In this document: piece by piece, positions 1-64,000 of the stretch
Numbering within the stretch: position 1 is the stretch's first letter
Layout: every line of letters begins with the position of its first letter
Source: an uncultured delta proteobacterium
GTDB taxonomy: Bacteria; Myxococcota_A; Polyangia; Polyangiales; Polyangiaceae
Length of the DNA stretch: 64,000 nt
Reading direction: 5' to 3'
Assembly: GCA_963710555.1 (NCBI GenBank)
Contig: CAVQAT010000008.1
Coordinates: forward strand, 2,664,849-2,728,848
The notes under the pieces: model-generated
What the model was told of the DNA's origin: nothing
Seen by the model: only the letters and a program-made list of their open reading frames with translations
Databases searched by the model: none
Program-made: the position numbers and the translations under genes

Positions 1-457
1 TACAGGTCTTTTCACTGCCCAGGAAGAATCGGGCCGTAGCTGGCGCTACGCCTTGTCTTGGTTTCGACGGTCGGAGATCACGACCCAGCGCTTAGTTGTG
101 CTCGATACGAGTCCCTATGCCACGCGAGAAGACGCTGACGTGCAGCAGATCGCCCTGAGGAAGAAGGATGCCAACGGTGAGTTTTCAGTGTCGATGACAC
201 AGGAACTCGTTGACCGCTGTGTGAGTCTCGGGCTCAGCTACGGCTACAAGGACGAGTACATCGAGCAGCAGAACCAGACACGGAGTCGACCTTATCCACT
301 TGGCCGAACCGAGCTGGGGCGGATCGCCGTCGCGACGGAAGGGGTCATCAACGGCACTACTCTGCAGATCCCTACTACGGAATATCATACAGCCAGCGAG
401 ACTGCTTCGCTGAGCTCGATCTCCGCGGCGCTCAGACTCCTGATGACTTACGTGTAG
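1..457 (+). CDS. hypothetical protein; reading frame is open to the window start, so this may be the 3' part of a longer gene (listed ORF starts at TTG 53)
   Basis: Six-frame ORF 53..457. The same frame has no stop back to nt 2. No recognisable motifs. Confidence 0.3.
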   Translation, partial: TGLFTAQEESGRSWRYALSWFRRSEITTQRLVVLDTSPYATREDADVQQIALRKKDANGEFSVSMTQELVDRCVSLGLSYGYKDEYIEQQNQTRSRPYPLGRTELGRIAVATEGVINGTTLQIPTTEYHTASETASLSSISAALRLLMTYV

Positions 458-527
458 CCAGCACGCGAGGGAATTGCACAAGATCTCCTCAACTTCCTGG
501 AGCTGAGACTGCTAGCTTGGTCCCCTC

Positions 528-1847
528 ATGCGCGAAGCACGTCGGCTCTACAGAACATGGCAAGCCGTCCAAACGGCGCTATTCGCGTTCATCGCTTGGG
601 CCTTCTTTCTTTATCCGGCTTGGGTGACGGGAAGGGCCGTCTTTTCTGAGGAGATCCGCGCGAAGGCTCAGTCGCCTTCACTCGTGAAGGAGTATCGCGC
701 GACAGCTGGGAGATATAGCGATTGGGCAGCGGAGTATCTCCAAAATCAACGAGCTACGAAGATCAGCAGCCACGACGTTGCGGGCACTGAATGGCCGATT
801 TTCGGTTCAGTCTTTTTCCTGATGACCACCGAAGAAGTCGTCAAGGCCGAGCCCAAGCTGCTGAACGATGTTCAGGTGAGGGACGCCATCCACCGTGCCG
901 CCCAGGTGGTCGCTTCGCCGGATACCGCCAGCTGGGTGAAGACAAAGTGGGGACTCGACTACTTAGAGCGAGAAAACTTGTTCTATCGCATGCTCCTGAT
1001 CATGGGGCTCGGGAGCTTCGAGCAGTTGACCGGAAGCTCCGAATACGCAGGGCTGCTGGGGACTCAAGCCAAGAGCCTGACAGCTGAATTGCTGGCGGCC
1101 CCTCATCACTTGGCGGACGACTACCCGGACGAGTGCTATCCGAACGACGTTCTTTGGGCAGTCGCGTCCCTGAAGCGGGCGGCAAACATCGGCTATGTTG
1201 ATTCTGCCGAGGTGGACAGGTTGAGTCGGGGGGTGTTTCGCACCTTGAACACGCTGTCGATGACCGACGCTGGGCTTCCTAGTTTTCAGGTGCGCAAGGA
1301 AACAGGAGAGCCTCTCCAACTGGCGCGTGGCTCAGGCAACTCCGGGATCATTCCTCTAGCTGCTGAGCTCGATTCTTTAAAGGCATCCGTTTGGTTCAAT
1401 GCGTACGTCGACAATTACTGGAAGTCCGGATGGGTCAGCGGTTTTCAGGAAACGCCCCATGGACACCCCGAGCTAGAGGACGTCGATTCTGGACCTTCGC
1501 TATTCGGAGTCGGAAGCGTCGCCACTGGTTTTGGCCTGGGTGCTGCCCGCAGCGTGGGTCGCTACGACTATGCCGTCCCGCTCGCGATGGAGACAGTTGC
1601 CGGGTCGTGGCCCACGCCTTTCGGTTTGCTTCTGCCAGGAGTTCTGGGTTGGGCGGCCGCGGATGGCTGGTGCTTCGGCGAATTGGCTCTCCACTATTCA
1701 ATGACTCGGCCGAATCAAACCCAGGGGGTGACTGGGTACGAAGGGGGAGTGCCCGGGATGGTCTGGGTGTTCCTGCTGCTCTACGGAAGCGGAGCTGGCT
1801 TGTTGCTTTGGCGGGCTTGGGTGTGTGCGAGGAGGGCCGCCCCGTAA
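528..1847 (+). CDS. hypothetical membrane-anchored protein (TM helices near the N- and C-termini)
   Basis: 439-aa ORF. Hydrophobic N-terminal segment (ALFAFIAWAFFLYPAWV) and C-terminal segment (MVWVFLLLYGSGAGLLLW). No family motif recognised. Confidence 0.5.
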   Translation: MREARRLYRTWQAVQTALFAFIAWAFFLYPAWVTGRAVFSEEIRAKAQSPSLVKEYRATAGRYSDWAAEYLQNQRATKISSHDVAGTEWPIFGSVFFLMTTEEVVKAEPKLLNDVQVRDAIHRAAQVVASPDTASWVKTKWGLDYLERENLFYRMLLIMGLGSFEQLTGSSEYAGLLGTQAKSLTAELLAAPHHLADDYPDECYPNDVLWAVASLKRAANIGYVDSAEVDRLSRGVFRTLNTLSMTDAGLPSFQVRKETGEPLQLARGSGNSGIIPLAAELDSLKASVWFNAYVDNYWKSGWVSGFQETPHGHPELEDVDSGPSLFGVGSVATGFGLGAARSVGRYDYAVPLAMETVAGSWPTPFGLLLPGVLGWAAADGWCFGELALHYSMTRPNQTQGVTGYEGGVPGMVWVFLLLYGSGAGLLLWRAWVCARRAAP

Positions 1848-1886
1848 GTCCGCCTGCAACACAACACCCAGTAAAGCTCTCGTAGA

Positions 1887-2540
1887 TTATTGCGGCGCTT
1901 TCGCGAAGCGCAGGTAAGGCAGCTTGATGTCGAGTGAACCGTACTTTTCCGCAGCCTTTGCGTCATCAAGGCCAAGCCCCACGATGACGTCCTGGCCGGG
2001 AACCCAGTTGGCTGGAGTCGCTAGAGGCACTCCGTCAGTGGCTTGGACAGCGTCCAAAGCCCGCATGATCTCGGCGAAGTTTCTGCCAACAGACATCGGG
2101 TAGGTCATCATCAGACGCACCTTTTTGTCGGGGCCGATGATGAAGACAGTGCGCACTGTCGCACTGTGCGCGGGGGTGCGACCATCGGGGAGATACGCGT
2201 CAGCGGGTAGCATGTCGTAAAGTTTTGCTACAGAAAGTGAAGTGTCGTCGATGATCGGGAAGTCCGCTTGGACGCCAGCAAAGGCTTCGATGTCGCGCTT
2301 CCATTTTACGTGGTCTTCGACGCTGTCGACTGACACGCCCATCACCTTGGTGTTGCGCTTGGCGAATTCTGGAGCGAGCTGAGCTACGGCGCCGAACTCT
2401 GTCGTGCAAACGGGCGTGAAGTCTTTGGGATGAGAGAAGAGAATTGCGTAGCTGTCGCCCATCCATTCATGAAGGCTGATTTTTCCTGCAGTGGATTCAG
2501 CTGTGAAGTCGGGAGCGATGTCATTGATTCGAAGTGCCAT
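1887..2540 (-). CDS. peroxiredoxin, 1-Cys Prx (Prx6-like)
   Basis: PKDFTPVCTTE peroxidatic-cysteine motif with a thioredoxin-fold AhpC/TSA pattern. Length is 217 aa. Confidence 0.9.
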   Translation of the reverse strand: MALRINDIAPDFTAESTAGKISLHEWMGDSYAILFSHPKDFTPVCTTEFGAVAQLAPEFAKRNTKVMGVSVDSVEDHVKWKRDIEAFAGVQADFPIIDDTSLSVAKLYDMLPADAYLPDGRTPAHSATVRTVFIIGPDKKVRLMMTYPMSVGRNFAEIMRALDAVQATDGVPLATPANWVPGQDVIVGLGLDDAKAAEKYGSLDIKLPYLRFAKAPQ

Positions 2541-2755
2541 GAGCTTGTATTTTCTTCTGGGGCAGTCTCTGGAAGGGCTGCAGTCTGAGTGAGTGATGAG
2601 AAAACGCGCCTCGAGTAGTCGGCGGCTGCGCCAAGATCCCAGGTTTCGGAGGACAGAGCCAACGAGCGCGCAGAGATATTCCCCGTGTGGGTCGTTCGCG
2701 GAGAGTCAGCCGCTCAGCAATGCCATCACATTGAGTAGGCGGGGGCCAGCCTTGC

Positions 2756-4102
2756 ATGGAAAGCGTGCCAGGGAGCCTGCTGGCCCGTACTCTTAAAGAC
2801 TCTTCTCGGCCGGCGGCACGCATTTGCCCTTGCAGGCGGGCGCGGGTGTCGCAGCGACAAGCAGTATCGTATCTTGGGGCCGTGAGTGTCTCTCATCGTT
2901 TTCGCTTGATCGTGATTGTCAGTATCCTCGTCGTTGCTGCCGCGATCGTGGTTTACTTTGTATTGAGGCCACTATCAGTGAGTGCTGTACGGCCAGTTAC
3001 CTCCGACATTCGTCAAACCGTGGTCGCCAGTGGAACCGTAATGTCACCCGCTGAGCTTCGCTTGGGCTCTCTCGTCGCAAGCACGGTGGCCTCGGTTCAT
3101 GCTCGAGAGGGCGAGGCGGTCATGGCGGGCCAGCTCCTGGTTCAGCTCGAAGACGCTGCCGCGCGCGCGGCGTTGGAACAGGCGGAAGCGGGTCTGGCTT
3201 CGGCGAAGGCAGGCCGTGCCGAGCTATCACGACTGAGTGCGCCTGCGGCGGAGGCCCAGCTGCGTGAAGCGGACACGCGCGTCGCACAAACCGATCGTCA
3301 GTTGAAGCGCGAGCAAGCCTTGTTTGATTCGGGCGTCACCACCAGGAGCGATCTTGAGGAAGCGCAGACGGCGGCGCAAGTGGCGAGCGCTCAGCGGCAA
3401 GCGGCGATGCTGCGTTTCAAGGCTGCTTCGAGCGGCGGTTCCCAGACTCTTTCCAATCAGGCCGCGATTGCCCAGGCTACCGCTCAGGTGTCAGCTGCCG
3501 CGATCCAGCTTGCTCATCATGAAATCAAGGCTCCTGCCGACGGCATACTGCTTTCACAGCTGGCCGAACCCGGCGACGCGGTCGCTCAAGGGAGCGTCCT
3601 CTTTGTGCTCTCCACTACGGGAAAAACGCGGCTCCGAATTGAGCCCGATGAGCGTAATCTAGCTTTGCTTGAAAGAGGGCAGACGGCCGAAGCCTCGACG
3701 GAAGCTTTTCCTGGACGAAAATTTCAAGCAGAGCTGAGCTACATCGCGCCTGCCGTTGATCCGGAACGTGGAACGATCGAAGTGCGTTTGCTCGTCGCCG
3801 AGCCGCCCGAATATTTGCGTGCGCACATGACCGTGTCCGTGGAGGTGGTCGTGGCGCAGAAGAAGGCGGCGCTAGTGGTCTCTCGGCGTTCTATTCTCGA
3901 TATTCTGGAGTCGCCTTCGGTCTTGCTGATCCGAAATGGTAGCGTGGTCCGTCAACCAGTAAAGCTTGGAATAGAAGGTGATCTTGATGTGGAGATTACG
4001 GAGGGTCTCTCGTCGAGCGACATTCTCGTGATGGAGCCGCGAGATGTTGCGCCGGGGCAGAAGGCAAAGGCGCGCGTCGACTTGGAAGCTCCCCAGGGCT
4101 AA
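2756..4102 (+). CDS. efflux transporter periplasmic adaptor (HlyD/MacA-type membrane fusion protein); an alternative GTG start at 2882 is possible
   Basis: N-terminal TM (LIVIVSILVVAAAIVVYFVL), a long coiled-coil Ala/Gln/Arg-rich region and a C-terminal beta-barrel typical of MFPs. Followed directly by FtsX-type permease and ABC ATPase genes. Confidence 0.8.
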   Translation: MESVPGSLLARTLKDSSRPAARICPCRRARVSQRQAVSYLGAVSVSHRFRLIVIVSILVVAAAIVVYFVLRPLSVSAVRPVTSDIRQTVVASGTVMSPAELRLGSLVASTVASVHAREGEAVMAGQLLVQLEDAAARAALEQAEAGLASAKAGRAELSRLSAPAAEAQLREADTRVAQTDRQLKREQALFDSGVTTRSDLEEAQTAAQVASAQRQAAMLRFKAASSGGSQTLSNQAAIAQATAQVSAAAIQLAHHEIKAPADGILLSQLAEPGDAVAQGSVLFVLSTTGKTRLRIEPDERNLALLERGQTAEASTEAFPGRKFQAELSYIAPAVDPERGTIEVRLLVAEPPEYLRAHMTVSVEVVVAQKKAALVVSRRSILDILESPSVLLIRNGSVVRQPVKLGIEGDLDVEITEGLSSSDILVMEPRDVAPGQKAKARVDLEAPQG

Positions 4103-4105
4103 CCC

Positions 4106-5317
4106 ATGCCGATCTCTTGGTTCTTGTCGCTTAAGTTTCTCCGTGAATACAAATCCCAGGCTGCGCTGACATTGGCGGCTGTAGCCGTAGGAGTTGCGGT
4201 GATGGTGTTTCTCTCTGCCCTGATTACTGGTCTTCAGCAAAGTTTGATAGAGCAAACCTTGGGGACTCAACCTCATATTGTCGTCCGAGCTCCTCAAGAC
4301 CGAGCGCGCAATCAGATCGAGGGCGACCGGATCTTGCGCCGAGCTGAAAATCCCGCACAGCGTTCCCAGTCGATCCGCCAGTGGCAACGCCAGCTCCTGC
4401 GCATCAAGGCGAATCCAAAGGTCGCCGCGGTTGCTCCGCTCGTGACGGGAAGTGCCTTTGCTCAGCGAGGCAACGGCAATCGGCCGATTGTGGTGATCGG
4501 CATGGACCCAGAGCCTTTCGATGAAATCATTTTCGTGAGCAACAAGCTACGTTCGGGCGTGTTTTCACCAAGCGGAAGCGAAGCGGTACTCGGGAGTCAA
4601 TTGGCCGAGGATTTGGGGATTGAGGTTGGCGATCGCGTGCGGCTATCAACTCCCGAGGACCGTAACGCGCTCGTGACCGTGCGCGGTATTTTCGATCTAG
4701 GAAATAGAAAGGTCAACGAAACGTGGGTGCTTCTTCCGCTTCGGACATCGCAAGCTCTGCTCGGGCTACCTGGAGGGGCGAACAATATCTACGTGCGAGT
4801 CGACTCAATCTTCGACGCCGAAGCGGTTGCCAATGAACTCAGTCGTGACTCTGAGCTTGAATTTGAAAGTTGGATGTCCACGAACGAGCAACTGCTCGTC
4901 GCCCTCCGTTCCCAGAGCAGTTCGAGCTATACGATTCAGTTCTTTGTGTTTATCGCGGTGGCCATGGGGATAGCCTCGGTGCTTGTGGTCAGCGTCGTGC
5001 AGCGCACACGAGAGATCGGAATCTTGCGCGCGATGGGGGTCACCCGCGGCATTGTTTTTCGAATCTTTCTTATTCAAGGAGCCGTGATTGGTGTGGTGGG
5101 AAGTGTGTTTGGCGCAGGCTTCGGCGCAGGGCTTTCTCTGTTTTTTTCCAGGGTAGCGACGGGCCCTGGTGGCGAGTCGACTTTTCCGATGGCGCTTTCG
5201 CCACAGCTGTTTGCTTTCGCGGTAGCGATAGCGACTCTCACGGGCGTGGTGGCGGCCGCGCTTCCGGCGCGACGCGCGGCTCGACTTGAGCCGGTGGAGG
5301 CGATTCGACATGCCTGA
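4106..5317 (+). CDS. ABC transporter permease, FtsX/MacB/LolE-like
   Basis: N-terminal TM, a large periplasmic domain and a C-terminal cluster of three TM helices (FtsX fold). Starts 4 nt after the MFP stop. Its stop overlaps the ATG of the ATPase (ATGCCTGA). Confidence 0.85.
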
Positions 5318-6020
5318 GGGCGACTTGGTACTTCGTCTGATCGACGTGAAGAAAAGCTTCGGTAAGGAAGTCGTCACTGAGGTGCTTCATGGGATTAGCT
5401 TTGAGCTCCGGGAAGGTGAGTTCGTGGCGCTGATCGGACCGTCGGGCTCGGGAAAAAGCACGCTGCTCAACCAAATCGGTTTGCTCGATCGTCCCACTTC
5501 CGGGACGGTGGAACTCACAGGACTCGGCACCAACAAGCTTTCAGATGCAGAACTCACTGAACTGAGAAGTAGATCGCTCGGCTTCATCTTCCAGTTTCAT
5601 CATCTGATCGGCGCTCTGAGTGTGGTGGAGAATCTGATGATGCCACTTTCAATTCAAGCGGGTTCACTGCAAAGCGACCATCGAGTGAAGGCAATCGAAG
5701 CGCTCGAATTGGTTGGACTCGCGGAGAAAGAACTCGCACGGCCGGATCAGCTTTCCGGTGGCCAGCAGCAGCGGGTAGCTATCGCGCGAGCCTTGATTCA
5801 TCGGCCTCGCCTGGTGCTCGCCGACGAACCCACGGGCAACCTGGATTCAAAGACGGCCGACAACATTTTCTCAATGCTTCGTGACATCAATCAACAGAGC
5901 CGCCTGACTTTCCTGATCGTCACTCACGATCCACGTATGGCGGAGCGCTGCGATCGCGTGATCCTCATTGAAGATGGACTGATCGCCGCCGATGGTCCGC
6001 CGAAGGAAGTGCTGGGCTAA
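5310..6020 (+). CDS. ABC transporter ATP-binding protein (MacB/LolD-type)
   Basis: Walker [10 protein letters not shown], signature [15 protein letters not shown], Walker [13 protein letters not shown]. Start ATG 5310 overlaps the permease stop, so I prefer it to the listed 5286. Confidence 0.9.
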
Positions 6021-6144
6021 CCATCCTTTTCTCGATTTTCGCGCATTTCTGGCAAAAAAATTGAGGAAGTGAAACTTTTCTGCCTGGTCACCGAGCTTGG
6101 GACGTCTCTCCTCTCCATCAGCTTTGATTGGAGCACAGAGTCCC

Positions 6145-7272
6145 ATGTCGAGAATCACGAAACCTACACAGAACTACCTTCTTGCGGCCACGGCCCTCTC
6201 TCTCGTCGCCTGGTCAGCACCGGCATCCGCGCAATCCATCTATCAAGAGGTCGGCGGTGTCGTCGCCATTGAAGCTGAGAGCGCAGTGACCGTCGCGGGT
6301 TGGAACGAGCACGCTCCCAGCGTGAACAACTTGCGCGATAAAGCGTTGCTCTCGACAGGAGGCGATTCGATATGCTCAAGCAACGCCACGAAGGCAGAGG
6401 GCTTCGTTCCGCTCAAGTATCACTTTCGCATCAGCAAGTCCGGCACCTATCGCCTCAAGCTGAACATTCACAAGCAGGTACATTGTGTCGATGTCAACAA
6501 TGCGGGGCAGGTCGCCGCTTGTCACGATGGAGCTAAGTGTACTAGCCATGGAGTGCAAAGCGACGGTGACTCGTGTAACGGCGAGCTGCGCTGCTGGCGC
6601 ACGGACGTTTCCAACGACGCTTTCGTGAAGATCGTGACGGCTGAAGGTGCGTCGGTGAATTGGGTAGGGGGCGTTTCCGATGTCACGAAGCTCTATGGGG
6701 GGTCAGGGACCGCCTACGCCTGGAGCGGGAATAACGCTTTGGATCACGGTGGCAGCAAGCATGCTCCGGATTGGGACCTCCCGCCCGGTGACTACGTCCT
6801 TGAAGTCAGGAATCGCTCAAACGGATTCTCCTTTGATAGGCTTATTCTGGTGGAGAGTGGCGCGAACGAGGGGGATGCCAAGAATGCCGCTGAGTCACCT
6901 GTCGTTGAAGATCCAGTGTCGGGAACTGGGGGAACCGGCGGAATGGAGGCTACGGGCGGGGCGGATGGTACCGGTGGTGATGTAGCGAATCCCGCGGGAG
7001 GAGCGACGAGCACCGGGGGCGCAGCGGCCGCAGGTGGCGCAGCGGTGGGCACCGGAGGCTCTCTCGCTACCGGGGGTACTGGTACAGGTGGTATGAGCAT
7101 TGACGAAATGATGGAGGGGACAGGATCCGGCGACGACTCTCCAACGACAGGAAGCGGTGATGAAGGATCGTGCAGCTGGGGTACGTCGAGCCCAAGCCAG
7201 AACGGCTGGCTGCTGGCGAGTCTGATGCTCTTCGGGCTCGGGCTCCGACGTCGTCGCCTGGGTGAACGCTGA
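6145..7272 (+). CDS. secreted protein with a carbohydrate-binding-like N-terminal domain, a Gly/Thr-rich linker and a C-terminal MYXO-CTERM sorting signal
   Basis: Signal peptide LLAATALSLVAWSAPASA, so a start at M 6145 is preferred over 6097. GTGGxGG repeats. C-terminus GSCSWG..GWLLASLMLFGLGLRRRRLGER (Cys, hydrophobic stretch, Arg cluster). Confidence 0.6.
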   Translation: MSRITKPTQNYLLAATALSLVAWSAPASAQSIYQEVGGVVAIEAESAVTVAGWNEHAPSVNNLRDKALLSTGGDSICSSNATKAEGFVPLKYHFRISKSGTYRLKLNIHKQVHCVDVNNAGQVAACHDGAKCTSHGVQSDGDSCNGELRCWRTDVSNDAFVKIVTAEGASVNWVGGVSDVTKLYGGSGTAYAWSGNNALDHGGSKHAPDWDLPPGDYVLEVRNRSNGFSFDRLILVESGANEGDAKNAAESPVVEDPVSGTGGTGGMEATGGADGTGGDVANPAGGATSTGGAAAAGGAAVGTGGSLATGGTGTGGMSIDEMMEGTGSGDDSPTTGSGDEGSCSWGTSSPSQNGWLLASLMLFGLGLRRRRLGER

Positions 7273-7523
7273 AATTCCTACCTGCGCTGCTGTGAAGGCA
7301 GCGCAAAACGGCGGCACTGGCGACGAGCTCACGGATTCGGGGGTGCACATGCTTTTGATAGATTATGCTGTATATAAGCAGCCCAGGACAAACTGCACGT
7401 TAGCGATGATTCATGGAAACATGCACGCTTTCAAGTACCCTGGCTTAATCGACTTGCAAAGAGCAATCTATCATTTGGCTTGTTGTTTGCAAGTGAATAT
7501 CCTGAATCCCGCCGAACTAGATA

Positions 7524-7940
7524 ATGGTCTCACGTTCCTGTTGCCCCATCGCCGCGTCGCTCGACATTCTTGGAGATCGTTGGACCCTCGTGATCTTGCG
7601 AGATGTCTTGTTTGGCGGAAGGTCTCGTTTCTCCCAATTGGGCGCCGACGAAAGCATCGCGACCAATATTCTCAGCGAGCGACTTGAGCGTCTTGAACGG
7701 GAAGGAATACTTGGCAAGGACAAGGACCCGAGCGATGGACGCCGTAACATCTACTTCGCCACCCCGAAGGGTATCGCGCTCATCCCAGTCCTTGTGTCCC
7801 TGGCCGAATGGGGCGTCGCGCACATCCCCGGAACCGAAGGGAAGGAGCTGGCTGCCCTTGCGAAGAAGGATCGCGACGGTCTCATCGCTGGCCTCACGGC
7901 ACAGGCCAAGAACGCCGCCAAGAAGCTTCGGAAAGCTTGA
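7524..7940 (+). CDS. HxlR-family winged-helix transcriptional regulator
   Basis: CPIAASLDILGDRWTLVILRDVLFGGRSRFSQL matches the HxlR core. Length is 138 aa. Confidence 0.85.
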   Translation: MVSRSCCPIAASLDILGDRWTLVILRDVLFGGRSRFSQLGADESIATNILSERLERLEREGILGKDKDPSDGRRNIYFATPKGIALIPVLVSLAEWGVAHIPGTEGKELAALAKKDRDGLIAGLTAQAKNAAKKLRKA

Positions 7941-8366
7941 AACCCCGCGCGTCGTTATCTCACGAGAAACCTTGCTGAGTTCGACGTAAGTTTTGGGCTC
8001 GCCGCGCTAGAGCGCGGATGAGTAGGTTACCTCGCTCACGATTCAGGATGCGCTCGGCACTCGCAGCGGACCAAGCGACCCGTCAAAAGAGCGTAGTTCT
8101 TGGTTCCGCTCTGCAGTCGAGCGGAGCCTGATTGAACCAGGGGGAACTCAAGTTGCCTGTGTAAATCGCGTGTTACCATGACGGCTCGGTCATCAAATTA
8201 AATCGTCACTAGGGGGAACCCTTTTGATCGTTCTTGGCTCTGACCAAGAAGAAACGGCCAGCACCATGAATATGAACACCCTCCTGATCTCTGGGGCTTT
8301 AGCCCTTTTTTTGACCTGGGGCGTCAGCCGATTTTCGGAGGACCAAGCCCGGAAGTGAGCGAACGT

Positions 8367-8639
8367 ATGCAAAAAGTAAACGGAACCGAAGCGAAAGAGT
8401 TAGTCAAAGCCGGTGCGCTGATCGTCGACGTGCGAACTCCACAGGAATTCTCGGAAGGACATATTGAGGGCGCCATCAACGTTCCCGTGGATGTGCTCGA
8501 AAGTCGCTTAGGTGAATTGGGCAAGAGCGAGCAAGTGGTGGTCTACTGCCGGAGCGGAGCACGCTCCGCTCGAGCCGCTAAGATCGTCGCTGAATCAGGT
8601 AAGAAGGTCTATGACCTTGGTCCGATGCGTGCCTATTGA
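8367..8639 (+). CDS. single-domain rhodanese-like sulfurtransferase
   Basis: Rhodanese fold pattern with active-site loop VVVYCRSGARS. The listed ORF starts at GTG 8355. ATG 8367 is the likelier start. Confidence 0.85.
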   Translation: MQKVNGTEAKELVKAGALIVDVRTPQEFSEGHIEGAINVPVDVLESRLGELGKSEQVVVYCRSGARSARAAKIVAESGKKVYDLGPMRAY

Positions 8640-8646
8640 TCCACGG

Positions 8647-9651
8647 CTACTCGGTTGGACCTGTCGAAATCACAAAGCTGTCGAAATCAACCACCTCGTT
8701 CTTCGTTGGACCCCAATCAGGAGTGTTTCCACCGAAGAAGGTGCTGAAGTAAAAAGAATCGATGCCAAACGTTTGTCCTTCTGGGCGAAAGCGAACGTCT
8801 GAGCGTTCCAGTACTTTTACCCCGTCGAGCCAGGCTTCGACAATTCCATCGGGTTGCCCGGGGGTATTCATGACGACGTGGTGCACGATCGTGTGCCAGG
8901 TGCCAGGTTTGAAAACGGTGGGACCTGCAAGATCCCACTTGAAGTCATCGCCATAAAACTCAGTCTGATCGACGTAGTACATGTACTGTACCGGCGCGCC
9001 TGCTACCCGCCACATCCCACGTGCCGAAAACCCGTCGTCCGGTGCGCCGCCTCCGCCCGTCTTGCACGAGCCACCGCAAAGCCCTGGCAGTTTGCCTCCT
9101 TTGACAAAATCGAAACCCTCACCAAAGCGAATACGATACGAGGCATAGAGTTCATCGTACGAGCCGCCTAGAGGAACATTGAACTGCGCGCCTCCCTCGC
9201 CAGGGCCGACAGCTCCCAGCGGGTAGTTGACGCGGAGAAACTTGTTGCCGTCTTCCTCGACGATGTTGCCTCTGCCTTCCTCAAGACCGTCGCTCCAGGG
9301 AGGAGCTGCAGCGAAGTCTGTGGAGACCATCGCTTGGCTGTAGGCTCCCGGTTCGTGAGAACTGAAGTCCCCGTTGACCAAGATCGTACCAGTCGGCGTC
9401 GCATTGCTACCACCCGTGCTCACTCCATCGCCTCCACCCGTACTCATACCGTTACTCCCTCCCGTTTCCGACGATGCCCCGCCTGTTTCACCGGCATCGC
9501 TTCCTCCGCTGTTCCCTGTATCGAGGTTGTTTCCCATCTCGCTATCGCATCCTGGTGTACCGGATGTGCACGAGCTGCCCGTGGCGCCCGAACACGAGCA
9601 AACGAGACCAAAAAATAGGAAGGAAACTGCCGAGGGTAGAAAAAGCTGCAT
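8647..9651 (-). CDS. secreted lipoprotein with a polysaccharide-lyase-like (PL14/concanavalin-like) domain
   Basis: Signal peptide plus lipobox MQLFLPSAVSFLFFGLVCSC, so the start is placed at 9651 rather than 10122. Gly/Ser/Thr linker. C-terminal domain with KGGKLPGLCGG and IVEAWLDGVKV patterns resembling Polysacc_lyase (PF14099). Confidence 0.55.
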   Translation of the reverse strand: MQLFLPSAVSFLFFGLVCSCSGATGSSCTSGTPGCDSEMGNNLDTGNSGGSDAGETGGASSETGGSNGMSTGGGDGVSTGGSNATPTGTILVNGDFSSHEPGAYSQAMVSTDFAAAPPWSDGLEEGRGNIVEEDGNKFLRVNYPLGAVGPGEGGAQFNVPLGGSYDELYASYRIRFGEGFDFVKGGKLPGLCGGSCKTGGGGAPDDGFSARGMWRVAGAPVQYMYYVDQTEFYGDDFKWDLAGPTVFKPGTWHTIVHHVVMNTPGQPDGIVEAWLDGVKVLERSDVRFRPEGQTFGIDSFYFSTFFGGNTPDWGPTKNEVVDFDSFVISTGPTE

Positions 9652-9875
9652 AGATGAAATCAAGTTAGCAGCTTGGCTGTGCACGTGCTTCGCGAAGCGT
9701 GGAAAAGGTTCGCTTAGCCGCTGTTCTGCGCCTGATGGATTGATGGGTGCGCACCTTGTGTGTCGATGCCCCTCGTAGCCACGCACTTCAACTCGTGCGT
9801 GAAGAATAAGCCACGTTGAGCGGAGAGCCTCGAGTGACTGGAATACACGAGGGTGAGCGGCTAGGTAGGCATTCA

Positions 9876-10853
9876 ATGCATCGCGCCAATTGTAGCCAGA
9901 TCGTGAGTATTGGTAGTTTTGTCTTGGCAAGCCTCCTGTTTTCGGGGTGTCGCATGGCTGAACTGACTCCCCAAGGGGCGGAGGTGGCGACTTCTCAGTC
10001 AGCGCCAGTTGATTCAGGTTGGAAGCATGCGTCATGTCGGTCGCTTGGCTACTTGGTGGGCCGAGGTGGCGGAACCGGCGGCGGGGCGTATATTTCCAAC
10101 GAACAATTAGTTGAGTTCGCAATGAATGACTTGCGCAATAAAGCTGCAGGTCTCGGCGCGAATTTCATTCAACATGACTCACCCCAACTGGGAGTGAGTG
10201 GAGGGGACGGTGGCTCGGTTACCTCGACGGCGACTGTTAGCGGGACGGCCTATCTTTGCACCGAGAAGCAGAGCGAGGAGCAGACACTGACGCCTGCCGC
10301 GCCTATCGTCGAGGCAGCAGAAACTCCAGCTGTGAAATCTGTTGCAATTAGGCCGGAGTCATATCCTGCTCCAGAGGGTGTCGCAGGGTTCCGATTTGGA
10401 CAGCATCCGAGCGAGCTGGAAAGTCTTTGTACTCAGGCAAAGCATACGTTCTCGAAGGAGGACGCCTCGTTCACATGTTCCGGAGCGGCGATCGATTTGG
10501 GTATGCCGGCGGATGTCACGCTAGGAATGTGCAACGACGCTCTGTGCCGGATTGAAGTTCGATTGCGACCAGCGCCAGAGGACTACGCGGCGGGCCTTAA
10601 GAGGGTGTTCGGGGAACTTCAGAAGAGATACGGTTCAGCAGTGTCGAAGGATAACACGACCAAGGAGTGCCGGACGAAATTGGCGGAATGTGTTCAAAAA
10701 GATGAAGTGAAGGTCGCGGTTTCGTGGAGATGGAATGATCGGCATCGGGTGACCCTCCGATCCGCGAGCGATGACCAGGGCGCCCATATTTATGCTATCT
10801 ATATGTCCCCCCAAGCGCTTGATCCCGCCCCAGTAGCCGGGCCAGCGTTCTAG
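9876..10853 (+). CDS. hypothetical lipoprotein
   Basis: Signal peptide with lipobox VLASLLFSGC, with the start at M 9876. No conserved catalytic motif. Confidence 0.5.
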   Translation: MHRANCSQIVSIGSFVLASLLFSGCRMAELTPQGAEVATSQSAPVDSGWKHASCRSLGYLVGRGGGTGGGAYISNEQLVEFAMNDLRNKAAGLGANFIQHDSPQLGVSGGDGGSVTSTATVSGTAYLCTEKQSEEQTLTPAAPIVEAAETPAVKSVAIRPESYPAPEGVAGFRFGQHPSELESLCTQAKHTFSKEDASFTCSGAAIDLGMPADVTLGMCNDALCRIEVRLRPAPEDYAAGLKRVFGELQKRYGSAVSKDNTTKECRTKLAECVQKDEVKVAVSWRWNDRHRVTLRSASDDQGAHIYAIYMSPQALDPAPVAGPAF

Positions 10854-10999
10854 TCCCGAGTCCGCCTACGAGCGAGGTGCCTGGCTCCGGCCTGGCACGA
10901 GTCACTTGCGGTGGCTTTCTTGCAAACTGTGCAGATATTGGTTGCACCGGGTCAGGTGGTAATCATGTGGCTGGCTGTCAGTGCTGAGAGTGAGCCTTC

Positions 11000-12445
11000 T
11001 CAAGCTTTAAGCTGCCTGAGTCGTCGCTCGGAGTATTCTCGACTGTTCAGGTAGCGTCCAAAGGAGCGCATGACCCACAGATGCAGCACTGCTTGTGTCG
11101 AGCGATAGAGATACCAGGGAAGTCGCGGCCTAAATTCGTGAATTGCCGCTAACAGACTCTTGCCGTCCGGCGTCAATCGAAACTCTAGACGCCCGACTAC
11201 GTCAGAGCGAGCGGCGAGAGCTCCACCGATCACATGAAATAGTTCACGCCCCTCGTGGGAGCCTTCGCTGGAGTGCTTGAGGATCAAGAAGGGAGTGCGG
11301 AAAAAGCGCAGACGAAAGCGCACGAGTTCGTCTTCCACATCAACAGCCACGAGAGGACGGAGCGCTTGAGGGAGCCAATCGATGTAGGCAAGCGCGACTT
11401 CTCGTGGCCCGACCCCTGGTGGTCGCGGGAGTCGCTGTACAGAGCGCACCAAACTCTCTGTCTGGTGCCCAAGAAGCCGGGTTTTTTCTCGTTTTTTCCG
11501 GGAACTATCTGGGGTGAGCGGCAGTGCTCCCTGAAGTGCCAATGACCACTCTGTCGGCGTAAAATCGAAGCGATTCATGAGCGAGCTATCGTGCGCAAGC
11601 ATTTCGTGCTGAAGGCTCTGCACGAGCGGTGCGACGAGAGCGTACGGTTGCCCGCTTACAAGGCTGATCCACAGGCAAGAGAGCTTCGGCGAAAACCATC
11701 GGATATCCAAAAGTGGCGAGCGGCGACCGAGTGCCTCCGCCACCTGGATGATCATCTCCTTGTAGGTGAGTATGTCCGGACCGGCGATGTCGTAGTTTGC
11801 CGTCTCAGGTTCATGGTGAATCACCGTGAGGCGGATGAGTTCCACAACGTCGGGGAGTGCAATCGGTTGGGTGCGGCTCTTCGCCCAGGCGGGCAAAATC
11901 ATCGCCGGAAGTCGTTCCACCAGTCTTTGCAGGATCAAGAACGAAGATCCCTTGCGTCCGACGACGAGTCCCGCGCGCAGCGCGATCACTGGTACCCCGC
12001 ACGCGCCTAGGGCTCGCTCTACCTCGAGTCTTGATTGGAGGTGGGGCGACAGGGGGCGGGTATCAGGTAAGATCCCACCCAGATAAACAATCTTCTTTAC
12101 CCCGGCCGCAGCCGCTGCGCGAGCGAAGTTGTCTGCGAGAATGAGATCGAGGTCTTCGAATGATGCCTGGGTTAAGCGCGCAGAAGGGAGCATCGAGTGC
12201 ACCAGGTAGACAGCAACCTCCACTCCTTGAAGCGCTTGTGTGAGCTGACGTAGCGAGAACAGATCGCAGCGCCTTGGCTCAACGCCAATGCTGTTGGGAC
12301 CGATTGCTGGCTGAGCAGGAGCACTGCGGCTCAACGCAACCACATGATGCGAATCGGAAAGCGCATCGACGACAGCCTTACCAACATAGCCACTGGCTCC
12401 CGCGATGGCGACGACAGAGGTTGGCGGGGCAAGATTCGATGTCAT
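11000..12445 (-). CDS. NAD(P)H-binding NmrA/SDR-like domain fused to a DUF2867-like C-terminal domain
   Basis: Rossmann motif VAIAGASGYVGKAVVDAL at the N-terminus, with the start chosen at MTSNLAPP (12445). The long C-terminal region matches the known NAD_binding+DUF2867 architecture. Confidence 0.7.
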   Translation of the reverse strand: MTSNLAPPTSVVAIAGASGYVGKAVVDALSDSHHVVALSRSAPAQPAIGPNSIGVEPRRCDLFSLRQLTQALQGVEVAVYLVHSMLPSARLTQASFEDLDLILADNFARAAAAAGVKKIVYLGGILPDTRPLSPHLQSRLEVERALGACGVPVIALRAGLVVGRKGSSFLILQRLVERLPAMILPAWAKSRTQPIALPDVVELIRLTVIHHEPETANYDIAGPDILTYKEMIIQVAEALGRRSPLLDIRWFSPKLSCLWISLVSGQPYALVAPLVQSLQHEMLAHDSSLMNRFDFTPTEWSLALQGALPLTPDSSRKKREKTRLLGHQTESLVRSVQRLPRPPGVGPREVALAYIDWLPQALRPLVAVDVEDELVRFRLRFFRTPFLILKHSSEGSHEGRELFHVIGGALAARSDVVGRLEFRLTPDGKSLLAAIHEFRPRLPWYLYRSTQAVLHLWVMRSFGRYLNSREYSERRLRQLKA

Positions 12446-12692
12446 TGAGGCTGTGTGTGAGTGTGGCATGGCTAGCAAGCGCGGTCGTCTGATTCGAAGC
12501 CAGAAATACGGTGACCTAGAGAGCTCCTCCGTGCCAACCCTCCGCACAGGGTTGTTGCTCGGTGAGGCTTTATAGCAACACTTGGGCTTTCCTGCCGAAT
12601 CGCTATCCTTAGGCACAAACGGTCAGATCTGCTCGCCTCCGTCTCCCTACGATGGGCCTCGAAACAAGGCACCCATAAAAAGGAGAACCTCA

Positions 12693-13064
12693 ATGAACAG
12701 CCTATCCCCCCAACAAACCCAGTGGAACGCTTACGGCCGGATCTGGACCTTACCAACTCCCGAACAACGCCTGCAGGCCTGCGACGGTGTGCTCTCTCCA
12801 GATTGCGTGTACACAGATTCAAACGTGCAAGCCAAGAGTCGGCAGGAGCTGATGGCGTACATGACTGGCTTTCAAGCACAGATGCCAGGCGCGGCCTTCG
12901 TGACCACCCGCTTCGTCGAGCTTCACGATCGGGCTATGGCGCATTGGAACATGGTAGCCGGTGACGGTACTGTAGTAGGTACGGGCGTGTCGTTTGCCGT
13001 GTTCAACATGGATGGGGAACTTTCCTCGATGACCGGATTTTTCGACGTTCCCAGCGCAGGCTGA
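12693..13064 (+). CDS. SnoaL/NTF2-like (ketosteroid-isomerase-like) small protein
   Basis: A perfect AAGGAG RBS sits 8 nt upstream of ATG 12693. About 123 aa with an NTF2-like pattern. Its stop is 3 nt before the AraC gene. Confidence 0.6.
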   Translation: MNSLSPQQTQWNAYGRIWTLPTPEQRLQACDGVLSPDCVYTDSNVQAKSRQELMAYMTGFQAQMPGAAFVTTRFVELHDRAMAHWNMVAGDGTVVGTGVSFAVFNMDGELSSMTGFFDVPSAG

Positions 13065-13066
13065 TC

Positions 13067-13936
13067 ATGCAGATTCTCGACCAGGTCCGGCAGGGCATCG
13101 ACTTCATCGAGCGGAACTTGCACGGGGAAGTCGACCTGCGGGCAGTGTCCCGCGCGGCTGGCATGGGGCACTCGAACTTCCAGCGTACGTTCAAAGCGCT
13201 CACCGGAGAGACCCTCAAGCGTTACGTGCGCGCGAGACGACTGGGGCATGCAATGGACCTGCTTGAGAAGACTGATCAGCGGGTGCTGGATGTAGCCCTG
13301 GCGACTGGCTACGAGAGCCAGGAAAGCTTCGCGCGGGTGTTCAAGAGCACTGTCGGCGTCACGCCGAGCGAGTGGCGGCGAGGCCATCGGGTGCGCTCAG
13401 TGCTCAAGAAGGCCCGCATCGATGAGGCCTACTTAGAGCATCTCCGGGCTGGGCGCCTGTCCATCGAACCAGTGATCGAGTTCCGGGATGCGCTTCGCTG
13501 TGTGGGCGTGGTCACCCGGTTCGAAGGCGCCGATCGTCACAAGAATTCCTTGGGCGAGGATCTCCCGAGCCTTTGGGGACGGCTCCTCTCTCAAGTCAGC
13601 AGCATCTCTGATATCAGTCCGGGGCCCTTCTACGGTGTGATCAGTGACCCCATAGAGGGCGGAGAAGGTCTGGAGTACCTCGCCGGCGCGCCATCGGCAA
13701 TGGATCCCGTTCCCCGAAATCTGTCCGTCATCACCGTGCCCGCAGGTCGCTGGGCGGTGTTCGCGCACCATGGACTTCCAGCGAACATCGATCACACGGT
13801 GAACTACATCTACGGATCCTGGCTGGTTCGGGCAGACGTCGTGCACGCTGACGGACCCGACTTGGAGATCTACGGCCCTGAGTGGCGTGACGGCTCTGAG
13901 GAGTCTGTGATGTTCTATGCGGTCCCGGTCGCCTGA
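13067..13936 (+). CDS. AraC-family transcriptional regulator with a GyrI-like effector-binding domain
   Basis: HTH_AraC region (SRAAGMGHSNFQRTFKALTGETLKRYVRARRL ... GYESQESFARVFKSTVGVTPSEWRR) followed by a roughly 150-aa GyrI-like domain. Confidence 0.85.
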   Translation: MQILDQVRQGIDFIERNLHGEVDLRAVSRAAGMGHSNFQRTFKALTGETLKRYVRARRLGHAMDLLEKTDQRVLDVALATGYESQESFARVFKSTVGVTPSEWRRGHRVRSVLKKARIDEAYLEHLRAGRLSIEPVIEFRDALRCVGVVTRFEGADRHKNSLGEDLPSLWGRLLSQVSSISDISPGPFYGVISDPIEGGEGLEYLAGAPSAMDPVPRNLSVITVPAGRWAVFAHHGLPANIDHTVNYIYGSWLVRADVVHADGPDLEIYGPEWRDGSEESVMFYAVPVA

Positions 13937-14098
13937 GGGAAACGCACGCTTCCTCACGTTCAGGGCTGGTGGGGGGGGCAATTCTCGTGCGCTGCCTCCT
14001 GCTGCTCGGCCGCTCGACCGGGTTGCAGCCGCGTGGCTGCGGTTTCACGTATTCACTTTTGACTCGCGTTGGCTGCTCGCTGAAGATCGCTTGTCTCG

Positions 14099-14506
14099 TC
14101 AGTCAGGCAACTCGTCGTATCGCGTCAGTCCTTCAACTTTTGCCTCCCACGCCGAGCCGCTAGCGCAGAAAATATGAGCGGTGGGCTCCAATGAGGAATC
14201 ATCGTCCAGGCTTCCAGCAGGCAATACGATCCGTCCATCGGGCGTTGTCCGCGGTAGGGGTGAAGCGCAAGTTGAGCAAAACTGTCGCGCTTTTCGCGAT
14301 CCCGCGAGCTGAAAGAACTTAAGCAGATCCTCTCCGCGCTCCCAGCAGAGCTCACCCTCTGGAAAGAACACGTTAGCTCCATGAATCGTTCCCGTCTCTT
14401 TACGACAGCGACTGCAGTGGCAGAGAAACATTTTGCTCGGGGCTGGGGCGGTAATTACGTAGCGGACGGCGCCGCAGAGACATTCACCTTGATAGTTGTT
14501 CTTCAT
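14099..14506 (-). CDS. GFA-family (CENP-V/glutathione-dependent formaldehyde-activating-like) zinc protein
   Basis: CLCGAVRY ... CHCSRCRK ... CSTCAS cysteine pattern of PF04828. Length is 135 aa. Confidence 0.85.
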   Translation of the reverse strand: MKNNYQGECLCGAVRYVITAPAPSKMFLCHCSRCRKETGTIHGANVFFPEGELCWERGEDLLKFFQLAGSRKARQFCSTCASPLPRTTPDGRIVLPAGSLDDDSSLEPTAHIFCASGSAWEAKVEGLTRYDELPD

Positions 14507-14694
14507 TTTCCTCGCCTTCTCTCCGAAAAAACTGGGTTACCACGTCGACGATTCGTGACCCGCCAAGAATTTCTCATGGACCCGCACCGATTCTAGCTCA
14601 GATCATTTAGATGGCGGGTTTTCGTGCCCGAGAACAACCTTGTCCTCGATCCGGATCTTCATGCACTGAAGCATCTTGAGATCTCAAAGGCCGC

Positions 14695-16557
14695 ATGTGC
14701 TCCTGCTTCAAAAATCCCTCACAGCTGTATCGTCGTCCCGTTCTTTTTCTTCTCTGCGCAAGTGCCTTGTGGAGCTGTAGCGGCGATGGACTAAACGGAC
14801 CGGGTGAGAATCCCGACAGCCTTATGACGGGTGGGACGACCGGCGGCGCTGAGCCATCGGGCACGGGGGCAACGTCGAGCGGAGGAACGACGGGCGTCGG
14901 CGGTACGTTGGGGACTGGAGCTGGAGGAACCGGAGGTGAGGGCACTGGCGGCGCGGCTGTTGTCTTGCCGCCCGACTGCAGTGGAATTGCGAACGCTGGG
15001 TTTGAAGTCTGCGAGAGCAGTGCCGACTCGTGCGGGGCCGTCTTCACGTCAGGGGAGGGCTGCAGTGCCGTGTGCGCGGCCGCCGGCCTGACTTGCACAG
15101 CTGGCTACGAAGATATTACGGACCAGTGTGCGGCGGATATGACACTTCCTGCGGTGGGCTGTGATTCCGGGCACCAGTCTGACTATTGTGTGTGCCAGGG
15201 TGACAACAACCCCGGTACGGGTGGGGAAGGATCGGGTGGCGCGGGCAGCGGCGGCGACGGCACAGGTGGCGCGGGTACGGGTGGCGCACCAGACGCAGAT
15301 GCCCCGATGTTTCCCGTGCCGGGAAGCACAGGCGTGTGTCCTGACCCTTCAATTCGACTTCGCTTTGACGGAGCACCTAGCTTGGGTTCTTCCGGTAGTC
15401 TCCGAGTCTACGACGCCGCGAATAGTGGGAATCCCATTGCCACAATCAACATGAGCGTTGGTCAGATCTCCGATAGTATCGGCGGATCTACCTTCAATCA
15501 GCCTCGTCCGGCGTATGTGCACGGGAACGAAGCCATCTTCGTTCTTCCAGCAAAGGGACTTTCCTACGGGAAAACCTATTATGTCACGCTGGATTCCGGG
15601 GTTGTTTCCGGCCCGGACGGACCAATCGCTGCCATCAACGATCCTAACACTTGGCGTTTCAAGACCGCAGCAGCTGCACCGACGAACAAGTCTCAACTTC
15701 GCGTCGCCGTAGACGGTACTGGCCAATTCTGCACGGTGCAGGGCGCCATTGAAGCTGCCAGCATGGGCGCGAACATATCCGTTGCTTCCGGTGCCTACTA
15801 CGGCGTGGTTTACTTCAAAGACAAAGACGGCTTGTCAATCGTCGGTGATGATCGCGCGACGACTGTCATCGCTGGGGTCAACAACAATCACCTCAACTCA
15901 AGCACTCGAGGTCGCGCCTTGTTTGGACTCGAAAATGTATCCGATCTCTTGATCGAGAGCGTGACCATCGAAAACCAAACACCTCAAGGCGGATCTCAAG
16001 CCGAAGCGCTCGCCATGCTTAGCTGCGATAAGTGCATCGTGCGCGACACGACGGTGAAGAGCTTGCAGGACACTCTGCTGTGGTCTGGCAGGATTTACGC
16101 CGACAATTGCCTCATCGAGGGGAACGTCGACTACATCTGGGGTAGCGGGACCGCGTACTTCAACCAGTGCGAGATCAAAACCGTCGGGCGAAAAGGCTAC
16201 AACATTCAGGCGCGCAACGGCGCCAATTACGGCTACGTGTTTGTCGACTCAAAACTGACGGCGGACCCCGGTATCACCGGCGACGTGCTGGCTCGAATTG
16301 ATGTCGCAGCGTATCCGTCGAGCCATGTCGCTTACATCGACTGCGAAATGGGCAGCCATATCTCACCGGCTGGCTGGGCGATCACGGGAGGCGGGAGCAC
16401 AGCCAACCTACGTTTTTGGGAATACAAGAGTCGGACTCCACAGGGAGGTCTCGTGAATACAAGCGGCCGCGCCGCCGGCTCGAAGCAAATCTCTGATTCT
16501 CAGGCAACCCAAATGCGAGACCCAGCGGTGGTGCTGGGAGGCTGGAACCCGAACTAA
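14695..16557 (+). CDS. pectinesterase (carbohydrate esterase family 8) lipoprotein with an N-terminal Cys-rich module
   Basis: Lipobox LWSCSG and Gly/Thr linkers. C-terminal parallel beta-helix with a QLRVAVDGTGQF start and the CE8 motif GNVDYIWG (a G-x-VDFIFG variant). Confidence 0.8.
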   Translation: MCSCFKNPSQLYRRPVLFLLCASALWSCSGDGLNGPGENPDSLMTGGTTGGAEPSGTGATSSGGTTGVGGTLGTGAGGTGGEGTGGAAVVLPPDCSGIANAGFEVCESSADSCGAVFTSGEGCSAVCAAAGLTCTAGYEDITDQCAADMTLPAVGCDSGHQSDYCVCQGDNNPGTGGEGSGGAGSGGDGTGGAGTGGAPDADAPMFPVPGSTGVCPDPSIRLRFDGAPSLGSSGSLRVYDAANSGNPIATINMSVGQISDSIGGSTFNQPRPAYVHGNEAIFVLPAKGLSYGKTYYVTLDSGVVSGPDGPIAAINDPNTWRFKTAAAAPTNKSQLRVAVDGTGQFCTVQGAIEAASMGANISVASGAYYGVVYFKDKDGLSIVGDDRATTVIAGVNNNHLNSSTRGRALFGLENVSDLLIESVTIENQTPQGGSQAEALAMLSCDKCIVRDTTVKSLQDTLLWSGRIYADNCLIEGNVDYIWGSGTAYFNQCEIKTVGRKGYNIQARNGANYGYVFVDSKLTADPGITGDVLARIDVAAYPSSHVAYIDCEMGSHISPAGWAITGGGSTANLRFWEYKSRTPQGGLVNTSGRAAGSKQISDSQATQMRDPAVVLGGWNPN

Positions 16558-16638
16558 CGAAGCCGGTGAGGCCGCCCGCTGAACGCCGTAGGAGCAATCG
16601 AAGATCCATTCGCATCCTCGGCGGCGCCCCCTTCGCTC

Positions 16639-16953
16639 TTAGCCTGGCATGTCTACGCTAATGAGCCCCTTCTCATCGACAGAAACTGGGTACACCTCGA
16701 TGCCGCAGGTGCCATTCTCCGTCTTCCCCGTGGTGAGATCGAACTGCCATTCGTGCAGCGGACAGACGACGGAAGCCGGACCGACCAGGCCGTCGGCGAG
16801 CGGGCCCTGACGGTGAGGACAGCGCGCCTGTGAAGCGTAGAGACCGCCAGCGCGAGTTCTGAACACGGCAATCTGTTTGCCGTCCACTTCGAAGTTTCTC
16901 CCCTCGCCCAGAGGGATGAGGTCGGCTTGTCCGAGCTGAAACGTCTTTGCCAT
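16639..16953 (-). CDS. nirD: nitrite reductase small subunit NirD (Rieske-type)
   Basis: Rieske-like CPHRQGPL...CPLHEW pattern. 104 aa. Immediately downstream of nirB. Confidence 0.9.
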   Translation of the reverse strand: MAKTFQLGQADLIPLGEGRNFEVDGKQIAVFRTRAGGLYASQARCPHRQGPLADGLVGPASVVCPLHEWQFDLTTGKTENGTCGIEVYPVSVDEKGLISVDMPG

Positions 16954-16957
16954 GACT

Positions 16958-19399
16958 TTAGCTCACCACCGGTAGGAGAGTGTGGAATTGGTTGGCGGTT
17001 TTTTCTTGGTCGCGTTCCAGCCAGACGTCCACAGTAGCCGCAGCTGACTCTTCCATCGCTTGATCGAGCGCGTCGGCGATGCCTTCGCTATCCTCGACAA
17101 TCACGCTGCGAATGTGATCAAGACCGACCCGAGGGACGAAAGCATAGGTCCTCTCTTTGAACTTCGCTTGTTCTCGGTAGTACTGAATGAATCGCCCGGC
17201 GATTCTTTCGACCTCTTCTTCGCTGTCGACGACGCAGAGAAGATCTCCCTTGCGGACCTCGGCTCCCGCGGCGCCTCCAATGTAAATTTCCCACTTCCCG
17301 CCTTCGACGGCAACGGCTCCGACATCCTTCACATAAGCTTCCGAGCAGTTCCGGGGGCAACCTGCGGTTGCCAATTTGAGCTTGGCCGGGCTGTCGAGTC
17401 CGCGGAACTTCTTCTCAAGTTTAACCGCGAGACCCATGCTGTTGCCCAATCCAAAGCGGCAATATTCAATTCCAATGCAGCTCTTGCACGTGCGGTAGGC
17501 TTTGCCCCAGGCAGCGCCAGCAGGCATGTCGAGGTCACGCCAAACACCGGGAAGGTCTTCTTTCTTCACACCAACCAGATCAATCCTCTGCCCCCCGGTG
17601 AGTTTGAGCAGAGGAACCTGATATTTGTCAGCAACATTGGCGATGCGACGCAATTCGTCCGGTGAACAAATTCCCCCGGGGATCTCCGGAATGACCGAGA
17701 AAGTGCCGTCTTTTTGAATGTTCCCGTGGACGCGATCGTTAATGAAGCGGGCGTCGCGTTCATCCTCGTATTCACCCTTCCAAACCACTGAAAGGAGAGA
17801 CGCCATCGCAGGTTTGCTCAAGGGATCCTCCTGACCGTCACTGGCAAGCGCTGCGAAGACAGAAGAAACCGAGCGGAGGCCCTTTTCTCGGATCAGCTCA
17901 ATCAACTCGGCCTTGGCGTAAGGAATATTGGGGACATAGTAGTTCGCTGTGGGGTCTTCTTCCATTTGGCCGTCACAGAAGAACTCCACCAGATCGGTCA
18001 CCATGCCCTTACACGACCCGCAACCCATGCCAGCCCGCGTTCCAGCCATCACAAGCTTCGTGGTGCGGTTTCCTGCAGCGACGCATGCACCAATCGCACC
18101 TTTGGAAACGCCGTTGCAGTTACAAACCTGCGCGTCTGCTGGCATCTCCTCAAAAGTGACGGCATTCGATGGTGCGCCGATGTCGAACAGAAGCGAAAGT
18201 CTCTCTTCAGGCAGAGGCGTGTTCTTGTCGAAGGCCTGCATCAGGTAGCCGACCTTGCTCAAGTCACCCATCACGATCGCGCCGACCAATCGATCCTTTC
18301 TCACGATCAGCTTCTTGTAAGTCCCTCGCTTCGGTTCGTAGAATTGGACGACTTCGTCGTCTTCGTCACTCGTCTCTGTTTCACCCATCGAGGCAAGTTC
18401 GACGCCCATCACTTTGAGCTTGGTGGCCAATTTGGAGCCGTGGTACGCAGCGTCAGGATTGGCGCCCGTGATGTGATCAGCAAGAACCTTTGCTTGGTCC
18501 CACAGTGGCGCAACCAGGCCGTACACCATGGTTCGATGCTGCGCGCATTCCCCCACGATGTAGACGTTCTTGTCTTCGACAGAGCGCATCTGATTGTCGA
18601 CAACGATGGCTCGCTGCACCGTCAGTCCGCATTCCGTCGCGAGTTGAGTATTGGGTCGAATGCCGGCAGAAATCACGACCATGTCGCAAGGTAACGTGCT
18701 CCCGTCCTTGAAGGTGAGCCCTTCAACCTTCTGGTCGCCGACAATGGAGGTGGTGAGAGCTTTGAGATGGACGATGATGCCCATCTCCTCCATGGTCTTC
18801 TTGAGCATTCCACTGGAAGTCGCGTCGAGCTGAGCGTTCATCAAGCGATCAGCGAGGTGGATCACATGCACTTCGCAGCCGTAGGAAAGTAATCCTCGTG
18901 CGGCTTCCAGTCCAAGCAGCCCGCCCCCAATCACTGCGGCGACTTTGGACTCCTTCGCCGCGCGAATGATGGAGTTGCTGTCGTCGAGTGAACGGAAGCC
19001 GAACACGCCGTCCCGCAGTGCGTCTTCTTTGTAGAGGTTTTCCATCGGGGGAATAAACGCACTACTTCCCGTGGCGATAATGAGTTGGTCGTAGGTGACG
19101 GTGGTGCCTGCCGCGCCAGTGACAATTTTTGAATAGCGGTCGATACCTGTAACGCGCTCGCCTGCGAAAAGCTTAATGTTGTTCTCTTCGTACCACGGTA
19201 AGGTGTTGAGATAGATCTCGGACGGATCTTGGGACCCATTCACCACGTTCGAAAGCAGGATGCGGTTGTAGTTCCCGTAAGGTTCATCCCCAAAAATGGT
19301 GATGTCGAACATGTCCCCACCGCCACGGGCGAGAATCTCTTCCACCGCACGTACGCCCGCCATTCCATTGCCGATCACGACTAATTGTCTTTTGCTCAT
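16958..19399 (-). CDS. nirB: NAD(P)H-dependent assimilatory nitrite reductase large subunit NirB
   Basis: FAD/NAD Rossmann motif VVIGNGMAGV at the start MSKRQLVV (19399, preferred to the listed 19564). BFD-like [2Fe-2S] region CNCNGVSKG and nitrite/sulfite reductase ferredoxin-like and siroheme domains. Confidence 0.9.
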   Translation of the reverse strand: MSKRQLVVIGNGMAGVRAVEEILARGGGDMFDITIFGDEPYGNYNRILLSNVVNGSQDPSEIYLNTLPWYEENNIKLFAGERVTGIDRYSKIVTGAAGTTVTYDQLIIATGSSAFIPPMENLYKEDALRDGVFGFRSLDDSNSIIRAAKESKVAAVIGGGLLGLEAARGLLSYGCEVHVIHLADRLMNAQLDATSSGMLKKTMEEMGIIVHLKALTTSIVGDQKVEGLTFKDGSTLPCDMVVISAGIRPNTQLATECGLTVQRAIVVDNQMRSVEDKNVYIVGECAQHRTMVYGLVAPLWDQAKVLADHITGANPDAAYHGSKLATKLKVMGVELASMGETETSDEDDEVVQFYEPKRGTYKKLIVRKDRLVGAIVMGDLSKVGYLMQAFDKNTPLPEERLSLLFDIGAPSNAVTFEEMPADAQVCNCNGVSKGAIGACVAAGNRTTKLVMAGTRAGMGCGSCKGMVTDLVEFFCDGQMEEDPTANYYVPNIPYAKAELIELIREKGLRSVSSVFAALASDGQEDPLSKPAMASLLSVVWKGEYEDERDARFINDRVHGNIQKDGTFSVIPEIPGGICSPDELRRIANVADKYQVPLLKLTGGQRIDLVGVKKEDLPGVWRDLDMPAGAAWGKAYRTCKSCIGIEYCRFGLGNSMGLAVKLEKKFRGLDSPAKLKLATAGCPRNCSEAYVKDVGAVAVEGGKWEIYIGGAAGAEVRKGDLLCVVDSEEEVERIAGRFIQYYREQAKFKERTYAFVPRVGLDHIRSVIVEDSEGIADALDQAMEESAAATVDVWLERDQEKTANQFHTLLPVVS

Positions 19400-19437
19400 G
19401 GGATTTGCCACCTTTCCGCGAGGTCGTTCACGAAGCC

Positions 19438-19788
19438 TCAGTCGATCTCGACGAAGCCAAAGTCCAGAATCACCATGCCGGTGTGCCCTGCCGGGGCTGC
19501 GATCATGATTTCGATTTCGCTGTCTGGCGCGATGTCCTCGACGAGTGCCAGCGACACATGGCAACCGGCCTTGGCACCTACTGGGAAGTAACGCATCGGT
19601 CGAGAGTTTCGGGTGAGGAGCAGCGCAATCAGCTCGTCGGTGGGGTTGCCAGCCCGCATGTAAATGAGCTGGGCCCGCTTATCGGGCGGGACCTGATACT
19701 GAGCGCGTACGCCGAGCGGTCTCGGCGTGTCGAAGCCATCTCCTTCAAACGGAAAGGTACCTTGGATGTATTTGATGTTTGTTTTCAC
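19438..19788 (-). CDS. hypothetical protein embedded in the nitrate-assimilation operon
   Basis: 116-aa ORF packed tightly between nasA (stop 19802) and nirB (start 19399). No motif recognised. Confidence 0.5.
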   Translation of the reverse strand: MKTNIKYIQGTFPFEGDGFDTPRPLGVRAQYQVPPDKRAQLIYMRAGNPTDELIALLLTRNSRPMRYFPVGAKAGCHVSLALVEDIAPDSEIEIMIAAPAGHTGMVILDFGFVEID

Positions 19789-19801
19789 GTTACTAACTTC
19801 C

Positions 19802-21979
19802 TCATGAGTCGAATGCTTGATCTATCGAAGTGGGCGTTATTTGGACGGCGACGCGCGCCAGAGAGACCGCGCAGCGCTTAAACTCAGGGATTTTTGAGCT
19901 TGGATCGATGAGTCCGCTGGTGAGCAAATTGATCGAAGAGGTGCCACCCCAGTGGAACGGCACAAAGATGGTGTCGAGTCGTTCCGCAGTGCTCAGTTTC
20001 ACTCGGAAGAGCGCTTTGCCGCGTCGAGTTGAGAGTGCGACCCACTCGCCGTCGCCGAGTTTGAGCGTTGCCGCAAGGCCCGGGTGAATGTGCGCGAAGG
20101 GCTCAGGCTCGGCATCGCTGAGCACCTGAACGCGCCGGGTCTGGGTGCCGGTTTGGTACTGGGAAAGCAATCGGCCGGTAGTGAGGTAGAAGGGGTAGGC
20201 TTCGCTCACCTGTTCGGCTGACTCAACAAATTGCGTCTCTGAGAAGATCGCTTTCTTGTCGTCCGTGGCAAATCCATTTTCGAAAGGACGCGGGGTCCCT
20301 TCATACTGGCTTGTTGAACACGGCCAGAAGAGCTCTTCTTCGGCGTCGAGTCGCTGGTAGCTCATCGCAGAGTAGTCAGCGACTCCGCCCGCGCTGGCTC
20401 TACACAGCTCCTCGAAAACTTCAGCCGGGTCTGCGCTGATCAGCTGTCCCTTCCCGAGACGCGAGGCTAGGCCGTGAAGGACTTCGAGATCGGTGAGAAC
20501 TTGACTGGGCGGATCAACTGCTTTTCTCCGTCGCAATAGCCGTCCCTCCAAGTTCGTCATCGTCCCGTCGTGTTCCGCCCAATGACAGATCGGCAACACA
20601 ACGTCTGCCACCTCTGCCGTTTCAGAAAGGAAAGCGTCAGAAACCACAAGCAGATCGAGACGTTTCAGAGCCTTTTTTACCTGCTCGGCGTTCGGTGAGG
20701 AAACTAGGAGATTTGATCCGAAGACGAGCAGAGCGGACAGGCCGCCGAGCTTCCCGAGGTCTTCCAGCATCTCGGTGGCCGAGGTGCCTGGGCCGGGCAG
20801 GTCAGACTCTTCGACGCCCCATATGTCAGCTACGAATTTTCGATCATCTGCGTTTCGCAGACTGCGATAGCCTGGCAACTGGTCGGACTTCTGTCCGTGC
20901 TCCCGGCCTCCCTGGCCGTTGCCTTGACCTGTAATGCAGCCAAAGCCGCTTCCTTGGCGTCCGAACTGTCCCAACGCGAGGGTCAGATTGATGAAGGCGG
21001 TGACGTTCTGCACACCGTGACTCTGCTGCTCTGGACCCCTTGCGGTGAGGATAGTGACGGTCTCGGCGGCACCCAGCATCTCGCTGGCTTTTTCCAAGTC
21101 GGCAATCGCTAGCCCGGTGAGACGTTCCACTCGGTCGGGCCAATATTGACCAATGGCACGCCGTACAGCAGCAAAACCGTTGGTGTGATTCTCGATGAAT
21201 TCCTCATCGATCTTGCGATCCCGGGTAAGGATGTGAAGAAGCCCGTTAGCAAGCGCAACGTCTGTGCCCGGAGTGAGCGCCAGGTGAAGGTCAGCGTATT
21301 CGGCAGTTTTCGTTCGACGGGGGTCGATGACGATGAGCTTGCCTCCTGCTGCCTTCTGCTCGTCAAAGTACTGCATGAGCGGAGGCATCGTTGCGGCGGG
21401 GTTAGCGCCGACAAGCACGATCAGCTTTGCGTGGACCAGATCGGAGAGCGGAAACGGGATCCCTCGGTCAACGCCAAATGCTTTCTGTAGAGCTACAGCC
21501 GCCGAGGCCATGCAGTAGCGACCGTTGTAATCGATGTTCTTCGTGCGCAGCACGGCGCGAGCGAACTTGCCGAGGCTGTAAGCAGCCTCGTTCGTGAGAC
21601 CACCTCCGCCAAATAGACCCACGACGTCTCGGCCGCGGCGTTCCTGCAATTCGCTGATCCGTTTCGCGACAAAATCAAGTGCCGTGGCGGGGCTTACGGG
21701 CCGTAGGGGGGATCTCTTGGTTGTACGAATGTAGGCCGTCGTCAGACGATCACGTGCAGCAAACAGGTCCGCGGCGTTCCACCCTTTCTTGCACATCGCC
21801 CCTCGATTGGTGGGGAAATCCCGCGCATCCACCGTTATTCTCGCCGCGTCCGAGCCGTCGCTGGCCAAAGGTGTGGTGCCTTCGACCCGAATAGTCATTC
21901 CGCATTGCAAGGCGCAGTAAGGGCAGTGGGAGTCTGTTACTTTCGCGACTTCTTCGATGAATGTTTCGCTTCCCGCCAC
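19802..21979 (-). CDS. nasA: assimilatory nitrate reductase catalytic subunit (molybdopterin oxidoreductase, NasA/NarB-type)
   Basis: N-terminal 4Fe-4S motif CPYCALQCG. Molybdopterin oxidoreductase and molybdopterin dinucleotide-binding domain patterns. 725 aa. Confidence 0.9.
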   Translation of the reverse strand: MAGSETFIEEVAKVTDSHCPYCALQCGMTIRVEGTTPLASDGSDAARITVDARDFPTNRGAMCKKGWNAADLFAARDRLTTAYIRTTKRSPLRPVSPATALDFVAKRISELQERRGRDVVGLFGGGGLTNEAAYSLGKFARAVLRTKNIDYNGRYCMASAAVALQKAFGVDRGIPFPLSDLVHAKLIVLVGANPAATMPPLMQYFDEQKAAGGKLIVIDPRRTKTAEYADLHLALTPGTDVALANGLLHILTRDRKIDEEFIENHTNGFAAVRRAIGQYWPDRVERLTGLAIADLEKASEMLGAAETVTILTARGPEQQSHGVQNVTAFINLTLALGQFGRQGSGFGCITGQGNGQGGREHGQKSDQLPGYRSLRNADDRKFVADIWGVEESDLPGPGTSATEMLEDLGKLGGLSALLVFGSNLLVSSPNAEQVKKALKRLDLLVVSDAFLSETAEVADVVLPICHWAEHDGTMTNLEGRLLRRRKAVDPPSQVLTDLEVLHGLASRLGKGQLISADPAEVFEELCRASAGGVADYSAMSYQRLDAEEELFWPCSTSQYEGTPRPFENGFATDDKKAIFSETQFVESAEQVSEAYPFYLTTGRLLSQYQTGTQTRRVQVLSDAEPEPFAHIHPGLAATLKLGDGEWVALSTRRGKALFRVKLSTAERLDTIFVPFHWGGTSSINLLTSGLIDPSSKIPEFKRCAVSLARVAVQITPTSIDQAFDS

Positions 21980-22129
21980 CTAATCCGGATAGCCCTGCAC
22001 ATGTTCCCAGCGGGTGTCTTGGTCTTTGCCAGCGGCGTCGGAAGGCCCGGATCTTGTGATTCATTGGTCAGTATTCCAGGGGCCTCGAAATCAGCGCGGA
22101 GATCTCCGTTTCGCGCGCTAGGCTGAAGG

Positions 22130-23155
22130 ATGTCGAGTTTTGCCAGCGATAATTACGCGGGGATTTGCCCAGAGGCTTTTCAGGCACTTCAGGACGCAAA
22201 TCAGGGACATGCTGCTGCCTATGGCGACGACGCTTGGACTGAGCGAGTCGCGAATCGAATGCGGGAACTGTTTGACTGCGACTGCGATGTCTATTTTGTG
22301 TTCAATGGGACTGCCGCTAACTCTCTGGCGCTCGCTTCGCTCTGCCAGAGCTACCACAGCGTGGTGTGTCATCAGTTTGCGCATATTTCCACTGACGAAT
22401 GCGGGGGTCCGGAGTTCTTCTCCAACGGCTCGAAGTTACTTCCCTGCCAGGGAGACCACGGCAAGCTGTCGCTGGATGCAGTCAGACGGCTGGTTTTCAG
22501 TCGTACCGACATTCACTTTCCGAAGCCGCGAGTCCTGACACTTACCCAGTCGACTGAAGTCGGTACTGTCTATTCTCTTGATGAGATCAATCAGCTCACC
22601 GAATTCGCCAAGCATCACGGACTCCGCGTGCATATGGACGGTGCACGTTTTGCGAATGCGATTGCTTCCTTGGGCGTGAGCCCTGCTGATGCAACCTGGC
22701 GAGCAGGAGTCGATGTCTTGTGCTTTGGTGGGACGAAGATGGGACTGCCTGTGGGAGAGGCAGTTGTCTTCTTCGACCGGACACTTTCCGAGGACTTTGC
22801 CTGGCGTTGTAAACAAGCCGGACAGTTGGCTTCAAAAATGCGGTTTCTCGCTGCGCCTTGGTTAGGAATGTTGGAGGACAACGTTTGGCAAAAGCATGCG
22901 AATCATTCGAACTCGATGGCCCAACGCTTGTCAAAATAGATGCTCACCGTCCCCGGTGTGAGTCTGTCGTATCCCACTCAAGCCAATGGAGTGTTTCTTC
23001 GTATGCCGAGCCAGATGCAGGAAAACCTCCGCGCTCGAGGGTGGCATTTCTACTCGTTTCTTGCAGCTGGCGACGTTCGCTTGATGTGCGCGTGGGACAC
23101 GACACAAGAATTGGTTGACGCATTGGTGACTGATGCGAAGGCGTGCGCTGAATGA
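22130..23155 (+). pseudogene. ltaE: low-specificity L-threonine aldolase (beta-eliminating lyase family) interrupted by an in-frame TAG at 22937-22939
   Basis: Strong similarity along its length to LtaE (FASDNYAGICPEA ... CFGGTKMG ... KQAGQLASKMRFLAAPW ... ANGVFL). ORFs 22130..22939 and 22940..23155 are in the same frame, separated only by TAG. Confidence 0.75.
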
Positions 23156-23332
23156 TCGAATGAAGCCCCGGGCTCCGGAGCGGCCGCTGAGAGTTACGGT
23201 ATGTCGAAATACGGGCGTTATCTTCGTTTTGCCAGAACGATTCATTGCTCGTACCGAGCGGCGGCTTTGTACTAGCTTGATTGGGGGAGAAGGTAGGTTG
23301 ATGTCCGTGGGGTCCGGATCGTTTGTCGGTCG

Positions 23333-25471
23333 ATGCGCATTGGATTAAGAAGGAGAATGAGCTTCTCCGATGGGCGCGCTATCGACATCATGGCCCCCAT
23401 TCGAGCAGCGGTCGTTCGCTACTTTGCGCTATTAGCCGGGGCTGCCGTTCTTGTGCTCTTGATGAGCGCGCCGCTAAGAGGCGAGCCACCCGCTATCCTG
23501 GGGAGTTACATCGCTCTCTTGGTCGTGTTCGCGGTCGCCTATCGAGTACGACACTCGCGCCCCTCGCTGGCAGGAGCGCTTTGCGCTCTTGGACCGCTCG
23601 TGCTTGTGACTGTGATGGTGCAAGTGCGAGGCGGGATCTCGAATCCCGCCGCCATCGCAGCCTATATCACGCTTATCACAACCACCGGACTCTGCTGGAG
23701 CTCGCGAGGGACTTTGATTGTGGCGATTCTGGCTGCTGCAATCCTCGCCTACTTTGTTGCGAACGGTCCGGTCGATGCACCTTACAATAAGCTCCAGCAG
23801 TGGGCGGAGCTTGCTATTCAGCTGTTGATCGTTTCCGGCATTGTGCGCTTGACGCTGCGCGCGCTTACGAAGAGCGCCAATGATGCACTCGCCCAGGAGA
23901 AGAGGTTTCAAGAAGTAATCGAGGCATCGCCCGATGGAATCATCGGCGTCAACGCGCTAGGCAGTATCAAAGTGTTTAATCGAAGCGCCGCGCAGTTGAG
24001 TGGCGTCGAGAAGTCTTCTGCTCGTGGCAAGACGATTGCGGACTTGAATTGGCTTTCTGCAGACTCGCTGAGGCAGGTTGAGAGTGTGATGCTCCAGACT
24101 TTGGAGGGAGCGAGTTGCGAGGCCTTTGAGCTGACTTCAACGAGCGGTACGTCGCTCGAAGTGAGTGTTTCGCTGATCACTCATCAGGAGGGCGAGTCGA
24201 ATCGCCTTGTGACGGTACGAGACGTCACCGAGCGAGCACGTGCGCGACAAGCACAAGAGGCTCTCGAAGCGCGCCTCTCTCATTCGAAATCCATCGATGC
24301 TCTCGGGCGTTTAGCAGGTGGAGTGGCGCATGATTTCAATAATCTGCTGACCGTTATTTCTGGCAGTGCTGAAATGATGAGGAGTCGAGAGACAGGCAAC
24401 CAAGGTATTCTCAAGGACCTGGCACTCATTGAAGCGGCCTCCGATCGGGCCGCGAAATTGACAGCTCAACTGCTCGCCTTTGGTCGCAAACAAGTGATGC
24501 AGCCCAGCGTCCTTCGACCCGATGCCGTACTTCGTGGCCTTCAGCCCATGCTTGAGCGCTTGGTCCCCGCAAACATTGAATTGCGCATGGATCTGGGAGT
24601 CGATGTACCAAATGTGCGTGTTGATGAATCTCGCTTGGAGCAGGTCATCGTCAACTTGGTGAGCAACGCGAGCGATGCAATGCCAGAGGGCGGAGTGTTG
24701 ACCATCGGCACAACCGAAGTGTCACTTTCTGAAACGCAGTTGTTGGACAAGTTCGACGCGAAGCCCGGCGAATACGTTGAAATGAGCATTTCTGATACGG
24801 GGATCGGTATTGAACCAAAGATTCAGGAACGACTGTTTGAGCCATTTTTCACGACGAAGAATGTAGGCAAGGGCACCGGACTGGGTCTGCCAATGGTTCA
24901 GGGGATCGTCGCGCAAAGTGGTGGGGCGATTTCCGTGGAAAGTCTCCCCAATCAAGGCGCGACTTTCCGTGTCTATCTTCCGAAGTGCGGTGAAGAGGCG
25001 ACTTCTCCCCCCCAGTTGGTCAAGCTACAAGCTCTCGAGGTTGGTGCCGCGGTACGGGTCCTGCTGGTTGAGGATGAAGAGGGGGTACGCGACGCGACGG
25101 AAAGAATGCTCAGCTCGCTAGGATACGTGGTGGAGGTCGCTCAAGATGGCCGAAGCGCCTTTGAAGATTACCTCAAACGCGCGACCGAGTTTGATCTGCT
25201 CGTGACCGATGTCGTGATGCCTCATCTGAGTGGGCCTGAACTCGCGGAGCGATTCAAGAAGGCACATCCATCGCTCAGGGTGCTTTTTATCTCCGGCTAC
25301 ACCCAGGAGAGGATCGTTCGAGACGGTGTCTTGCAGGAGGGCGTTCACTACCTGCCGAAGCCGTTCAAACGACAGGCCTTGGCGTCGATGCTCTCGGCGC
25401 TTCAAGCTGAACTCACGGTGCCTGAAGTTGAACGCACAGTGCCTCAAGCAACTCGCGACGCCTCAAGCTGA
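23333..25471 (+). CDS. hybrid sensor histidine kinase / response regulator (multi-TM N-terminus, PAS, HisKA, HATPase_c, C-terminal receiver)
   Basis: 5-6 N-terminal TM helices and a PAS-like region. H-box LGRLAGGVAHDFNNLL, then N/G1/G2 boxes. Receiver with VLLVEDEE ... LLVTDVVMP. Confidence 0.85.
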   Translation: MRIGLRRRMSFSDGRAIDIMAPIRAAVVRYFALLAGAAVLVLLMSAPLRGEPPAILGSYIALLVVFAVAYRVRHSRPSLAGALCALGPLVLVTVMVQVRGGISNPAAIAAYITLITTTGLCWSSRGTLIVAILAAAILAYFVANGPVDAPYNKLQQWAELAIQLLIVSGIVRLTLRALTKSANDALAQEKRFQEVIEASPDGIIGVNALGSIKVFNRSAAQLSGVEKSSARGKTIADLNWLSADSLRQVESVMLQTLEGASCEAFELTSTSGTSLEVSVSLITHQEGESNRLVTVRDVTERARARQAQEALEARLSHSKSIDALGRLAGGVAHDFNNLLTVISGSAEMMRSRETGNQGILKDLALIEAASDRAAKLTAQLLAFGRKQVMQPSVLRPDAVLRGLQPMLERLVPANIELRMDLGVDVPNVRVDESRLEQVIVNLVSNASDAMPEGGVLTIGTTEVSLSETQLLDKFDAKPGEYVEMSISDTGIGIEPKIQERLFEPFFTTKNVGKGTGLGLPMVQGIVAQSGGAISVESLPNQGATFRVYLPKCGEEATSPPQLVKLQALEVGAAVRVLLVEDEEGVRDATERMLSSLGYVVEVAQDGRSAFEDYLKRATEFDLLVTDVVMPHLSGPELAERFKKAHPSLRVLFISGYTQERIVRDGVLQEGVHYLPKPFKRQALASMLSALQAELTVPEVERTVPQATRDASS

Positions 25472-25617
25472 CGGGCGGCTTGTGATCCATCGACCTGCAC
25501 CTTCGACACCAGTAGTTGCAACTGATTTGGTGCGGTCTCTCGTGGGTGAATCCGCGACGTGCTGCCTGGTTGGGTGGCTCTCCAGCGTCAGGAGGTAAAT
25601 TGCGTTATCCTTGACGC

Positions 25618-26377
25618 ATGACTCGGGAGGAATTTTTGGAAGCTCTTCTACTCGTGATGGAGAAGAAAGTGCACTGGGCGTGGCCTCTGTTTGGTCAGGG
25701 CAGAGTGGCCAAGGCGAAGATGCACATCCACCTGGAAAACGAGTACGGCACATTTGTGCGTGATTTTCCGGTGCTGGTGGCGCGCGCCTACGTGCAGTGT
25801 CCCATTGCGGAAGTTCGTCGCGACTTAATTGAGAACGTTTACGAGGAAGAGACGGGGGGCATTGCTGCAGGGCGGCCTCATCCTGAACTCTTCTTGCTCT
25901 ATCCCCAAGGTCTCGGCATGGACTTAGCTCGGTTTGAGCAGGTGGAGCTGTTGCCTGAGGCCAAGCTCTATCGCGCCACGCTCGACGACTACACCGAGCG
26001 CCAAGGATGGGAGATCGCGGCGGCTGTCACGACTCTTTTCCTGGAGGGAACTCCTTATGAGCGGGCCGAGCTCGAATCCTTCGGCCCGGAAACGACCCGC
26101 TCCTCCACTTTCTGAGCACCCTCTCGTCAAGCATTACGGTTTACCAATCGAGAACTTGGAACTCACGCGAGCTCATCGAACGGTCGAAGGGGAGCACCGC
26201 GGAGCCGCATGGCGCATGATTCTGGACCACGTGGCTGACGACATGCGCGTGGCAGTGGTCGAAGCCCTCGATACGACGCGTGTTTCGTGGCTTCACTATC
26301 GCGATGCGGTCGCCAAAGCGTGTGGATTGGACCGCTCGATGCTAGCTTCGTCTGACGAAAACTCCTCCCATGCCTGA
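25618..26377 (+). pseudogene. PqqC/TenA-like (heme-oxygenase-like fold, iron-containing redox enzyme family) gene split by a frameshift near 26085-26110
   Basis: ORF 25618..26115 in frame 1 carries the N-terminal half (HWAWPLFGQG ... FVRDFPVLVARAYVQCP ... ENVYEEETGG). ORF 25934..26377 in frame 2 carries the C-terminal half (TRAHRTVEGEHRGAAW ...). The combined length of about 250 aa is typical. The second frame ends overlapping the next gene's start (ATGCCTGA). Confidence 0.6.
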
Positions 26378-26726
26378 CCAAAAATTTCCTGACGATGAAA
26401 ACGGTGCCGCGCTGCAGCACATGGCCGAACAAGGACTGGATCTCACGGCCGCGCACCAAATTGACTTTGAGTACGTCTTTGCTGACGAAGCATCAGCGCG
26501 GAACTTCGCAGCGGCCGCCACTGAGCTCGCCCTGGAAGTTGGGGTGCGTCCGCCAGTCGACGGAGACGATGACGAATGGGAAGTGCAATGCCGCAAGCGC
26601 ATGGTGCCCACTCATCCCGAGATCACGGCCGTCGAACAGCAGTTGGATAAGATTTCGGAGAAGTATGCCGGCGAGTCTGATGGTTGGGGGCTCACGAGTC
26701 ATCCTGATGGCTCCCCTGTGAAGTGA
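26370..26726 (+). CDS. RraB-family (regulator of ribonuclease activity B-like) protein
   Basis: 118 aa and acidic. IDFEYVF ... DGWG pattern of PF06877. Confidence 0.6.
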   Translation: MPDQKFPDDENGAALQHMAEQGLDLTAAHQIDFEYVFADEASARNFAAAATELALEVGVRPPVDGDDDEWEVQCRKRMVPTHPEITAVEQQLDKISEKYAGESDGWGLTSHPDGSPVK

Positions 26727-26729
26727 GGC

Positions 26730-27326
26730 TCAGGGCAACCAGACCTCGCCGGTTTCACAGGAGATGTGCCTCGCTTCTAAGCGCTGAGGGCTCACGTCGA
26801 GGACCCCGAATGTGATCGGCAGGTTGAAACGTCGCGGTCCGATTGAGCCGGGATTGATCATGGAGACCCCGCGGTCGGTGCCAATGAATGGCACATGAGA
26901 ATGCCCACACACCACCATCGTGCAATTGTGCGCCTTCGCCAAGGCGCGCGCGTCGGCGCGGAGCTTGGGGCCGTAAACGGCAATGTGAGTGAGCAGGAGG
27001 CGGAAAACCGGCTTCCCGGCGCTTTCGAAAGAAATGTCGATCGAATCCGCGAGTTCGGGGGCGTGGGGATCGATGTTGCCTCTTACAAAGTGCAGGGGTG
27101 CGAGCTTCTTGAATGGCGCGAGCACGGCCAAGTCTCCGATGTCCCCGCCATGGAGGATCAAGTCGGGGTTCTGGGCCTTCACGTGTTTGACGGCGTCTTT
27201 GTGCGCTTTGCTATGGGTGTCGGAAATCAGTGCGACTCGGCAGCTGCCTGTCGACGGCAACGCGAAGACCTCAGAGACATGGCGCAGCTGAGCGCCTTGG
27301 GAGGACTTCTTGCGGGCGGTAACCAT
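26730..27326 (-). CDS. metallophosphoesterase (calcineurin-like, YfcE-type)
   Basis: Metal-binding motifs ISDTH, GD(IG)D, GNID and GHSH. Start chosen at MVTARK (27326) rather than the listed 27395. Confidence 0.8.
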   Translation of the reverse strand: MVTARKKSSQGAQLRHVSEVFALPSTGSCRVALISDTHSKAHKDAVKHVKAQNPDLILHGGDIGDLAVLAPFKKLAPLHFVRGNIDPHAPELADSIDISFESAGKPVFRLLLTHIAVYGPKLRADARALAKAHNCTMVVCGHSHVPFIGTDRGVSMINPGSIGPRRFNLPITFGVLDVSPQRLEARHISCETGEVWLP

Positions 27327-27507
27327 GAGGCTCGCCCTTGTACAGCAAAAGGTCTTGGCGGTCGCCTCGTGCTGAGCGAAGCCAAGATGGCGCAATTTAT
27401 GCTCTGTTGGGGACGCGGATGTTGAAATCTTAGCGCGCAGGGTAGGAGGCCCTGTCAGATATGGGTTAGGCTTTCCCCCTCTTGAAGCCGAGTTGTGAGG
27501 GCACCAG

Positions 27508-28632
27508 TTGATGATATCCGAGGACGAGCGGCACGCCCACCTGAACGACGAATATGTTCCTCAGCCGATAAAGAACCGCAGGCAGTGGCAGCGATGGCCG
27601 TTTCGCGTGGCCTTCGCACTTTTCGCGCTGGCGGTTGTGGTGCTGATCGGGGGCATTTCGATCTATGTGAGTGGTGAGGGAGAGTATAGCTTTGCCCAGT
27701 CCGCCTATTTTTCGCTCATTACCGTTTCAACGGTCGGCTACGGGGAGCTGCCTCACCTTCAGCAACATCCGTGGGCCCGTTTGGTTTCAGGGGCGACGAT
27801 CGTCACTGGATTGATCGTTCTTTCATTGTTTCAGTCAACGCTTACAGCTCTCTTTGTCGAGGGAGTGATGGGGCGTGCAGTCCGGAGGCGCCGCATGAAC
27901 AAGGCCATTGAAAAACTAGAGGGCCACTACATCTTGGTGGGTTCAGGTCGCGTTGGCAGGTATGTCGCCGAAGATCTGTACCGCATGGGACATCAGTTCG
28001 TGATCATCGAGCAGAATCCGGCGGCAGTGCATCATGTGGAGGCCGAGCTTGGCCGCGAAGTGCTGCACATTGAAGGTAGCGCCACCGACGATGAAGTCCT
28101 GCTCGCCGCAGGGATTGAGCGCGCGAAGGGATTGGTGACGACTCTATCTCTCGACCGCGATAATCTCTTCGTGACTCTTTCCGCGAGAACAATGAATGCC
28201 GAACTTCGTATTCTTTCCAAAGTGGTGAATTCGACGAACGAGGGAAAGTTTCTGAGAGCTGGAGCGAACGCGACGGTAAGCCCACAGAGCATTGGAGGGA
28301 GGCGACTTGCGCAAGATCTCGTTCAGCCTCATGCGACAGCGTTCGTTGAAAGCATCATGCAGCTCCCCAAGGGCATCGGGTTTCACGACTTATTTCTTAA
28401 TCACGGTAGCTTCCTTTCAGGAAAGGCTCTTCGTGAGGCCGGATTGAGGGAAAAATATGATCTCCTCGTGGTTGGATTCCTTCGAGAACACGGCACCTAC
28501 GACTACAACCCGCCCGGTGAAGCCATCCTGGAACCCGGTTCTCATCTCTTCGTTCTCGGGCATCCAGAAGACGCGCAAAGACTGCGCAAGGATCTTGCCG
28601 GAAGTCTAGCGGGTTCCGCCGGCGCAAGCTGA
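27508..28632 (+). CDS. potassium channel with a cytoplasmic RCK (TrkA-N/TrkA-C) gating domain
   Basis: Two TM helices plus a pore helix with the selectivity filter TVSTVGYGE. Rossmann HYILVGSGRVGRYV of TrkA-N and a TrkA-C-like C-terminus. Confidence 0.85.
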   Translation: MMISEDERHAHLNDEYVPQPIKNRRQWQRWPFRVAFALFALAVVVLIGGISIYVSGEGEYSFAQSAYFSLITVSTVGYGELPHLQQHPWARLVSGATIVTGLIVLSLFQSTLTALFVEGVMGRAVRRRRMNKAIEKLEGHYILVGSGRVGRYVAEDLYRMGHQFVIIEQNPAAVHHVEAELGREVLHIEGSATDDEVLLAAGIERAKGLVTTLSLDRDNLFVTLSARTMNAELRILSKVVNSTNEGKFLRAGANATVSPQSIGGRRLAQDLVQPHATAFVESIMQLPKGIGFHDLFLNHGSFLSGKALREAGLREKYDLLVVGFLREHGTYDYNPPGEAILEPGSHLFVLGHPEDAQRLRKDLAGSLAGSAGAS

Positions 28633-28679
28633 GTGAGCCCCTCCATAAGTCTGAATTGTGCAGAAATCCTTGCAGGGTA

Positions 28680-28703
28680 GATTTTGGAAACGTTTCCAAA
28701 ATC
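28680..28703. promoter_or_regulatory. 24-bp perfect palindrome GATTTTGGAAACGTTTCCAAAATC (candidate operator for a dimeric regulator)
   Basis: Exact reverse-complement symmetry read directly from the sequence. Lies in the 310-bp intergenic region between the K+ channel gene and the 154-aa ORF. Confidence 0.4.
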
Positions 28704-28942
28704 GACCTTGCTGAGGACTCACTCAATGCGCTTTTCCAGTCTCGCTGTCTTGGGTGCACAAAGGTTCATGAAACATCCAGTTTCGGTGGTCGCTTCCTCG
28801 AAACCACGTCTTCATCGGTTTGCGCTTCGTGGCACTGGCGGCGCAACGTCCTATCGTGAGTCCTGGGGCGCACGCGCGGTGCCAGCTTGATTGAGGAGGC
28901 TATCTCTGTGAGTTTGCGGATCCCCCTAGAAGGAAAAATTCG

Positions 28943-29407
28943 ATGACAGAATGGCTATATAAGGCGACCGAAACAAAAATGACATTCGAGGAGACTCGGG
29001 ATCTGGCTCTGAAGAGAGGGTTCCTTTGTCGGTGCGCCCACAAGCCGACCGGTGTGCTGAACACCAACACGAAGAACGTAGAGTTCAAGGATCTTCTGCA
29101 CGTCTACTATGTCGGAGCTGAGGGGGCGGAGGTGATTGGTTCATTCGAGGTGAGCAGCCCCAGGCATCATCCCGAGCCGGAACTTTTTGGAGGCACGGTG
29201 AATCGAACCACGCTTCGCATGGTCAAGGATGAGGCCTTCGCCGAAGAACTTCGAAGTTCTGGTACAGGGTCCGGAGAAGGCTACATCGAAGACCAAAAAG
29301 AAGGCTGCTTCACCGGTTGGGCTTTGAACCATCTTCCCGATGTTGAAACCCCCGCCTTCATTCCCGAGTCCTTTCCGGGGCAACAGGTATTGGTCAAGGC
29401 GCTGTAG
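28943..29407 (+). CDS. hypothetical protein (possibly a PUA-like/EVE-like beta-barrel; tentative)
   Basis: 154-aa ORF starting MTEWLYK. Followed by a strong intrinsic terminator. No confident family assignment. Confidence 0.45.
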   Translation: MTEWLYKATETKMTFEETRDLALKRGFLCRCAHKPTGVLNTNTKNVEFKDLLHVYYVGAEGAEVIGSFEVSSPRHHPEPELFGGTVNRTTLRMVKDEAFAEELRSSGTGSGEGYIEDQKEGCFTGWALNHLPDVETPAFIPESFPGQQVLVKAL

Positions 29408-29444
29408 GGGGCAGGTCGCCATTCACCGAACCAAGTTCGGTGTT

Positions 29445-29478
29445 AAAAAGGGCTCCTCGATCGAGGGGCCCTTTTTTG
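29445..29478. terminator. bidirectional rho-independent terminator (A5 - GC-rich 10-bp stem - T6)
   Basis: AAAAAGGGCTCCTCGATCGAGGGGCCCTTTTTT. Sits between convergent genes (28943..29407 on + and 29590..30195 on -). Confidence 0.7.
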
Positions 29479-29589
29479 TCACAAGTCGACTCAGCGAGTG
29501 AGGACCATGCAAGCAGGCACTAGATTGTCCGCGGGGTCACGGTTGTTCGTTGAATTGCATTCCTCGATTGTGTCGAGAGGATCGACGAC

Positions 29590-30195
29590 TCACCAAAGAT
29601 CGCCGGCATAGATGACAATCGTGATGTCTTTCGCTGACTTGGTGCCTTGATTTTCGATAGAGAATGAAAGGGACCTCTTCCCTTCCGTGCAGGCAATGCT
29701 TGCATCGTGTGCGTGGGCCACCAGGTCAGCTCTGGTTTCTCCCGCCTCAACCAGCAAGTTCAAATCGTTGTTGTCCTCGATGCGCTCTCGTTCGCCGCCG
29801 GTCGGCGCGCCGGCTTCCACCGGCGGATCGACGACTACACGGATCGAGTCGGGGAGCCCAGACTTTCCAGTTTGGTCTTCGCTATTGTAGGCGACGGAGT
29901 CAATGAGCGAACTCCCGGGTTCGAGGCTTTGCCCAATCGTGTAGAGTAGCGATTCGCCATTGCCGTGGAGCAGCAACTCTTTCTTGCCGTTCCAAGTGCC
30001 AGAGAATGCAACCCTGACACCCGGCCCCACGCGCAGGTCGCCCTGGTTTTCGATTTGAAAGCCAATGTCGAGCCGTTCGCTGAGTGTTCCACACGTTGCG
30101 TCGGGGGAGGAGAAGTTGAGTCCAGCGACGACAAGGTGAGGGGCCACAGCTGTTGTTGGTCCCGCAGACAGTGCCAGCCCCGCAGTCATCGTCAT
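29590..30195 (-). CDS. secreted protein with two CARDB-like/Ig-like repeats
   Basis: Signal peptide MTMTAGLALSAGPTTAVA. Two repeated modules of the pattern C..G...L.F.IENQG. Confidence 0.5.
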   Translation of the reverse strand: MTMTAGLALSAGPTTAVAPHLVVAGLNFSSPDATCGTLSERLDIGFQIENQGDLRVGPGVRVAFSGTWNGKKELLLHGNGESLLYTIGQSLEPGSSLIDSVAYNSEDQTGKSGLPDSIRVVVDPPVEAGAPTGGERERIEDNNDLNLLVEAGETRADLVAHAHDASIACTEGKRSLSFSIENQGTKSAKDITIVIYAGDLW

Positions 30196-30887
30196 TAGGA
30201 TTCTTATGGGCTCGGCTGAGATGACTTCGCATGAGCGTTTGAAAGAGTCCGCCGGCGCTGTTGTGTCGCTGTATTATCTAAAAAGATATAAGATTAGAAA
30301 ATTACCTATGCTTGTTCCGGTGCGGCTGCCGCATCTTGCGGAAAAGTGCCTCGAAAAGGCAATCGTCAAACTTGGCACGCGACTCGCATAGGTGTCGCCG
30401 TGATGCCAATCAGGGTGTCCCTCTTCAAGAAGCATGATCCCGATGATGAAACGAACGAACCCCAGAAGTACGCAGCTCTTGAGCTTCGTCCTCGCTTCGG
30501 AAATGGGCTCTCTATTGGGAGAGTATCCTTAGGTTGGCATTCTACTGAGACGAATACGTCGCAGAAGGGCCGTCCTGGGAAACCAAGGCGGCCTTTATCG
30601 CGTCCGGAGGGAGGGGCTTTTCTTTCAGGGGTGCTCTTGCCCTGGCGGGAGAGAACAGAGGGAGGCTCTCCGGTCAGGCATTCTTTGCCCGTCTTGGCCC
30701 GACTTTCGTCGGATCGAGGCGGGCCTTTTTGGGTGAAGGTAGCCATCTCGGCCACATTTCCTTCACGTTGCTTTTTTAGTGCGACGGCGCTCGCTCGGGT
30801 CTCTTTGCAGTCTCCCCTGTGTGTCCGCCTTTCGTGTCCTGAGGAGTGATGGTGTGGTCACCGTCTGTGAAACGTATTCACAACTAA

Positions 30888-30959
30888 TCTCACTGTCATC
30901 GGTTCGATTCCGATCCGCCCGAATGTAACGGGCGGTAGCTCAGTTGGTAGAGCATGAGA
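30888..30959 (+). tRNA. tRNA-like locus with circularly permuted gene order. The 3' half (30888-30922) comes first, then a 6-nt spacer ATGTAA, then the matching 5' half (30929-30959). The anticodon loop is not encoded in linear order.
   Basis: 3' half: TCTCA (39-43), CTGTC (variable loop), T-arm ATCGG-TTCGATT-CCGAT, acceptor 3' strand CCGCCCG, discriminator A. 5' half: acceptor 5' strand CGGGCGG (7/7 complementary to the 3' strand), T8A9, D-arm GCTC-AGTTGGTA-GAGC, A26, then TGAGA (perfectly complementary to TCTCA). Every element is in canonical tRNA register. Confidence 0.45.
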
Positions 30960-31444
30960 ACGGGTCTGAACACCCTTCGCCGCAAGGCAACGCTTTTAGG
31001 TAGCGATTTACCGAAACCAGGAACCCAAATATTCAGCGTCGGCGAGGCGCGTGCGGTCTCTATTTGAGAGAATGCGCAGGTCTTGCTCCGCACCAAAGTC
31101 GACTCCTTTCGCGCGTGCGGAGGATGCTTCTTCCCATCTTGCTCGCATGCTTCTGGTCCATCCTGAAGCGCCGAAACAAGACCGGAAAAAGTCTCCCCGG
31201 GCTGCCCGAATGCAAGACGAAAAGCGTCCTTTCGAGGGTGGGCTTCGTCGAGTCCACACGGTGCGGCGGAGCCTTCGGGCTCGTCCCGTACAGCTCCCCA
31301 CGTCAGGTGTGTGGGTTCCACTTTAATGGCGCGGCTCTGGAGGAGCCCGTTGCCTGGCGTTTCGGCGGCAAAGGTCCGCGAGGCGCTCCTATTCATTGAA
31401 GCAGAGATGCTTGCTGAGAAAACGAATGAAAGGAGATCAGAGAA

Positions 31445-32557
31445 ATGTTTGGATTTTACAAGACTCTACGAGTCAAGCTGAATGAGCGGGTCGTGCTGTT
31501 CAAGAACGGACTGCCGGTGCGAGCATTGGGTCCTGGACGCCATCGGCTTTGGGGGCGCGGCTACACCGAGCAACGCTTCAAGGTCGATGATCTGATCTTC
31601 GACGTGTACTCAGAAGTCGCGGCCGTTTTGCCGAGTGACTGGTACCGTGAGATTCAGATCGCCGATCAGGAACGAGCAGTGATCTTTGCCGGTGGTCGTC
31701 CGGTCGAGTTTCTTTGCTCGGGCCTGGCTCGATTCTGGACAATAGATCCTTCCGTGCGGGTCGAGCTGTTCGACACGACTACGGCGTTTCCTTCTCTGTC
31801 CGCAGAGCTGGAAGCGGTTGTGCCAACTGGGCAATACACTCAGGCGACGATTCAGTCCCACGAACGTGGCATGCTCAAGGTGTGTGGAAAGCTAGAAAGT
31901 GTGCTTGAGCCGGGGCTTTACCGATTCTGGAATACCGTCAATCGTCCGGTAGTCATCGACAAGATCGATGTCCGCCGAACAGAGCTTTCGATCACCGGAC
32001 AGGAACTGATGACTCGAGATAAGGTGACGCTTCGGCTCAGCATTTCTGTTGAGTACGCGGTGGTGGATGTCGCATTGAGCCGCCGGGTGACCAGCGTTCG
32101 TGATGCGGTGTACGTCGCTGCGCAGCTCGCAGCCCGTGACTATGTCGCGGGGGTGACCCTTGATGCTTTGCTTGAGGGGCGAGACTCTCTCACTCGAGCA
32201 ATGAGCGCTCAGGTATTGCCTGCCGCTCAGGCCATCGGGGTCAGTGTTGAGCACATCGGTGTGAAGGACGTGGTCCTGCCCGGTGAAATGAAGGTGCTTC
32301 TCAACCGCGTCATTGAGGCGGAAAAGGAAGCCCAGGCCAACGTGATTCTGCGTCGTGAGGAAACGGCCGCAACGCGGTCTCTTGCCAACACGGCGAAGGT
32401 GATGGCCCAGGAACCGGTCCTGCTCCGACTCAAGGAATTGGAAGCCATGAAGGAAATCGCTGAGAATATCAGTGAGGTCCGGGTGGTCATTGGCGCTGAG
32501 GGCTTTGCGTCCCTGGTGCCCGCCCAGTTTCTCGGTGGGGCCGTAACTCAGAAGTAG
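31445..32557 (+). CDS. SPFH/band-7 (stomatin/prohibitin/flotillin-like) domain protein
   Basis: 370 aa. Central band-7 region (KDKVTLRLSISVEYAVVD ... ) followed by a coiled-coil with EAEKEAQANVILRREETAA. Confidence 0.7.
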   Translation: MFGFYKTLRVKLNERVVLFKNGLPVRALGPGRHRLWGRGYTEQRFKVDDLIFDVYSEVAAVLPSDWYREIQIADQERAVIFAGGRPVEFLCSGLARFWTIDPSVRVELFDTTTAFPSLSAELEAVVPTGQYTQATIQSHERGMLKVCGKLESVLEPGLYRFWNTVNRPVVIDKIDVRRTELSITGQELMTRDKVTLRLSISVEYAVVDVALSRRVTSVRDAVYVAAQLAARDYVAGVTLDALLEGRDSLTRAMSAQVLPAAQAIGVSVEHIGVKDVVLPGEMKVLLNRVIEAEKEAQANVILRREETAATRSLANTAKVMAQEPVLLRLKELEAMKEIAENISEVRVVIGAEGFASLVPAQFLGGAVTQK

Positions 32558-32844
32558 GAACAACGTCACGCCGTCAGGCGTGGCGTTGTTTGCCTCTACC
32601 AGTGATATTCTCCGTCACCACGTTTGAGCGATTCGAGGTTCGCGAGACGGTGTCTGATTCAGTTGACATGTGATGGTGGCCCTCGGAAGGAGCCGCGCCC
32701 GAGAGGGAAGTGGCTGTGGCGAATCGCCACGTTTGTACCCCGGTGACACGCCGCGAGTTCCTGAGACGGTCTGCTTTGGGGTAGTACTGACGGTGACTTG
32801 AGCCTGCGTCCGGCGGCACGGCTTATGCACCCGATATTCCACCC

Positions 32845-33879
32845 ATGACTCAAACAAGTTCAAAGAATCGCAAGTTCGTCCTAGCCGAGCGCCCGACAGG
32901 TGAACCTGATGCAAACACTCTGCGTCTTGAAACCGATGATTTGCCGGATCCCCGCGCAGGTGAAATGTTGCTTCGCAACGAGTACCTGTCGCTCGACCCT
33001 TACATGCGTGGACGCATGAGCGACGCGCCTTCTTACGCAGCGCCTGTCGAAATTGGCGAGGTGATGGTCGGCGGAACGGTCGCTGAAGTGGTTCAATCGA
33101 ACGTAGATGGATTCACGAAAGGTGACTGGGTTGTTGCCGCTGGGGGGTGGCAGGACTACGCGATTTCAAGCGGATCGGGTGTTGTCAATCTAGGTAAGGA
33201 ACCAGAAAATCCTTCGTGGGCCTTGGGTGTTTTGGGTATGCCCGGGCTGACAGCTTGGTCCGGTCTTACGCAGATTGGAAAACCCAAGAAGGGCGAAACC
33301 TTGGTGGTCGCCGGAGCAAGCGGCCCTGTCGGCGCAACGGTTGGTCAGATCGCCAAGATTCTTGAACTCAGAGTTGTGGGTATCGCGGGTGGCTCTAGAA
33401 AATGCTCACACGTGGTCGATAGCCTCGGGTTCGACGCCTGCATCGATTACAAGGCAGAGGGGTTTCCCGAGGCGCTGAAAGCGGCGGTGCCGGATGGTGT
33501 CGACATCTACTACGAAAACGTGGGCGGTGATGTACTCGATGCCGTGCTGCCACTTCTCAACACTTCGGCCCGCATTCCAGTCTGCGGTCTCATCTCGCAA
33601 TACAATGCGACAGCGTTGCCGGATGGACCTGATCGACTGAATCTTTTGATGGGTCTCATTCTACGAAAGCGCATGACTGTTCGGGGCTTCATCGTCTTTG
33701 ATGATTTTGGCCAGCTTTACCCTGAGTTTTCGAAGCAAATGAGAGCTTGGTTGAAAGAAGGCAGGATTACTTACCGAGAAGAAATGATCGAAGGCCTTGA
33801 GCAGGCGCCGGAGGCGTTCGCGGGGCTATTGAGAGGTGAGGCATTCGGAAAGCGCGTCATCTACCTGAACAATAAATGA
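32845..33879 (+). CDS. NADP-dependent oxidoreductase of the medium-chain dehydrogenase/reductase family (YncB/CurA / alkenal reductase-like)
   Basis: GETLVVAGASGPVGATVGQIAK nucleotide-binding motif. Overall pattern of the PTGR/leukotriene-B4 12-hydroxydehydrogenase-like clade. Confidence 0.85.
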   Translation: MTQTSSKNRKFVLAERPTGEPDANTLRLETDDLPDPRAGEMLLRNEYLSLDPYMRGRMSDAPSYAAPVEIGEVMVGGTVAEVVQSNVDGFTKGDWVVAAGGWQDYAISSGSGVVNLGKEPENPSWALGVLGMPGLTAWSGLTQIGKPKKGETLVVAGASGPVGATVGQIAKILELRVVGIAGGSRKCSHVVDSLGFDACIDYKAEGFPEALKAAVPDGVDIYYENVGGDVLDAVLPLLNTSARIPVCGLISQYNATALPDGPDRLNLLMGLILRKRMTVRGFIVFDDFGQLYPEFSKQMRAWLKEGRITYREEMIEGLEQAPEAFAGLLRGEAFGKRVIYLNNK

Positions 33880-33985
33880 CTGGTGACTGGCCAGAATCCT
33901 GCGTCATCCAAGGCAGCGGCGGAGCGGCTACTCACTCTCTTTTGATCGCGACAGTTTGCGTCCTGGCCGCGTGCCAATCCTCAGC

Positions 33986-35419
33986 TCACTTACAAACAAA
34001 GTTCTCGCTCTTGGTACACGGTGAGTCGAACCAGGTGCCGCCAATGTTTGCTGCGCTTGAGACGACAGCGCAGTTTCCCGACGCGTTTGGTTTTGAGGAA
34101 TCCCAAAAGTCGTACAATCCATCCACCGTTGCTCCGGTCACGTCTCCTTGCCAAAATTGGGTGCCATCACGCCAACGCCATTCGCCTTCTACCGCCTCGT
34201 CGGATGCTCCGATGTAGAAGGTATCCATGCCGAGGGTGTCGGCAGTGTTGCGCAACCAGCCATTTTCGACTGGATTTTCGATGCGCACGAGATCGAGCCC
34301 GACATTTTCACAGGCCGCAGCGGCGGCCGAAAACAAGTTGCGTTGAGGGCAAAAGACATAGTTGGTTGAATTGAACAGTACGCAGTCGCAGCCAATGGGC
34401 GAAGTGCAGGTCGATGCCACGCACGTCCCGTCGCACTTCCCGGTTGTGCACTCGGCGTCGGCGCTACACGGCTCCCCTAGCGGGTAGGCAACTGTCGGCG
34501 CGGTACAAATTGTTCCAAAGGCATCGAGCCAGCCCCCGCCGCGGACCGCGGGTCCGCGCGCCACGTGCCCTTCGGGGCACAAACTTGAAAACGCCTCACC
34601 ACCGGAGTCCTTCTTCTGCACGCTCGCGCCTGGTACGGCCTCACCGACGATAAACTGCAGACCATTGCCGCTTTCGTTGATTGAGAGGGGGGCGCAGTAG
34701 ACGCGCACTTTCTCCACGTAGAATCCTGCATTTCCATCAAACCCCACGACGGCTTCATTCGACCCGCAGAGAAGTGCCGTCATTTCTTCGTCGCCTTCAC
34801 TGAACCCTAGCCCGCGAATGCGAAGCTCAGTTCCAGGTGTCACACCCACGGACTCGGCGGTGATTTCGAGCTTCCCGCAAATTCCCTGAGATTGCTGGAT
34901 GAAGTCACTTCCGATGCCGGTCCCCGGGTTGGTCCAAACATTGAGTCCGATGAGTACTTCATTATTTGGGCAGGTATCGGCGAATGCCCCTGAGCCGGTA
35001 CCACCATAGAGCAGAGTCATCGCGGCCCCGATGGCGCGAACGGTCGGGTGAAAGCCCTCCTCACCGCCCGTCCCCTCCTCGCCGCCTGTTCCAAGCGGAG
35101 CGCTTCCGCCGCCTCCGCTTCCGCCGCTTCCTGTACCTACCGTTGCGCCACCCAATGACATGTCAGCGTCGCCATCGCCGCCGTTGCCTCCACTGCTTTC
35201 TTGAGGCTCTATGCAGATCCCGGCAGAGGTATCGCAGACTGATTCTCCAAATCCGAGCGTAGCGCAATCCGAATCCTGGCTGCACTGCGCGGCATCTTCG
35301 GGCAGCAAGAGTGAACAGCCGAAAAGCCCAGCGCAAAGTCCAAGGCTTGCAACAAGGCCGTAGAGCTTCGTGCGCTGTGCACTATTGAGATCGAAAGGTG
35401 CCAACGAGCGACGCTCCAT
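33986..35419 (-). CDS. secreted lipoprotein with a C-terminal C-type lectin domain
   Basis: Lipobox LFGCS. Gly-rich linkers. C-terminal CTLD hallmarks: CPQRNLFSAAAAACENVGLDLVRIEN ... WIGASD..EGEWRWRDG ... CAVV ... WFDSPC....FVCK. Confidence 0.7.
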   Translation of the reverse strand: MERRSLAPFDLNSAQRTKLYGLVASLGLCAGLFGCSLLLPEDAAQCSQDSDCATLGFGESVCDTSAGICIEPQESSGGNGGDGDADMSLGGATVGTGSGGSGGGGSAPLGTGGEEGTGGEEGFHPTVRAIGAAMTLLYGGTGSGAFADTCPNNEVLIGLNVWTNPGTGIGSDFIQQSQGICGKLEITAESVGVTPGTELRIRGLGFSEGDEEMTALLCGSNEAVVGFDGNAGFYVEKVRVYCAPLSINESGNGLQFIVGEAVPGASVQKKDSGGEAFSSLCPEGHVARGPAVRGGGWLDAFGTICTAPTVAYPLGEPCSADAECTTGKCDGTCVASTCTSPIGCDCVLFNSTNYVFCPQRNLFSAAAAACENVGLDLVRIENPVENGWLRNTADTLGMDTFYIGASDEAVEGEWRWRDGTQFWQGDVTGATVDGLYDFWDSSKPNASGNCAVVSSAANIGGTWFDSPCTKSENFVCK

Positions 35420-36368
35420 TCGGTTGGACAACAAGCGCGACCTTTTCATGGGAACTGGTTTGAGGCGTTTTGATGGTCAAGAAGACTGCGACTCCGGCAG
35501 AAATGACTGTGGCTCCGAGAAGAATGTCGGTCACGAGGGCTAGATTCTTCACCTTCGATGCGGAGGCTTCCAGTTCGGCTGAGCTGACCCCGAACTTCTC
35601 CTTCTCCTTGTTTTGGTCAGACTTCGCGCCCAGTGCGAGGATTCCGAATGTTGCGGTGCCAGCGGCCAGAGCACCAGTGAGCCCCCAGCTAATATAGACT
35701 GGGGCTCGATTGGGAGGCGGGGCTGGATTGTTACCTTCAAAAGATACCTCCTCGACAGCGGGCAGGGGTTTTACCAATTGGAATTCCACGTCGAGGTGGT
35801 CGCCCCCGGCAACTTCGACGAGTTGGGTCTTTCGCTCTCCTTTCCAGGAGACGAAAATGCGACGACGTCCGACGTTCACGCGCACTTCATTGAGAAGAGG
35901 TGTCGTTCCTATCAAAATGTCATCGACGAAGACTTCGGCACCAGATTCATCCACGGCGAATTTTAAGAAGCCAACCTTCGTTCGAAGCTGCTCAATGGTA
36001 CTCCGCACTTCTTCCTGACGAGTAGCCGAAATTTTGTCTGCACCTTCGCTGAGGAAACGTTCAAAGGCCGTCAGCGCAGCTGCGTAGTCATTCATCTGAA
36101 CATTGACGAGGGCCACATTGTAGAGAATGCGATAGCTAGGAGCTAACTCATAGGCACGTTCAAACTCCAAGCGACTTGCGTCATAGCTGCCCTCGTTGAA
36201 CAGCTCGAGGGCTCGATTGTAGCGTTCTTCCGCCTCGCTGCGATCCGAAGCAGGATCAGTCTCATCGGCTTGTACCGGCAATGTAGCGAAGGCAATCGAG
36301 CATCCCCACCCAAACATGAGCGCGAGCCGGAGACATGTGGGATTTATCCCGGGTATTAGTCGGACCAT
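35382..36368 (-). CDS. TPR-like plus PEGA-like domain protein with a C-terminal TM helix; translationally coupled to the upstream Ser/Thr kinase gene
   Basis: Signal peptide. TPR-like YNRALELFNEGSYDASRLEFERAYELAP. PEGA-like beta segment. C-terminal TM ALVTDILLGATVISAGVAVFL. Start ATG 36368 overlaps the kinase stop (36356) by 13 nt. Confidence 0.6.
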   Translation of the reverse strand: MVRLIPGINPTCLRLALMFGWGCSIAFATLPVQADETDPASDRSEAEERYNRALELFNEGSYDASRLEFERAYELAPSYRILYNVALVNVQMNDYAAALTAFERFLSEGADKISATRQEEVRSTIEQLRTKVGFLKFAVDESGAEVFVDDILIGTTPLLNEVRVNVGRRRIFVSWKGERKTQLVEVAGGDHLDVEFQLVKPLPAVEEVSFEGNNPAPPPNRAPVYISWGLTGALAAGTATFGILALGAKSDQNKEKEKFGVSSAELEASASKVKNLALVTDILLGATVISAGVAVFLTIKTPQTSSHEKVALVVQPNGASLVGTFRSQ

Positions 36369-38005
36369 GGATCGGACGTATCGAGTCGTACTTTGGGAGA
36401 AGGTTGAGGCGGAGTTGAGACGGTCGCTTTGCTTCCGGCAAGGATGGGTGGTGTCTTCCCCTGCCGGAGGCTGGCCTTGTTTTCTGTCTTGATGCTAGCT
36501 TCGTCGGGCAGGGCGTCAGCGGCAATTGCGCTAGGAAGTGGCACGAGATCGAATACGAGATCCCAGTTTTTATTCAATGAGACGACTCGTTCTTCGCTTT
36601 TGAAACCGTCCGCTTCGGCGCGGACTGTCACTGTACTCTCCGAGCTCTTGTGGCGTTCGGCTGTGGGGTTGTCGAGTAACAGCCTGTCATTCCAAAAGAG
36701 ATGAGTTTCCTTGGGGCTAGCAACGATCGTCACCACAACTTCAGTTTGCGCCAGCGCGTCGAGGTCCAGTGTGATGGGCTCAAGCTCTCGGGTATCTGGC
36801 CTGGTCACCAGGAGAGTCGCGAGAATCACGAGCGTCGCCAGCGCGATGGCCCACAATACAGGCTTGCGCAGGCCAGTGGTCAGCGCCTGACTTGAAGAAC
36901 TGGGAGGATAAGTAGCGGTGGGAAGTGAAGCTCCACTATTTCGATGCGCCTTGCGCCAGACGAGCGTGTGAACATTCGGCTCAGCTTCCGATGTGTCCGC
37001 ATTCCTCATCTCTTCATCAATATCGCGCTTCTGCTTCTCCTGTTCTTCGGCGAAGCATCGGCTCATCAATGCTCCTACTTCGTCGCAGCTGGCTTCGCTG
37101 GGTAGCGACTTCTGCAATTCTTCCAAAACCCGCCGAAACTCGGTGGCGTCTTTGAAGCGAGCACTGGGGGAGGGCGCCAGAGCCTTCAGACAAATAGCAT
37201 CGAGTTCGGCAGGAAGGCCCCGAGCGGAGGCCCCGGGCGGCTTCGGCGGTCGATTCTCCAGGAGCAGACCGAAGATGGCCACATCGCCCAAATCGCTTGC
37301 CCAACGCCTGCGGTTTGCCGTGATCTCCCAAAGCATCACCCCAACAGCGTAGAGGTCAGCCTGCATTGTCACCGCGTCTTGTTTGGCTTGTTCCGGGGCC
37401 ATGTACGTCAGCTTGCCTTTGATGGTCCCGACATTGGTTTCAATCGAAGAGCCATTCGCCTTCGCGATCCCGAAGTCGAGAATCTTGATGCGGCCATCGT
37501 ACGTTACGAAAATGTTGGAGGGAGAAATATCCCGATGCACTAAGTTCAGGGCTGACCCATCAAGGTCCTCTTGCTGATGGGCGTATTCGAGACCCCTGAG
37601 GACCTCGATCAAAATTCTCAGCGCGATCGAGAAGTCTAGCCCTTCTTGAGCCACTTTTCGCAGCAGCTGAGTCAGTGAGTGACCTGCGAGGTACTCCATG
37701 ACGATGAAGTGTTGATCGGCGTCTTTTCCCACCTCATAGGTGTGAACAACATTGGGGTGATTGAGTCGAGTCGCGAGTCGCGCCTCCTCAAGGAACATCG
37801 CCTGATATTCTTTTGAGTGAGCGAACATCATGCGTAGTCGCTTGATCACGACCAAACGCCGCACATCGGTCATGCCCTGCTGCAGCGCGAGGAACACCTC
37901 AGCCATTCCGCCTTCGCCCAACTTGAGGATGGTGCGATAGCGGTTCGCGCCGATCGCTCCCGCTTGCTCATGACGATCGCTGGGCGAGGGATTCACTGCA
38001 GGCAA
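36356..38005 (-). CDS. Ser/Thr protein kinase (Hanks-type) with a TM helix and an extracellular C-terminal region
   Basis: GEGGMAEV glycine loop, VIK lysine, HRDISPSNIF catalytic loop, DFG and APE motifs. Hydrophobic segment VLWAIALATLVILATLLV. Confidence 0.85.
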   Translation of the reverse strand: MPAVNPSPSDRHEQAGAIGANRYRTILKLGEGGMAEVFLALQQGMTDVRRLVVIKRLRMMFAHSKEYQAMFLEEARLATRLNHPNVVHTYEVGKDADQHFIVMEYLAGHSLTQLLRKVAQEGLDFSIALRILIEVLRGLEYAHQQEDLDGSALNLVHRDISPSNIFVTYDGRIKILDFGIAKANGSSIETNVGTIKGKLTYMAPEQAKQDAVTMQADLYAVGVMLWEITANRRRWASDLGDVAIFGLLLENRPPKPPGASARGLPAELDAICLKALAPSPSARFKDATEFRRVLEELQKSLPSEASCDEVGALMSRCFAEEQEKQKRDIDEEMRNADTSEAEPNVHTLVWRKAHRNSGASLPTATYPPSSSSQALTTGLRKPVLWAIALATLVILATLLVTRPDTRELEPITLDLDALAQTEVVVTIVASPKETHLFWNDRLLLDNPTAERHKSSESTVTVRAEADGFKSEERVVSLNKNWDLVFDLVPLPSAIAADALPDEASIKTENKASLRQGKTPPILAGSKATVSTPPQPSPKVRLDTSDPWSD

Positions 38006-38685
38006 ATTTGGTGCACCAAAAAAGAAGGGGGGAGCGAACGGCTCAAACGCTTGTCTCCATGAACTCGTGTCCAGACGGCATCAATAGAGGCTATTTCCTG
38101 CACTAGAGACACGCTGGATCATGGGCCGACAAGCGCCACTTCGCAATGTTGGGTCTTGTGGGCGCGGGTAGGTGAGCATGCTTAGCCCTTGGATTTTCGA
38201 GAAACCCGCAGGGAAGCGCAGCGTTGCCGAGGATGTTCTTTCATCTCATCCCATGGGGAGAACTCTGTACGTCGCCTCATGTCACTCGCTGGCAAAGTTT
38301 TGGAAATAGAGACGACGTGCGTGGAGCCGCGTGGAGCACGTTGAAAACACATGAGAGAGCCGTCTGGCCGCGCGATCGCAGACGTCGTCCCGCAGCCATC
38401 GCTGGCGCAGTTTACACAGGCTAAGTAGCACCTGCTTCAGCAATAGCTGAAGTCGCAAGGTTGACGGATTCGCTGGGAGTTGCGGCGATGCGGATGTTCG
38501 CAAGAGCGATGCGGACCATGGCGGGTTTCATCATGACTTTCCTTGAGCGGTTCCTTCGGTTGGGCAGCGAAGAACGAATGCCTTATTCCATGATTCTCCG
38601 CAGTTTAGAGCGGTGGGGGGATAGGCGACATGGTGCACGTTTGTGTCGCCCAGCTAGGTCAGTTGATTCTGCGCCCCATTGGTCG

Positions 38686-40230
38686 ATGTGCTATCCAAGG
38701 CAAGTGCGCCCATGGTTTTCAGTTCGGAGCGGTACCGCGCTCGTTCTCGGGTTTGCAGCAATTCACGGTTGCCGTTTTGGTTTCGACGTTTCTGACACGG
38801 CTCGCGTGATACCCCTAGGCGGAGGAGCCGGGGAGACCAGTCTAGGCGGCCAAATGAACGTTGGCGGTATCGGTGGGGAAGGAGGGGCACCCGCGGTATG
38901 TGGCGATGGCGTCCTTGCGGGAGCCGAAACCTGTGACACGGGAACCGCGAGCCCCGCTGGTTGCAATAGTTGCCGCGAGGAACCGGGTTGGAACTGTCCC
39001 CTTGAAGGTGGATCTTGCGTAGCCATTTGTGGCGACGGCATCGTGCTCGGAGCGGAGAACTGTGACGACGCTGAAGCTGTTCCTCAGGATGGCGACGGTT
39101 GCTCGAACTCGTGTCGCATCGAGCCTGGGCATGGCTGCACCGGACAGCCCTCGGCGTGCACGATGCGAGACTGTGGTAACGGTGTGATCGACGGTGACGA
39201 ATCGTGCGACGAAGGAATTCGCAACGGGGTGTATTATGGGGACGGTTCGGGCTGCACTACTTTCTGCACCCGAGAGCCTGACTGCCGCGCTGGCGGAGTC
39301 GACGGATGCGTGTCCGATTGCGGCGATGGAATGCGCGTCGATCCTGAAGAGTGCGACGATGGGAACACTGCGGAAAACGATGGCTGTTCAAGTTCTTGCG
39401 TCATCGAGCCTGGTTTCACCTGTATGACTGAGACTTTCACCGATACCCTGCCCTGTTCTCACGATAAGGCGAAGGAATGCCTGCAGTTGCCGGTGATCTA
39501 CCGAGACTTCATCGCGGCAGGATTCCCTGGCGGCCACGATGACATGCTGATCAATGGCAACATGCGCTCAACTGGAGAGACGATTGGAATAGGACCAGGT
39601 CTCTGTCAGGACATGCTCGCTGACACTCTGGACGCTCAAGGGAAGCCACTGCTCAAGGTCGACTACATGGGGTGCGAGGAGCTCGGTGGCGCTCTCAGCA
39701 TTGCGTCGATGGAGAGCTTCAGTGATTGGTACGATCCGACCCACCCGGAGACGATGACGCATCTGCGCTCATTTGAGCTGGAAAGAATCGACAGCACGGG
39801 TGCTTATCAGTTCTCAAGTTCAAGCCTCTTTCCCTTAGATGGTCTCACGAGAAACGATGAGCTTCAGTATTGTGAAGAAGAGACATACCAAGAACGCGAG
39901 CCTCTCGGTGTCGAACCATGTACGCAAAATCACAATTACCACTTCACCAGTGAGGTGCGGTACGTCTTTCGTTATCAGGGCGGCGAAGTGCTCGACTTCC
40001 GAGGGGACGATGACGTCTATGTTTTCGTCAACGGCAGAAAGGCACTCGACTTAGGGGGAGCTCATCCTCCTGAATCGGGCACGGTGAACTTGGATGAGCA
40101 GGGCCTTACGTTAGGCAAGATCTACGAGATCGTTGTGTTTCATGCCGAGCGAATGCCAGTTGGTTCGAACTACCAGTTGACTCTCGCGGGGTTCGAGGTG
40201 GAACGCACGACGTCGTGTACGCTTCTTTGA
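38686..40230 (+). CDS. secreted protein with myxobacterial cysteine-rich repeats (CxxCGDG...CDDGN type) and a C-terminal fibro-slime (PA14-like) domain
   Basis: Signal peptide from MCYP... (38686). Five or more repeats of the C..GDG.....E.CDDG pattern. C-terminal DDDVYVFVNGRKALDLGGAHPPESGTVNLD matches the fibro-slime domain. Confidence 0.7.
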   Translation: MCYPRQVRPWFSVRSGTALVLGFAAIHGCRFGFDVSDTARVIPLGGGAGETSLGGQMNVGGIGGEGGAPAVCGDGVLAGAETCDTGTASPAGCNSCREEPGWNCPLEGGSCVAICGDGIVLGAENCDDAEAVPQDGDGCSNSCRIEPGHGCTGQPSACTMRDCGNGVIDGDESCDEGIRNGVYYGDGSGCTTFCTREPDCRAGGVDGCVSDCGDGMRVDPEECDDGNTAENDGCSSSCVIEPGFTCMTETFTDTLPCSHDKAKECLQLPVIYRDFIAAGFPGGHDDMLINGNMRSTGETIGIGPGLCQDMLADTLDAQGKPLLKVDYMGCEELGGALSIASMESFSDWYDPTHPETMTHLRSFELERIDSTGAYQFSSSSLFPLDGLTRNDELQYCEEETYQEREPLGVEPCTQNHNYHFTSEVRYVFRYQGGEVLDFRGDDDVYVFVNGRKALDLGGAHPPESGTVNLDEQGLTLGKIYEIVVFHAERMPVGSNYQLTLAGFEVERTTSCTLL

Positions 40231-40327
40231 AGAAGTCGCGTGCGTTCCAGCTGATCCGTTCCGGAGACTTGGCAAAGTCCAAAAGCGGCAGGACTTGTGA
40301 GGGCACCCCACAATTGGCCGAGGCAAG

Positions 40328-40621
40328 TTAAGCGTGGTCCACCGTACCAGGGCGAGGTGGAGGCACGGGTTCCACAGGATAGGTGATGGTGCCCTTGCTT
40401 GAAGGGTGCTCCTCGTCGTTGAACGGAGAGAGCTCTACTCTGTCTGGAGCCGCACGATAATGTGCGCGGTAGAGGCTCACGCAGGCAGCGCATACGATCT
40501 CAGGCGACAGAAAATAGCCAGACTCTCCGTCGGGAGTGGGCAAGTGAAAGATCAAGAGGACTTGTCCCTGTCCGCACGGACAAGGTTTACGCAATCGGAC
40601 GCGTTCTTCGGTGTGAGGCAT
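40328..40621 (-). CDS. small hypothetical Cys-rich protein (CPCG....CAAC); weak call
   Basis: 97-aa ORF from MPHTEE. Four cysteines in a zinc-ribbon-like arrangement. No further support. Confidence 0.25.
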   Translation of the reverse strand: MPHTEERVRLRKPCPCGQGQVLLIFHLPTPDGESGYFLSPEIVCAACVSLYRAHYRAAPDRVELSPFNDEEHPSSKGTITYPVEPVPPPRPGTVDHA

Positions 40622-41171
40622 GATGCAGGCTGCCCTTCGGGAAAGGTGAGTCGAGGTGAACCGTGCAGAAGCCAAAGCAAGAGCTGTACCGCTGCCGAAG
40701 AATGGGCGAGTTTGTGAAGGAGAGATAATTTCTAGAACCCTCTTTCGCGAAATCTCTTCACGTCAGAGGGACGATGGCGCGACAATTGCGCCCTCCGAAA
40801 CTTTCCAAAAGCGTCCGCCCCGCTTCGCCAAATTTTTTAAGAGAAGGCAGTCTTCGCAGGGGTAACTTCTGGTTGTTGTCGCAAGTCGAGGTGCTCATCG
40901 TCGAGCGAATAGTCAAAAGCGCACATGAGGTTGGTGGGATAGCCGCAACGTTTATGCCGTTTTATGAACACTGCTCTTGATATCAATGCACTCACATTGA
41001 TGATTCGAAGCGAGTTGGAATCTTGCAACGGGCAGGGGAGAAAATCTTCAGCTGCCGGTGAGAGACGCTACTGCATAGGGTCCTCAGACCCTGCGCTACC
41101 GCAGGTGGGAAGCCGGCGATTGAGCTCGTGCAAATAGCTCATCGTGTCTGGCCAATTGTAAAGGAGTACAA

Positions 41172-42772
41172 ATGAGAATTCGAATCTCGGGCGATCGTGC
41201 GGGTACCGTGCGTACTTTCCTCAACGTCGCGGCAGCAAGTGTTTTACTTTTTGGCTGCGCTCTCGAAGCGCAGGACGACGAGGTCCTTGTGACCGTGAAT
41301 CAAGCCCTCGATGCAAATGTCACCTACACATTTAGAAATGCACATGCGGGCAAGTGTTTGGACGTGACCAATGTCAGTTCCGAAAACGGTGCCAACATCC
41401 AGCTCTGGGAATGCACAGGGCAAGCGGCCCAGCAGTTCACCCTCGTCCCGTATGAAGAAGGCTACTATTCCTTAAAAATGTACAGAGCCAAAAGTGCATC
41501 GATGTCTGGGCCCGCTCGACCGAAGCTGGGGCCAACCTCGCCCAATACACTTGTTCTGGAGGCACCAACCAGCAATTTCGCTTTGAAGATGTGGGTGGTG
41601 GCAATCTGCGCCTCGTTGCGCGCCACAGCAATATGGCGCTCGACGGTTGGAACTGGGGTACCACCAACGGCACTAACGTGGCCCAGTGGAACGTGACCGG
41701 GGCAGCCAATCAGGCATTTACCGCCACGCGTGTCGGCACCAGTCAGCCACCAGCAGGTGAGTGCAGCAATGTGCGCCCCACGGGCACCGAGTGGGACGCG
41801 GCTACGTGCGACGATTGGGCCTCTCAGACGTCTGAATGCAACTCCGGGTGGATGATCGACAACCATTACTGTGATCAGAGCTGTGGACGTTGCTCGGACG
41901 GCGGTGGGGGCTCAGGAGGCACCACCTCCAAGTTTGTTGGCAACATCACCACGAATGGCGCTGTGCGGTCCGACTTTGCCGATTACTGGGATCAGATCAC
42001 GCCCGAGAATGAAGGCAAGTGGGGGTCTGTCGAACGCAGCCGAGACGTGATGGACTGGCGCGGCCTGGACGCTGCCTACAATTATGCCAAGAGCCGTGGA
42101 CTCAAGTTCAAGCAACACACGTTGGTCTGGGGCAGCCAACAACCCAACTGGATCGCTTCATTGCCTGCGTCCGAGCAGAGAGCCGAAGTCGAAGAATGGA
42201 TCCGCTTGTTCTGCGAGCGCTACCCGGACGTCGACTTGATCGATGTGGTGAATGAACCCCCACCGCATACCACTCCCTCCTACGTGAACGCGATCGGGGG
42301 CACGGGTTCGACCGGCTATGACTGGATTGTCTGGTCTTTTCAAAAGACACGGCAGTACTGCCCCAACGCGACCCTGATCTTGAATGACTACAACGTCTTG
42401 CGTTGGCAAACCGATACCTTTGTTCGTATTGCCAATGCAGTCAAAGGTTCGGGTTACATCGATGCACTCGGCGCTCAGGCGCATGGCTTGGAGACCTTGT
42501 CGCTGAGCGAGCTGCGCGGGAATTTGAACAAGCTGATCGGGGTAGGGCTTCCGGTTTACATCTCCGAGTACGACGTGAACATCCAAAACGACCAGGAACA
42601 GCTGCGCGTGATGCGCGAGCAGTTCTCTCTTTTCTACGAAACGCCTCAGGTTGCAGGAATCACGCTCTGGGGATACCAGTATGGCGCCACCTGGGTGCCA
42701 GACTCAGGCCTCATTCGCAACGGTCAACATCGACCAGCGATGAGCTGGCTCATGGACTATCTCGACCGCTGA
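41172..42772 (+). pseudogene. endo-1,4-beta-xylanase (GH10) with an N-terminal ricin-B/CBM13 lectin domain; the reading frame breaks at an A5 run (41474-41478)
   Basis: Signal peptide with lipobox LLFGC. CBM13 repeats are split between frame 0 (GKCLDV...NIQLWECTGQAAQQFTLV) and frame 2 (KCIDVWARSTEAGANLAQYTCSGGTNQQFRFE ... LDGWNWGTTNGTNVAQWNVTGAANQAFT). GH10 catalytic motifs IDVVNEP and YISEYDV are in frame 2. Confidence 0.7.
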
Positions 42773-42847
42773 CGGGGCCGAGTCGCGTTTGAGCGGACAG
42801 GCAATGCCGTCTATTGACAACCTCGAACCTCCTCCTGATCCTTCGCT

Positions 42848-44098
42848 ATGATGAAGCATCTGATCGGTTCGGGGTTGTCGGTGGTCTTGCTTTCAACCCT
42901 TACGGGGATGGCGCTCTGGGGTTGTTCGGACGACTCAAGTTCGTCCTCGGGCGACGGCGATGGTGATGGGGGAAGCGGAGGCGACGGCGGTGGTGCACCG
43001 GGTGATGGAGATAACACCGAATCAATAGGGCTCTGCGGCGCTAAACTCTCGGCCGTTGCACCTGAGCTGAGTGACTTGAAGTGGGAGAAACTTCCCCTCT
43101 TGTACCCAGGAAAAGAAAAGACTGCAGGTGAATCATTAGTACGCGTCGGACCTTCAGGCGACATCTACGTCGCAGCAACGACGGCGCAGGGAGATGCTTG
43201 GATGAGTCCCTATGAATTCATCGTACAGCGCTTCGACGGTGAAGAATGGGAGATGGTCGGTGGCGCTCCAGTTGCCTCGGCCGAGGAGGGGTATACTGGC
43301 AATGGGGGCCTGGCGGTGGATTGCGCAGGCAATGTTTACGCAGCCACATCCTCGGGCCAGCGACAAGTTTTTCAATTGGAAGGCGACTCGTGGGTGGAGA
43401 TTGAGGTGCCTGTTGTTCCCTTGAGTCGAGCGCTGGGAACAGACGCTGAAGGGTATTTTCTGATAGCTGGCCTCTCTTCAGACGATCGCATCGAGGTACA
43501 CCGGCTTGTTGACGGAGTCTGGGAGCAATTGGGTGATGCCTTTGACGGCGCTCCGCCCCAGTTGTTTTCTGGGAACTTTGCCAACGCCATGGACCGAATC
43601 GCCTTCGCTAGCGACTCTTCTGCATACCTATTCGATGGAAGCGCATGGCAAGGTCTCGGCTCGTTCAGCGATGATGAAGCATTCTTCGCGACGACGGCCC
43701 TCACCCGTGATGGCCAGCTTTTTGTAGGCTATCGTGCCGATTCGGATGCAGGCACTCTCTTGTTTGCGACCAAGTATGACGCTGGAACCGAAGCGTTCGA
43801 ACCACTCGAAGGAAACCTTCAGTTTGAAGGCCCCGGCGCTTCTTATTCTGTCTTGGGTGTGGACCCCTGGGACCGACTCCTTGCTACCTGGCGCGAAGGC
43901 GAGGTCTACGTCGGCCTCTACGAGGAGGGCAGCGGTTGGACTCCCTTTGTTGACGACGGAGCTGTAAGTCAGGCTACCGATGGGGGGACCCTTCCTAGCC
44001 TCGCCTTCGACCTCAGCGGACTCCCCGTGATCTCTTGGGAAAGCATCACTCCAGAAAACGGCGGCGTCATTGGAGTGGCGCGCGCAGTGAAGAAGTAG
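42848..44098 (+). CDS. hypothetical lipoprotein (possible beta-propeller-like repeats)
   Basis: Lipobox LWGCSDDSSSS followed by a Gly/Asp linker. Repetitive beta-rich body. Confidence 0.55.
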   Translation: MMKHLIGSGLSVVLLSTLTGMALWGCSDDSSSSSGDGDGDGGSGGDGGGAPGDGDNTESIGLCGAKLSAVAPELSDLKWEKLPLLYPGKEKTAGESLVRVGPSGDIYVAATTAQGDAWMSPYEFIVQRFDGEEWEMVGGAPVASAEEGYTGNGGLAVDCAGNVYAATSSGQRQVFQLEGDSWVEIEVPVVPLSRALGTDAEGYFLIAGLSSDDRIEVHRLVDGVWEQLGDAFDGAPPQLFSGNFANAMDRIAFASDSSAYLFDGSAWQGLGSFSDDEAFFATTALTRDGQLFVGYRADSDAGTLLFATKYDAGTEAFEPLEGNLQFEGPGASYSVLGVDPWDRLLATWREGEVYVGLYEEGSGWTPFVDDGAVSQATDGGTLPSLAFDLSGLPVISWESITPENGGVIGVARAVKK

Positions 44099-44163
44099 TC
44101 AGTTGGATGAGTGACAGGTTCGAGGTAGGGAGCCTTGTGCAGGCGTAGGGAGCATTGTGTACC

Positions 44164-45819
44164 TCACGCAAGGAATCGGTTGCGTGACGAGTCGTTGTAA
44201 CGTGCCCAATCTATGGCAAACGGTGTGATGCTACTCTCGCCGTTTCTCCAGCGGACTGTCAGCGCGCGTGGCGCGACGTCGCGATAGTTACTCGACTCGG
44301 GCAAATCGAGGCTGGTTTCGCCGCCGGCCGAAAACAGTGTGTAGAGGCTCGCGTCGGGAAACTCGTAAGTGGCGCGGAAACCTTCGACGATCCGCTCGTG
44401 ACCGCGCAGCATCGCCGTGCAGCCGATTCTGGCCATGAAGCTCCGAAACTGTGAGCTTCCGTAGCCAAAACGAGCGACTTTCTTTTGGAGTTCATCGGGC
44501 ACGGCTTCCGTATTGCTCGGATCGCTCCACATCATTTCAAAGCGTAGATCGGGATCATTCAAGGAGGAGAGATCCTGCCACTTGTCGCGCAGGGACGCTT
44601 CGCGCGGAATGCCAGCGTGGGCAAAGAACAGGCGGTCGAATGCGAGCGATGTGGGCAGCTCTTCGAACATGTGCATGTACTCCTTGAAGAAGGCGTGTCC
44701 TGCGATCCCCTCAAGACTCATCATGCCTTCTGCCGGGCGCACTGGAGCCAAGACACGGCCCTGGTGCTCGATGTAGTATTCGTGGTTCCCGCGTAGCATG
44801 TAAACGGCATGCGGTACGGTGACGTAGAGCTGCATCACCGCACGCAAAATGCCGTCGTAGCTGAAGCGACCGCGATCAATGTAGTCGCCGAGAAGAACCA
44901 GTCGAGTGTCAGGCGTGCTGGAAGGATCGTCGACGTGGGCCTGTACCTTAGCGAGGAAGTCCGTCTGCATCAGTGCCGCCTTCAGGCAGGAGTAGCACCC
45001 GTGCAAGTCGCCGAGCACGATCAGCTCGTACTCCTTGTTCGGATCGGGGGGGAGAACGTATGCGTGCCCATCCAGAAACGGCGCCTGCCCGGCAAATTCG
45101 GTGAATTGCTGGGCGCCCGTCAGTCGCCCTGCGCCGGCCGCCCGTTGTTCATCGAGCGTTCTTCTCACCTTGCGAACCAATTCGACGTCGAGCATCGCCG
45201 GTTGCGCGAAGGCCTCAGGCTCGCGAGGGTAAGTCTGTTCCAAACGAGTGAAGAATGGATGATCGTCGACGCGGGGAACGAGAACCTCTTCTTGAAGCAG
45301 TGCAACGGTCCGCGCTGATTCATCCTCGACCACCTCGAACTCAGTGATCTCCAGGGGTTCATCCAAAATTCGCTTGAGGTCGTCCCTAAGCTTTTCTTCA
45401 GCCGGGTGCGCGACACCGTCTGCCAAGATGAAATCGTCAACGATCTTGAACAGAACTTCGCGTGCAGCGTCGTCGAACGGATGCAGCAGTTCGTAACCAC
45501 GCAAGGTGATCTTGGCGTGAATGAAGTCTTCCTGACTCTCGCCTTCCGCCACGGATTCGCTGAATAGCGCGACGATCTCCCGATCGATCGTCGCCGCAAC
45601 GCGCTGAAACTGCGTGGTGACCCGAGCGGTCTGGGCGTGACGCGCGAGCGGGTCAGAGACTGCTTCCAGCATACGCTTTTCGACGAGCGCGGCGATCTGC
45701 TCCTGAACGAACCGCTTTTCCGCCATCCCGAACTTGCCGTCCGCGTGACCAAAGGCCGTCAGCAAGAAGACTACGGCGAGCATCTGTTTTTTTGCGACTT
45801 CCGGATCGGAGCTGAACAT
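44164..45819 (-). CDS. TerB-like N-terminal domain fused to a PPP-family Ser/Thr protein phosphatase (metallophosphatase)
   Basis: TerB-like MLAVVFLLTAFGHADGKFGMAEKRFV. Phosphatase motifs GDLHG, GDYIDRG and GNHE. Start taken at MFSSDPEV (45819); the listed ORF extends to 46002. Confidence 0.7.
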   Translation of the reverse strand: MFSSDPEVAKKQMLAVVFLLTAFGHADGKFGMAEKRFVQEQIAALVEKRMLEAVSDPLARHAQTARVTTQFQRVAATIDREIVALFSESVAEGESQEDFIHAKITLRGYELLHPFDDAAREVLFKIVDDFILADGVAHPAEEKLRDDLKRILDEPLEITEFEVVEDESARTVALLQEEVLVPRVDDHPFFTRLEQTYPREPEAFAQPAMLDVELVRKVRRTLDEQRAAGAGRLTGAQQFTEFAGQAPFLDGHAYVLPPDPNKEYELIVLGDLHGCYSCLKAALMQTDFLAKVQAHVDDPSSTPDTRLVLLGDYIDRGRFSYDGILRAVMQLYVTVPHAVYMLRGNHEYYIEHQGRVLAPVRPAEGMMSLEGIAGHAFFKEYMHMFEELPTSLAFDRLFFAHAGIPREASLRDKWQDLSSLNDPDLRFEMMWSDPSNTEAVPDELQKKVARFGYGSSQFRSFMARIGCTAMLRGHERIVEGFRATYEFPDASLYTLFSAGGETSLDLPESSNYRDVAPRALTVRWRNGESSITPFAIDWARYNDSSRNRFLA

Positions 45820-45922
45820 ATGGCTGGCTCCCAAATTCCCCCAAAGGGGTCCCGACATCAAACAGCCTGCAGTGGATGGTCTTTTGGCCTGTTTGCACCA
45901 GTATCTGAAGTCGTCTGTTCTG

Positions 45923-47095
45923 TCAGAACTGTGAAATGAACTCCCAGGCCAACGGTGGAATAAAAGCGTTGAGACCATCGTCTCCGCTGAAGTTCCCGTC
46001 ATTCACGCTCGACGGAGTATGCGCGCCATCGAATGTGCAGACTTTCACAGGATACCCCTCATCGCAGCCTTCGAATTCGTAGCAGACGTGATCTTTGCTC
46101 CCATTCGTCGCTGTCTGGATGTTGCCAGGCACCGCGCAACCGTTGTCCTCAGCGTGCTGCAGAACGCAGTACTTCCCGCCTTCCTTTGCTCCATCGCTGT
46201 TGACCCACTTACAAGTACCATCGCTCATGCCGGTGATTCCAAAATAAGCGAGGGTAGCAGGCTCATTAGTGGGCTGGGTGAAGTTGTAATTGGCCGGTGC
46301 CATGGTGACCGCACCACGCAGTTTCGACGCGCGCCCGAGCGAAAGCGCGTGGCTCATCATCGCTCCGAAGCTGAAGCCCGTGGTAAAGACTCGGCTTTCG
46401 TCGATGCACAGGTTTTCGTTGACGCGGGCAAGTACTGCATCGAAGACAGCCACGTCTCGATTGTAATCCCACGGAAAGTTCCCAATCCCTTGGGGTGCGA
46501 CGAAGATGGCCGGCTCGTTTGCTGCGGTCGCTTCACGGTGCAGCCCGAAATAGGCGTAGTTCTCTGCGTCGAAGTTGGGGCCGTTAAAGGCGGGGTACTG
46601 GCCGGTAGCATTGCCGTTAGCCGACCCATATGCCTGATGCCACGAGAAAATAAGGCGATAGGGGTGCGCAGGATCGTAGTCCGCGGGAATGTCGATGATG
46701 TAATCGCGACTCGTGCCCCCACTCATGATCGTGAGCCTGGTTGAGGTGGGAAGCGCGCTCGCGACTGATGAGCCGCCGGACGTCAGGGTGGTTACGCCGT
46801 CCGTCACGCCGCAACCATCGCTCCGAACTGCGTCGTCGCTGGCTGTTTCTCCGCCAGTTCCACTCCCTCCTGTCCCGTTGCCGCCGGTTGCCGAAGCTCC
46901 ACCAGTCGAAGCGCCACCGCTGCTGGGGCTTCCGCCAGTTTCTGATCCGCCTGTGGCCTGGCCCCCGCTCGCCGATGCGCCACCGGTTGACGCGCCACCG
47001 GTCGCGGCTCCATCAAGATCGAACTCGTCTCCTCCACAGCCTGTGATTCCTATCGACAATCCGAAAGTTAGGGTTGGTAGCCATTTCGTATACAT
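45923..47095 (-). CDS. secreted esterase lipoprotein (PHB-depolymerase/feruloyl-esterase-like alpha/beta hydrolase)
   Basis: Lipobox GITGCGG and Gly/Ser/Thr linker. GxSxG nucleophile motif TGFSFGAMMS. A paralogue is at 58559-59548. Confidence 0.65.
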   Translation of the reverse strand: MYTKWLPTLTFGLSIGITGCGGDEFDLDGAATGGASTGGASASGGQATGGSETGGSPSSGGASTGGASATGGNGTGGSGTGGETASDDAVRSDGCGVTDGVTTLTSGGSSVASALPTSTRLTIMSGGTSRDYIIDIPADYDPAHPYRLIFSWHQAYGSANGNATGQYPAFNGPNFDAENYAYFGLHREATAANEPAIFVAPQGIGNFPWDYNRDVAVFDAVLARVNENLCIDESRVFTTGFSFGAMMSHALSLGRASKLRGAVTMAPANYNFTQPTNEPATLAYFGITGMSDGTCKWVNSDGAKEGGKYCVLQHAEDNGCAVPGNIQTATNGSKDHVCYEFEGCDEGYPVKVCTFDGAHTPSSVNDGNFSGDDGLNAFIPPLAWEFISQF

Positions 47096-47604
47096 GGGAT
47101 CTCCTGGAAAGCGGGGGACTCACGATGGTTCTGCTGGCGCAGATTGAGCGCGGAGGACATCGAGAAGGTGTCGGTTGCTAGCAGCTCTCCCAGCCCAAAC
47201 AACGCCTTTGAAGCGATGGCCGCGAGTTCGAACATCAACGCAAAGTTGTGCAGAGCAGGGGAGGAATTCCTCACCTTGACAAGCGCGTACCAGTTTCAGC
47301 GACCTCAGGGTCTGAGCTGCGTGCGGCCTGTGAAGCACAACGAGACTGTGAGTCGTTTGGTGTGCTTGCCCTATGCGGTTGAAACCCCGACTTCGTCGCA
47401 GCCTGAGAACGACGATCAAATTCTCGTGGGCCGACTTCCCTGCGGTGCGCCGGTCGACAAGAGTTTTGAACTCGGGGGATCCGCGGCATGGGTTCAGCCA
47501 GTGGTCCCTCGCTCTTTGCTGTCGATTTCCGCGTTGAGTGGCATTTTCGGAACGGAACGCTCATCGGGCCCGTTGATTTGGAACGTTATTTGCTCCTGTG
47601 ATTC

Positions 47605-47997
47605 GTGGGCTTTAACAAGGAGAAGGTGATGGCAAGCGAAGGAAGATCCGCTCAAGATTTGGTTCCATTCTCAATCGAGGATCCATTTGGACACGGCGTC
47701 ACAAGAAAGGGCGAAGAGCGACTTCTTCGCCGGATCCACGATTCTAGAGATGGCAGAAAGGGGCGCTCCATGGGGCGCTCGGGACACGGCGAACATCCTG
47801 CGGGTGAAGCCCCCAATTCCAGCGAACTCGCTCAGGCGTCGGCATCGGCCGCGGTGGCGAGTGCCTATGGATCAGAAAGAAAGCGCATCTTTCCAAGCTG
47901 GGTGACACTACTCCTCGTCTTGGCCGGAGCGTACCTCGCGATCAATTGGGTGATTCCAGAGCTTGAATCTGTCGTCGAAGAGCTGATTGAGTCCTAG
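47605..47997 (+). CDS. hypothetical small protein with a C-terminal TM helix
   Basis: 130-aa ORF. C-terminal WVTLLLVLAGAYLAINWV. No motif. Confidence 0.3.
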   Translation: MGFNKEKVMASEGRSAQDLVPFSIEDPFGHGVTRKGEERLLRRIHDSRDGRKGRSMGRSGHGEHPAGEAPNSSELAQASASAAVASAYGSERKRIFPSWVTLLLVLAGAYLAINWVIPELESVVEELIES

Positions 47998-48062
47998 GCG
48001 TTGATTCAAACGATTGTGTCAAGGTGCCTCACCTGTGACGCGGTGCCTCACCACCGGTGCGG

Positions 48063-48206
48063 TGCCTCACCATTAGCGACGTCTTCGCCAGTAGAAGTAC
48101 GCTGCAATCATCAGCAACGGGACGACAATGAACAGGATGATATCCAAAGGTGATTCGATGTCGAATGAATCGGCATCCTGGGGGTGGGGGATCTCCTCTG
48201 GGATTT
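48063..48206 (-). CDS. possible 47-aa small membrane protein (MHLQIPEEIPHPQDADSFDIESPLDIILFIVVPLLMIAAYFYWRRRR)
   Basis: Read manually; it is below the ORF-track length cutoff. An acidic N-terminus, one TM helix and a poly-Arg tail. Lies directly downstream of the TerB-family gene on the same strand. Confidence 0.3.
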
Positions 48207-48294
48207 GAAGATGCATGTCGTTCCTTCTGGCAGTGAGTGGGCGCGCTGCTTTTCAAGCAAGAAATGCGCCTTCCTCATCACGAAGCCTTCGTCA

Positions 48295-48738
48295 TCAGAA
48301 ACCGGAGGGGGCGCGACTGCTCATGCGCACTGACTCGGCAATCTCGTCGCATTCTTTTTCATCGAGCCCCAATGCTTCAGCGAGCTGGAAAAGTAGTACG
48401 GACTCACTTTCCATGACCTGACCATCTGTTGCCGCAATTCCCCACGCGAGGCCGTAGACAATGCGACGACTTGTGTCGTCGGGAAGCGAGGTAGCTAGTT
48501 GGTCCAATCGTTCGCTGACATCGAGCGACTCTAAAGTGCCAAAGCGGTCCACCAGCCCACTGAGTTCCGGGAGCCCCATCTTGTCTTCGGACAGTGATTG
48601 CACGTGTTCAAGAAAAGTCTGTCGCTCTTCCGGCGTGAATACCCCGTCGGCCTGAGCCACCAGGAACATGATTTCGACCATAGCCAGAAGCTCTTGAGTA
48701 CTCGCGTCGGCGAGTCCCTGTGGTGCACGTGCGCTCAT
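48295..48738 (-). CDS. TerB-family (tellurite-resistance TerB-like) protein
   Basis: 147 aa. MVEIMFLVAQADGVFTPEER ... IVYGLAWGIAATDGQVMESE pattern of PF05099. Confidence 0.75.
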   Translation of the reverse strand: MSARAPQGLADASTQELLAMVEIMFLVAQADGVFTPEERQTFLEHVQSLSEDKMGLPELSGLVDRFGTLESLDVSERLDQLATSLPDDTSRRIVYGLAWGIAATDGQVMESESVLLFQLAEALGLDEKECDEIAESVRMSSRAPSGF

Positions 48739-48795
48739 GCCCAGTCATTACCACGCGCACGGGCCAGTAAAAATGGGGCACCCACCCGCACGGCT

Positions 48796-49710
48796 TTAGT
48801 TGAGCAATTGACGAATTGGCTCTTGCAGAAGTCTCGTTAGCGTTTTTGCGCCCTGTTCGTTGAGATGGTCTTGATTCGCATAGAATCTTTCGTCCCTGAG
48901 AGCCGGATGATTGCGAAGATCCCAGTGGTGAATTGTCGAAGCAGGGACTGCTTCCCTCACTTGGGAAACGGCTTCCTCAATAGCGGTGTCCCAAACCGCG
49001 GGGCGGGCTTGGTTGTACGTCGAATGAGTAGGAAAGGTGATGAGGACGATCTGCTGCTCGTTCTCGTGCGCCAGGAGAGCGAGTTCCACAAGCGCATCAA
49101 TGCTGGATTGAGGAGAATGAATCTTGAAGCTTCGAAGATAGTTGACTCTGCGGGCTGCGAGCTTGGCCGAGAATCGAGCCTCCTTCCCGGGCGCGCTCGG
49201 TGTGGGGCCAATCGACGGTAACACTGCCTCGAAATCTAGTGCAGAAAGGAGAACTCCCGAAGTGGTAAATCGTACCCGCTCGTCGAGCGGTACCAGACCT
49301 CTCCCAAGTGCTAGGTTGCGCAAGAGCCACCATGGGCGCACCGAGACAATCTCACTGGCTGGGAGTTTCCAGGAATTGAGACGTAGTCGCCCCGTCATTT
49401 CGCTGGGATCTCCATTCGTGATCCGAAGGGGATCAGAGAGCAATGTGAACTCGTCTACCTCAACGATGAGCACGCGTAGCTGGGACCACAGATGCCCGTG
49501 GTTTTTGTAGGCGGCGAGAGCCACTTCGGAGCTCATTCCCGGGAAGGCTAGCACTCCAGCGGGTGGGTGATAGCCAGACTCGTCTACTCCGTTTCCAACA
49601 TGAGACGAACCGACGAACAAGATCGCCGCCTTGTCCGCGTGCCACCTTGGTGGCTTAAAAACGAACGATTGGAGAACTGATCCCAGCCAACACCCTACGG
49701 CCGCGACCAC
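48796..49710 (-). CDS. AlgJ/AlgX/DltD-like SGNH-type periplasmic partner of the adjacent MBOAT acyltransferase
   Basis: N-terminal TM. 304 aa. Position immediately downstream of the MBOAT gene, as in algI-algJ/dltB-dltD pairs. Sequence-level support is modest. Confidence 0.55.
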   Translation of the reverse strand: MVAAVGCWLGSVLQSFVFKPPRWHADKAAILFVGSSHVGNGVDESGYHPPAGVLAFPGMSSEVALAAYKNHGHLWSQLRVLIVEVDEFTLLSDPLRITNGDPSEMTGRLRLNSWKLPASEIVSVRPWWLLRNLALGRGLVPLDERVRFTTSGVLLSALDFEAVLPSIGPTPSAPGKEARFSAKLAARRVNYLRSFKIHSPQSSIDALVELALLAHENEQQIVLITFPTHSTYNQARPAVWDTAIEEAVSQVREAVPASTIHHWDLRNHPALRDERFYANQDHLNEQGAKTLTRLLQEPIRQLLN

Positions 49711-49771
49711 TACAATCGTCAGATGCCAAACATGGATACGACTCGATAGCGCTTGGTACGCTCGATATGTG

Positions 49772-51193
49772 CTAAAATTGAAAATAGAGGAACTCGCTTC
49801 CGTGTGTCACGCCCATCGAGAATATTGCTCCGATCAGTAGCGCGTAAGTTGCGAGGCGCACTGGAGCAGGCCAACTCTTCATCACCCACATGTTGGCAGT
49901 ACGTTCCTGAGCTATCTCGATCACGAATACGGGCAAAACTAGGGCAAACATCCAGCCCGCAAGGGCGAGTAGCCGAGCTGTGTGCTCTGGAGCGAGTGGA
50001 TGATGGAGGGTACCCAACATCTCCCAGACGCCGCTGAGGTCACTCACCCTAAACAGCAGCCAGCCCAAGCATGTCAGGTGAAAGTATCCCACGACTCGCA
50101 CCAAGCGAACTAGAGTCCCCTGCCAAAAAGCTGCGGGCAGAAAACCGCGAACGCGGTGGCTAAGCGCGCGATGGGCAATAAGTAGGCCTCCATGGTACGC
50201 GCCCCAGGCAACGAAGTGCCCTGATGCACCGTGCCACAAGCCACCGAGAAGCATGGTGATGAGGAGGTTCGCATAGGTTCGACTCACCCCTCGTCGATTT
50301 CCACCGAGGGGCAGATAGAGGTAATCGCGCAGCCAGGTCGAGAGAGATATATGCCAACGTCTCCAAAAATCTGAAGGATTGACCGCGAAGTAGGGCATGC
50401 GGAAGTTCTGCATGAGATCGAATCCCATCAATGAAGCAATCCCCCGAGCTATCGCTGAATAGCCCGAGAAATCCCCATAGATTTGCCAGGCGAATGCGTA
50501 AGAGCCGAGCAACGCTTCCCAGGCGGAGATCTGATTTGGATGGGAAAACGCGGCGTCTGCAATAGGCGCCATGTTGTCCGCAATCACTACCTTCTTGAAA
50601 TATCCATAGAGAATGAGCCAGGCACCCTTGCGCAGGTGATCATAGGTGAGGGAGCGGTGGCGCTGGATCTGAGGGAGCAGATGCGATGCTCGTTCGATCG
50701 GTCCTGCCACCAACTGTGGAAAGAACGCCACGTAGAGGGCGAAATCGAGCAACCGCCGGGTTGCCGGGAGACGGCGGCGATACACGTCAATTGTGTAGCT
50801 CATTGTCTGAAACGTATAGAATGAAACTCCTATAGGTAAGACGATGTCGAGGTGGAGCTTCTCGGCGTCTATCCCCGGTCCGAACTGGGCCAGGCTATCG
50901 AGAAAGAAGTTGAAATACTTAAACAGCGCCAAGATTCCGAGGTTGACGACAATACTGAAAGTCAACGCCGTCCGGCGACGTGTCTCTGAGTTCGTTCGTT
51001 CGACGTACCGTCCGCTCGCGTAGTCGACGAGCGTCGAGAGCAAGATGAGTCCGAGAAACTTCCAGTTCCACCAGCCATAGAAGTAGTAGCTGGCGACCAG
51101 TAGGAGCAGGTTTTGTTGACGATGTTTGAGCGCACAGTAGAGCGCGATCACCGGGACCACGAATATAAGGAACTCGAACGAATTGAAGAGCAT
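49772..51193 (-). CDS. MBOAT-family membrane-bound O-acyltransferase (AlgI/DltB-like)
   Basis: MLFNSFEFLIFVVPVIALY start, multiple TM helices and the conserved His region (YLYLPLGGNRRG ... LLGGLWHGASGHFVAWGAY). Confidence 0.85.
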   Translation of the reverse strand: MLFNSFEFLIFVVPVIALYCALKHRQQNLLLLVASYYFYGWWNWKFLGLILLSTLVDYASGRYVERTNSETRRRTALTFSIVVNLGILALFKYFNFFLDSLAQFGPGIDAEKLHLDIVLPIGVSFYTFQTMSYTIDVYRRRLPATRRLLDFALYVAFFPQLVAGPIERASHLLPQIQRHRSLTYDHLRKGAWLILYGYFKKVVIADNMAPIADAAFSHPNQISAWEALLGSYAFAWQIYGDFSGYSAIARGIASLMGFDLMQNFRMPYFAVNPSDFWRRWHISLSTWLRDYLYLPLGGNRRGVSRTYANLLITMLLGGLWHGASGHFVAWGAYHGGLLIAHRALSHRVRGFLPAAFWQGTLVRLVRVVGYFHLTCLGWLLFRVSDLSGVWEMLGTLHHPLAPEHTARLLALAGWMFALVLPVFVIEIAQERTANMWVMKSWPAPVRLATYALLIGAIFSMGVTHGSEFLYFQF

Positions 51194-51222
51194 GGTCCTT
51201 GCGGGGCTTCAGCCGTCTCGGA

Positions 51223-52539
51223 TTACGGTTTTAAGCTGACGACAGTCGCATTTTCTCCGGTGACGACTGCGAACTGGTCGCCACCGACGTGAAATGCTTG
51301 AGCGTAGGGCGCGTCTCCTTGTGGTAGCGGAACTGGCTCGCCGAACGTCAGCGCATTGCCACTGAGTGACAGCTCTTCAACTTGGTAAGCGCTGTAGTCA
51401 GAGACACTGGGCGCGACGAACCACTTTCCCCCTTCGACTGTTCCAAAGTGCCGCCAAACTTCTCCCCGCGGGAAGCGCTGAATATCTCCATCGCTGTAGA
51501 TGTCGACGACTGGTCGAGTGCCAGCAACCACTTCTTCGATCACAGCAACTGGGATTACGCCGAGCGCAGCAGTGGGAGTCGAGGTCGGAGGGCCCCCTGT
51601 GAGCACCACGGTGCCGTCGATGATTCCGAGAGGGCCCCCACAAGATATCCCACTCGCGACCAATGTTACTTCAAGGTCGACGCCAGAGACATCAATCACA
51701 TAGATCCCCGCGTCGTCGCTTCCTATTTGCTGCGCACATTGCAGAAGACGTGTGTCGTCGAGCCACACCGTCTTCCCTGGGTAGATCCCCGTCAGGTTGC
51801 GCACGACATCAGTCTTCAAGTCTACTTCGTAGAAAGTGCTGTTACTCACGGACTGGGTGTCGGTGACCCAATAGGCGAGCCTTGTTTCACTCGGATTCAC
51901 CCCGAAGTTGGCGGGAGGTGCGCTGGGGACTCCGCCCCCGTTCCACGGCAAGGTGCGTTCGTAGACTTGAAGTGATTCTTGTCCTTCACCGAATGGTGAC
52001 AGCCGTGAGCGAGTGACCGCAATTTCAACTTGACTCATCGCTTCGTTGAAAGACGACGAGTAGTTGTAGATGAGTGGTTGCTGGCAGCTCGCCTCGCTTT
52101 GAACCAGGCTGTGAGTCGCCTGGAAGTTACAAATTTGCGCAAGCACATTAAAATCAGAATCGAACGCGGTCAGGCTGTCCGCGGTTTCGCCACAAAGGGC
52201 GATACAGATTGCGTCCACACAACTCATATCACCGCAACAATCGCCGACTTCGCAGCTGCTTTTATCAAGTTCGTTCCAAGTGCAGTCCTCGACCGGACCA
52301 CATTGGTTCCCAGATGCTGCGCCGCCGGTGTTGCTCGAAGTGGAGCCACCGCTTGCTTTGCCTCCTGTCGCTTCGCTCCCTCCGCCTGAAGCAGCCGAGC
52401 CTCCACTTTCAGTATTGGATTGTCCGGCGCCGCCCCCTCCCATTTCGATTTCACTTGTTGGTTCTGACGTGTCCTTGCTGCAAGCCTCAAGGCAGGCGAG
52501 AGGAATAAGTAGCGAAAGACAAGAGAGTGAGCGCTTCAT
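51223..52539 (-). CDS. hypothetical lipoprotein with a Cys-rich N-terminal module
   Basis: Signal peptide plus lipobox MKRSLSCLSLLIPLACLEACS (start 52539). Gly/Ser linker. Confidence 0.55.
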   Translation of the reverse strand: MKRSLSCLSLLIPLACLEACSKDTSEPTSEIEMGGGGAGQSNTESGGSAASGGGSEATGGKASGGSTSSNTGGAASGNQCGPVEDCTWNELDKSSCEVGDCCGDMSCVDAICIALCGETADSLTAFDSDFNVLAQICNFQATHSLVQSEASCQQPLIYNYSSSFNEAMSQVEIAVTRSRLSPFGEGQESLQVYERTLPWNGGGVPSAPPANFGVNPSETRLAYWVTDTQSVSNSTFYEVDLKTDVVRNLTGIYPGKTVWLDDTRLLQCAQQIGSDDAGIYVIDVSGVDLEVTLVASGISCGGPLGIIDGTVVLTGGPPTSTPTAALGVIPVAVIEEVVAGTRPVVDIYSDGDIQRFPRGEVWRHFGTVEGGKWFVAPSVSDYSAYQVEELSLSGNALTFGEPVPLPQGDAPYAQAFHVGGDQFAVVTGENATVVSLKP

Positions 52540-52651
52540 GCCGATAGGATACTCCGTCTCGCGTGCGTGTCTGCATTCAGCAGAAAAAGAAGTCTTCCAA
52601 CGCATGGGTGCGCATGCGAGCCTCGAAGAGGCGTTTTCCGCGCCCAGCGAT

Positions 52652-53554
52652 TCACTCGAAGTCTTCTAGTGAACTCACCTTCAGCATCCGGTCGTTCCAT
52701 GCTTGAACCGGTCGGCTGTTGTGGTTCAACTTCTGCTCAAAAATTTCCAGTTGAGCGAGGGTGGCCGCATCTGTTTCTTTGAAGATGATCCATTCGACGC
52801 CTTCGGTGCAGGGTGGCGTCGTCAACGAGCCGATGAAGTGATAGGCGGCGTGGTTCTGGGGAAGATGCATGTCGGGGTCAATGCTTCCGTCCTCCGGGAC
52901 ATGCTCTTTTCCCTGCTCGCTAGGGAGGTTGGCGATAATGTGGTCTAGCTCCTCGTTGTGCTTCCCCACCTCATAGAGGCTCGAAATCACAGCGATGTGC
53001 CCGGCGTCACTTTGATGAACAAAGTGCACCTCAAGAGGATACCGCTGACCGTTGATGAGATTCTCGCTCGGTGAGTGAAAGTGAAACTGCCGCAAATGAT
53101 AAGTATCGCGCGCCGTCTTCAATACGCTCCCCTCGTCGATATTGACCTGAATCGTATGGCCGTTGTCGAGGATATCGTGCACATGCGCGTGATGTGCCAC
53201 GGTCAATCCGCTCATCTCGTACAAGAGCTCGTGAACTCGCTCCGCAGGCGCTGCTTGGTCGATCGGCAAGTTGACAGGGGACTGGCTCGCTCCTACCGCA
53301 CAGGCTTCATAGGCTGGACTCAGCTCGCCCCAGAACTCAGGGCCGAGTCGACCGTGATAGCCCCACTCGACGGGTCGCACGGAGTTCGACTCATCGTGGA
53401 CGATGTGTACCTCCCGCTTCCCTCCAGGTGCTTCCGCGGCAGGAGGCGCTTCCGCGGAAGGAGCCGCCAGAGACCTCGATGACTTCACCTGACTGGAAGC
53501 CGGAACCACGGCCAGGGCGGTAAAAAGGAGCCTATGAGGGTACTTGTAGCTCAT
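52652..53554 (-). CDS. alpha-class carbonic anhydrase (secreted)
   Basis: Signal peptide. Alpha-CA motifs QSPVNL, zinc histidines (HFHSP ... EVHFVH), and SLTTPPCTEGVEWIIF. Confidence 0.85.
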   Translation of the reverse strand: MSYKYPHRLLFTALAVVPASSQVKSSRSLAAPSAEAPPAAEAPGGKREVHIVHDESNSVRPVEWGYHGRLGPEFWGELSPAYEACAVGASQSPVNLPIDQAAPAERVHELLYEMSGLTVAHHAHVHDILDNGHTIQVNIDEGSVLKTARDTYHLRQFHFHSPSENLINGQRYPLEVHFVHQSDAGHIAVISSLYEVGKHNEELDHIIANLPSEQGKEHVPEDGSIDPDMHLPQNHAAYHFIGSLTTPPCTEGVEWIIFKETDAATLAQLEIFEQKLNHNSRPVQAWNDRMLKVSSLEDFE

Positions 53555-53892
53555 TTTTCCACAATTCTAAAAGGGTACGGGCGAAACGTGTCGTTTCTTG
53601 AATGGAAAAGAACCCGGAGAATGTCCAGGCGAATCGGTGCGCCATGGTTTGTTCCTGGGTTCACCGTGCTGCAGTGATCGTTTGCACAAGGTTACGCAAC
53701 GATTGCGCTTTGTTTTCGCTGCGGTCCCGGGGCTAGCTCAGTGGCCAAGGCAGCTAGCTCGATGGCCAAGTGCGCTCGACCTTTGAAGCTTGTCGAGGAC
53801 CTTAAGATGAATTAGCTCCCCGACGGCCGATTATTGGGTCTCGCAGGGAAGTGCCGGGGAGGTGACTGGAACTCGTGCCTTTCGGGTGATGT

Positions 53893-54049
53893 TTAGTTTC
53901 CTCATGAGTCGGTAAAGGGCGTATCGACTTGAGAGACCAAGGGCACTTGCCGCTCCACTGAGGTGGTCGTGTTCCCGCAAAGCGAGCTCCACAATTTCCC
54001 GAGTGAGCAGGATCGGCGGAACCGAGCTAGTGGGACCCGGTGACCCCTC
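53893..54049 (-). other. possible remnant of a Fis/NtrC-type C-terminal HTH coding region (no start codon)
   Basis: Minus-strand frame reads ...ILLTREIVELALREHDHLSGAASALGLSSRYALYRLMRKLNIT. It is bounded upstream by a stop with no ATG. Confidence 0.25.
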
Positions 54050-54205
54050 AGACTGTCCGGTCTTCCTTGTTTCCTTGGTTCCTCGTCTGGTGTCTCATCG
54101 GTGAGCACCCGTTTGCGGCGACGCTTCGCAAGGTTTGTGCCAAGGCGTGCAGTGCATTATTCGCGCTAAATTCAGGGTCCGGGAGCCTTCACCCTCGTTG
54201 ATTTG

Positions 54206-54240
54206 GTGTGCGCGCACAGCAAACGCCCGTGCGCGCACAC
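54206..54240. promoter_or_regulatory. two copies of the palindrome GTGCGCGCAC spaced 21 bp apart (candidate tandem operator upstream of the DHH phosphoesterase gene)
   Basis: GTGTGCGCGCAC-AGCAAACGCCC-GTGCGCGCACAC read directly. Lies about 70 bp upstream of ATG 54308. Confidence 0.35.
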
Positions 54241-54307
54241 TCCGTTGAGGACGCGCCCTTATAGTCGGACGCTTCTGGACGTTGCACTACAGCGAGACTG
54301 GGGAACA

Positions 54308-55315
54308 ATGACTGAGCAAAAGAAATTTAGATTGGTGACGCGGAGCGATTTTGACGGCCTAGTTTGTGCCGTATTGCTGAAAGACTTGGACTTGGTCGAT
54401 GAAATTCTCTTCGTCCATCCCAAGGACATGCAGGACGGCAAAATAGATATCAGCGGCCGAGATATCACCACCAATTTGCCGTACGTCGAGGGCGCGCATC
54501 TCGTCTTTGACCATCATCATAGCGAGACCGTGCGCGTAGGCGTTCAGCAGAACCACATCATTGATGCAGACGCACCCTCTGCCGCTCGGGTGGTTTATGA
54601 CTATTACGGGGGAGCAAAGAAAATGCCCCGCATTTCGGAAGAGATGATGGCGGCCGTCGACAAAGGCGATTCCGCAAACTTCAATCGCGAGGAGATACTC
54701 AACCCTCAGGGTTGGGACTTGCTCAATTTTCTCATGGACGCTCGTACAGGTCTGGGTCGCTTCCGTGAGTTCCGGGTCTCCAACTATCAGCTCATGATGG
54801 AGTTGATCGACTACTGCCGCGACCATACCGTCGATGAAATCCTAGCACTTCCGGATGTTTCCGAACGTGTCACACTCTACAGGGAACAGTCTAGTAAGTT
54901 CGAACAGCAGCTGAGAAGGTGCGCCACCATCGAAGAATGCTTAGTGGTCCTCGACCTCCGTCCCGAGGAAACCATCTGGGCAGGCAATCGCTTCATGCTC
55001 TACGCGCTCTTTCCTGAGAGCAACATCTCGATTCATTGCATCTGGGGAAGACAAAAACAGAACACAGTCTTTGCAGTCGGAAAGTCGATTCTCAACAAGA
55101 GTTCGACAACGAATATCGGTGAGCTCATGTTGAAATTTGGTGGCGGTGGGCATCATGCCGCTGGAACCTGTCAGATTGATACGCCTGATGCCGAAGGGGC
55201 GCTGGCGCACATCAAGCAGCAGATTCTCACCGACGACCGGGTAGCTCGATTTGCGGCGGGCCTGAGGCCTGAGGCAGCGAACGATACTCAAAGTCAATTG
55301 AAGAGCGGAAGCTAG
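54308..55315 (+). CDS. DHH-family phosphoesterase (exopolyphosphatase-related / nanoRNase-like)
   Basis: DHH motif region LVFDHHHSE, a DFDGLVCAVLL N-terminal motif, and a DHHA1-like C-terminus with GGGGH. Start at MTEQKK (54308) rather than the listed 54203. Confidence 0.7.
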   Translation: MTEQKKFRLVTRSDFDGLVCAVLLKDLDLVDEILFVHPKDMQDGKIDISGRDITTNLPYVEGAHLVFDHHHSETVRVGVQQNHIIDADAPSAARVVYDYYGGAKKMPRISEEMMAAVDKGDSANFNREEILNPQGWDLLNFLMDARTGLGRFREFRVSNYQLMMELIDYCRDHTVDEILALPDVSERVTLYREQSSKFEQQLRRCATIEECLVVLDLRPEETIWAGNRFMLYALFPESNISIHCIWGRQKQNTVFAVGKSILNKSSTTNIGELMLKFGGGGHHAAGTCQIDTPDAEGALAHIKQQILTDDRVARFAAGLRPEAANDTQSQLKSGS

Positions 55316-55418
55316 TTTTCGAATTTCGGTGGAGCCTGAGGTCAAACCGGTAACCTTGAGCCCGGTCGCAATGGCTACCGCCTGCGGCAGACGACTATGA
55401 TATGTTCAAAAACGTCGT

Positions 55419-57470
55419 ATGGGTCCACTTTCGCTTGTTCGTGACTTCCGGTCGCGGATTCAAAATTGGCTGATTTCAGCGTTCGTCGGTTGCTGGCTAC
55501 TCGCTGCACTTGAATTCGGACTGACCGCGATATCTCTGCCTCACTACAATCCGCCGGTGTCGGGAGCGTTGCTGAGCATTCTCAAGTCTGCCTCGACCAT
55601 CGCGATACCGAGTCTCGTCCTGGCACCGATGCTTTGCTTGTTTGAAGTGTCTGTCTGTCGAGGCAGGTTGAGGTTGAGGTTGAGCGGGTTAGTAGCTGTT
55701 CTTGCAATGACATCGTTCGCGGTGATCCTCTTTGCAACAGCCGATTCCTTTCTCGAAGAAAAAGCAGCAGAGTTTCCCGATGCGATTTCGGCCATGCGCA
55801 TGGTTCTTCAAGGTGCGTCTCTCTTGCTCGCTGGTGCGACTTCATTGTTTGGGGTGTTTTACCCGCTACGGAGCCGAATCAGTCACGATTCGCCTCTGAA
55901 CAGTCAGCGCTTCCTAGTCGCTCTCATTGCGGGCATCACCCTGGGCACCGCGCAACTCTTGCTTCACGGAGTGCTTGCCCCGGTCTATTTGACGGGACCC
56001 TCACTGGCCGCGCACTTGCTTGGCCTTGTGGCTGCGACAGTGCTCTGTCGGGTTCTCTTGCCGGATGGTCGTCGAGTTGCCCTTGGTTGGACCGCGAGCC
56101 TGATGGCGCTCCTCTGCGTCTCGGGAACCTTTGCCCAGTCGCCTCATAGCCAATACATGAGCTATTCCCACCTGGGCGGCACCGCTCCGCTTGCGGCCAG
56201 ACTTCGCGATTGGCTCGATTTTGACGGCGATGGCACGACGGCGCTCGTTCTTGGGGGGACTGATTGCGCGGAGTTTGATGCTAGTCGTGGACCATTGGTT
56301 CGTGAAATTCCTCACGACGGAATCGACCAGGATTGTCAGGGGGGGGACGCTGGGGCGCCTTGGCCCGAGCGAGAGGTGAGCTCACCCTGGCAAGACTGTG
56401 GTGTTCCGCTCAGCAGTAGACCGTCCATCTTGCTGCTCACCATTGACGCTCTGAGAGCCGATCGCGTCAGCCCCACTGTCACTCCGAACCTGAATCGATT
56501 GCGTCACAGCTCGACCTACTTTTCGCGAGCCTACGTGGCGAGTCCCCTCACCTTGGTCAGCCTCAGCACTCTCTTCTCCGGGAAGCCCCTCTCCGATCTT
56601 GGGATGAGTAACCCCGTCGCGGAGGACATTCTTCGCATCGATCCGAATCTGGTCCGAGACTTGACAGACACCGGCTATCAGAGTGCGGCGTTCGAATTTT
56701 TCGGAGTCGATCGACGGGTCTCGGCGGGCTTCGACGTTTTGAATCCTACACCCGTTGACGTTGTTCCAGCTGGGATCAAGGTACAGCTCGGCTCAGCCCA
56801 GATGGCTCAGGGCATAGCGAAATTCATCCAGAGTAGTCCTTCTCCAACCCTTGTGTGGGCCCATTTTCCGGACGCCCACGCGCCCTACTTGACCCCCCCG
56901 GGGGTGGCACACGAATTTCAATCGCCTTACGATGCAGCGCTCAACTATGTGGATCGACAGTTGGGACGCCTGTTTGCGGAACTCACACAAACTGACCATC
57001 TGCGCTCGATGATCGTCGTCATCACCGCAGATCACGGAGAAGAACTGCGCCAGCACGGACGGGAAGGGCACGGGCCTCAGCTCTACGAGGAATCAGTTCG
57101 CGTTCCACTGCTTGTGCATGTACCAGGTTGTCCGTCCGCCGTAGTCGAGCATCCTGTGTCGCTGACCAGTCTTCTCCAGAGCCTCCACGACATTCGATCG
57201 CCTGAGCGCCGCGCAAAAGGGCTCGGGTCAAGGAACAGCGGTCGCCCTATCGTCGTGGAAGAAGCGCCAACACTTGGACTAGGCTTCAAGCGCGCGGTCA
57301 TTACAGAGCGCTACAAGCTGATTGTTGATCAACAGAACGGGGGGCGTGTTCTTTTTGACCTGGATGCAGACTGGGAAGAAACCAGCGACATTTATGGTAG
57401 CCAACCAGATATCTCAAAGAAGCTGGAACGCCACTATCAACAATGGTTGGACTCTCCCGACAATCGTTAG
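55419..57470 (+). CDS. membrane-anchored sulfatase-family (alkaline-phosphatase superfamily) hydrolase/transferase
   Basis: About 8 N-terminal TM helices. C-terminal sulfatase domain with LLLTIDALRADR and TADHGEE motifs. Confidence 0.75.
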   Translation: MGPLSLVRDFRSRIQNWLISAFVGCWLLAALEFGLTAISLPHYNPPVSGALLSILKSASTIAIPSLVLAPMLCLFEVSVCRGRLRLRLSGLVAVLAMTSFAVILFATADSFLEEKAAEFPDAISAMRMVLQGASLLLAGATSLFGVFYPLRSRISHDSPLNSQRFLVALIAGITLGTAQLLLHGVLAPVYLTGPSLAAHLLGLVAATVLCRVLLPDGRRVALGWTASLMALLCVSGTFAQSPHSQYMSYSHLGGTAPLAARLRDWLDFDGDGTTALVLGGTDCAEFDASRGPLVREIPHDGIDQDCQGGDAGAPWPEREVSSPWQDCGVPLSSRPSILLLTIDALRADRVSPTVTPNLNRLRHSSTYFSRAYVASPLTLVSLSTLFSGKPLSDLGMSNPVAEDILRIDPNLVRDLTDTGYQSAAFEFFGVDRRVSAGFDVLNPTPVDVVPAGIKVQLGSAQMAQGIAKFIQSSPSPTLVWAHFPDAHAPYLTPPGVAHEFQSPYDAALNYVDRQLGRLFAELTQTDHLRSMIVVITADHGEELRQHGREGHGPQLYEESVRVPLLVHVPGCPSAVVEHPVSLTSLLQSLHDIRSPERRAKGLGSRNSGRPIVVEEAPTLGLGFKRAVITERYKLIVDQQNGGRVLFDLDADWEETSDIYGSQPDISKKLERHYQQWLDSPDNR

Positions 57471-57539
57471 GCGACGAGCAGACGAGGTCATGAGAAGCAC
57501 GTTTGACTTCCACGTGCGCGCCGTGCTCCAGAGGTTGAT

Positions 57540-57974
57540 ATGGAAGTAGCTCTTGGCGCCCTCTTAGGTCTGTTCTGTGCGGGCAGCGGAGTGACATTTG
57601 TGTATGGGGTCGTTTCCCTCTTTCAGCGTCGCTATCGACAAGGCGTGCTTCTCGTATTGAGCGGGGGCCTCGTGATGGCATTGTGTTATCCTGTGCTCGT
57701 GTTGGCGTCCATTTCGATGTTTGCGGACATGCTGTCATCAGTCTCGCGCAGCGAGAGGCCAGGGGCTCTCTTTTCTTCAGAGAAAATGAAATCGGGCGTT
57801 ATGTTCGGTCTGCTTGCTGGGATCTGGGCAAGTCTTGTCGTCGCCAGGGGCGCCAAGGAGCGGCGCGCAAAGCGGCTGTGCGATGAAGAAGAGCTACTGC
57901 GCGCGTTCGAACAGGCAGGGATGGCGGCCCCGCCGGGTCTCGCACACCAGGCTAAGGACAAGCCTCCTCAGTGA
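57540..57974 (+). CDS. hypothetical membrane protein
   Basis: Three predicted TM helices. No motif. Confidence 0.4.
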   Translation: MEVALGALLGLFCAGSGVTFVYGVVSLFQRRYRQGVLLVLSGGLVMALCYPVLVLASISMFADMLSSVSRSERPGALFSSEKMKSGVMFGLLAGIWASLVVARGAKERRAKRLCDEEELLRAFEQAGMAAPPGLAHQAKDKPPQ

Positions 57975-58558
57975 GGTGACTGCTTGTTGGGTCAACGGTA
58001 AAGCGAGATCAAAGCCTCCTGTTCAGATTCGCTTTGGGCAGACACAATGGTTCTGCACCGAGCTGAACTTCAAGAATTGCCTGGTCACAGCGCTGCAGAA
58101 AAGAAGCGGCGCGGTCTCAAGATCGATGTCCGTAAAGTGCTCGGGGTCTGCGCGAAAAGCATCGAAAAACAGCATGTAAGGACTACGGCTCATCTGCGCT
58201 AGGACATGGTGCCCCTTTCGCGTCTGGATGCTGATGACAGCGGACTCCTTCCAACTGACGCGTCCCATGACCCAGACGGTAACACGATTTCCATTGGACA
58301 CGAGTTGTCGGCGGCAAGCCTCGAATCTTCAGGAGCTCAGATCTGGCCGCTGGAATTGACCCCGCTCGCATGAACTTTCGGTGAACTTGATCCAGACCAC
58401 ATGGGATGGATTCCGGAACGCCACACGCCAGCCGGAAGACCGTGGCGCAGCGGCATCCTCCCGAAAGGCTGAATCATCTCGCACCGTTCGGCCGGGTAAG
58501 AGACTGTAGGGCGAAGGTCCCCGTTTGCTGAAAATGCTCAGGCGTCTACCTTGAAGGC

Positions 58559-59548
58559 ATGAACGCTTTCCCTTCGTCGGCTCCTCACCGTGTCTGCTCC
58601 ACTCTTGGCCTGGGCTTGGCCATGCTCCTCACCCTTGGAGCTTGTTCAAGCGGGGGAGACGAGATGGACGCGGAGGGCGGTGATGGAGATTCGAGCGGGG
58701 GTCAGGGACTGGGAGGAGCTGACAATGCGAGCGGGGGAGAGTCGGCGAGTGGCGGCGCAGGCAGCGGAGGCGAATCGGCGAGCGGCGGCGCGGGCACAGG
58801 GGGCGGAGACTCACAAGAGGGTCCAGCAATCAAGAGTGCTGGTTGCGGTTCAAGCTCCATTGAGGCGACGGGCACTTGGCTCCCTCAGACGATCTTGGAA
58901 CGCTACTACGAAATTCAGTTGCCAGACGGCTACGATGCCGAGAACGCCTACCCCGTGGTTTATCAATTCCACGGCTGCAATTCGAACGAGAAACGAGAGA
59001 ACAATAACGTGCCCGTCGCGGCTTCGAGTGGAAATTTGGCCATCATCGTCCGCGGGCGGGCCCTGGCGGATTGTTGGAAAGCGGCCGACGATGATGCCTA
59101 CAGCGAAGCGATGATCGAAGATGTCGAGAGTCGCTTTTGTGTGGATACCGCGAGGCGCTTTCTGTCGGGCTACAGTAGCGGCGCCTTCTATTCTCATCAG
59201 CTGACGTGTAGCGAAGAAGATGCCGCGCGTTTTCGTGGCGTTGCGACCATTGCCGGAGGCGGTGGCGGTGGCTGCAAGGGCCAAATCGCCTCGCTGCTTA
59301 TTCATGACCAAAGCGACGACACGGTTTCCTTCAGTTCCGGCGTGACGGCCCGTGATCGCTACGTGACTCAAAACGGCTGTAGCGATGCAGTTGCACCTGC
59401 CGCTACGGATCCCGCACCGTGCGCCGCGTATCAGGACTGCACGGAGGGCTTACCCGTGGTTTGGTGCGCGACCGACGGCGAGAAGCACTCCCGCCAAGAC
59501 GCGCTCTCTGGGCCCGCCTCCTGGGCGTTCTTTGCTTCACTGCTCTGA
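58559..59548 (+). CDS. secreted esterase lipoprotein, paralogue of 45923-47095
   Basis: Lipobox LTLGACSSGG and Gly/Ser linker. GxSxG motif SGYSSGAF. Shares PADYD/YP..Y..HG patterns with the 45923 esterase. Confidence 0.65.
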   Translation: MNAFPSSAPHRVCSTLGLGLAMLLTLGACSSGGDEMDAEGGDGDSSGGQGLGGADNASGGESASGGAGSGGESASGGAGTGGGDSQEGPAIKSAGCGSSSIEATGTWLPQTILERYYEIQLPDGYDAENAYPVVYQFHGCNSNEKRENNNVPVAASSGNLAIIVRGRALADCWKAADDDAYSEAMIEDVESRFCVDTARRFLSGYSSGAFYSHQLTCSEEDAARFRGVATIAGGGGGGCKGQIASLLIHDQSDDTVSFSSGVTARDRYVTQNGCSDAVAPAATDPAPCAAYQDCTEGLPVVWCATDGEKHSRQDALSGPASWAFFASLL

Positions 59549-59604
59549 CGAAAGGAGCGAGCACCTGGAGAGTCACCGCGTGGAGAGCCAGTAATAGGGA
59601 GCGG

Positions 59605-60213
59605 CTAGGGCGGAGATTTGCGCGGTTCATAAGAGCCCAGGGAAGCGAGTAATCGACTCATGCGTTCTGCCGCTGCTGTTGTCCGAAAGCTAATTACCGT
59701 ACGGGGGAGTCGTGCCCTGGCAAAGTAAGCCTGCACTGAGATGCTCGCAAGTTGGGCATCTTCGAGGTGTTCGACGACGCCTAAGCGAAAGCGCTCGGCG
59801 TGCATGTTCTTGCGCACAGCGAATCTTGTGGACCCGTCTGCAGCAGGGCCTCGACGTCCGTATTGAAGTCGCCCCGTTTGAAAGTCAAGGACGACAGCTG
59901 GCAGCATAGCCAGCACCAACGCGCCAAACGTGAGGCTTCCCGAGGTAGCCAAGAGTCCCAGCCCGAGGGCTAGGATCTGCACGGCCTCAGCTCGACTGAG
60001 AAGAAACACAGCGGAACTCACAGCCACCGTGAGGACGCAGACCCAGAACAATCTCACCAGAGGCGCTCGCGCCTGGTGCTTGCGCCCCATTCGAATGCGC
60101 AGCGCATCATCATCGAATTGGACCTCGTCGCTTTCGTGCAACTCGGGCACTAGCTGGCTCAGTTGAACTTTGAACTCGAGATATTGCTCTCTTTGACCCG
60201 AGGTGTTCCTCAC
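59605..60213 (-). CDS. hypothetical membrane protein
   Basis: Two TM helices in the centre. No motif. Confidence 0.4.
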   Translation of the reverse strand: MRNTSGQREQYLEFKVQLSQLVPELHESDEVQFDDDALRIRMGRKHQARAPLVRLFWVCVLTVAVSSAVFLLSRAEAVQILALGLGLLATSGSLTFGALVLAMLPAVVLDFQTGRLQYGRRGPAADGSTRFAVRKNMHAERFRLGVVEHLEDAQLASISVQAYFARARLPRTVISFRTTAAAERMSRLLASLGSYEPRKSPP

Positions 60214-60455
60214 TCGGTGAGCATATCAAGCTAACCCCCGTTCTTCCAAGCGTTTGATAAGCTCAACCTCTGCCATGAAACATTAGTTGAATATGATAGA
60301 GGGGCTATTTATTGCTCGAGGTAGCGCTCACGGCTTGATGTGGAAGCGTTCAAGCGCAGCGGTCGACGATTGCTGCTCTAGCTGTTAGCTTGCCTCCTGG
60401 TACTTGTTGCCAATCGTCGAACATTTACTGAGAAAACTTTCAGTCCGCCCCTTCT

Positions 60456-62534
60456 ATGTATAGAATTTCTCTCTTCTTTTGCATCGTTCTCTTTCAATCA
60501 ATGGCTTTTGCGCAGCCAAGAGAAGAAGGTGCATTTCGGGTCGAAACACGTCAGTTCAATCCGACAAACATCATCAATGACGCTCGGATCGAGCTAGAGC
60601 CCATTGACGGAAAGATTCCGTTTCGATTCGAATGGTCTCACGAGGCGACGCCACTCGACGCCGCGACAGCTAGCGGCCTCTCTGAAGGCCAATCTTATTC
60701 GGTCCGAGTGATCGACGCTGATGGTCGCACAGTATCAGTGAAGGTTGAGGTGCCGGCCAAGTCGATCACTGAGAAGTTCAACAGCTGGGTACAACCGGCA
60801 GTGGACCAAATGGCGAAGATCTTGTTTTGGGATCCTTTTGAAGCGCTCGGCATTTACGACCCGATTGTCTACACAGATAACCAATCAATCCCGATACCGC
60901 ATTGGGATGCAAGGACTGACAAAGAGTTTCGCCTCAAGAACTGGCTTAAGGCCGACGGCGCTAGTGTAAAAAAGGGCGAAGAGCTGGCGATCGTCTCTCG
61001 AGAAGGCGGAGAAGAATTTCCCGTCTACTCTCCTCGTGACGGCACTCTGCAGCACCTTGTTGCACAGGGAAACGTGGTGTTTGATCCACAAGACAAAGAA
61101 GACGTGATTGAGCAAGGTGCGCACCACGTGGCCAAGCTCAGCTTTGCTTCGCCTATCCCTCTGAATCATCCCAACGGGACGCCCCTGAAGAAGAGCATTC
61201 CGTTCATTGTCATCTGGCTGATTGCCGGCAGTGTGTTCTTCACTCTGCGGCTGGGTTTCGTCAACATTCGCGGTTTCAAACACTCGATCGATCTTGCGCG
61301 CGGCAAGTATGACGACCCTCATGCCCCTGGAAAGATTCGGCACTTTGAGGCGATGACCACTGCTGTTTCAGCGACGGTAGGATTGGGGAATATTGCCGGT
61401 GTCGCGGTGGCGATTTCGCTGGGAGGCGCTGGGGCGACATTCTGGATGTTTGTGGCCGGCTTTTTTGCCATGTCACTCAAGTTTGCAGAATGTACTCTGG
61501 GCGTGAAGTACCGCGACATCCATGAGGATGGTCGTATCTTTGGCGGGCCAATGAATTACCTGCGCGACGGCTTGAAAAAGCGTCAGTTAGGAGGCCTAGG
61601 TAAGGTGCTGGCCGTTAGTTTTGCTGTTCTATGTATTGGTGCATCGTTTGGCGGCGGCAATATGTTGCAGTCCAATCAAGCGTTTAAGATTGTCGCCGAA
61701 CAACTTCCCTTTTTGCAGGGGCATGGCGTGTGGTTTGGAGTCGGTTTTGCGCTCCTTGTGGGCATCGTGATTATCGGCGGAATCGATAGTATTGCCACGG
61801 TGACGAGTAAGGTCGTTCCCTTCATGGCCCTGACTTACATTCTGGGCTGTCTCGTGGTCATCGGATCTAACTTACAAAACGTTGGGATGGCCTTTTCGGC
61901 CATAGTCAGTGGAGCTTGGTCCCCTCTGGCGATGAAGGGCGGTTTCTTGGGAGTGCTGATCATTGGTTTGCAGCGGGCGGCTTTCTCGAGTGAATCCGGC
62001 ATTGGCTCCGCCGCGATTGCTCATAGTGCCTCGAAGACCAATCATCCGGTCGCCGACGGATTTACTGCGCTTGTCGAGCCCTTCATCGACACCATGATCG
62101 TTTGCACCATGACGGCGCTGGTGTTGATCTTTACTGGCATGCATGAAGTTGAAGGCATGGCTGGCGTTGATCTTACATCGGATGCCTTTGGTAGCGTCGT
62201 TTCATGGTTTCCCAGCGTGCTGGCTTTGGCTGTTTTCTTGTTCGCTTTTTCTACAATGGTCTCTTGGTCGTATTACGGAATGCGATCGTGGACCTACGTC
62301 TTTGGTGAGAGCAAGAAATCGGAGCTGGTCTACAAGGCGATCTTCCTGATCTTCATCGTGATCGGTGCATCGGTCAGTTTGGGAGCAGTTCTCGACTTCT
62401 CTGACATGATGATTTTGGCCATGGCATTTCCGAACATCATCGGGCTGTACATCCTGTCCGGCGAGGTGCGCAGCGACATGAATGTGTATCTCAAACGCCT
62501 GAAGAATGGGGAGCTGGGGCGGTCGTCATCGTAA
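60456..62534 (+). CDS. alanine/glycine:cation symporter (AGCS family) with an approximately 240-aa N-terminal periplasmic extension
   Basis: From residue ~245, AGCS hallmarks: FIVIWLIAGSVFFTLRLGFVNIRGF, ATVGLGNIAGVA, and 11 TM helices. The N-terminal 240 aa has a signal peptide and a soluble domain not normally present. Confidence 0.85.
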   Translation: MYRISLFFCIVLFQSMAFAQPREEGAFRVETRQFNPTNIINDARIELEPIDGKIPFRFEWSHEATPLDAATASGLSEGQSYSVRVIDADGRTVSVKVEVPAKSITEKFNSWVQPAVDQMAKILFWDPFEALGIYDPIVYTDNQSIPIPHWDARTDKEFRLKNWLKADGASVKKGEELAIVSREGGEEFPVYSPRDGTLQHLVAQGNVVFDPQDKEDVIEQGAHHVAKLSFASPIPLNHPNGTPLKKSIPFIVIWLIAGSVFFTLRLGFVNIRGFKHSIDLARGKYDDPHAPGKIRHFEAMTTAVSATVGLGNIAGVAVAISLGGAGATFWMFVAGFFAMSLKFAECTLGVKYRDIHEDGRIFGGPMNYLRDGLKKRQLGGLGKVLAVSFAVLCIGASFGGGNMLQSNQAFKIVAEQLPFLQGHGVWFGVGFALLVGIVIIGGIDSIATVTSKVVPFMALTYILGCLVVIGSNLQNVGMAFSAIVSGAWSPLAMKGGFLGVLIIGLQRAAFSSESGIGSAAIAHSASKTNHPVADGFTALVEPFIDTMIVCTMTALVLIFTGMHEVEGMAGVDLTSDAFGSVVSWFPSVLALAVFLFAFSTMVSWSYYGMRSWTYVFGESKKSELVYKAIFLIFIVIGASVSLGAVLDFSDMMILAMAFPNIIGLYILSGEVRSDMNVYLKRLKNGELGRSSS

Positions 62535-62704
62535 TCTGCGCGGGTCAGGTCACCTGTCTGAGCCGTCCCTTTCGAAATCGCAACCGCTTAGAATCGGTCA
62601 CTATTCCTATTCAAGTTCGAGTCAGGGGACTGGGGCGCTCAAGCACTATAAGATGAAGCGATGCGACTGTTTGGTTTGACGGCGACTTCCACTTTGCAAC
62701 GATC

Positions 62705-63364
62705 GTGGAAGACGGCGTCACGTACGAAAACTTTGAGCTTGAGGGCACGATCAAGATCGACGCCGACAATGTGACGTTGCGGAACTTCCGGATTGATGGT
62801 GGCCACTACGGGGTCGACGTCGCCGGCGGCCACTCCGGTATCCTCATTGAAGACGGTGAGATCTATGGCATCGCCAGTGCGGGGATCTTGGGAGTGGGTT
62901 TTACGGGGCGACGGCTCTACGTTCACGATAGTGATGGTGATGGCTTGAAGGTCCAGGGGTCGGGCGGACCTACGTTGGTGGAGGCATCGTTCATCGAGAA
63001 GCTTGGTCGAGGCGCCGAAGCTCATGCGGACGGGAATCAAACCCGCGGCGGAGCGAACATCACCTTCCGTTGCAACAACATCTACATGCCGTACCCGGGC
63101 ACGATGGGCTACCCGGGTGATCCCTACAAATCGAACGCGACGTTCATGCTCCAGCTCGACATTGAGAACTTTGTCATCGAAGACAATTGGCTGGTTGGCG
63201 GCAACTACACTATCTACAGTTCGGGTGGGGCAAGCGTGATCAACAACCGGTTCGGGCGAGAAAACGGTGGTTTTCCGGACAAAGTGGGGCCACGAATCAG
63301 GAATGGCTCCTTCGACGAGTGGAGCGGAAATGTCTGGGACGATACTGGGGAGGCTATCCCCTAA
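62705..63364 (+). CDS. right-handed parallel beta-helix (pectate-lyase-like) repeat protein; GTG start
   Basis: Repeated [VI]xNNxF / NxxIxGG rungs (VTLRNFRIDGGHYGVDVAGG ... ITFRCNNIY ... FVIEDNWLVGGNY). Confidence 0.5.
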   Translation: MEDGVTYENFELEGTIKIDADNVTLRNFRIDGGHYGVDVAGGHSGILIEDGEIYGIASAGILGVGFTGRRLYVHDSDGDGLKVQGSGGPTLVEASFIEKLGRGAEAHADGNQTRGGANITFRCNNIYMPYPGTMGYPGDPYKSNATFMLQLDIENFVIEDNWLVGGNYTIYSSGGASVINNRFGRENGGFPDKVGPRIRNGSFDEWSGNVWDDTGEAIP

Positions 63365-64000
63365 ACCTCATTCGCGCTTCGCTGCCTGGCGAACAGAACA
63401 CGAGTCGCAAGCAACAGGAGCAATAGAACTCCCCCAGGCCCTTTTCCGCTGATCGGAACTCCAACGCCGTGTCGACATCCACAGCCCGATTCATCGCCTG
63501 GCTCTCGAGCCTCATCGTTCCCCTCACTGTGGGCCCCCCCTATCTCGCCGACTTCCGGCCTTTCTGTGGCAGTCGGTGGCGCAACCTCACTCCCCCCTTC
63601 CTCAATGCCAGGAACAGGGCCTTCTGGCTTTGCTCCGCCGTCATGCCACTCAAAAGCACCCACGTCGAAACCTGCTCCTTGAGGTCGGGCAATGCGATCG
63701 CGATCGAGTTGCGGTGCTTCTATTTCGCTTCCCGCGTCAACAGCCTCCGCATCGCTCTTGAGATGCAAGTTAAAGGTCTCATGGTCAATGAAGAGAGCTG
63801 CCGGATCTGAAAAAAGAAGATTGTGGTCCTCGGTAGAATCGTCCGCCTCCAGTGTGATGTCCTGGGTGAGATTATTTCGAAGGAGAATGCCAGAACTCAC
63901 GCTGCCGTCTTTGTGGGCCGAGACGTTGATCCACGGTGGGCCAGGTCCTTCGCCTAGCGCATTGTCCAGCACCGTGTTGTTCACGATTCGCATATTGCGT
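63361..64000 (-). CDS. C-terminal part of a secreted beta-helix protein ending in a MYXO-CTERM sorting signal; the gene continues beyond the window end
   Basis: Frame is open past nt 64000. C-terminus GCGCRHGVGVPISGKGPGGVLLLLLLATRVLFARQRSANEV (Cys-Gly-Cys, poly-Leu TM, Arg). Confidence 0.6.
   Translation of the reverse strand, partial: RNMRIVNNTVLDNALGEGPGPPWINVSAHKDGSVSSGILLRNNLTQDITLEADDSTEDHNLLFSDPAALFIDHETFNLHLKSDAEAVDAGSEIEAPQLDRDRIARPQGAGFDVGAFEWHDGGAKPEGPVPGIEEGGSEVAPPTATERPEVGEIGGAHSEGNDEAREPGDESGCGCRHGVGVPISGKGPGGVLLLLLLATRVLFARQRSANEV

What the first reader, a model, noticed from the sequence alone, without database searches (positions are those of the whole stretch)
30888..30959. 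Circularly permuted tRNA-like gene: a perfect tRNA 3' half lies 6 nt upstream of its own 5' half
Read in order, the + strand gives TCTCA (anticodon-stem 3' strand), CTGTC (5-nt variable loop), ATCGG-TTCGATT-CCGAT (canonical T-arm with T54-T55-C56-R57-A58), CCGCCCG (acceptor 3' strand) and A (discriminator). Then comes ATGTAA. Then CGGGCGG (acceptor 5' strand, 7/7 complementary), TA (U8-A9), GCTC-AGTTGGTA-GAGC (canonical D-arm with A14, G18G19, A21), A26 and TGAGA (exact complement of the upstream TCTCA). Both halves belong to the same tRNA species and every element is in register, but the order is 3' half then 5' half, and no anticodon loop is encoded contiguously. No complete linear copy flanks it: there is no D-arm upstream of the 3' half and no T-arm downstream of the 5' half within several hundred bp. 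This topology is known for circularly permuted nuclear tRNA genes of Cyanidioschyzon merolae and a few other algae and archaea. To my knowledge it has not been described for a bacterial chromosome, where no BHB-splicing endonuclease exists. C1:G72, A73 and a GGG triplet directly 3' of the anticodon-stem 5' strand (TGAGA-ACGGGT) would fit a tRNA-Pro(GGG) identity, but U33 is missing, so the anticodon assignment is unsafe. Alternative explanations are a scar of tandem tRNA duplication followed by loss of the outer halves, a relic of site-specific integration or excision at a tRNA gene, or a misassembly. A nearly direct repeat (TCTGTGAAAC at 30864-30873 and TCTGAACAC at 30965-30973) flanks the unit. 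A spurious antisense ORF (30896..31396, C-terminus LYQLSYRP) overlaps it, as is typical for tRNA antisense.
Basis: partly seen in the sequence, partly recalled or inferred. Interest (0 to 1): 0.8.

Follow-up and report, generated by a model that had tools for sequence, protein, structure and literature searches.

The report
Y-RNA-like tRNA mimic beside SPFH gene
The "back-to-front tRNA" is real, but it is the tRNA-shaped core of a conserved small non-coding RNA of the bacterial Y-RNA (YrlA) type, a class already described as resembling circularly permuted tRNAs, here paired with a Band-7/SPFH gene instead of the usual Ro60 gene.

Summary
At 30888-30959 (+) a T-arm, a 7-bp acceptor stem capped by a 7-nt loop and a D-arm lie in that order, closed by the 5-bp stem TCTCA/TGAGA. 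It is not a permuted tRNA gene, a recombination scar or a misassembly. It is the tRNA-like module of a ~175-nt structured RNA (about 30832-31006). The only Rfam hit is YrlA, the bacterial Y RNA-like family (37 bits, E=3e-6, below the 69-bit gathering score), whose consensus has this same module order. The literature already says YrlA RNAs "resemble circularly permuted tRNAs". Six sequence variants sit at the same place upstream of the orthologous SPFH/Band-7 gene. Their stems keep pairing through compensatory changes, and the acceptor stem is always 7 bp with four unrelated sequences. Across 119 distinct capped-acceptor elements, 95.7% of cells pair against 64.7% in shuffles. Unlike classical YrlA, no Ro60 (rsr) gene is nearby and the Ro60-binding stem is not recognisable. 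The relatives carry rtcBA-rtcR RNA-repair genes next door, which the window lacks. "YrlA next to a Band-7 protein in RtcB systems" was predicted in 2016. Verdict: a new member of a known kind, of modest interest. Its function is unproven; it is probably a tRNA mimic acting with the SPFH protein in the response to tRNA damage.

The parts
30888..30959 (+). tRNA-like core (the reported finding). Closing 'anticodon-like' stem TCTCA/TGAGA (30888-92 / 30955-59); variable loop CTGTC; T-arm 30898-30914; acceptor 3' strand 30915-21; cap loop AATGTAA 30922-28; acceptor 5' strand 30929-35; UA; D-arm 30938-53; A26 30954.
   Evidence: sequence and folds; compensatory changes in 5/7 acceptor, 2/5 T-stem and 1/4 D-stem pairs among five distinct clade sequences; family-wide 95.7% paired, covariation 0.567 against 0.132 shuffled.
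30832..30847 (+). Candidate 5' strand of a terminal stem (UCGU-GU-CCUGAG-G-AGU), lying within the block TTCGTGTCCTGAGGAG (30831-46), which is identical in window, L179, L180, L209 and L182 and differs by one base in L205.
   Evidence: block conservation; pairs with 30992-31006 in the MFE and centroid folds. No covariation is available because the block barely varies, so this is inferred, not shown.
30848..30865 (+). Small hairpin GAUGGUG-UGGU-CACCGUC.
   Evidence: Nearly invariant in relatives, so conserved but uninformative for pairing.
30866..30882 (+). 5' hairpin (U)GUGAA-ACGUA-UUCAC(A). It carries the remnant of the YrlA 5' motif GNCGAAN0-1G (exact as GGCGAACG in L180 and L209; GUGAAACG in the window).
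   Evidence: 3 of 5 pairs change on both sides (GUGAA/UUCAC, GGCGA/UCGUC, GCGAA/UUCGC); present in the folds.
30962..30975 (+). 3' hairpin GGGU-CUGAAC-ACCC. In relatives it is a 4-5 bp stem with a 7-nt anticodon-loop-like loop CUUUNAA.
   Evidence: loops CUUUAAA (L179), CUUUUAA (L180, L209, L205), CUUUGAA (L189), CCUAAAAA (L182). The stems differ (GGGU/ACCC, AAGG/CCUU, AGGG/CCCU, ACGAC/GUCGU) and always pair.
30979..30988 (+). Mini-hairpin GCC-GCAA-GGC.
   Evidence: Conserved as GCC-GNNA-GGC in 5 of 6 clade members.
30992..31006 (+). Candidate 3' strand of the terminal stem (GCU-UUUAGG-UA-GCGA). Alternatively a local hairpin CGCU-UUUAGGU-AGCG followed by AUUUAC, a weak terminator. Probable 3' end of the RNA.
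   Evidence: In L182 a separate strong terminator hairpin (CGGCCC-CGUG-GGGCCG-UUUAC) occupies this position.
30733..30766 (+). Upstream hairpin GUGAAGG-(19-20 nt loop)-CCUUCAC. In L180, L209, L182 and L205 the homologous hairpin is a T-arm look-alike (AGAGGG-UUCGAYY-CCCUCU). It may be a second, YrlB-like RNA or part of a common precursor.
   Evidence: alignment A5.
31445..32557 (+). SPFH/Band-7 protein gene (370 aa), the conserved partner. It lies 330-480 nt downstream of the RNA on the same strand in all six clade variants and in the independent contigs L189 and L191.
   Evidence: PF01145, E=7e-25.

Best explanation
The element is the tRNA-like 'effector' module of a ~175-nt non-coding RNA of the bacterial Y-RNA-like (YrlA) class. 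SHOWN: one transcript-sized unit folds into a T-arm, an acceptor stem closed by a loop, and a D-arm, held together by a 5-bp stem that stands where a tRNA's anticodon stem would be. This core sits among small hairpins. INFERRED: the whole unit is enclosed by a bulged terminal stem. The RNA is the Band-7-associated version of the class. It is encoded just upstream of an SPFH/Band-7 gene rather than next to Ro60 (rsr), and in the closest relatives it sits within a few kb of the rtcA-rtcB ligase/cyclase operon and its sensor-activator rtcR. The window's genome has no rtc genes at this locus but keeps the RNA + SPFH pair. INFERRED mechanism: the RNA adopts a tRNA L-shape (shown by crystallography for Salmonella YrlA) and is recognised by tRNA-handling proteins. 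Together with the SPFH protein it probably acts in the response to tRNA damage, either as a cofactor or scaffold for repair, or as an uncleavable decoy for anticodon nucleases. The acceptor stem is exactly 7 bp in every variant, the discriminator is A in five of six variants, and two relatives encode ACCA at the start of the cap. By analogy with M. smegmatis YrlA, RNase P may therefore cut at the acceptor 5' end and CCA may be added, giving a two-piece tRNA-like particle. That step is a prediction, not a result.
For: Only Rfam match in the region: YrlA RF02553, full length 1-114, 37.2 bits, E=3e-6, with the same T / capped-acceptor / D order. The relatives' copies hit YrlA at 31-42 bits. The published definition of YrlA gives the same anatomy, and the class is described as resembling circularly permuted tRNAs (PMC4201824; 10.1101/312249). 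One genome-collection scan gave 58 loci, of which 56 are capped-acceptor elements; 34 of the 58 have Ro60 (TROVE+vWA_Ro60) and 15 have RtcB within 8 kb. Six sequence variants lie at the syntenic site upstream of the orthologous SPFH gene, from independent assemblies. They show compensatory changes in the acceptor, T, D and 5'-hairpin stems. Covariance-model alignment of 119 distinct elements: 95.7% paired against 64.7% shuffled; covariation 0.567 against 0.132 (0/500 shuffles) and 0.05-0.11 in slid controls. The full RNA folds better than shuffles (z=-2.6). Relatives L179, L180, L182 and L209 carry rtcB/rtcR (rtcA also in L179 and L180; pcfJ in L179 and L182), plus rlaP in L209, next to the RNA-SPFH pair; RtcR is an equivalog at 788 bits. 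Independent SPFH + tRNA-like RNA pairs occur in L189 (permuted type) and L191 (linear b7a-tRNA type). Burroughs & Aravind 2016, as cited in 10.1101/312249, predicted Band-7 + tRNA-like RNA in RtcB systems and noted YrlA next to Band-7. [quoted passage not shown]
Against: The Rfam score is about half the family's gathering score, and only the tRNA-like core is matched in most copies. No rsr or rtcB lies in the 64-kb window, and no rsr lies within about 10 kb in any relative. The YrlA 5' motif is degenerate in the window and pairs locally instead of with the 3' end, so a Ro60-binding helix is not supported. The terminal stem rests on thermodynamics only. No promoter was identified: sigma54 promoters are clear upstream of rtcB but absent upstream of the intact RNAs (sigma70 scan empty). 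There are no expression data. The original 2016 paper could not be read, so the Band-7 claim is second-hand. All functional statements are inference from neighbourhood and analogy.
Confidence: 0.85

Rival explanations
1. A genuine circularly permuted tRNA gene: the transcript is circularised or trans-joined at the anticodon side and opened at the acceptor end to give a functional decoding tRNA, as in Cyanidioschyzon merolae.
For: The order is 3' half then 5' half, with all canonical tRNA positions in register. The acceptor stem is 7 bp, the discriminator A is kept in five of six variants, and two relatives encode ACCA at the start of the cap. RtcB, the ligase that joins tRNA halves in archaea and animals, is encoded nearby in relatives.
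Against: No anticodon-loop halves exist. The closing stem is followed directly by linkers and conserved hairpins. ARAGORN reports nothing. The acceptor stem-loop is replaced wholesale between RNAs that are 85/86 identical elsewhere, which is incompatible with a fixed amino-acid identity. The same topology is the norm in hundreds of YrlA RNAs that remain single closed molecules. The window itself has no rtcB. Bacteria lack the BHB splicing endonuclease (established knowledge).
Confidence: 0.02
2. A dead scar: two tandem copies of one tRNA gene that lost their outer halves, or a relic of site-specific integration or excision at a tRNA gene.
For: Tandem tRNAs do mimic this pattern: they are the known false positives of the YrlA model and made up most hits of my loose pattern scans. 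Relatives L180 and L209 carry a 20-21-gene tRNA array 1-2 kb upstream, and L180 has a phage-type integrase downstream.
Against: The element is kept at the same site in six variants. Pairing is maintained by double changes in all four stems, and the 7-bp acceptor length is strictly preserved. It is present in genomes without the tRNA array (window, L179, L182). The flanking hairpins are conserved too. No integrase or att-like repeat flanks it in the window.
Confidence: 0.02
3. Primarily a cis-acting leader of the SPFH mRNA: the tRNA-like fold is co-transcribed with the SPFH gene and serves as a processing (RNase P) or stability signal rather than as a free-standing RNA.
For: It always lies on the same strand 330-480 nt upstream of SPFH. 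Apart from the weak-terminator reading of 30992-31006 there is no clear terminator in five of the six variants, and no promoter was found between the RNA and SPFH. The spacer is non-coding yet 67-87% conserved. Y RNAs in Salmonella and M. smegmatis are themselves cut out of operon transcripts.
Against: L182 has a strong terminator hairpin right after the RNA. The module is homologous to trans-acting YrlA RNAs. Co-transcription and a trans function are not mutually exclusive.
Confidence: 0.1
4. Assembly artefact (a collapsed or mis-joined tRNA array).
For: None beyond the unusual order.
Against: The same arrangement appears in independent assemblies from ENA, NCBI, Logan and JGI (L179, L180/L181, L182-184, L205, L209/L210).
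Confidence: 0.005

Closest known systems
YrlA (Y RNA-like A), Rfam RF02553; Chen et al. 2014 (PMC4201824); crystal structure of the S. Typhimurium tRNA-like domain, Wang et al. 2018 (10.1101/312249)
   Same: Same module order: closing stem 5' strand, variable region, T-arm, loop-capped acceptor stem, U8-A9, D-arm, closing stem 3' strand. Same conserved T-loop and D-loop nucleotides. One classical member (L188) even has the same closing stem UCUCA/UGAGA. Relatives show the same genomic association with rtcBA/rtcR. The 7-bp acceptor stem matches that of M. smegmatis YrlA.
   Different: No rsr within 64 kb (classical YrlA: within 4 kb, same strand). The score is half the gathering threshold. The Ro60-binding 5'/3' helix is not recognisable, and the 5' motif sits in a local hairpin. 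There are extra hairpins, including an anticodon-loop-like one 3' of the core. There is no V stem-loop (a 5-nt variable loop instead). The partner gene is SPFH/Band-7.
[quoted passage not shown]
   Same: A tRNA-like RNA directly upstream of a Band-7 domain gene, with RtcB and RtcR nearby in relatives. L191 shows the linear b7a-tRNA form next to a homologous SPFH gene (40% identity).
   Different: b7a-tRNA is described as strongly resembling an authentic tRNA (linear order, anticodon loop). The window's RNA is the permuted, capped YrlA form, and the window has no rtcB at this locus. I could not check whether this Myxococcota lineage or its flanking architecture was in the 2016 data set.
Circularly permuted tRNA genes of Cyanidioschyzon merolae and other algae and archaea
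   Same: The 3' half is encoded upstream of the 5' half, and the acceptor strands are joined by a short linker.
   Different: Those genes yield decoding tRNAs through a circular intermediate made at a BHB motif. Here there is no anticodon loop, no BHB, no conserved acceptor identity, and no such splicing endonuclease in bacteria.
Two-piece (permuted) tmRNA genes
   Same: Permuted order, with a T-arm and acceptor 3' strand upstream of the acceptor 5' strand. There is a weak partial Rfam hit to cyano_tmRNA (24 bits).
   Different: ARAGORN finds no tmRNA. There is no G3:U70 alanine identity and no tag reading frame, and a canonical D-arm is present.

Membership tests
YrlA / bacterial Y RNA-like (RF02553; Chen et al. 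2014) | T stem-loop, then loop-capped acceptor-like stem, then D stem-loop, with tRNA-like invariant nucleotides, closed by an anticodon-stem-like helix | tested here: met
   covariation.
YrlA / bacterial Y RNA-like (RF02553; Chen et al. 2014) | Reaches Rfam's curated gathering score (69 bits) | tested here: not met
   Window 37.2 bits (no hit at gathering threshold). Relatives and L189 score 31.5-42.0 bits, mostly over model positions 23-88 only.
YrlA / bacterial Y RNA-like (RF02553; Chen et al. 2014) | GNCGAAN0-1G motif near the 5' end | tested here: inconclusive
   Exact in L180 and L209 (GGCGAACG). One extra base in L182 and L205 (GGCGAAACG, UGCGAAACG). Degenerate in window and L179 (UGUGAAACG, UGUGAAAGG).
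YrlA / bacterial Y RNA-like (RF02553; Chen et al. 2014) | Ro60-binding helix formed by the 5' motif with the 3' end of the RNA | tested here: not met
   The motif pairs with the adjacent UUCNC in a local hairpin, with 3 of 5 pairs changing on both sides. A different terminal stem is predicted by energy only.
YrlA / bacterial Y RNA-like (RF02553; Chen et al. 2014) | Encoded within 4 kb of rsr (Ro60, TROVE domain), same strand | tested here: not met
   No TROVE among all 30 ORFs of 300 aa or more. tblastn with 34 Rsr sequences against the 64-kb window: best E=0.07. No TROVE gene in the 14-21 kb held for L179, L180, L182 and L209. Whether rsr exists elsewhere in the genome cannot be tested.
YrlA / bacterial Y RNA-like (RF02553; Chen et al. 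2014) | Bound by Rsr; modified by TruB and DusA | not testable with these tools
   Needs immunoprecipitation and modification mapping.
Band-7-associated tRNA-like RNA of RtcB repair systems (Burroughs & Aravind 2016, via 10.1101/312249) | tRNA-like RNA gene adjacent to a Band-7 domain protein gene | tested here: met
   SPFH gene 31445-32557 (PF01145). The same pairing occurs in six clade variants plus L189 and L191.
Band-7-associated tRNA-like RNA of RtcB repair systems (Burroughs & Aravind 2016, via 10.1101/312249) | RtcB ligase encoded in the same neighbourhood | tested here: not met
   Absent from the window. Present 2-8 kb away in L179, L180, L182 and L209. The window is collinear with L179 from 30237 on; L179 has pcfJ-rtcR-rtcBA upstream of that point and the window has unrelated sequence.
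Band-7-associated tRNA-like RNA of RtcB repair systems (Burroughs & Aravind 2016, via 10.1101/312249) | RNA 'strongly resembles an authentic tRNA' (b7a-tRNA proper: linear order, anticodon loop) | tested here: not met
   ARAGORN and the Rfam tRNA model are negative in the window. In contrast L191 has an Rfam tRNA hit of 50 bits next to its SPFH gene. The window RNA is the 'YrlA next to Band-7' variant.
Circularly permuted tRNA gene (C. merolae type) | 3' half upstream of 5' half of one tRNA | tested here: met
Circularly permuted tRNA gene (C. merolae type) | Termini supply the two parts of an anticodon loop and a bulge-helix-bulge motif for circularisation | tested here: not met
   The closing stem is flanked by the linkers AACUAA and AC and then conserved hairpins. 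No loop halves or BHB appear in any fold. No dedicated BHB finder was available.
Circularly permuted tRNA gene (C. merolae type) | Sequence constraint of a decoding tRNA (stable acceptor identity among close relatives) | tested here: not met
   There are four unrelated acceptor stems among six variants. L180 and L209 are 85/86 identical 5' of it but 9/21 within it.
Two-piece (permuted) tmRNA | Detected by ARAGORN's permuted-tmRNA search; G3:U70; tag ORF | tested here: not met
   (none). The acceptor CGGGCGG/CCGCCCG has no G:U.

The most novel reading that the evidence does not exclude
The Band-7-associated capped tRNA mimics form a distinct subfamily that has dispensed with Ro60. The SPFH protein is the RNA's direct partner, which is why the pair persists in the window without any rtc gene. 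[quoted passage not shown] Its swappable acceptor stem-loop would be under diversifying selection, as expected for a decoy or sensor in an arms race with tRNA-targeting nucleases.
Probability: 0.15. Interest if true: 0.6.

Novelty: new member of a known kind. Interest (0 to 1): 0.3.

Why it matters
This shows that the striking "permuted tRNA in a bacterium" is a known RNA class that standard annotation misses: no hit at Rfam's gathering threshold, none from ARAGORN. That is useful as a caution and for improving the YrlA model, which currently requires the Ro60-binding stem. The role of the tRNA-like domain of bacterial Y RNAs, and of the Band-7 proteins predicted to work with tRNA-like RNAs in RtcB repair systems, is still unknown. 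This lineage offers a stripped-down case, an RNA plus an SPFH gene with no rsr nearby and, in the window, no rtc genes. A direct RNA-SPFH partnership could be tested here. The natural series of acceptor-stem swaps at constant 7-bp length also shows which features are under selection.

Tried and rejected
- ARAGORN and Rfam at gathering threshold found nothing. Only the relaxed Rfam search gave the lead.
I therefore tightened the pattern (C1:G72 plus a short cap) for the single genome scan.
- The source genome is not in genome contigs, and neither the window's SPFH protein nor its close relative P0121 is on record as an exact sequence.
- The first metagenome scan (invariant 5' block plus T-loop) found nothing. 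The second gave one clade member and two independent SPFH-linked RNAs among tandem-tRNA noise.
- MAFFT could not align the acceptor/D region or the 5' hairpin consistently. I replaced it with a manual structural parse and an Infernal alignment.
- Sigma54 promoter hypothesis for the RNA: GG-N10-GC is present only in L180 and L182 at the start of the 5' hairpin, and a systematic scan found none upstream of the intact RNAs although every rtcB has one. Rejected. The sigma70 consensus scan was empty.
- Long-range pairing of the GNCGAA-like motif with the 3' CGCCG stretch, as in the Rfam alignment, gives 5-6 of 7 pairs without compensatory support. It was rejected in favour of the local hairpin.
- Considered and rejected as coding: the antisense ORF 30896-31396 and the 433-nt spacer.
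- None of the 58 genome YrlA loci has this SPFH gene, so the Band-7 link is not general to YrlA.
- PADLOC has no model for the SPFH, PcfJ or RlaP proteins.
- Burroughs & Aravind 2016 and the 2020 Annual Review on Ro60/Y RNAs are not in the library.
Full report
**1. The observation**

On the + strand the order is:

- TCTCA (30888-92) and CTGTC
- T-arm ATCGG-TTCGATT-CCGAT (30898-30914)
- CCGCCCG (30915-21) and the 7-nt cap AATGTAA (30922-28)
- CGGGCGG (30929-35) and TA
- D-arm GCTC-AGTTGGTA-GAGC (30938-53), then A and TGAGA (30955-59)

A degenerate pattern for this layout occurs once in the window and never in 100 shuffles. RNAfold returns the capped cloverleaf as the minimum-energy structure. 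ARAGORN finds no tRNA or tmRNA anywhere in the 64 kb, and Rfam at gathering threshold finds nothing.

**2. First lead**

With Rfam's threshold relaxed, the region 30864-30986 matches one family over its full length: YrlA, "Y RNA-like" (RF02553), at 37.2 bits and E=3e-6, against a gathering score of 69. The model's consensus structure is a T hairpin, then a capped stem, then UA, then a D hairpin, all enclosed by outer helices. That is the "permuted" order.

The founding paper (PMC4201824) defines YrlA by these modules plus three further features: a GNCGAAN0-1G motif near the 5' end, a location within 4 kb of the Ro60 gene rsr, and tRNA-type modifications. It reports that the M. smegmatis YrlA, which has a 7-bp acceptor stem, is cut by RNase P and receives CCA in vivo. 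It also warns that tandem tRNAs are the model's false positives. [quoted passage not shown]

**3. How common the layout is**

A loose pattern on viral contigs returned a mix of tandem tRNAs and about 15 true capped-acceptor elements. A tighter pattern on one genome per species returned 58 loci from Actinomycetota, Bacteroidota, Planctomycetota, Pseudomonadota, Cyanobacteria, Myxococcota and others. Of these, 56 have a self-complementary capped acceptor (6-7 of 7 pairs) and two are tandem tRNAs.

Clustering the ORFs in these loci and scanning representatives showed that the commonest neighbours are Ro60 (TROVE + vWA_Ro60, 34 of 58 loci) and RtcB (15 of 58).

**4. What is different here**

The window has no Ro60 and no RtcB. 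None of the 30 ORFs of 300 aa or more has a TROVE or RtcB domain, and tblastn with all 34 Rsr and 17 RtcB ORF sequences found nothing (best E=0.07, over the RNA itself). The gene 485 nt downstream on the same strand encodes an SPFH/Band-7 protein (31445-32557).

**5. Relatives and synteny**

Homologues of the SPFH protein at 96, 87, 85, 81 and ~70% identity led to independent assemblies: L179, L180/181, L209/210, L182-184 and, from the metagenome scan, L205.

- All carry the element at the same place and on the same strand.
- In L179, L180, L182 and L209 the pair lies 2-8 kb from rtcB and a divergently transcribed rtcR (an equivalog at 788 bits). rtcA is also present in L179 and L180, pcfJ in L179 and L182, and two rlaP genes follow the SPFH gene in L209.
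- The window is collinear with L179 from 30237 onward. Upstream of that point L179 has pcfJ-rtcR-rtcBA and the window has unrelated sequence.
- A more distant SPFH orthologue (65%, L185) has no element, and a 69% one (L211/212) has a decayed version: the 5' block and half a T-arm, with no acceptor or D-arm.

**6. The RNA is under selection for structure**

| Helix (five distinct sequences) | Pairing kept | Pairs changed on both sides |
|---|---|---|
| Acceptor stem | 7/7, 7/7, 7/7, 7/7, 6/7 | 5 of 7 |
| T stem | 5/5 in four, 4/5 in one | 2 of 5 |
| D stem | 4/4 in all | 1 of 4 |
| 5' hairpin | 5/5 in all | 3 of 5 |

A sixth variant (L209) has yet another acceptor stem, GCCCAAG/CUUGGGC, again 7/7.

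A covariance model seeded from the clade found one copy in the window (131 bits). It matched all clade members over the full length (66-138 bits) and classical YrlA loci at 20-65 bits, often 2-3 copies per locus. On the resulting alignment of 119 distinct sequences:

- 95.7% of cells form standard pairs, against 64.7% in shuffles.
- The covariation score is 0.567, against 0.132 in shuffles (0 of 500 reach it) and 0.05-0.11 when partners are slid by 1-3 columns.
- All 7 acceptor pairs and all 5 closing-stem pairs change on both sides.

That alignment is fitted to the model, so it leans towards the structure. The slid controls and the manual parse argue that the signal is real. This refutes the scar, integration-relic and misassembly explanations.

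**7. Full anatomy**

Shown by conservation and compensatory change:

- the 5' hairpin (30866-82)
- the tRNA-like core (30888-30959)
- a 3' hairpin (30962-75)

Conserved but uninformative for pairing:

- a small hairpin (30848-65)
- a GCC-GNNA-GGC mini-hairpin (30979-88)

Predicted by energy only: a terminal stem between the conserved block UCGU-GU-CCUGAG-G-AGU (30832-47) and GCU-UUUAGG-UA-GCGA (30992-31006), with a bulge and a 2x2 internal loop. This is the general design of a Y RNA. The 187-nt fold has z=-2.6 against shuffles, and the terminal stem appears in both the MFE and centroid structures.

The 5' hairpin contains what is left of the YrlA 5' motif (exact GGCGAACG in L180 and L209). Here it pairs locally, not with the 3' end, so the recognised Ro60-binding helix is not supported. 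Consistent with that, Rfam matches most copies only through model positions 23-88.

**8. Band-7 link**

[quoted passage not shown] I could not obtain the 2016 paper.

My data support the association independently. Two unrelated metagenome contigs have a tRNA-like RNA 280-370 nt upstream of a homologous SPFH gene on the same strand:

- L189 (SPFH 60% identical) has the permuted YrlA-type form, with an Rfam YrlA hit of 42 bits.
- L191 (SPFH 40% identical) has two abutting linear tRNA-like genes, with an Rfam tRNA hit of 50 bits.

**9. Mechanism**

Shown: a conserved, structured, tRNA-shaped RNA encoded with an SPFH gene, and in relatives close to the RtcB/RtcA/RtcR repair module.

Established elsewhere:

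- The YrlA core folds into a tRNA L-shape and is a substrate for TruB and DusA.
- RtcR is switched on by tRNA halves ending in a cyclic phosphate. YrlA's tRNA-like domain is not cut by the anticodon nuclease and may act as a competitive inhibitor of it (PMC7790460).

Inferred: this RNA is a tRNA mimic that works with the SPFH protein in the tRNA-damage response, as a decoy or a cofactor.

Predicted: RNase P cleavage at 30928/30929 and CCA addition. The grounds are that the acceptor stem is exactly 7 bp in every variant, the discriminator is A in five of six, and the caps of L182 and L205 begin with ACCA. Caps starting NCCA are enriched among the genome-scan elements (5 of 56 against 0.9 expected; P~0.002, not corrected for relatedness).

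The promoter is unknown. Every rtcB has a clear sigma54 promoter, but the intact RNAs do not.

**10. Unexplained**

The acceptor stem-loop behaves like a swappable cassette. L180 and L209 are 85/86 and 72/78 identical on either side of it but 9/21 within it. L182 and L205 share it (20/22) while their flanks have diverged (74/87 and 55/80).

The 3' hairpin has an anticodon-loop-like 7-nt loop CUUUNAA in 5 of 7 SPFH-linked members. From my own knowledge, not tested here, CUUUUAA is the anticodon-loop sequence of tRNA-Lys(UUU). L191's linear RNA is also Lys(UUU)-like. The window's copy is one base short (CUGAAC).

**11. Verdict**

The element is a new, unannotated member of a known kind: a YrlA-class tRNA mimic in its Band-7-associated form, lacking a recognisable Ro60-binding module and any nearby rsr. 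Interest is modest. A Y-RNA specialist would not be surprised by the topology, but the Ro60-less RNA + SPFH pair, the acceptor cassette swapping and the anticodon-loop-like hairpin are worth a follow-up.

Noticed in passing
L180 4845-8385 and L209 4181-7083: An array of 20-21 tRNA genes (Tyr, Lys x2, Asn, Glu, Asp, Val, Phe, Pro, His, Ala, Leu, Thr, Gly, Arg x2, Gln, Ser, Ile and others) lies between rtcR and the HNH gene / tRNA-like RNA / SPFH gene. The window, L179 and L182 have no such array. A near-complete spare tRNA set next to an RNA-repair operon suggests a tRNA-damage island.
   Followed up: partly
window 30733-30766; L180, L209, L182 and L205 (alignment A5): About 65 nt upstream of the RNA's 5' block (about 95 nt before the 5' hairpin), the relatives have an isolated T-arm look-alike hairpin (AGAGGG-UUCGAYY-CCCUCU; GGAGG/CCUCC in L205). 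The window and L179 keep the stem position but with a different sequence (GUGAAGG/CCUUCAC) and a 19-20-nt loop. This may be a second, YrlB-like RNA or part of a shared precursor.
   Followed up: partly
window ~30190-30237 versus L179 525-8671: The window has no counterpart of an ~8-kb segment that in its 96% relative holds the rest of a CARDB/FG-GAP gene, rtcA, rtcB, rtcR and pcfJ. The window's CARDB-like ORF (29590-30195, minus strand) appears truncated at this junction. The direction of the event (deletion or insertion) was not established.
   Followed up: partly
L180 versus L209, and L182 versus L205 (acceptor stem-loop of the RNA): The acceptor stem-loop is exchanged as a unit between otherwise near-identical RNAs (9/21 identity inside, 85/86 and 72/78 outside), and is shared between RNAs whose flanks have diverged. 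Its length is always 7 bp.
   Followed up: partly
L191 1768-1912 (minus strand): Two abutting tRNA-like genes (ARAGORN: Met-CAT and Lys-TTT; Rfam tRNA 50 bits for the second, whose anticodon loop is CCUUUAA with C at position 33) lie directly upstream of an SPFH gene that is 40% identical to the window's. This is probably the 'b7a-tRNA' of Burroughs & Aravind.
   Followed up: partly
L211 1045-1060 and ~1060-1400; L212: In the 69% SPFH relative, a strong sigma54 promoter (TGGCACGTGTTTCGCA) directly follows a truncated sigma54-activator gene. It precedes a T-arm-like hairpin and then a decayed copy of the RNA (5' block and T-arm 5' half only). The homologous window stretch CTTGGCCCGACTTTCGTCGG (30692-30711) has lost the -12 GC.
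   Followed up: partly
L127, L138, L145, L151, L165, L167, L169 (Myxococcota loci from the genome scan): Seven of the eight Myxococcota capped-acceptor elements have no rsr within the 1.4-8 kb held, and no SPFH of this type either. Only the Anaeromyxobacteraceae locus L139 has rsr and rtcB. L127 and L145 still carry a classical GCCGAAG 5' motif. Their partners were not examined.
   Followed up: no
L134, L188, L174, L197, L131, L152 and other classical YrlA loci: The covariance model finds two or three tandem capped tRNA-like modules per locus in many classical YrlA loci, in line with the multiple Y RNAs reported near rsr.
   Followed up: no
L179 16620-17171 and 18720-19973: The closest relative also encodes an RNA 2'-phosphotransferase (PF01885, Tpt1/KptA type) and a second Band-7 protein a few kb downstream of the shared kinase/TPR/lectin genes. 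The window diverges from L179 just before this point (collinearity ends near 38331).
   Followed up: no
window 30680-30735 (+) and 30540-30598 (+): There are two terminator-like hairpins upstream of the RNA: GCCCG...CGGGC plus a U-run, and GGGCCGUCCUGGGAAACCAAGGCGGCCUUUAU, which gave weak chance-level Rfam hits (RcsR1, CC2171). The stretch 30372-30606 is homologous to the region just downstream of rtcR in L180 and of pcfJ in L182, so it may be a remnant of the rtc-locus flank.
   Followed up: partly
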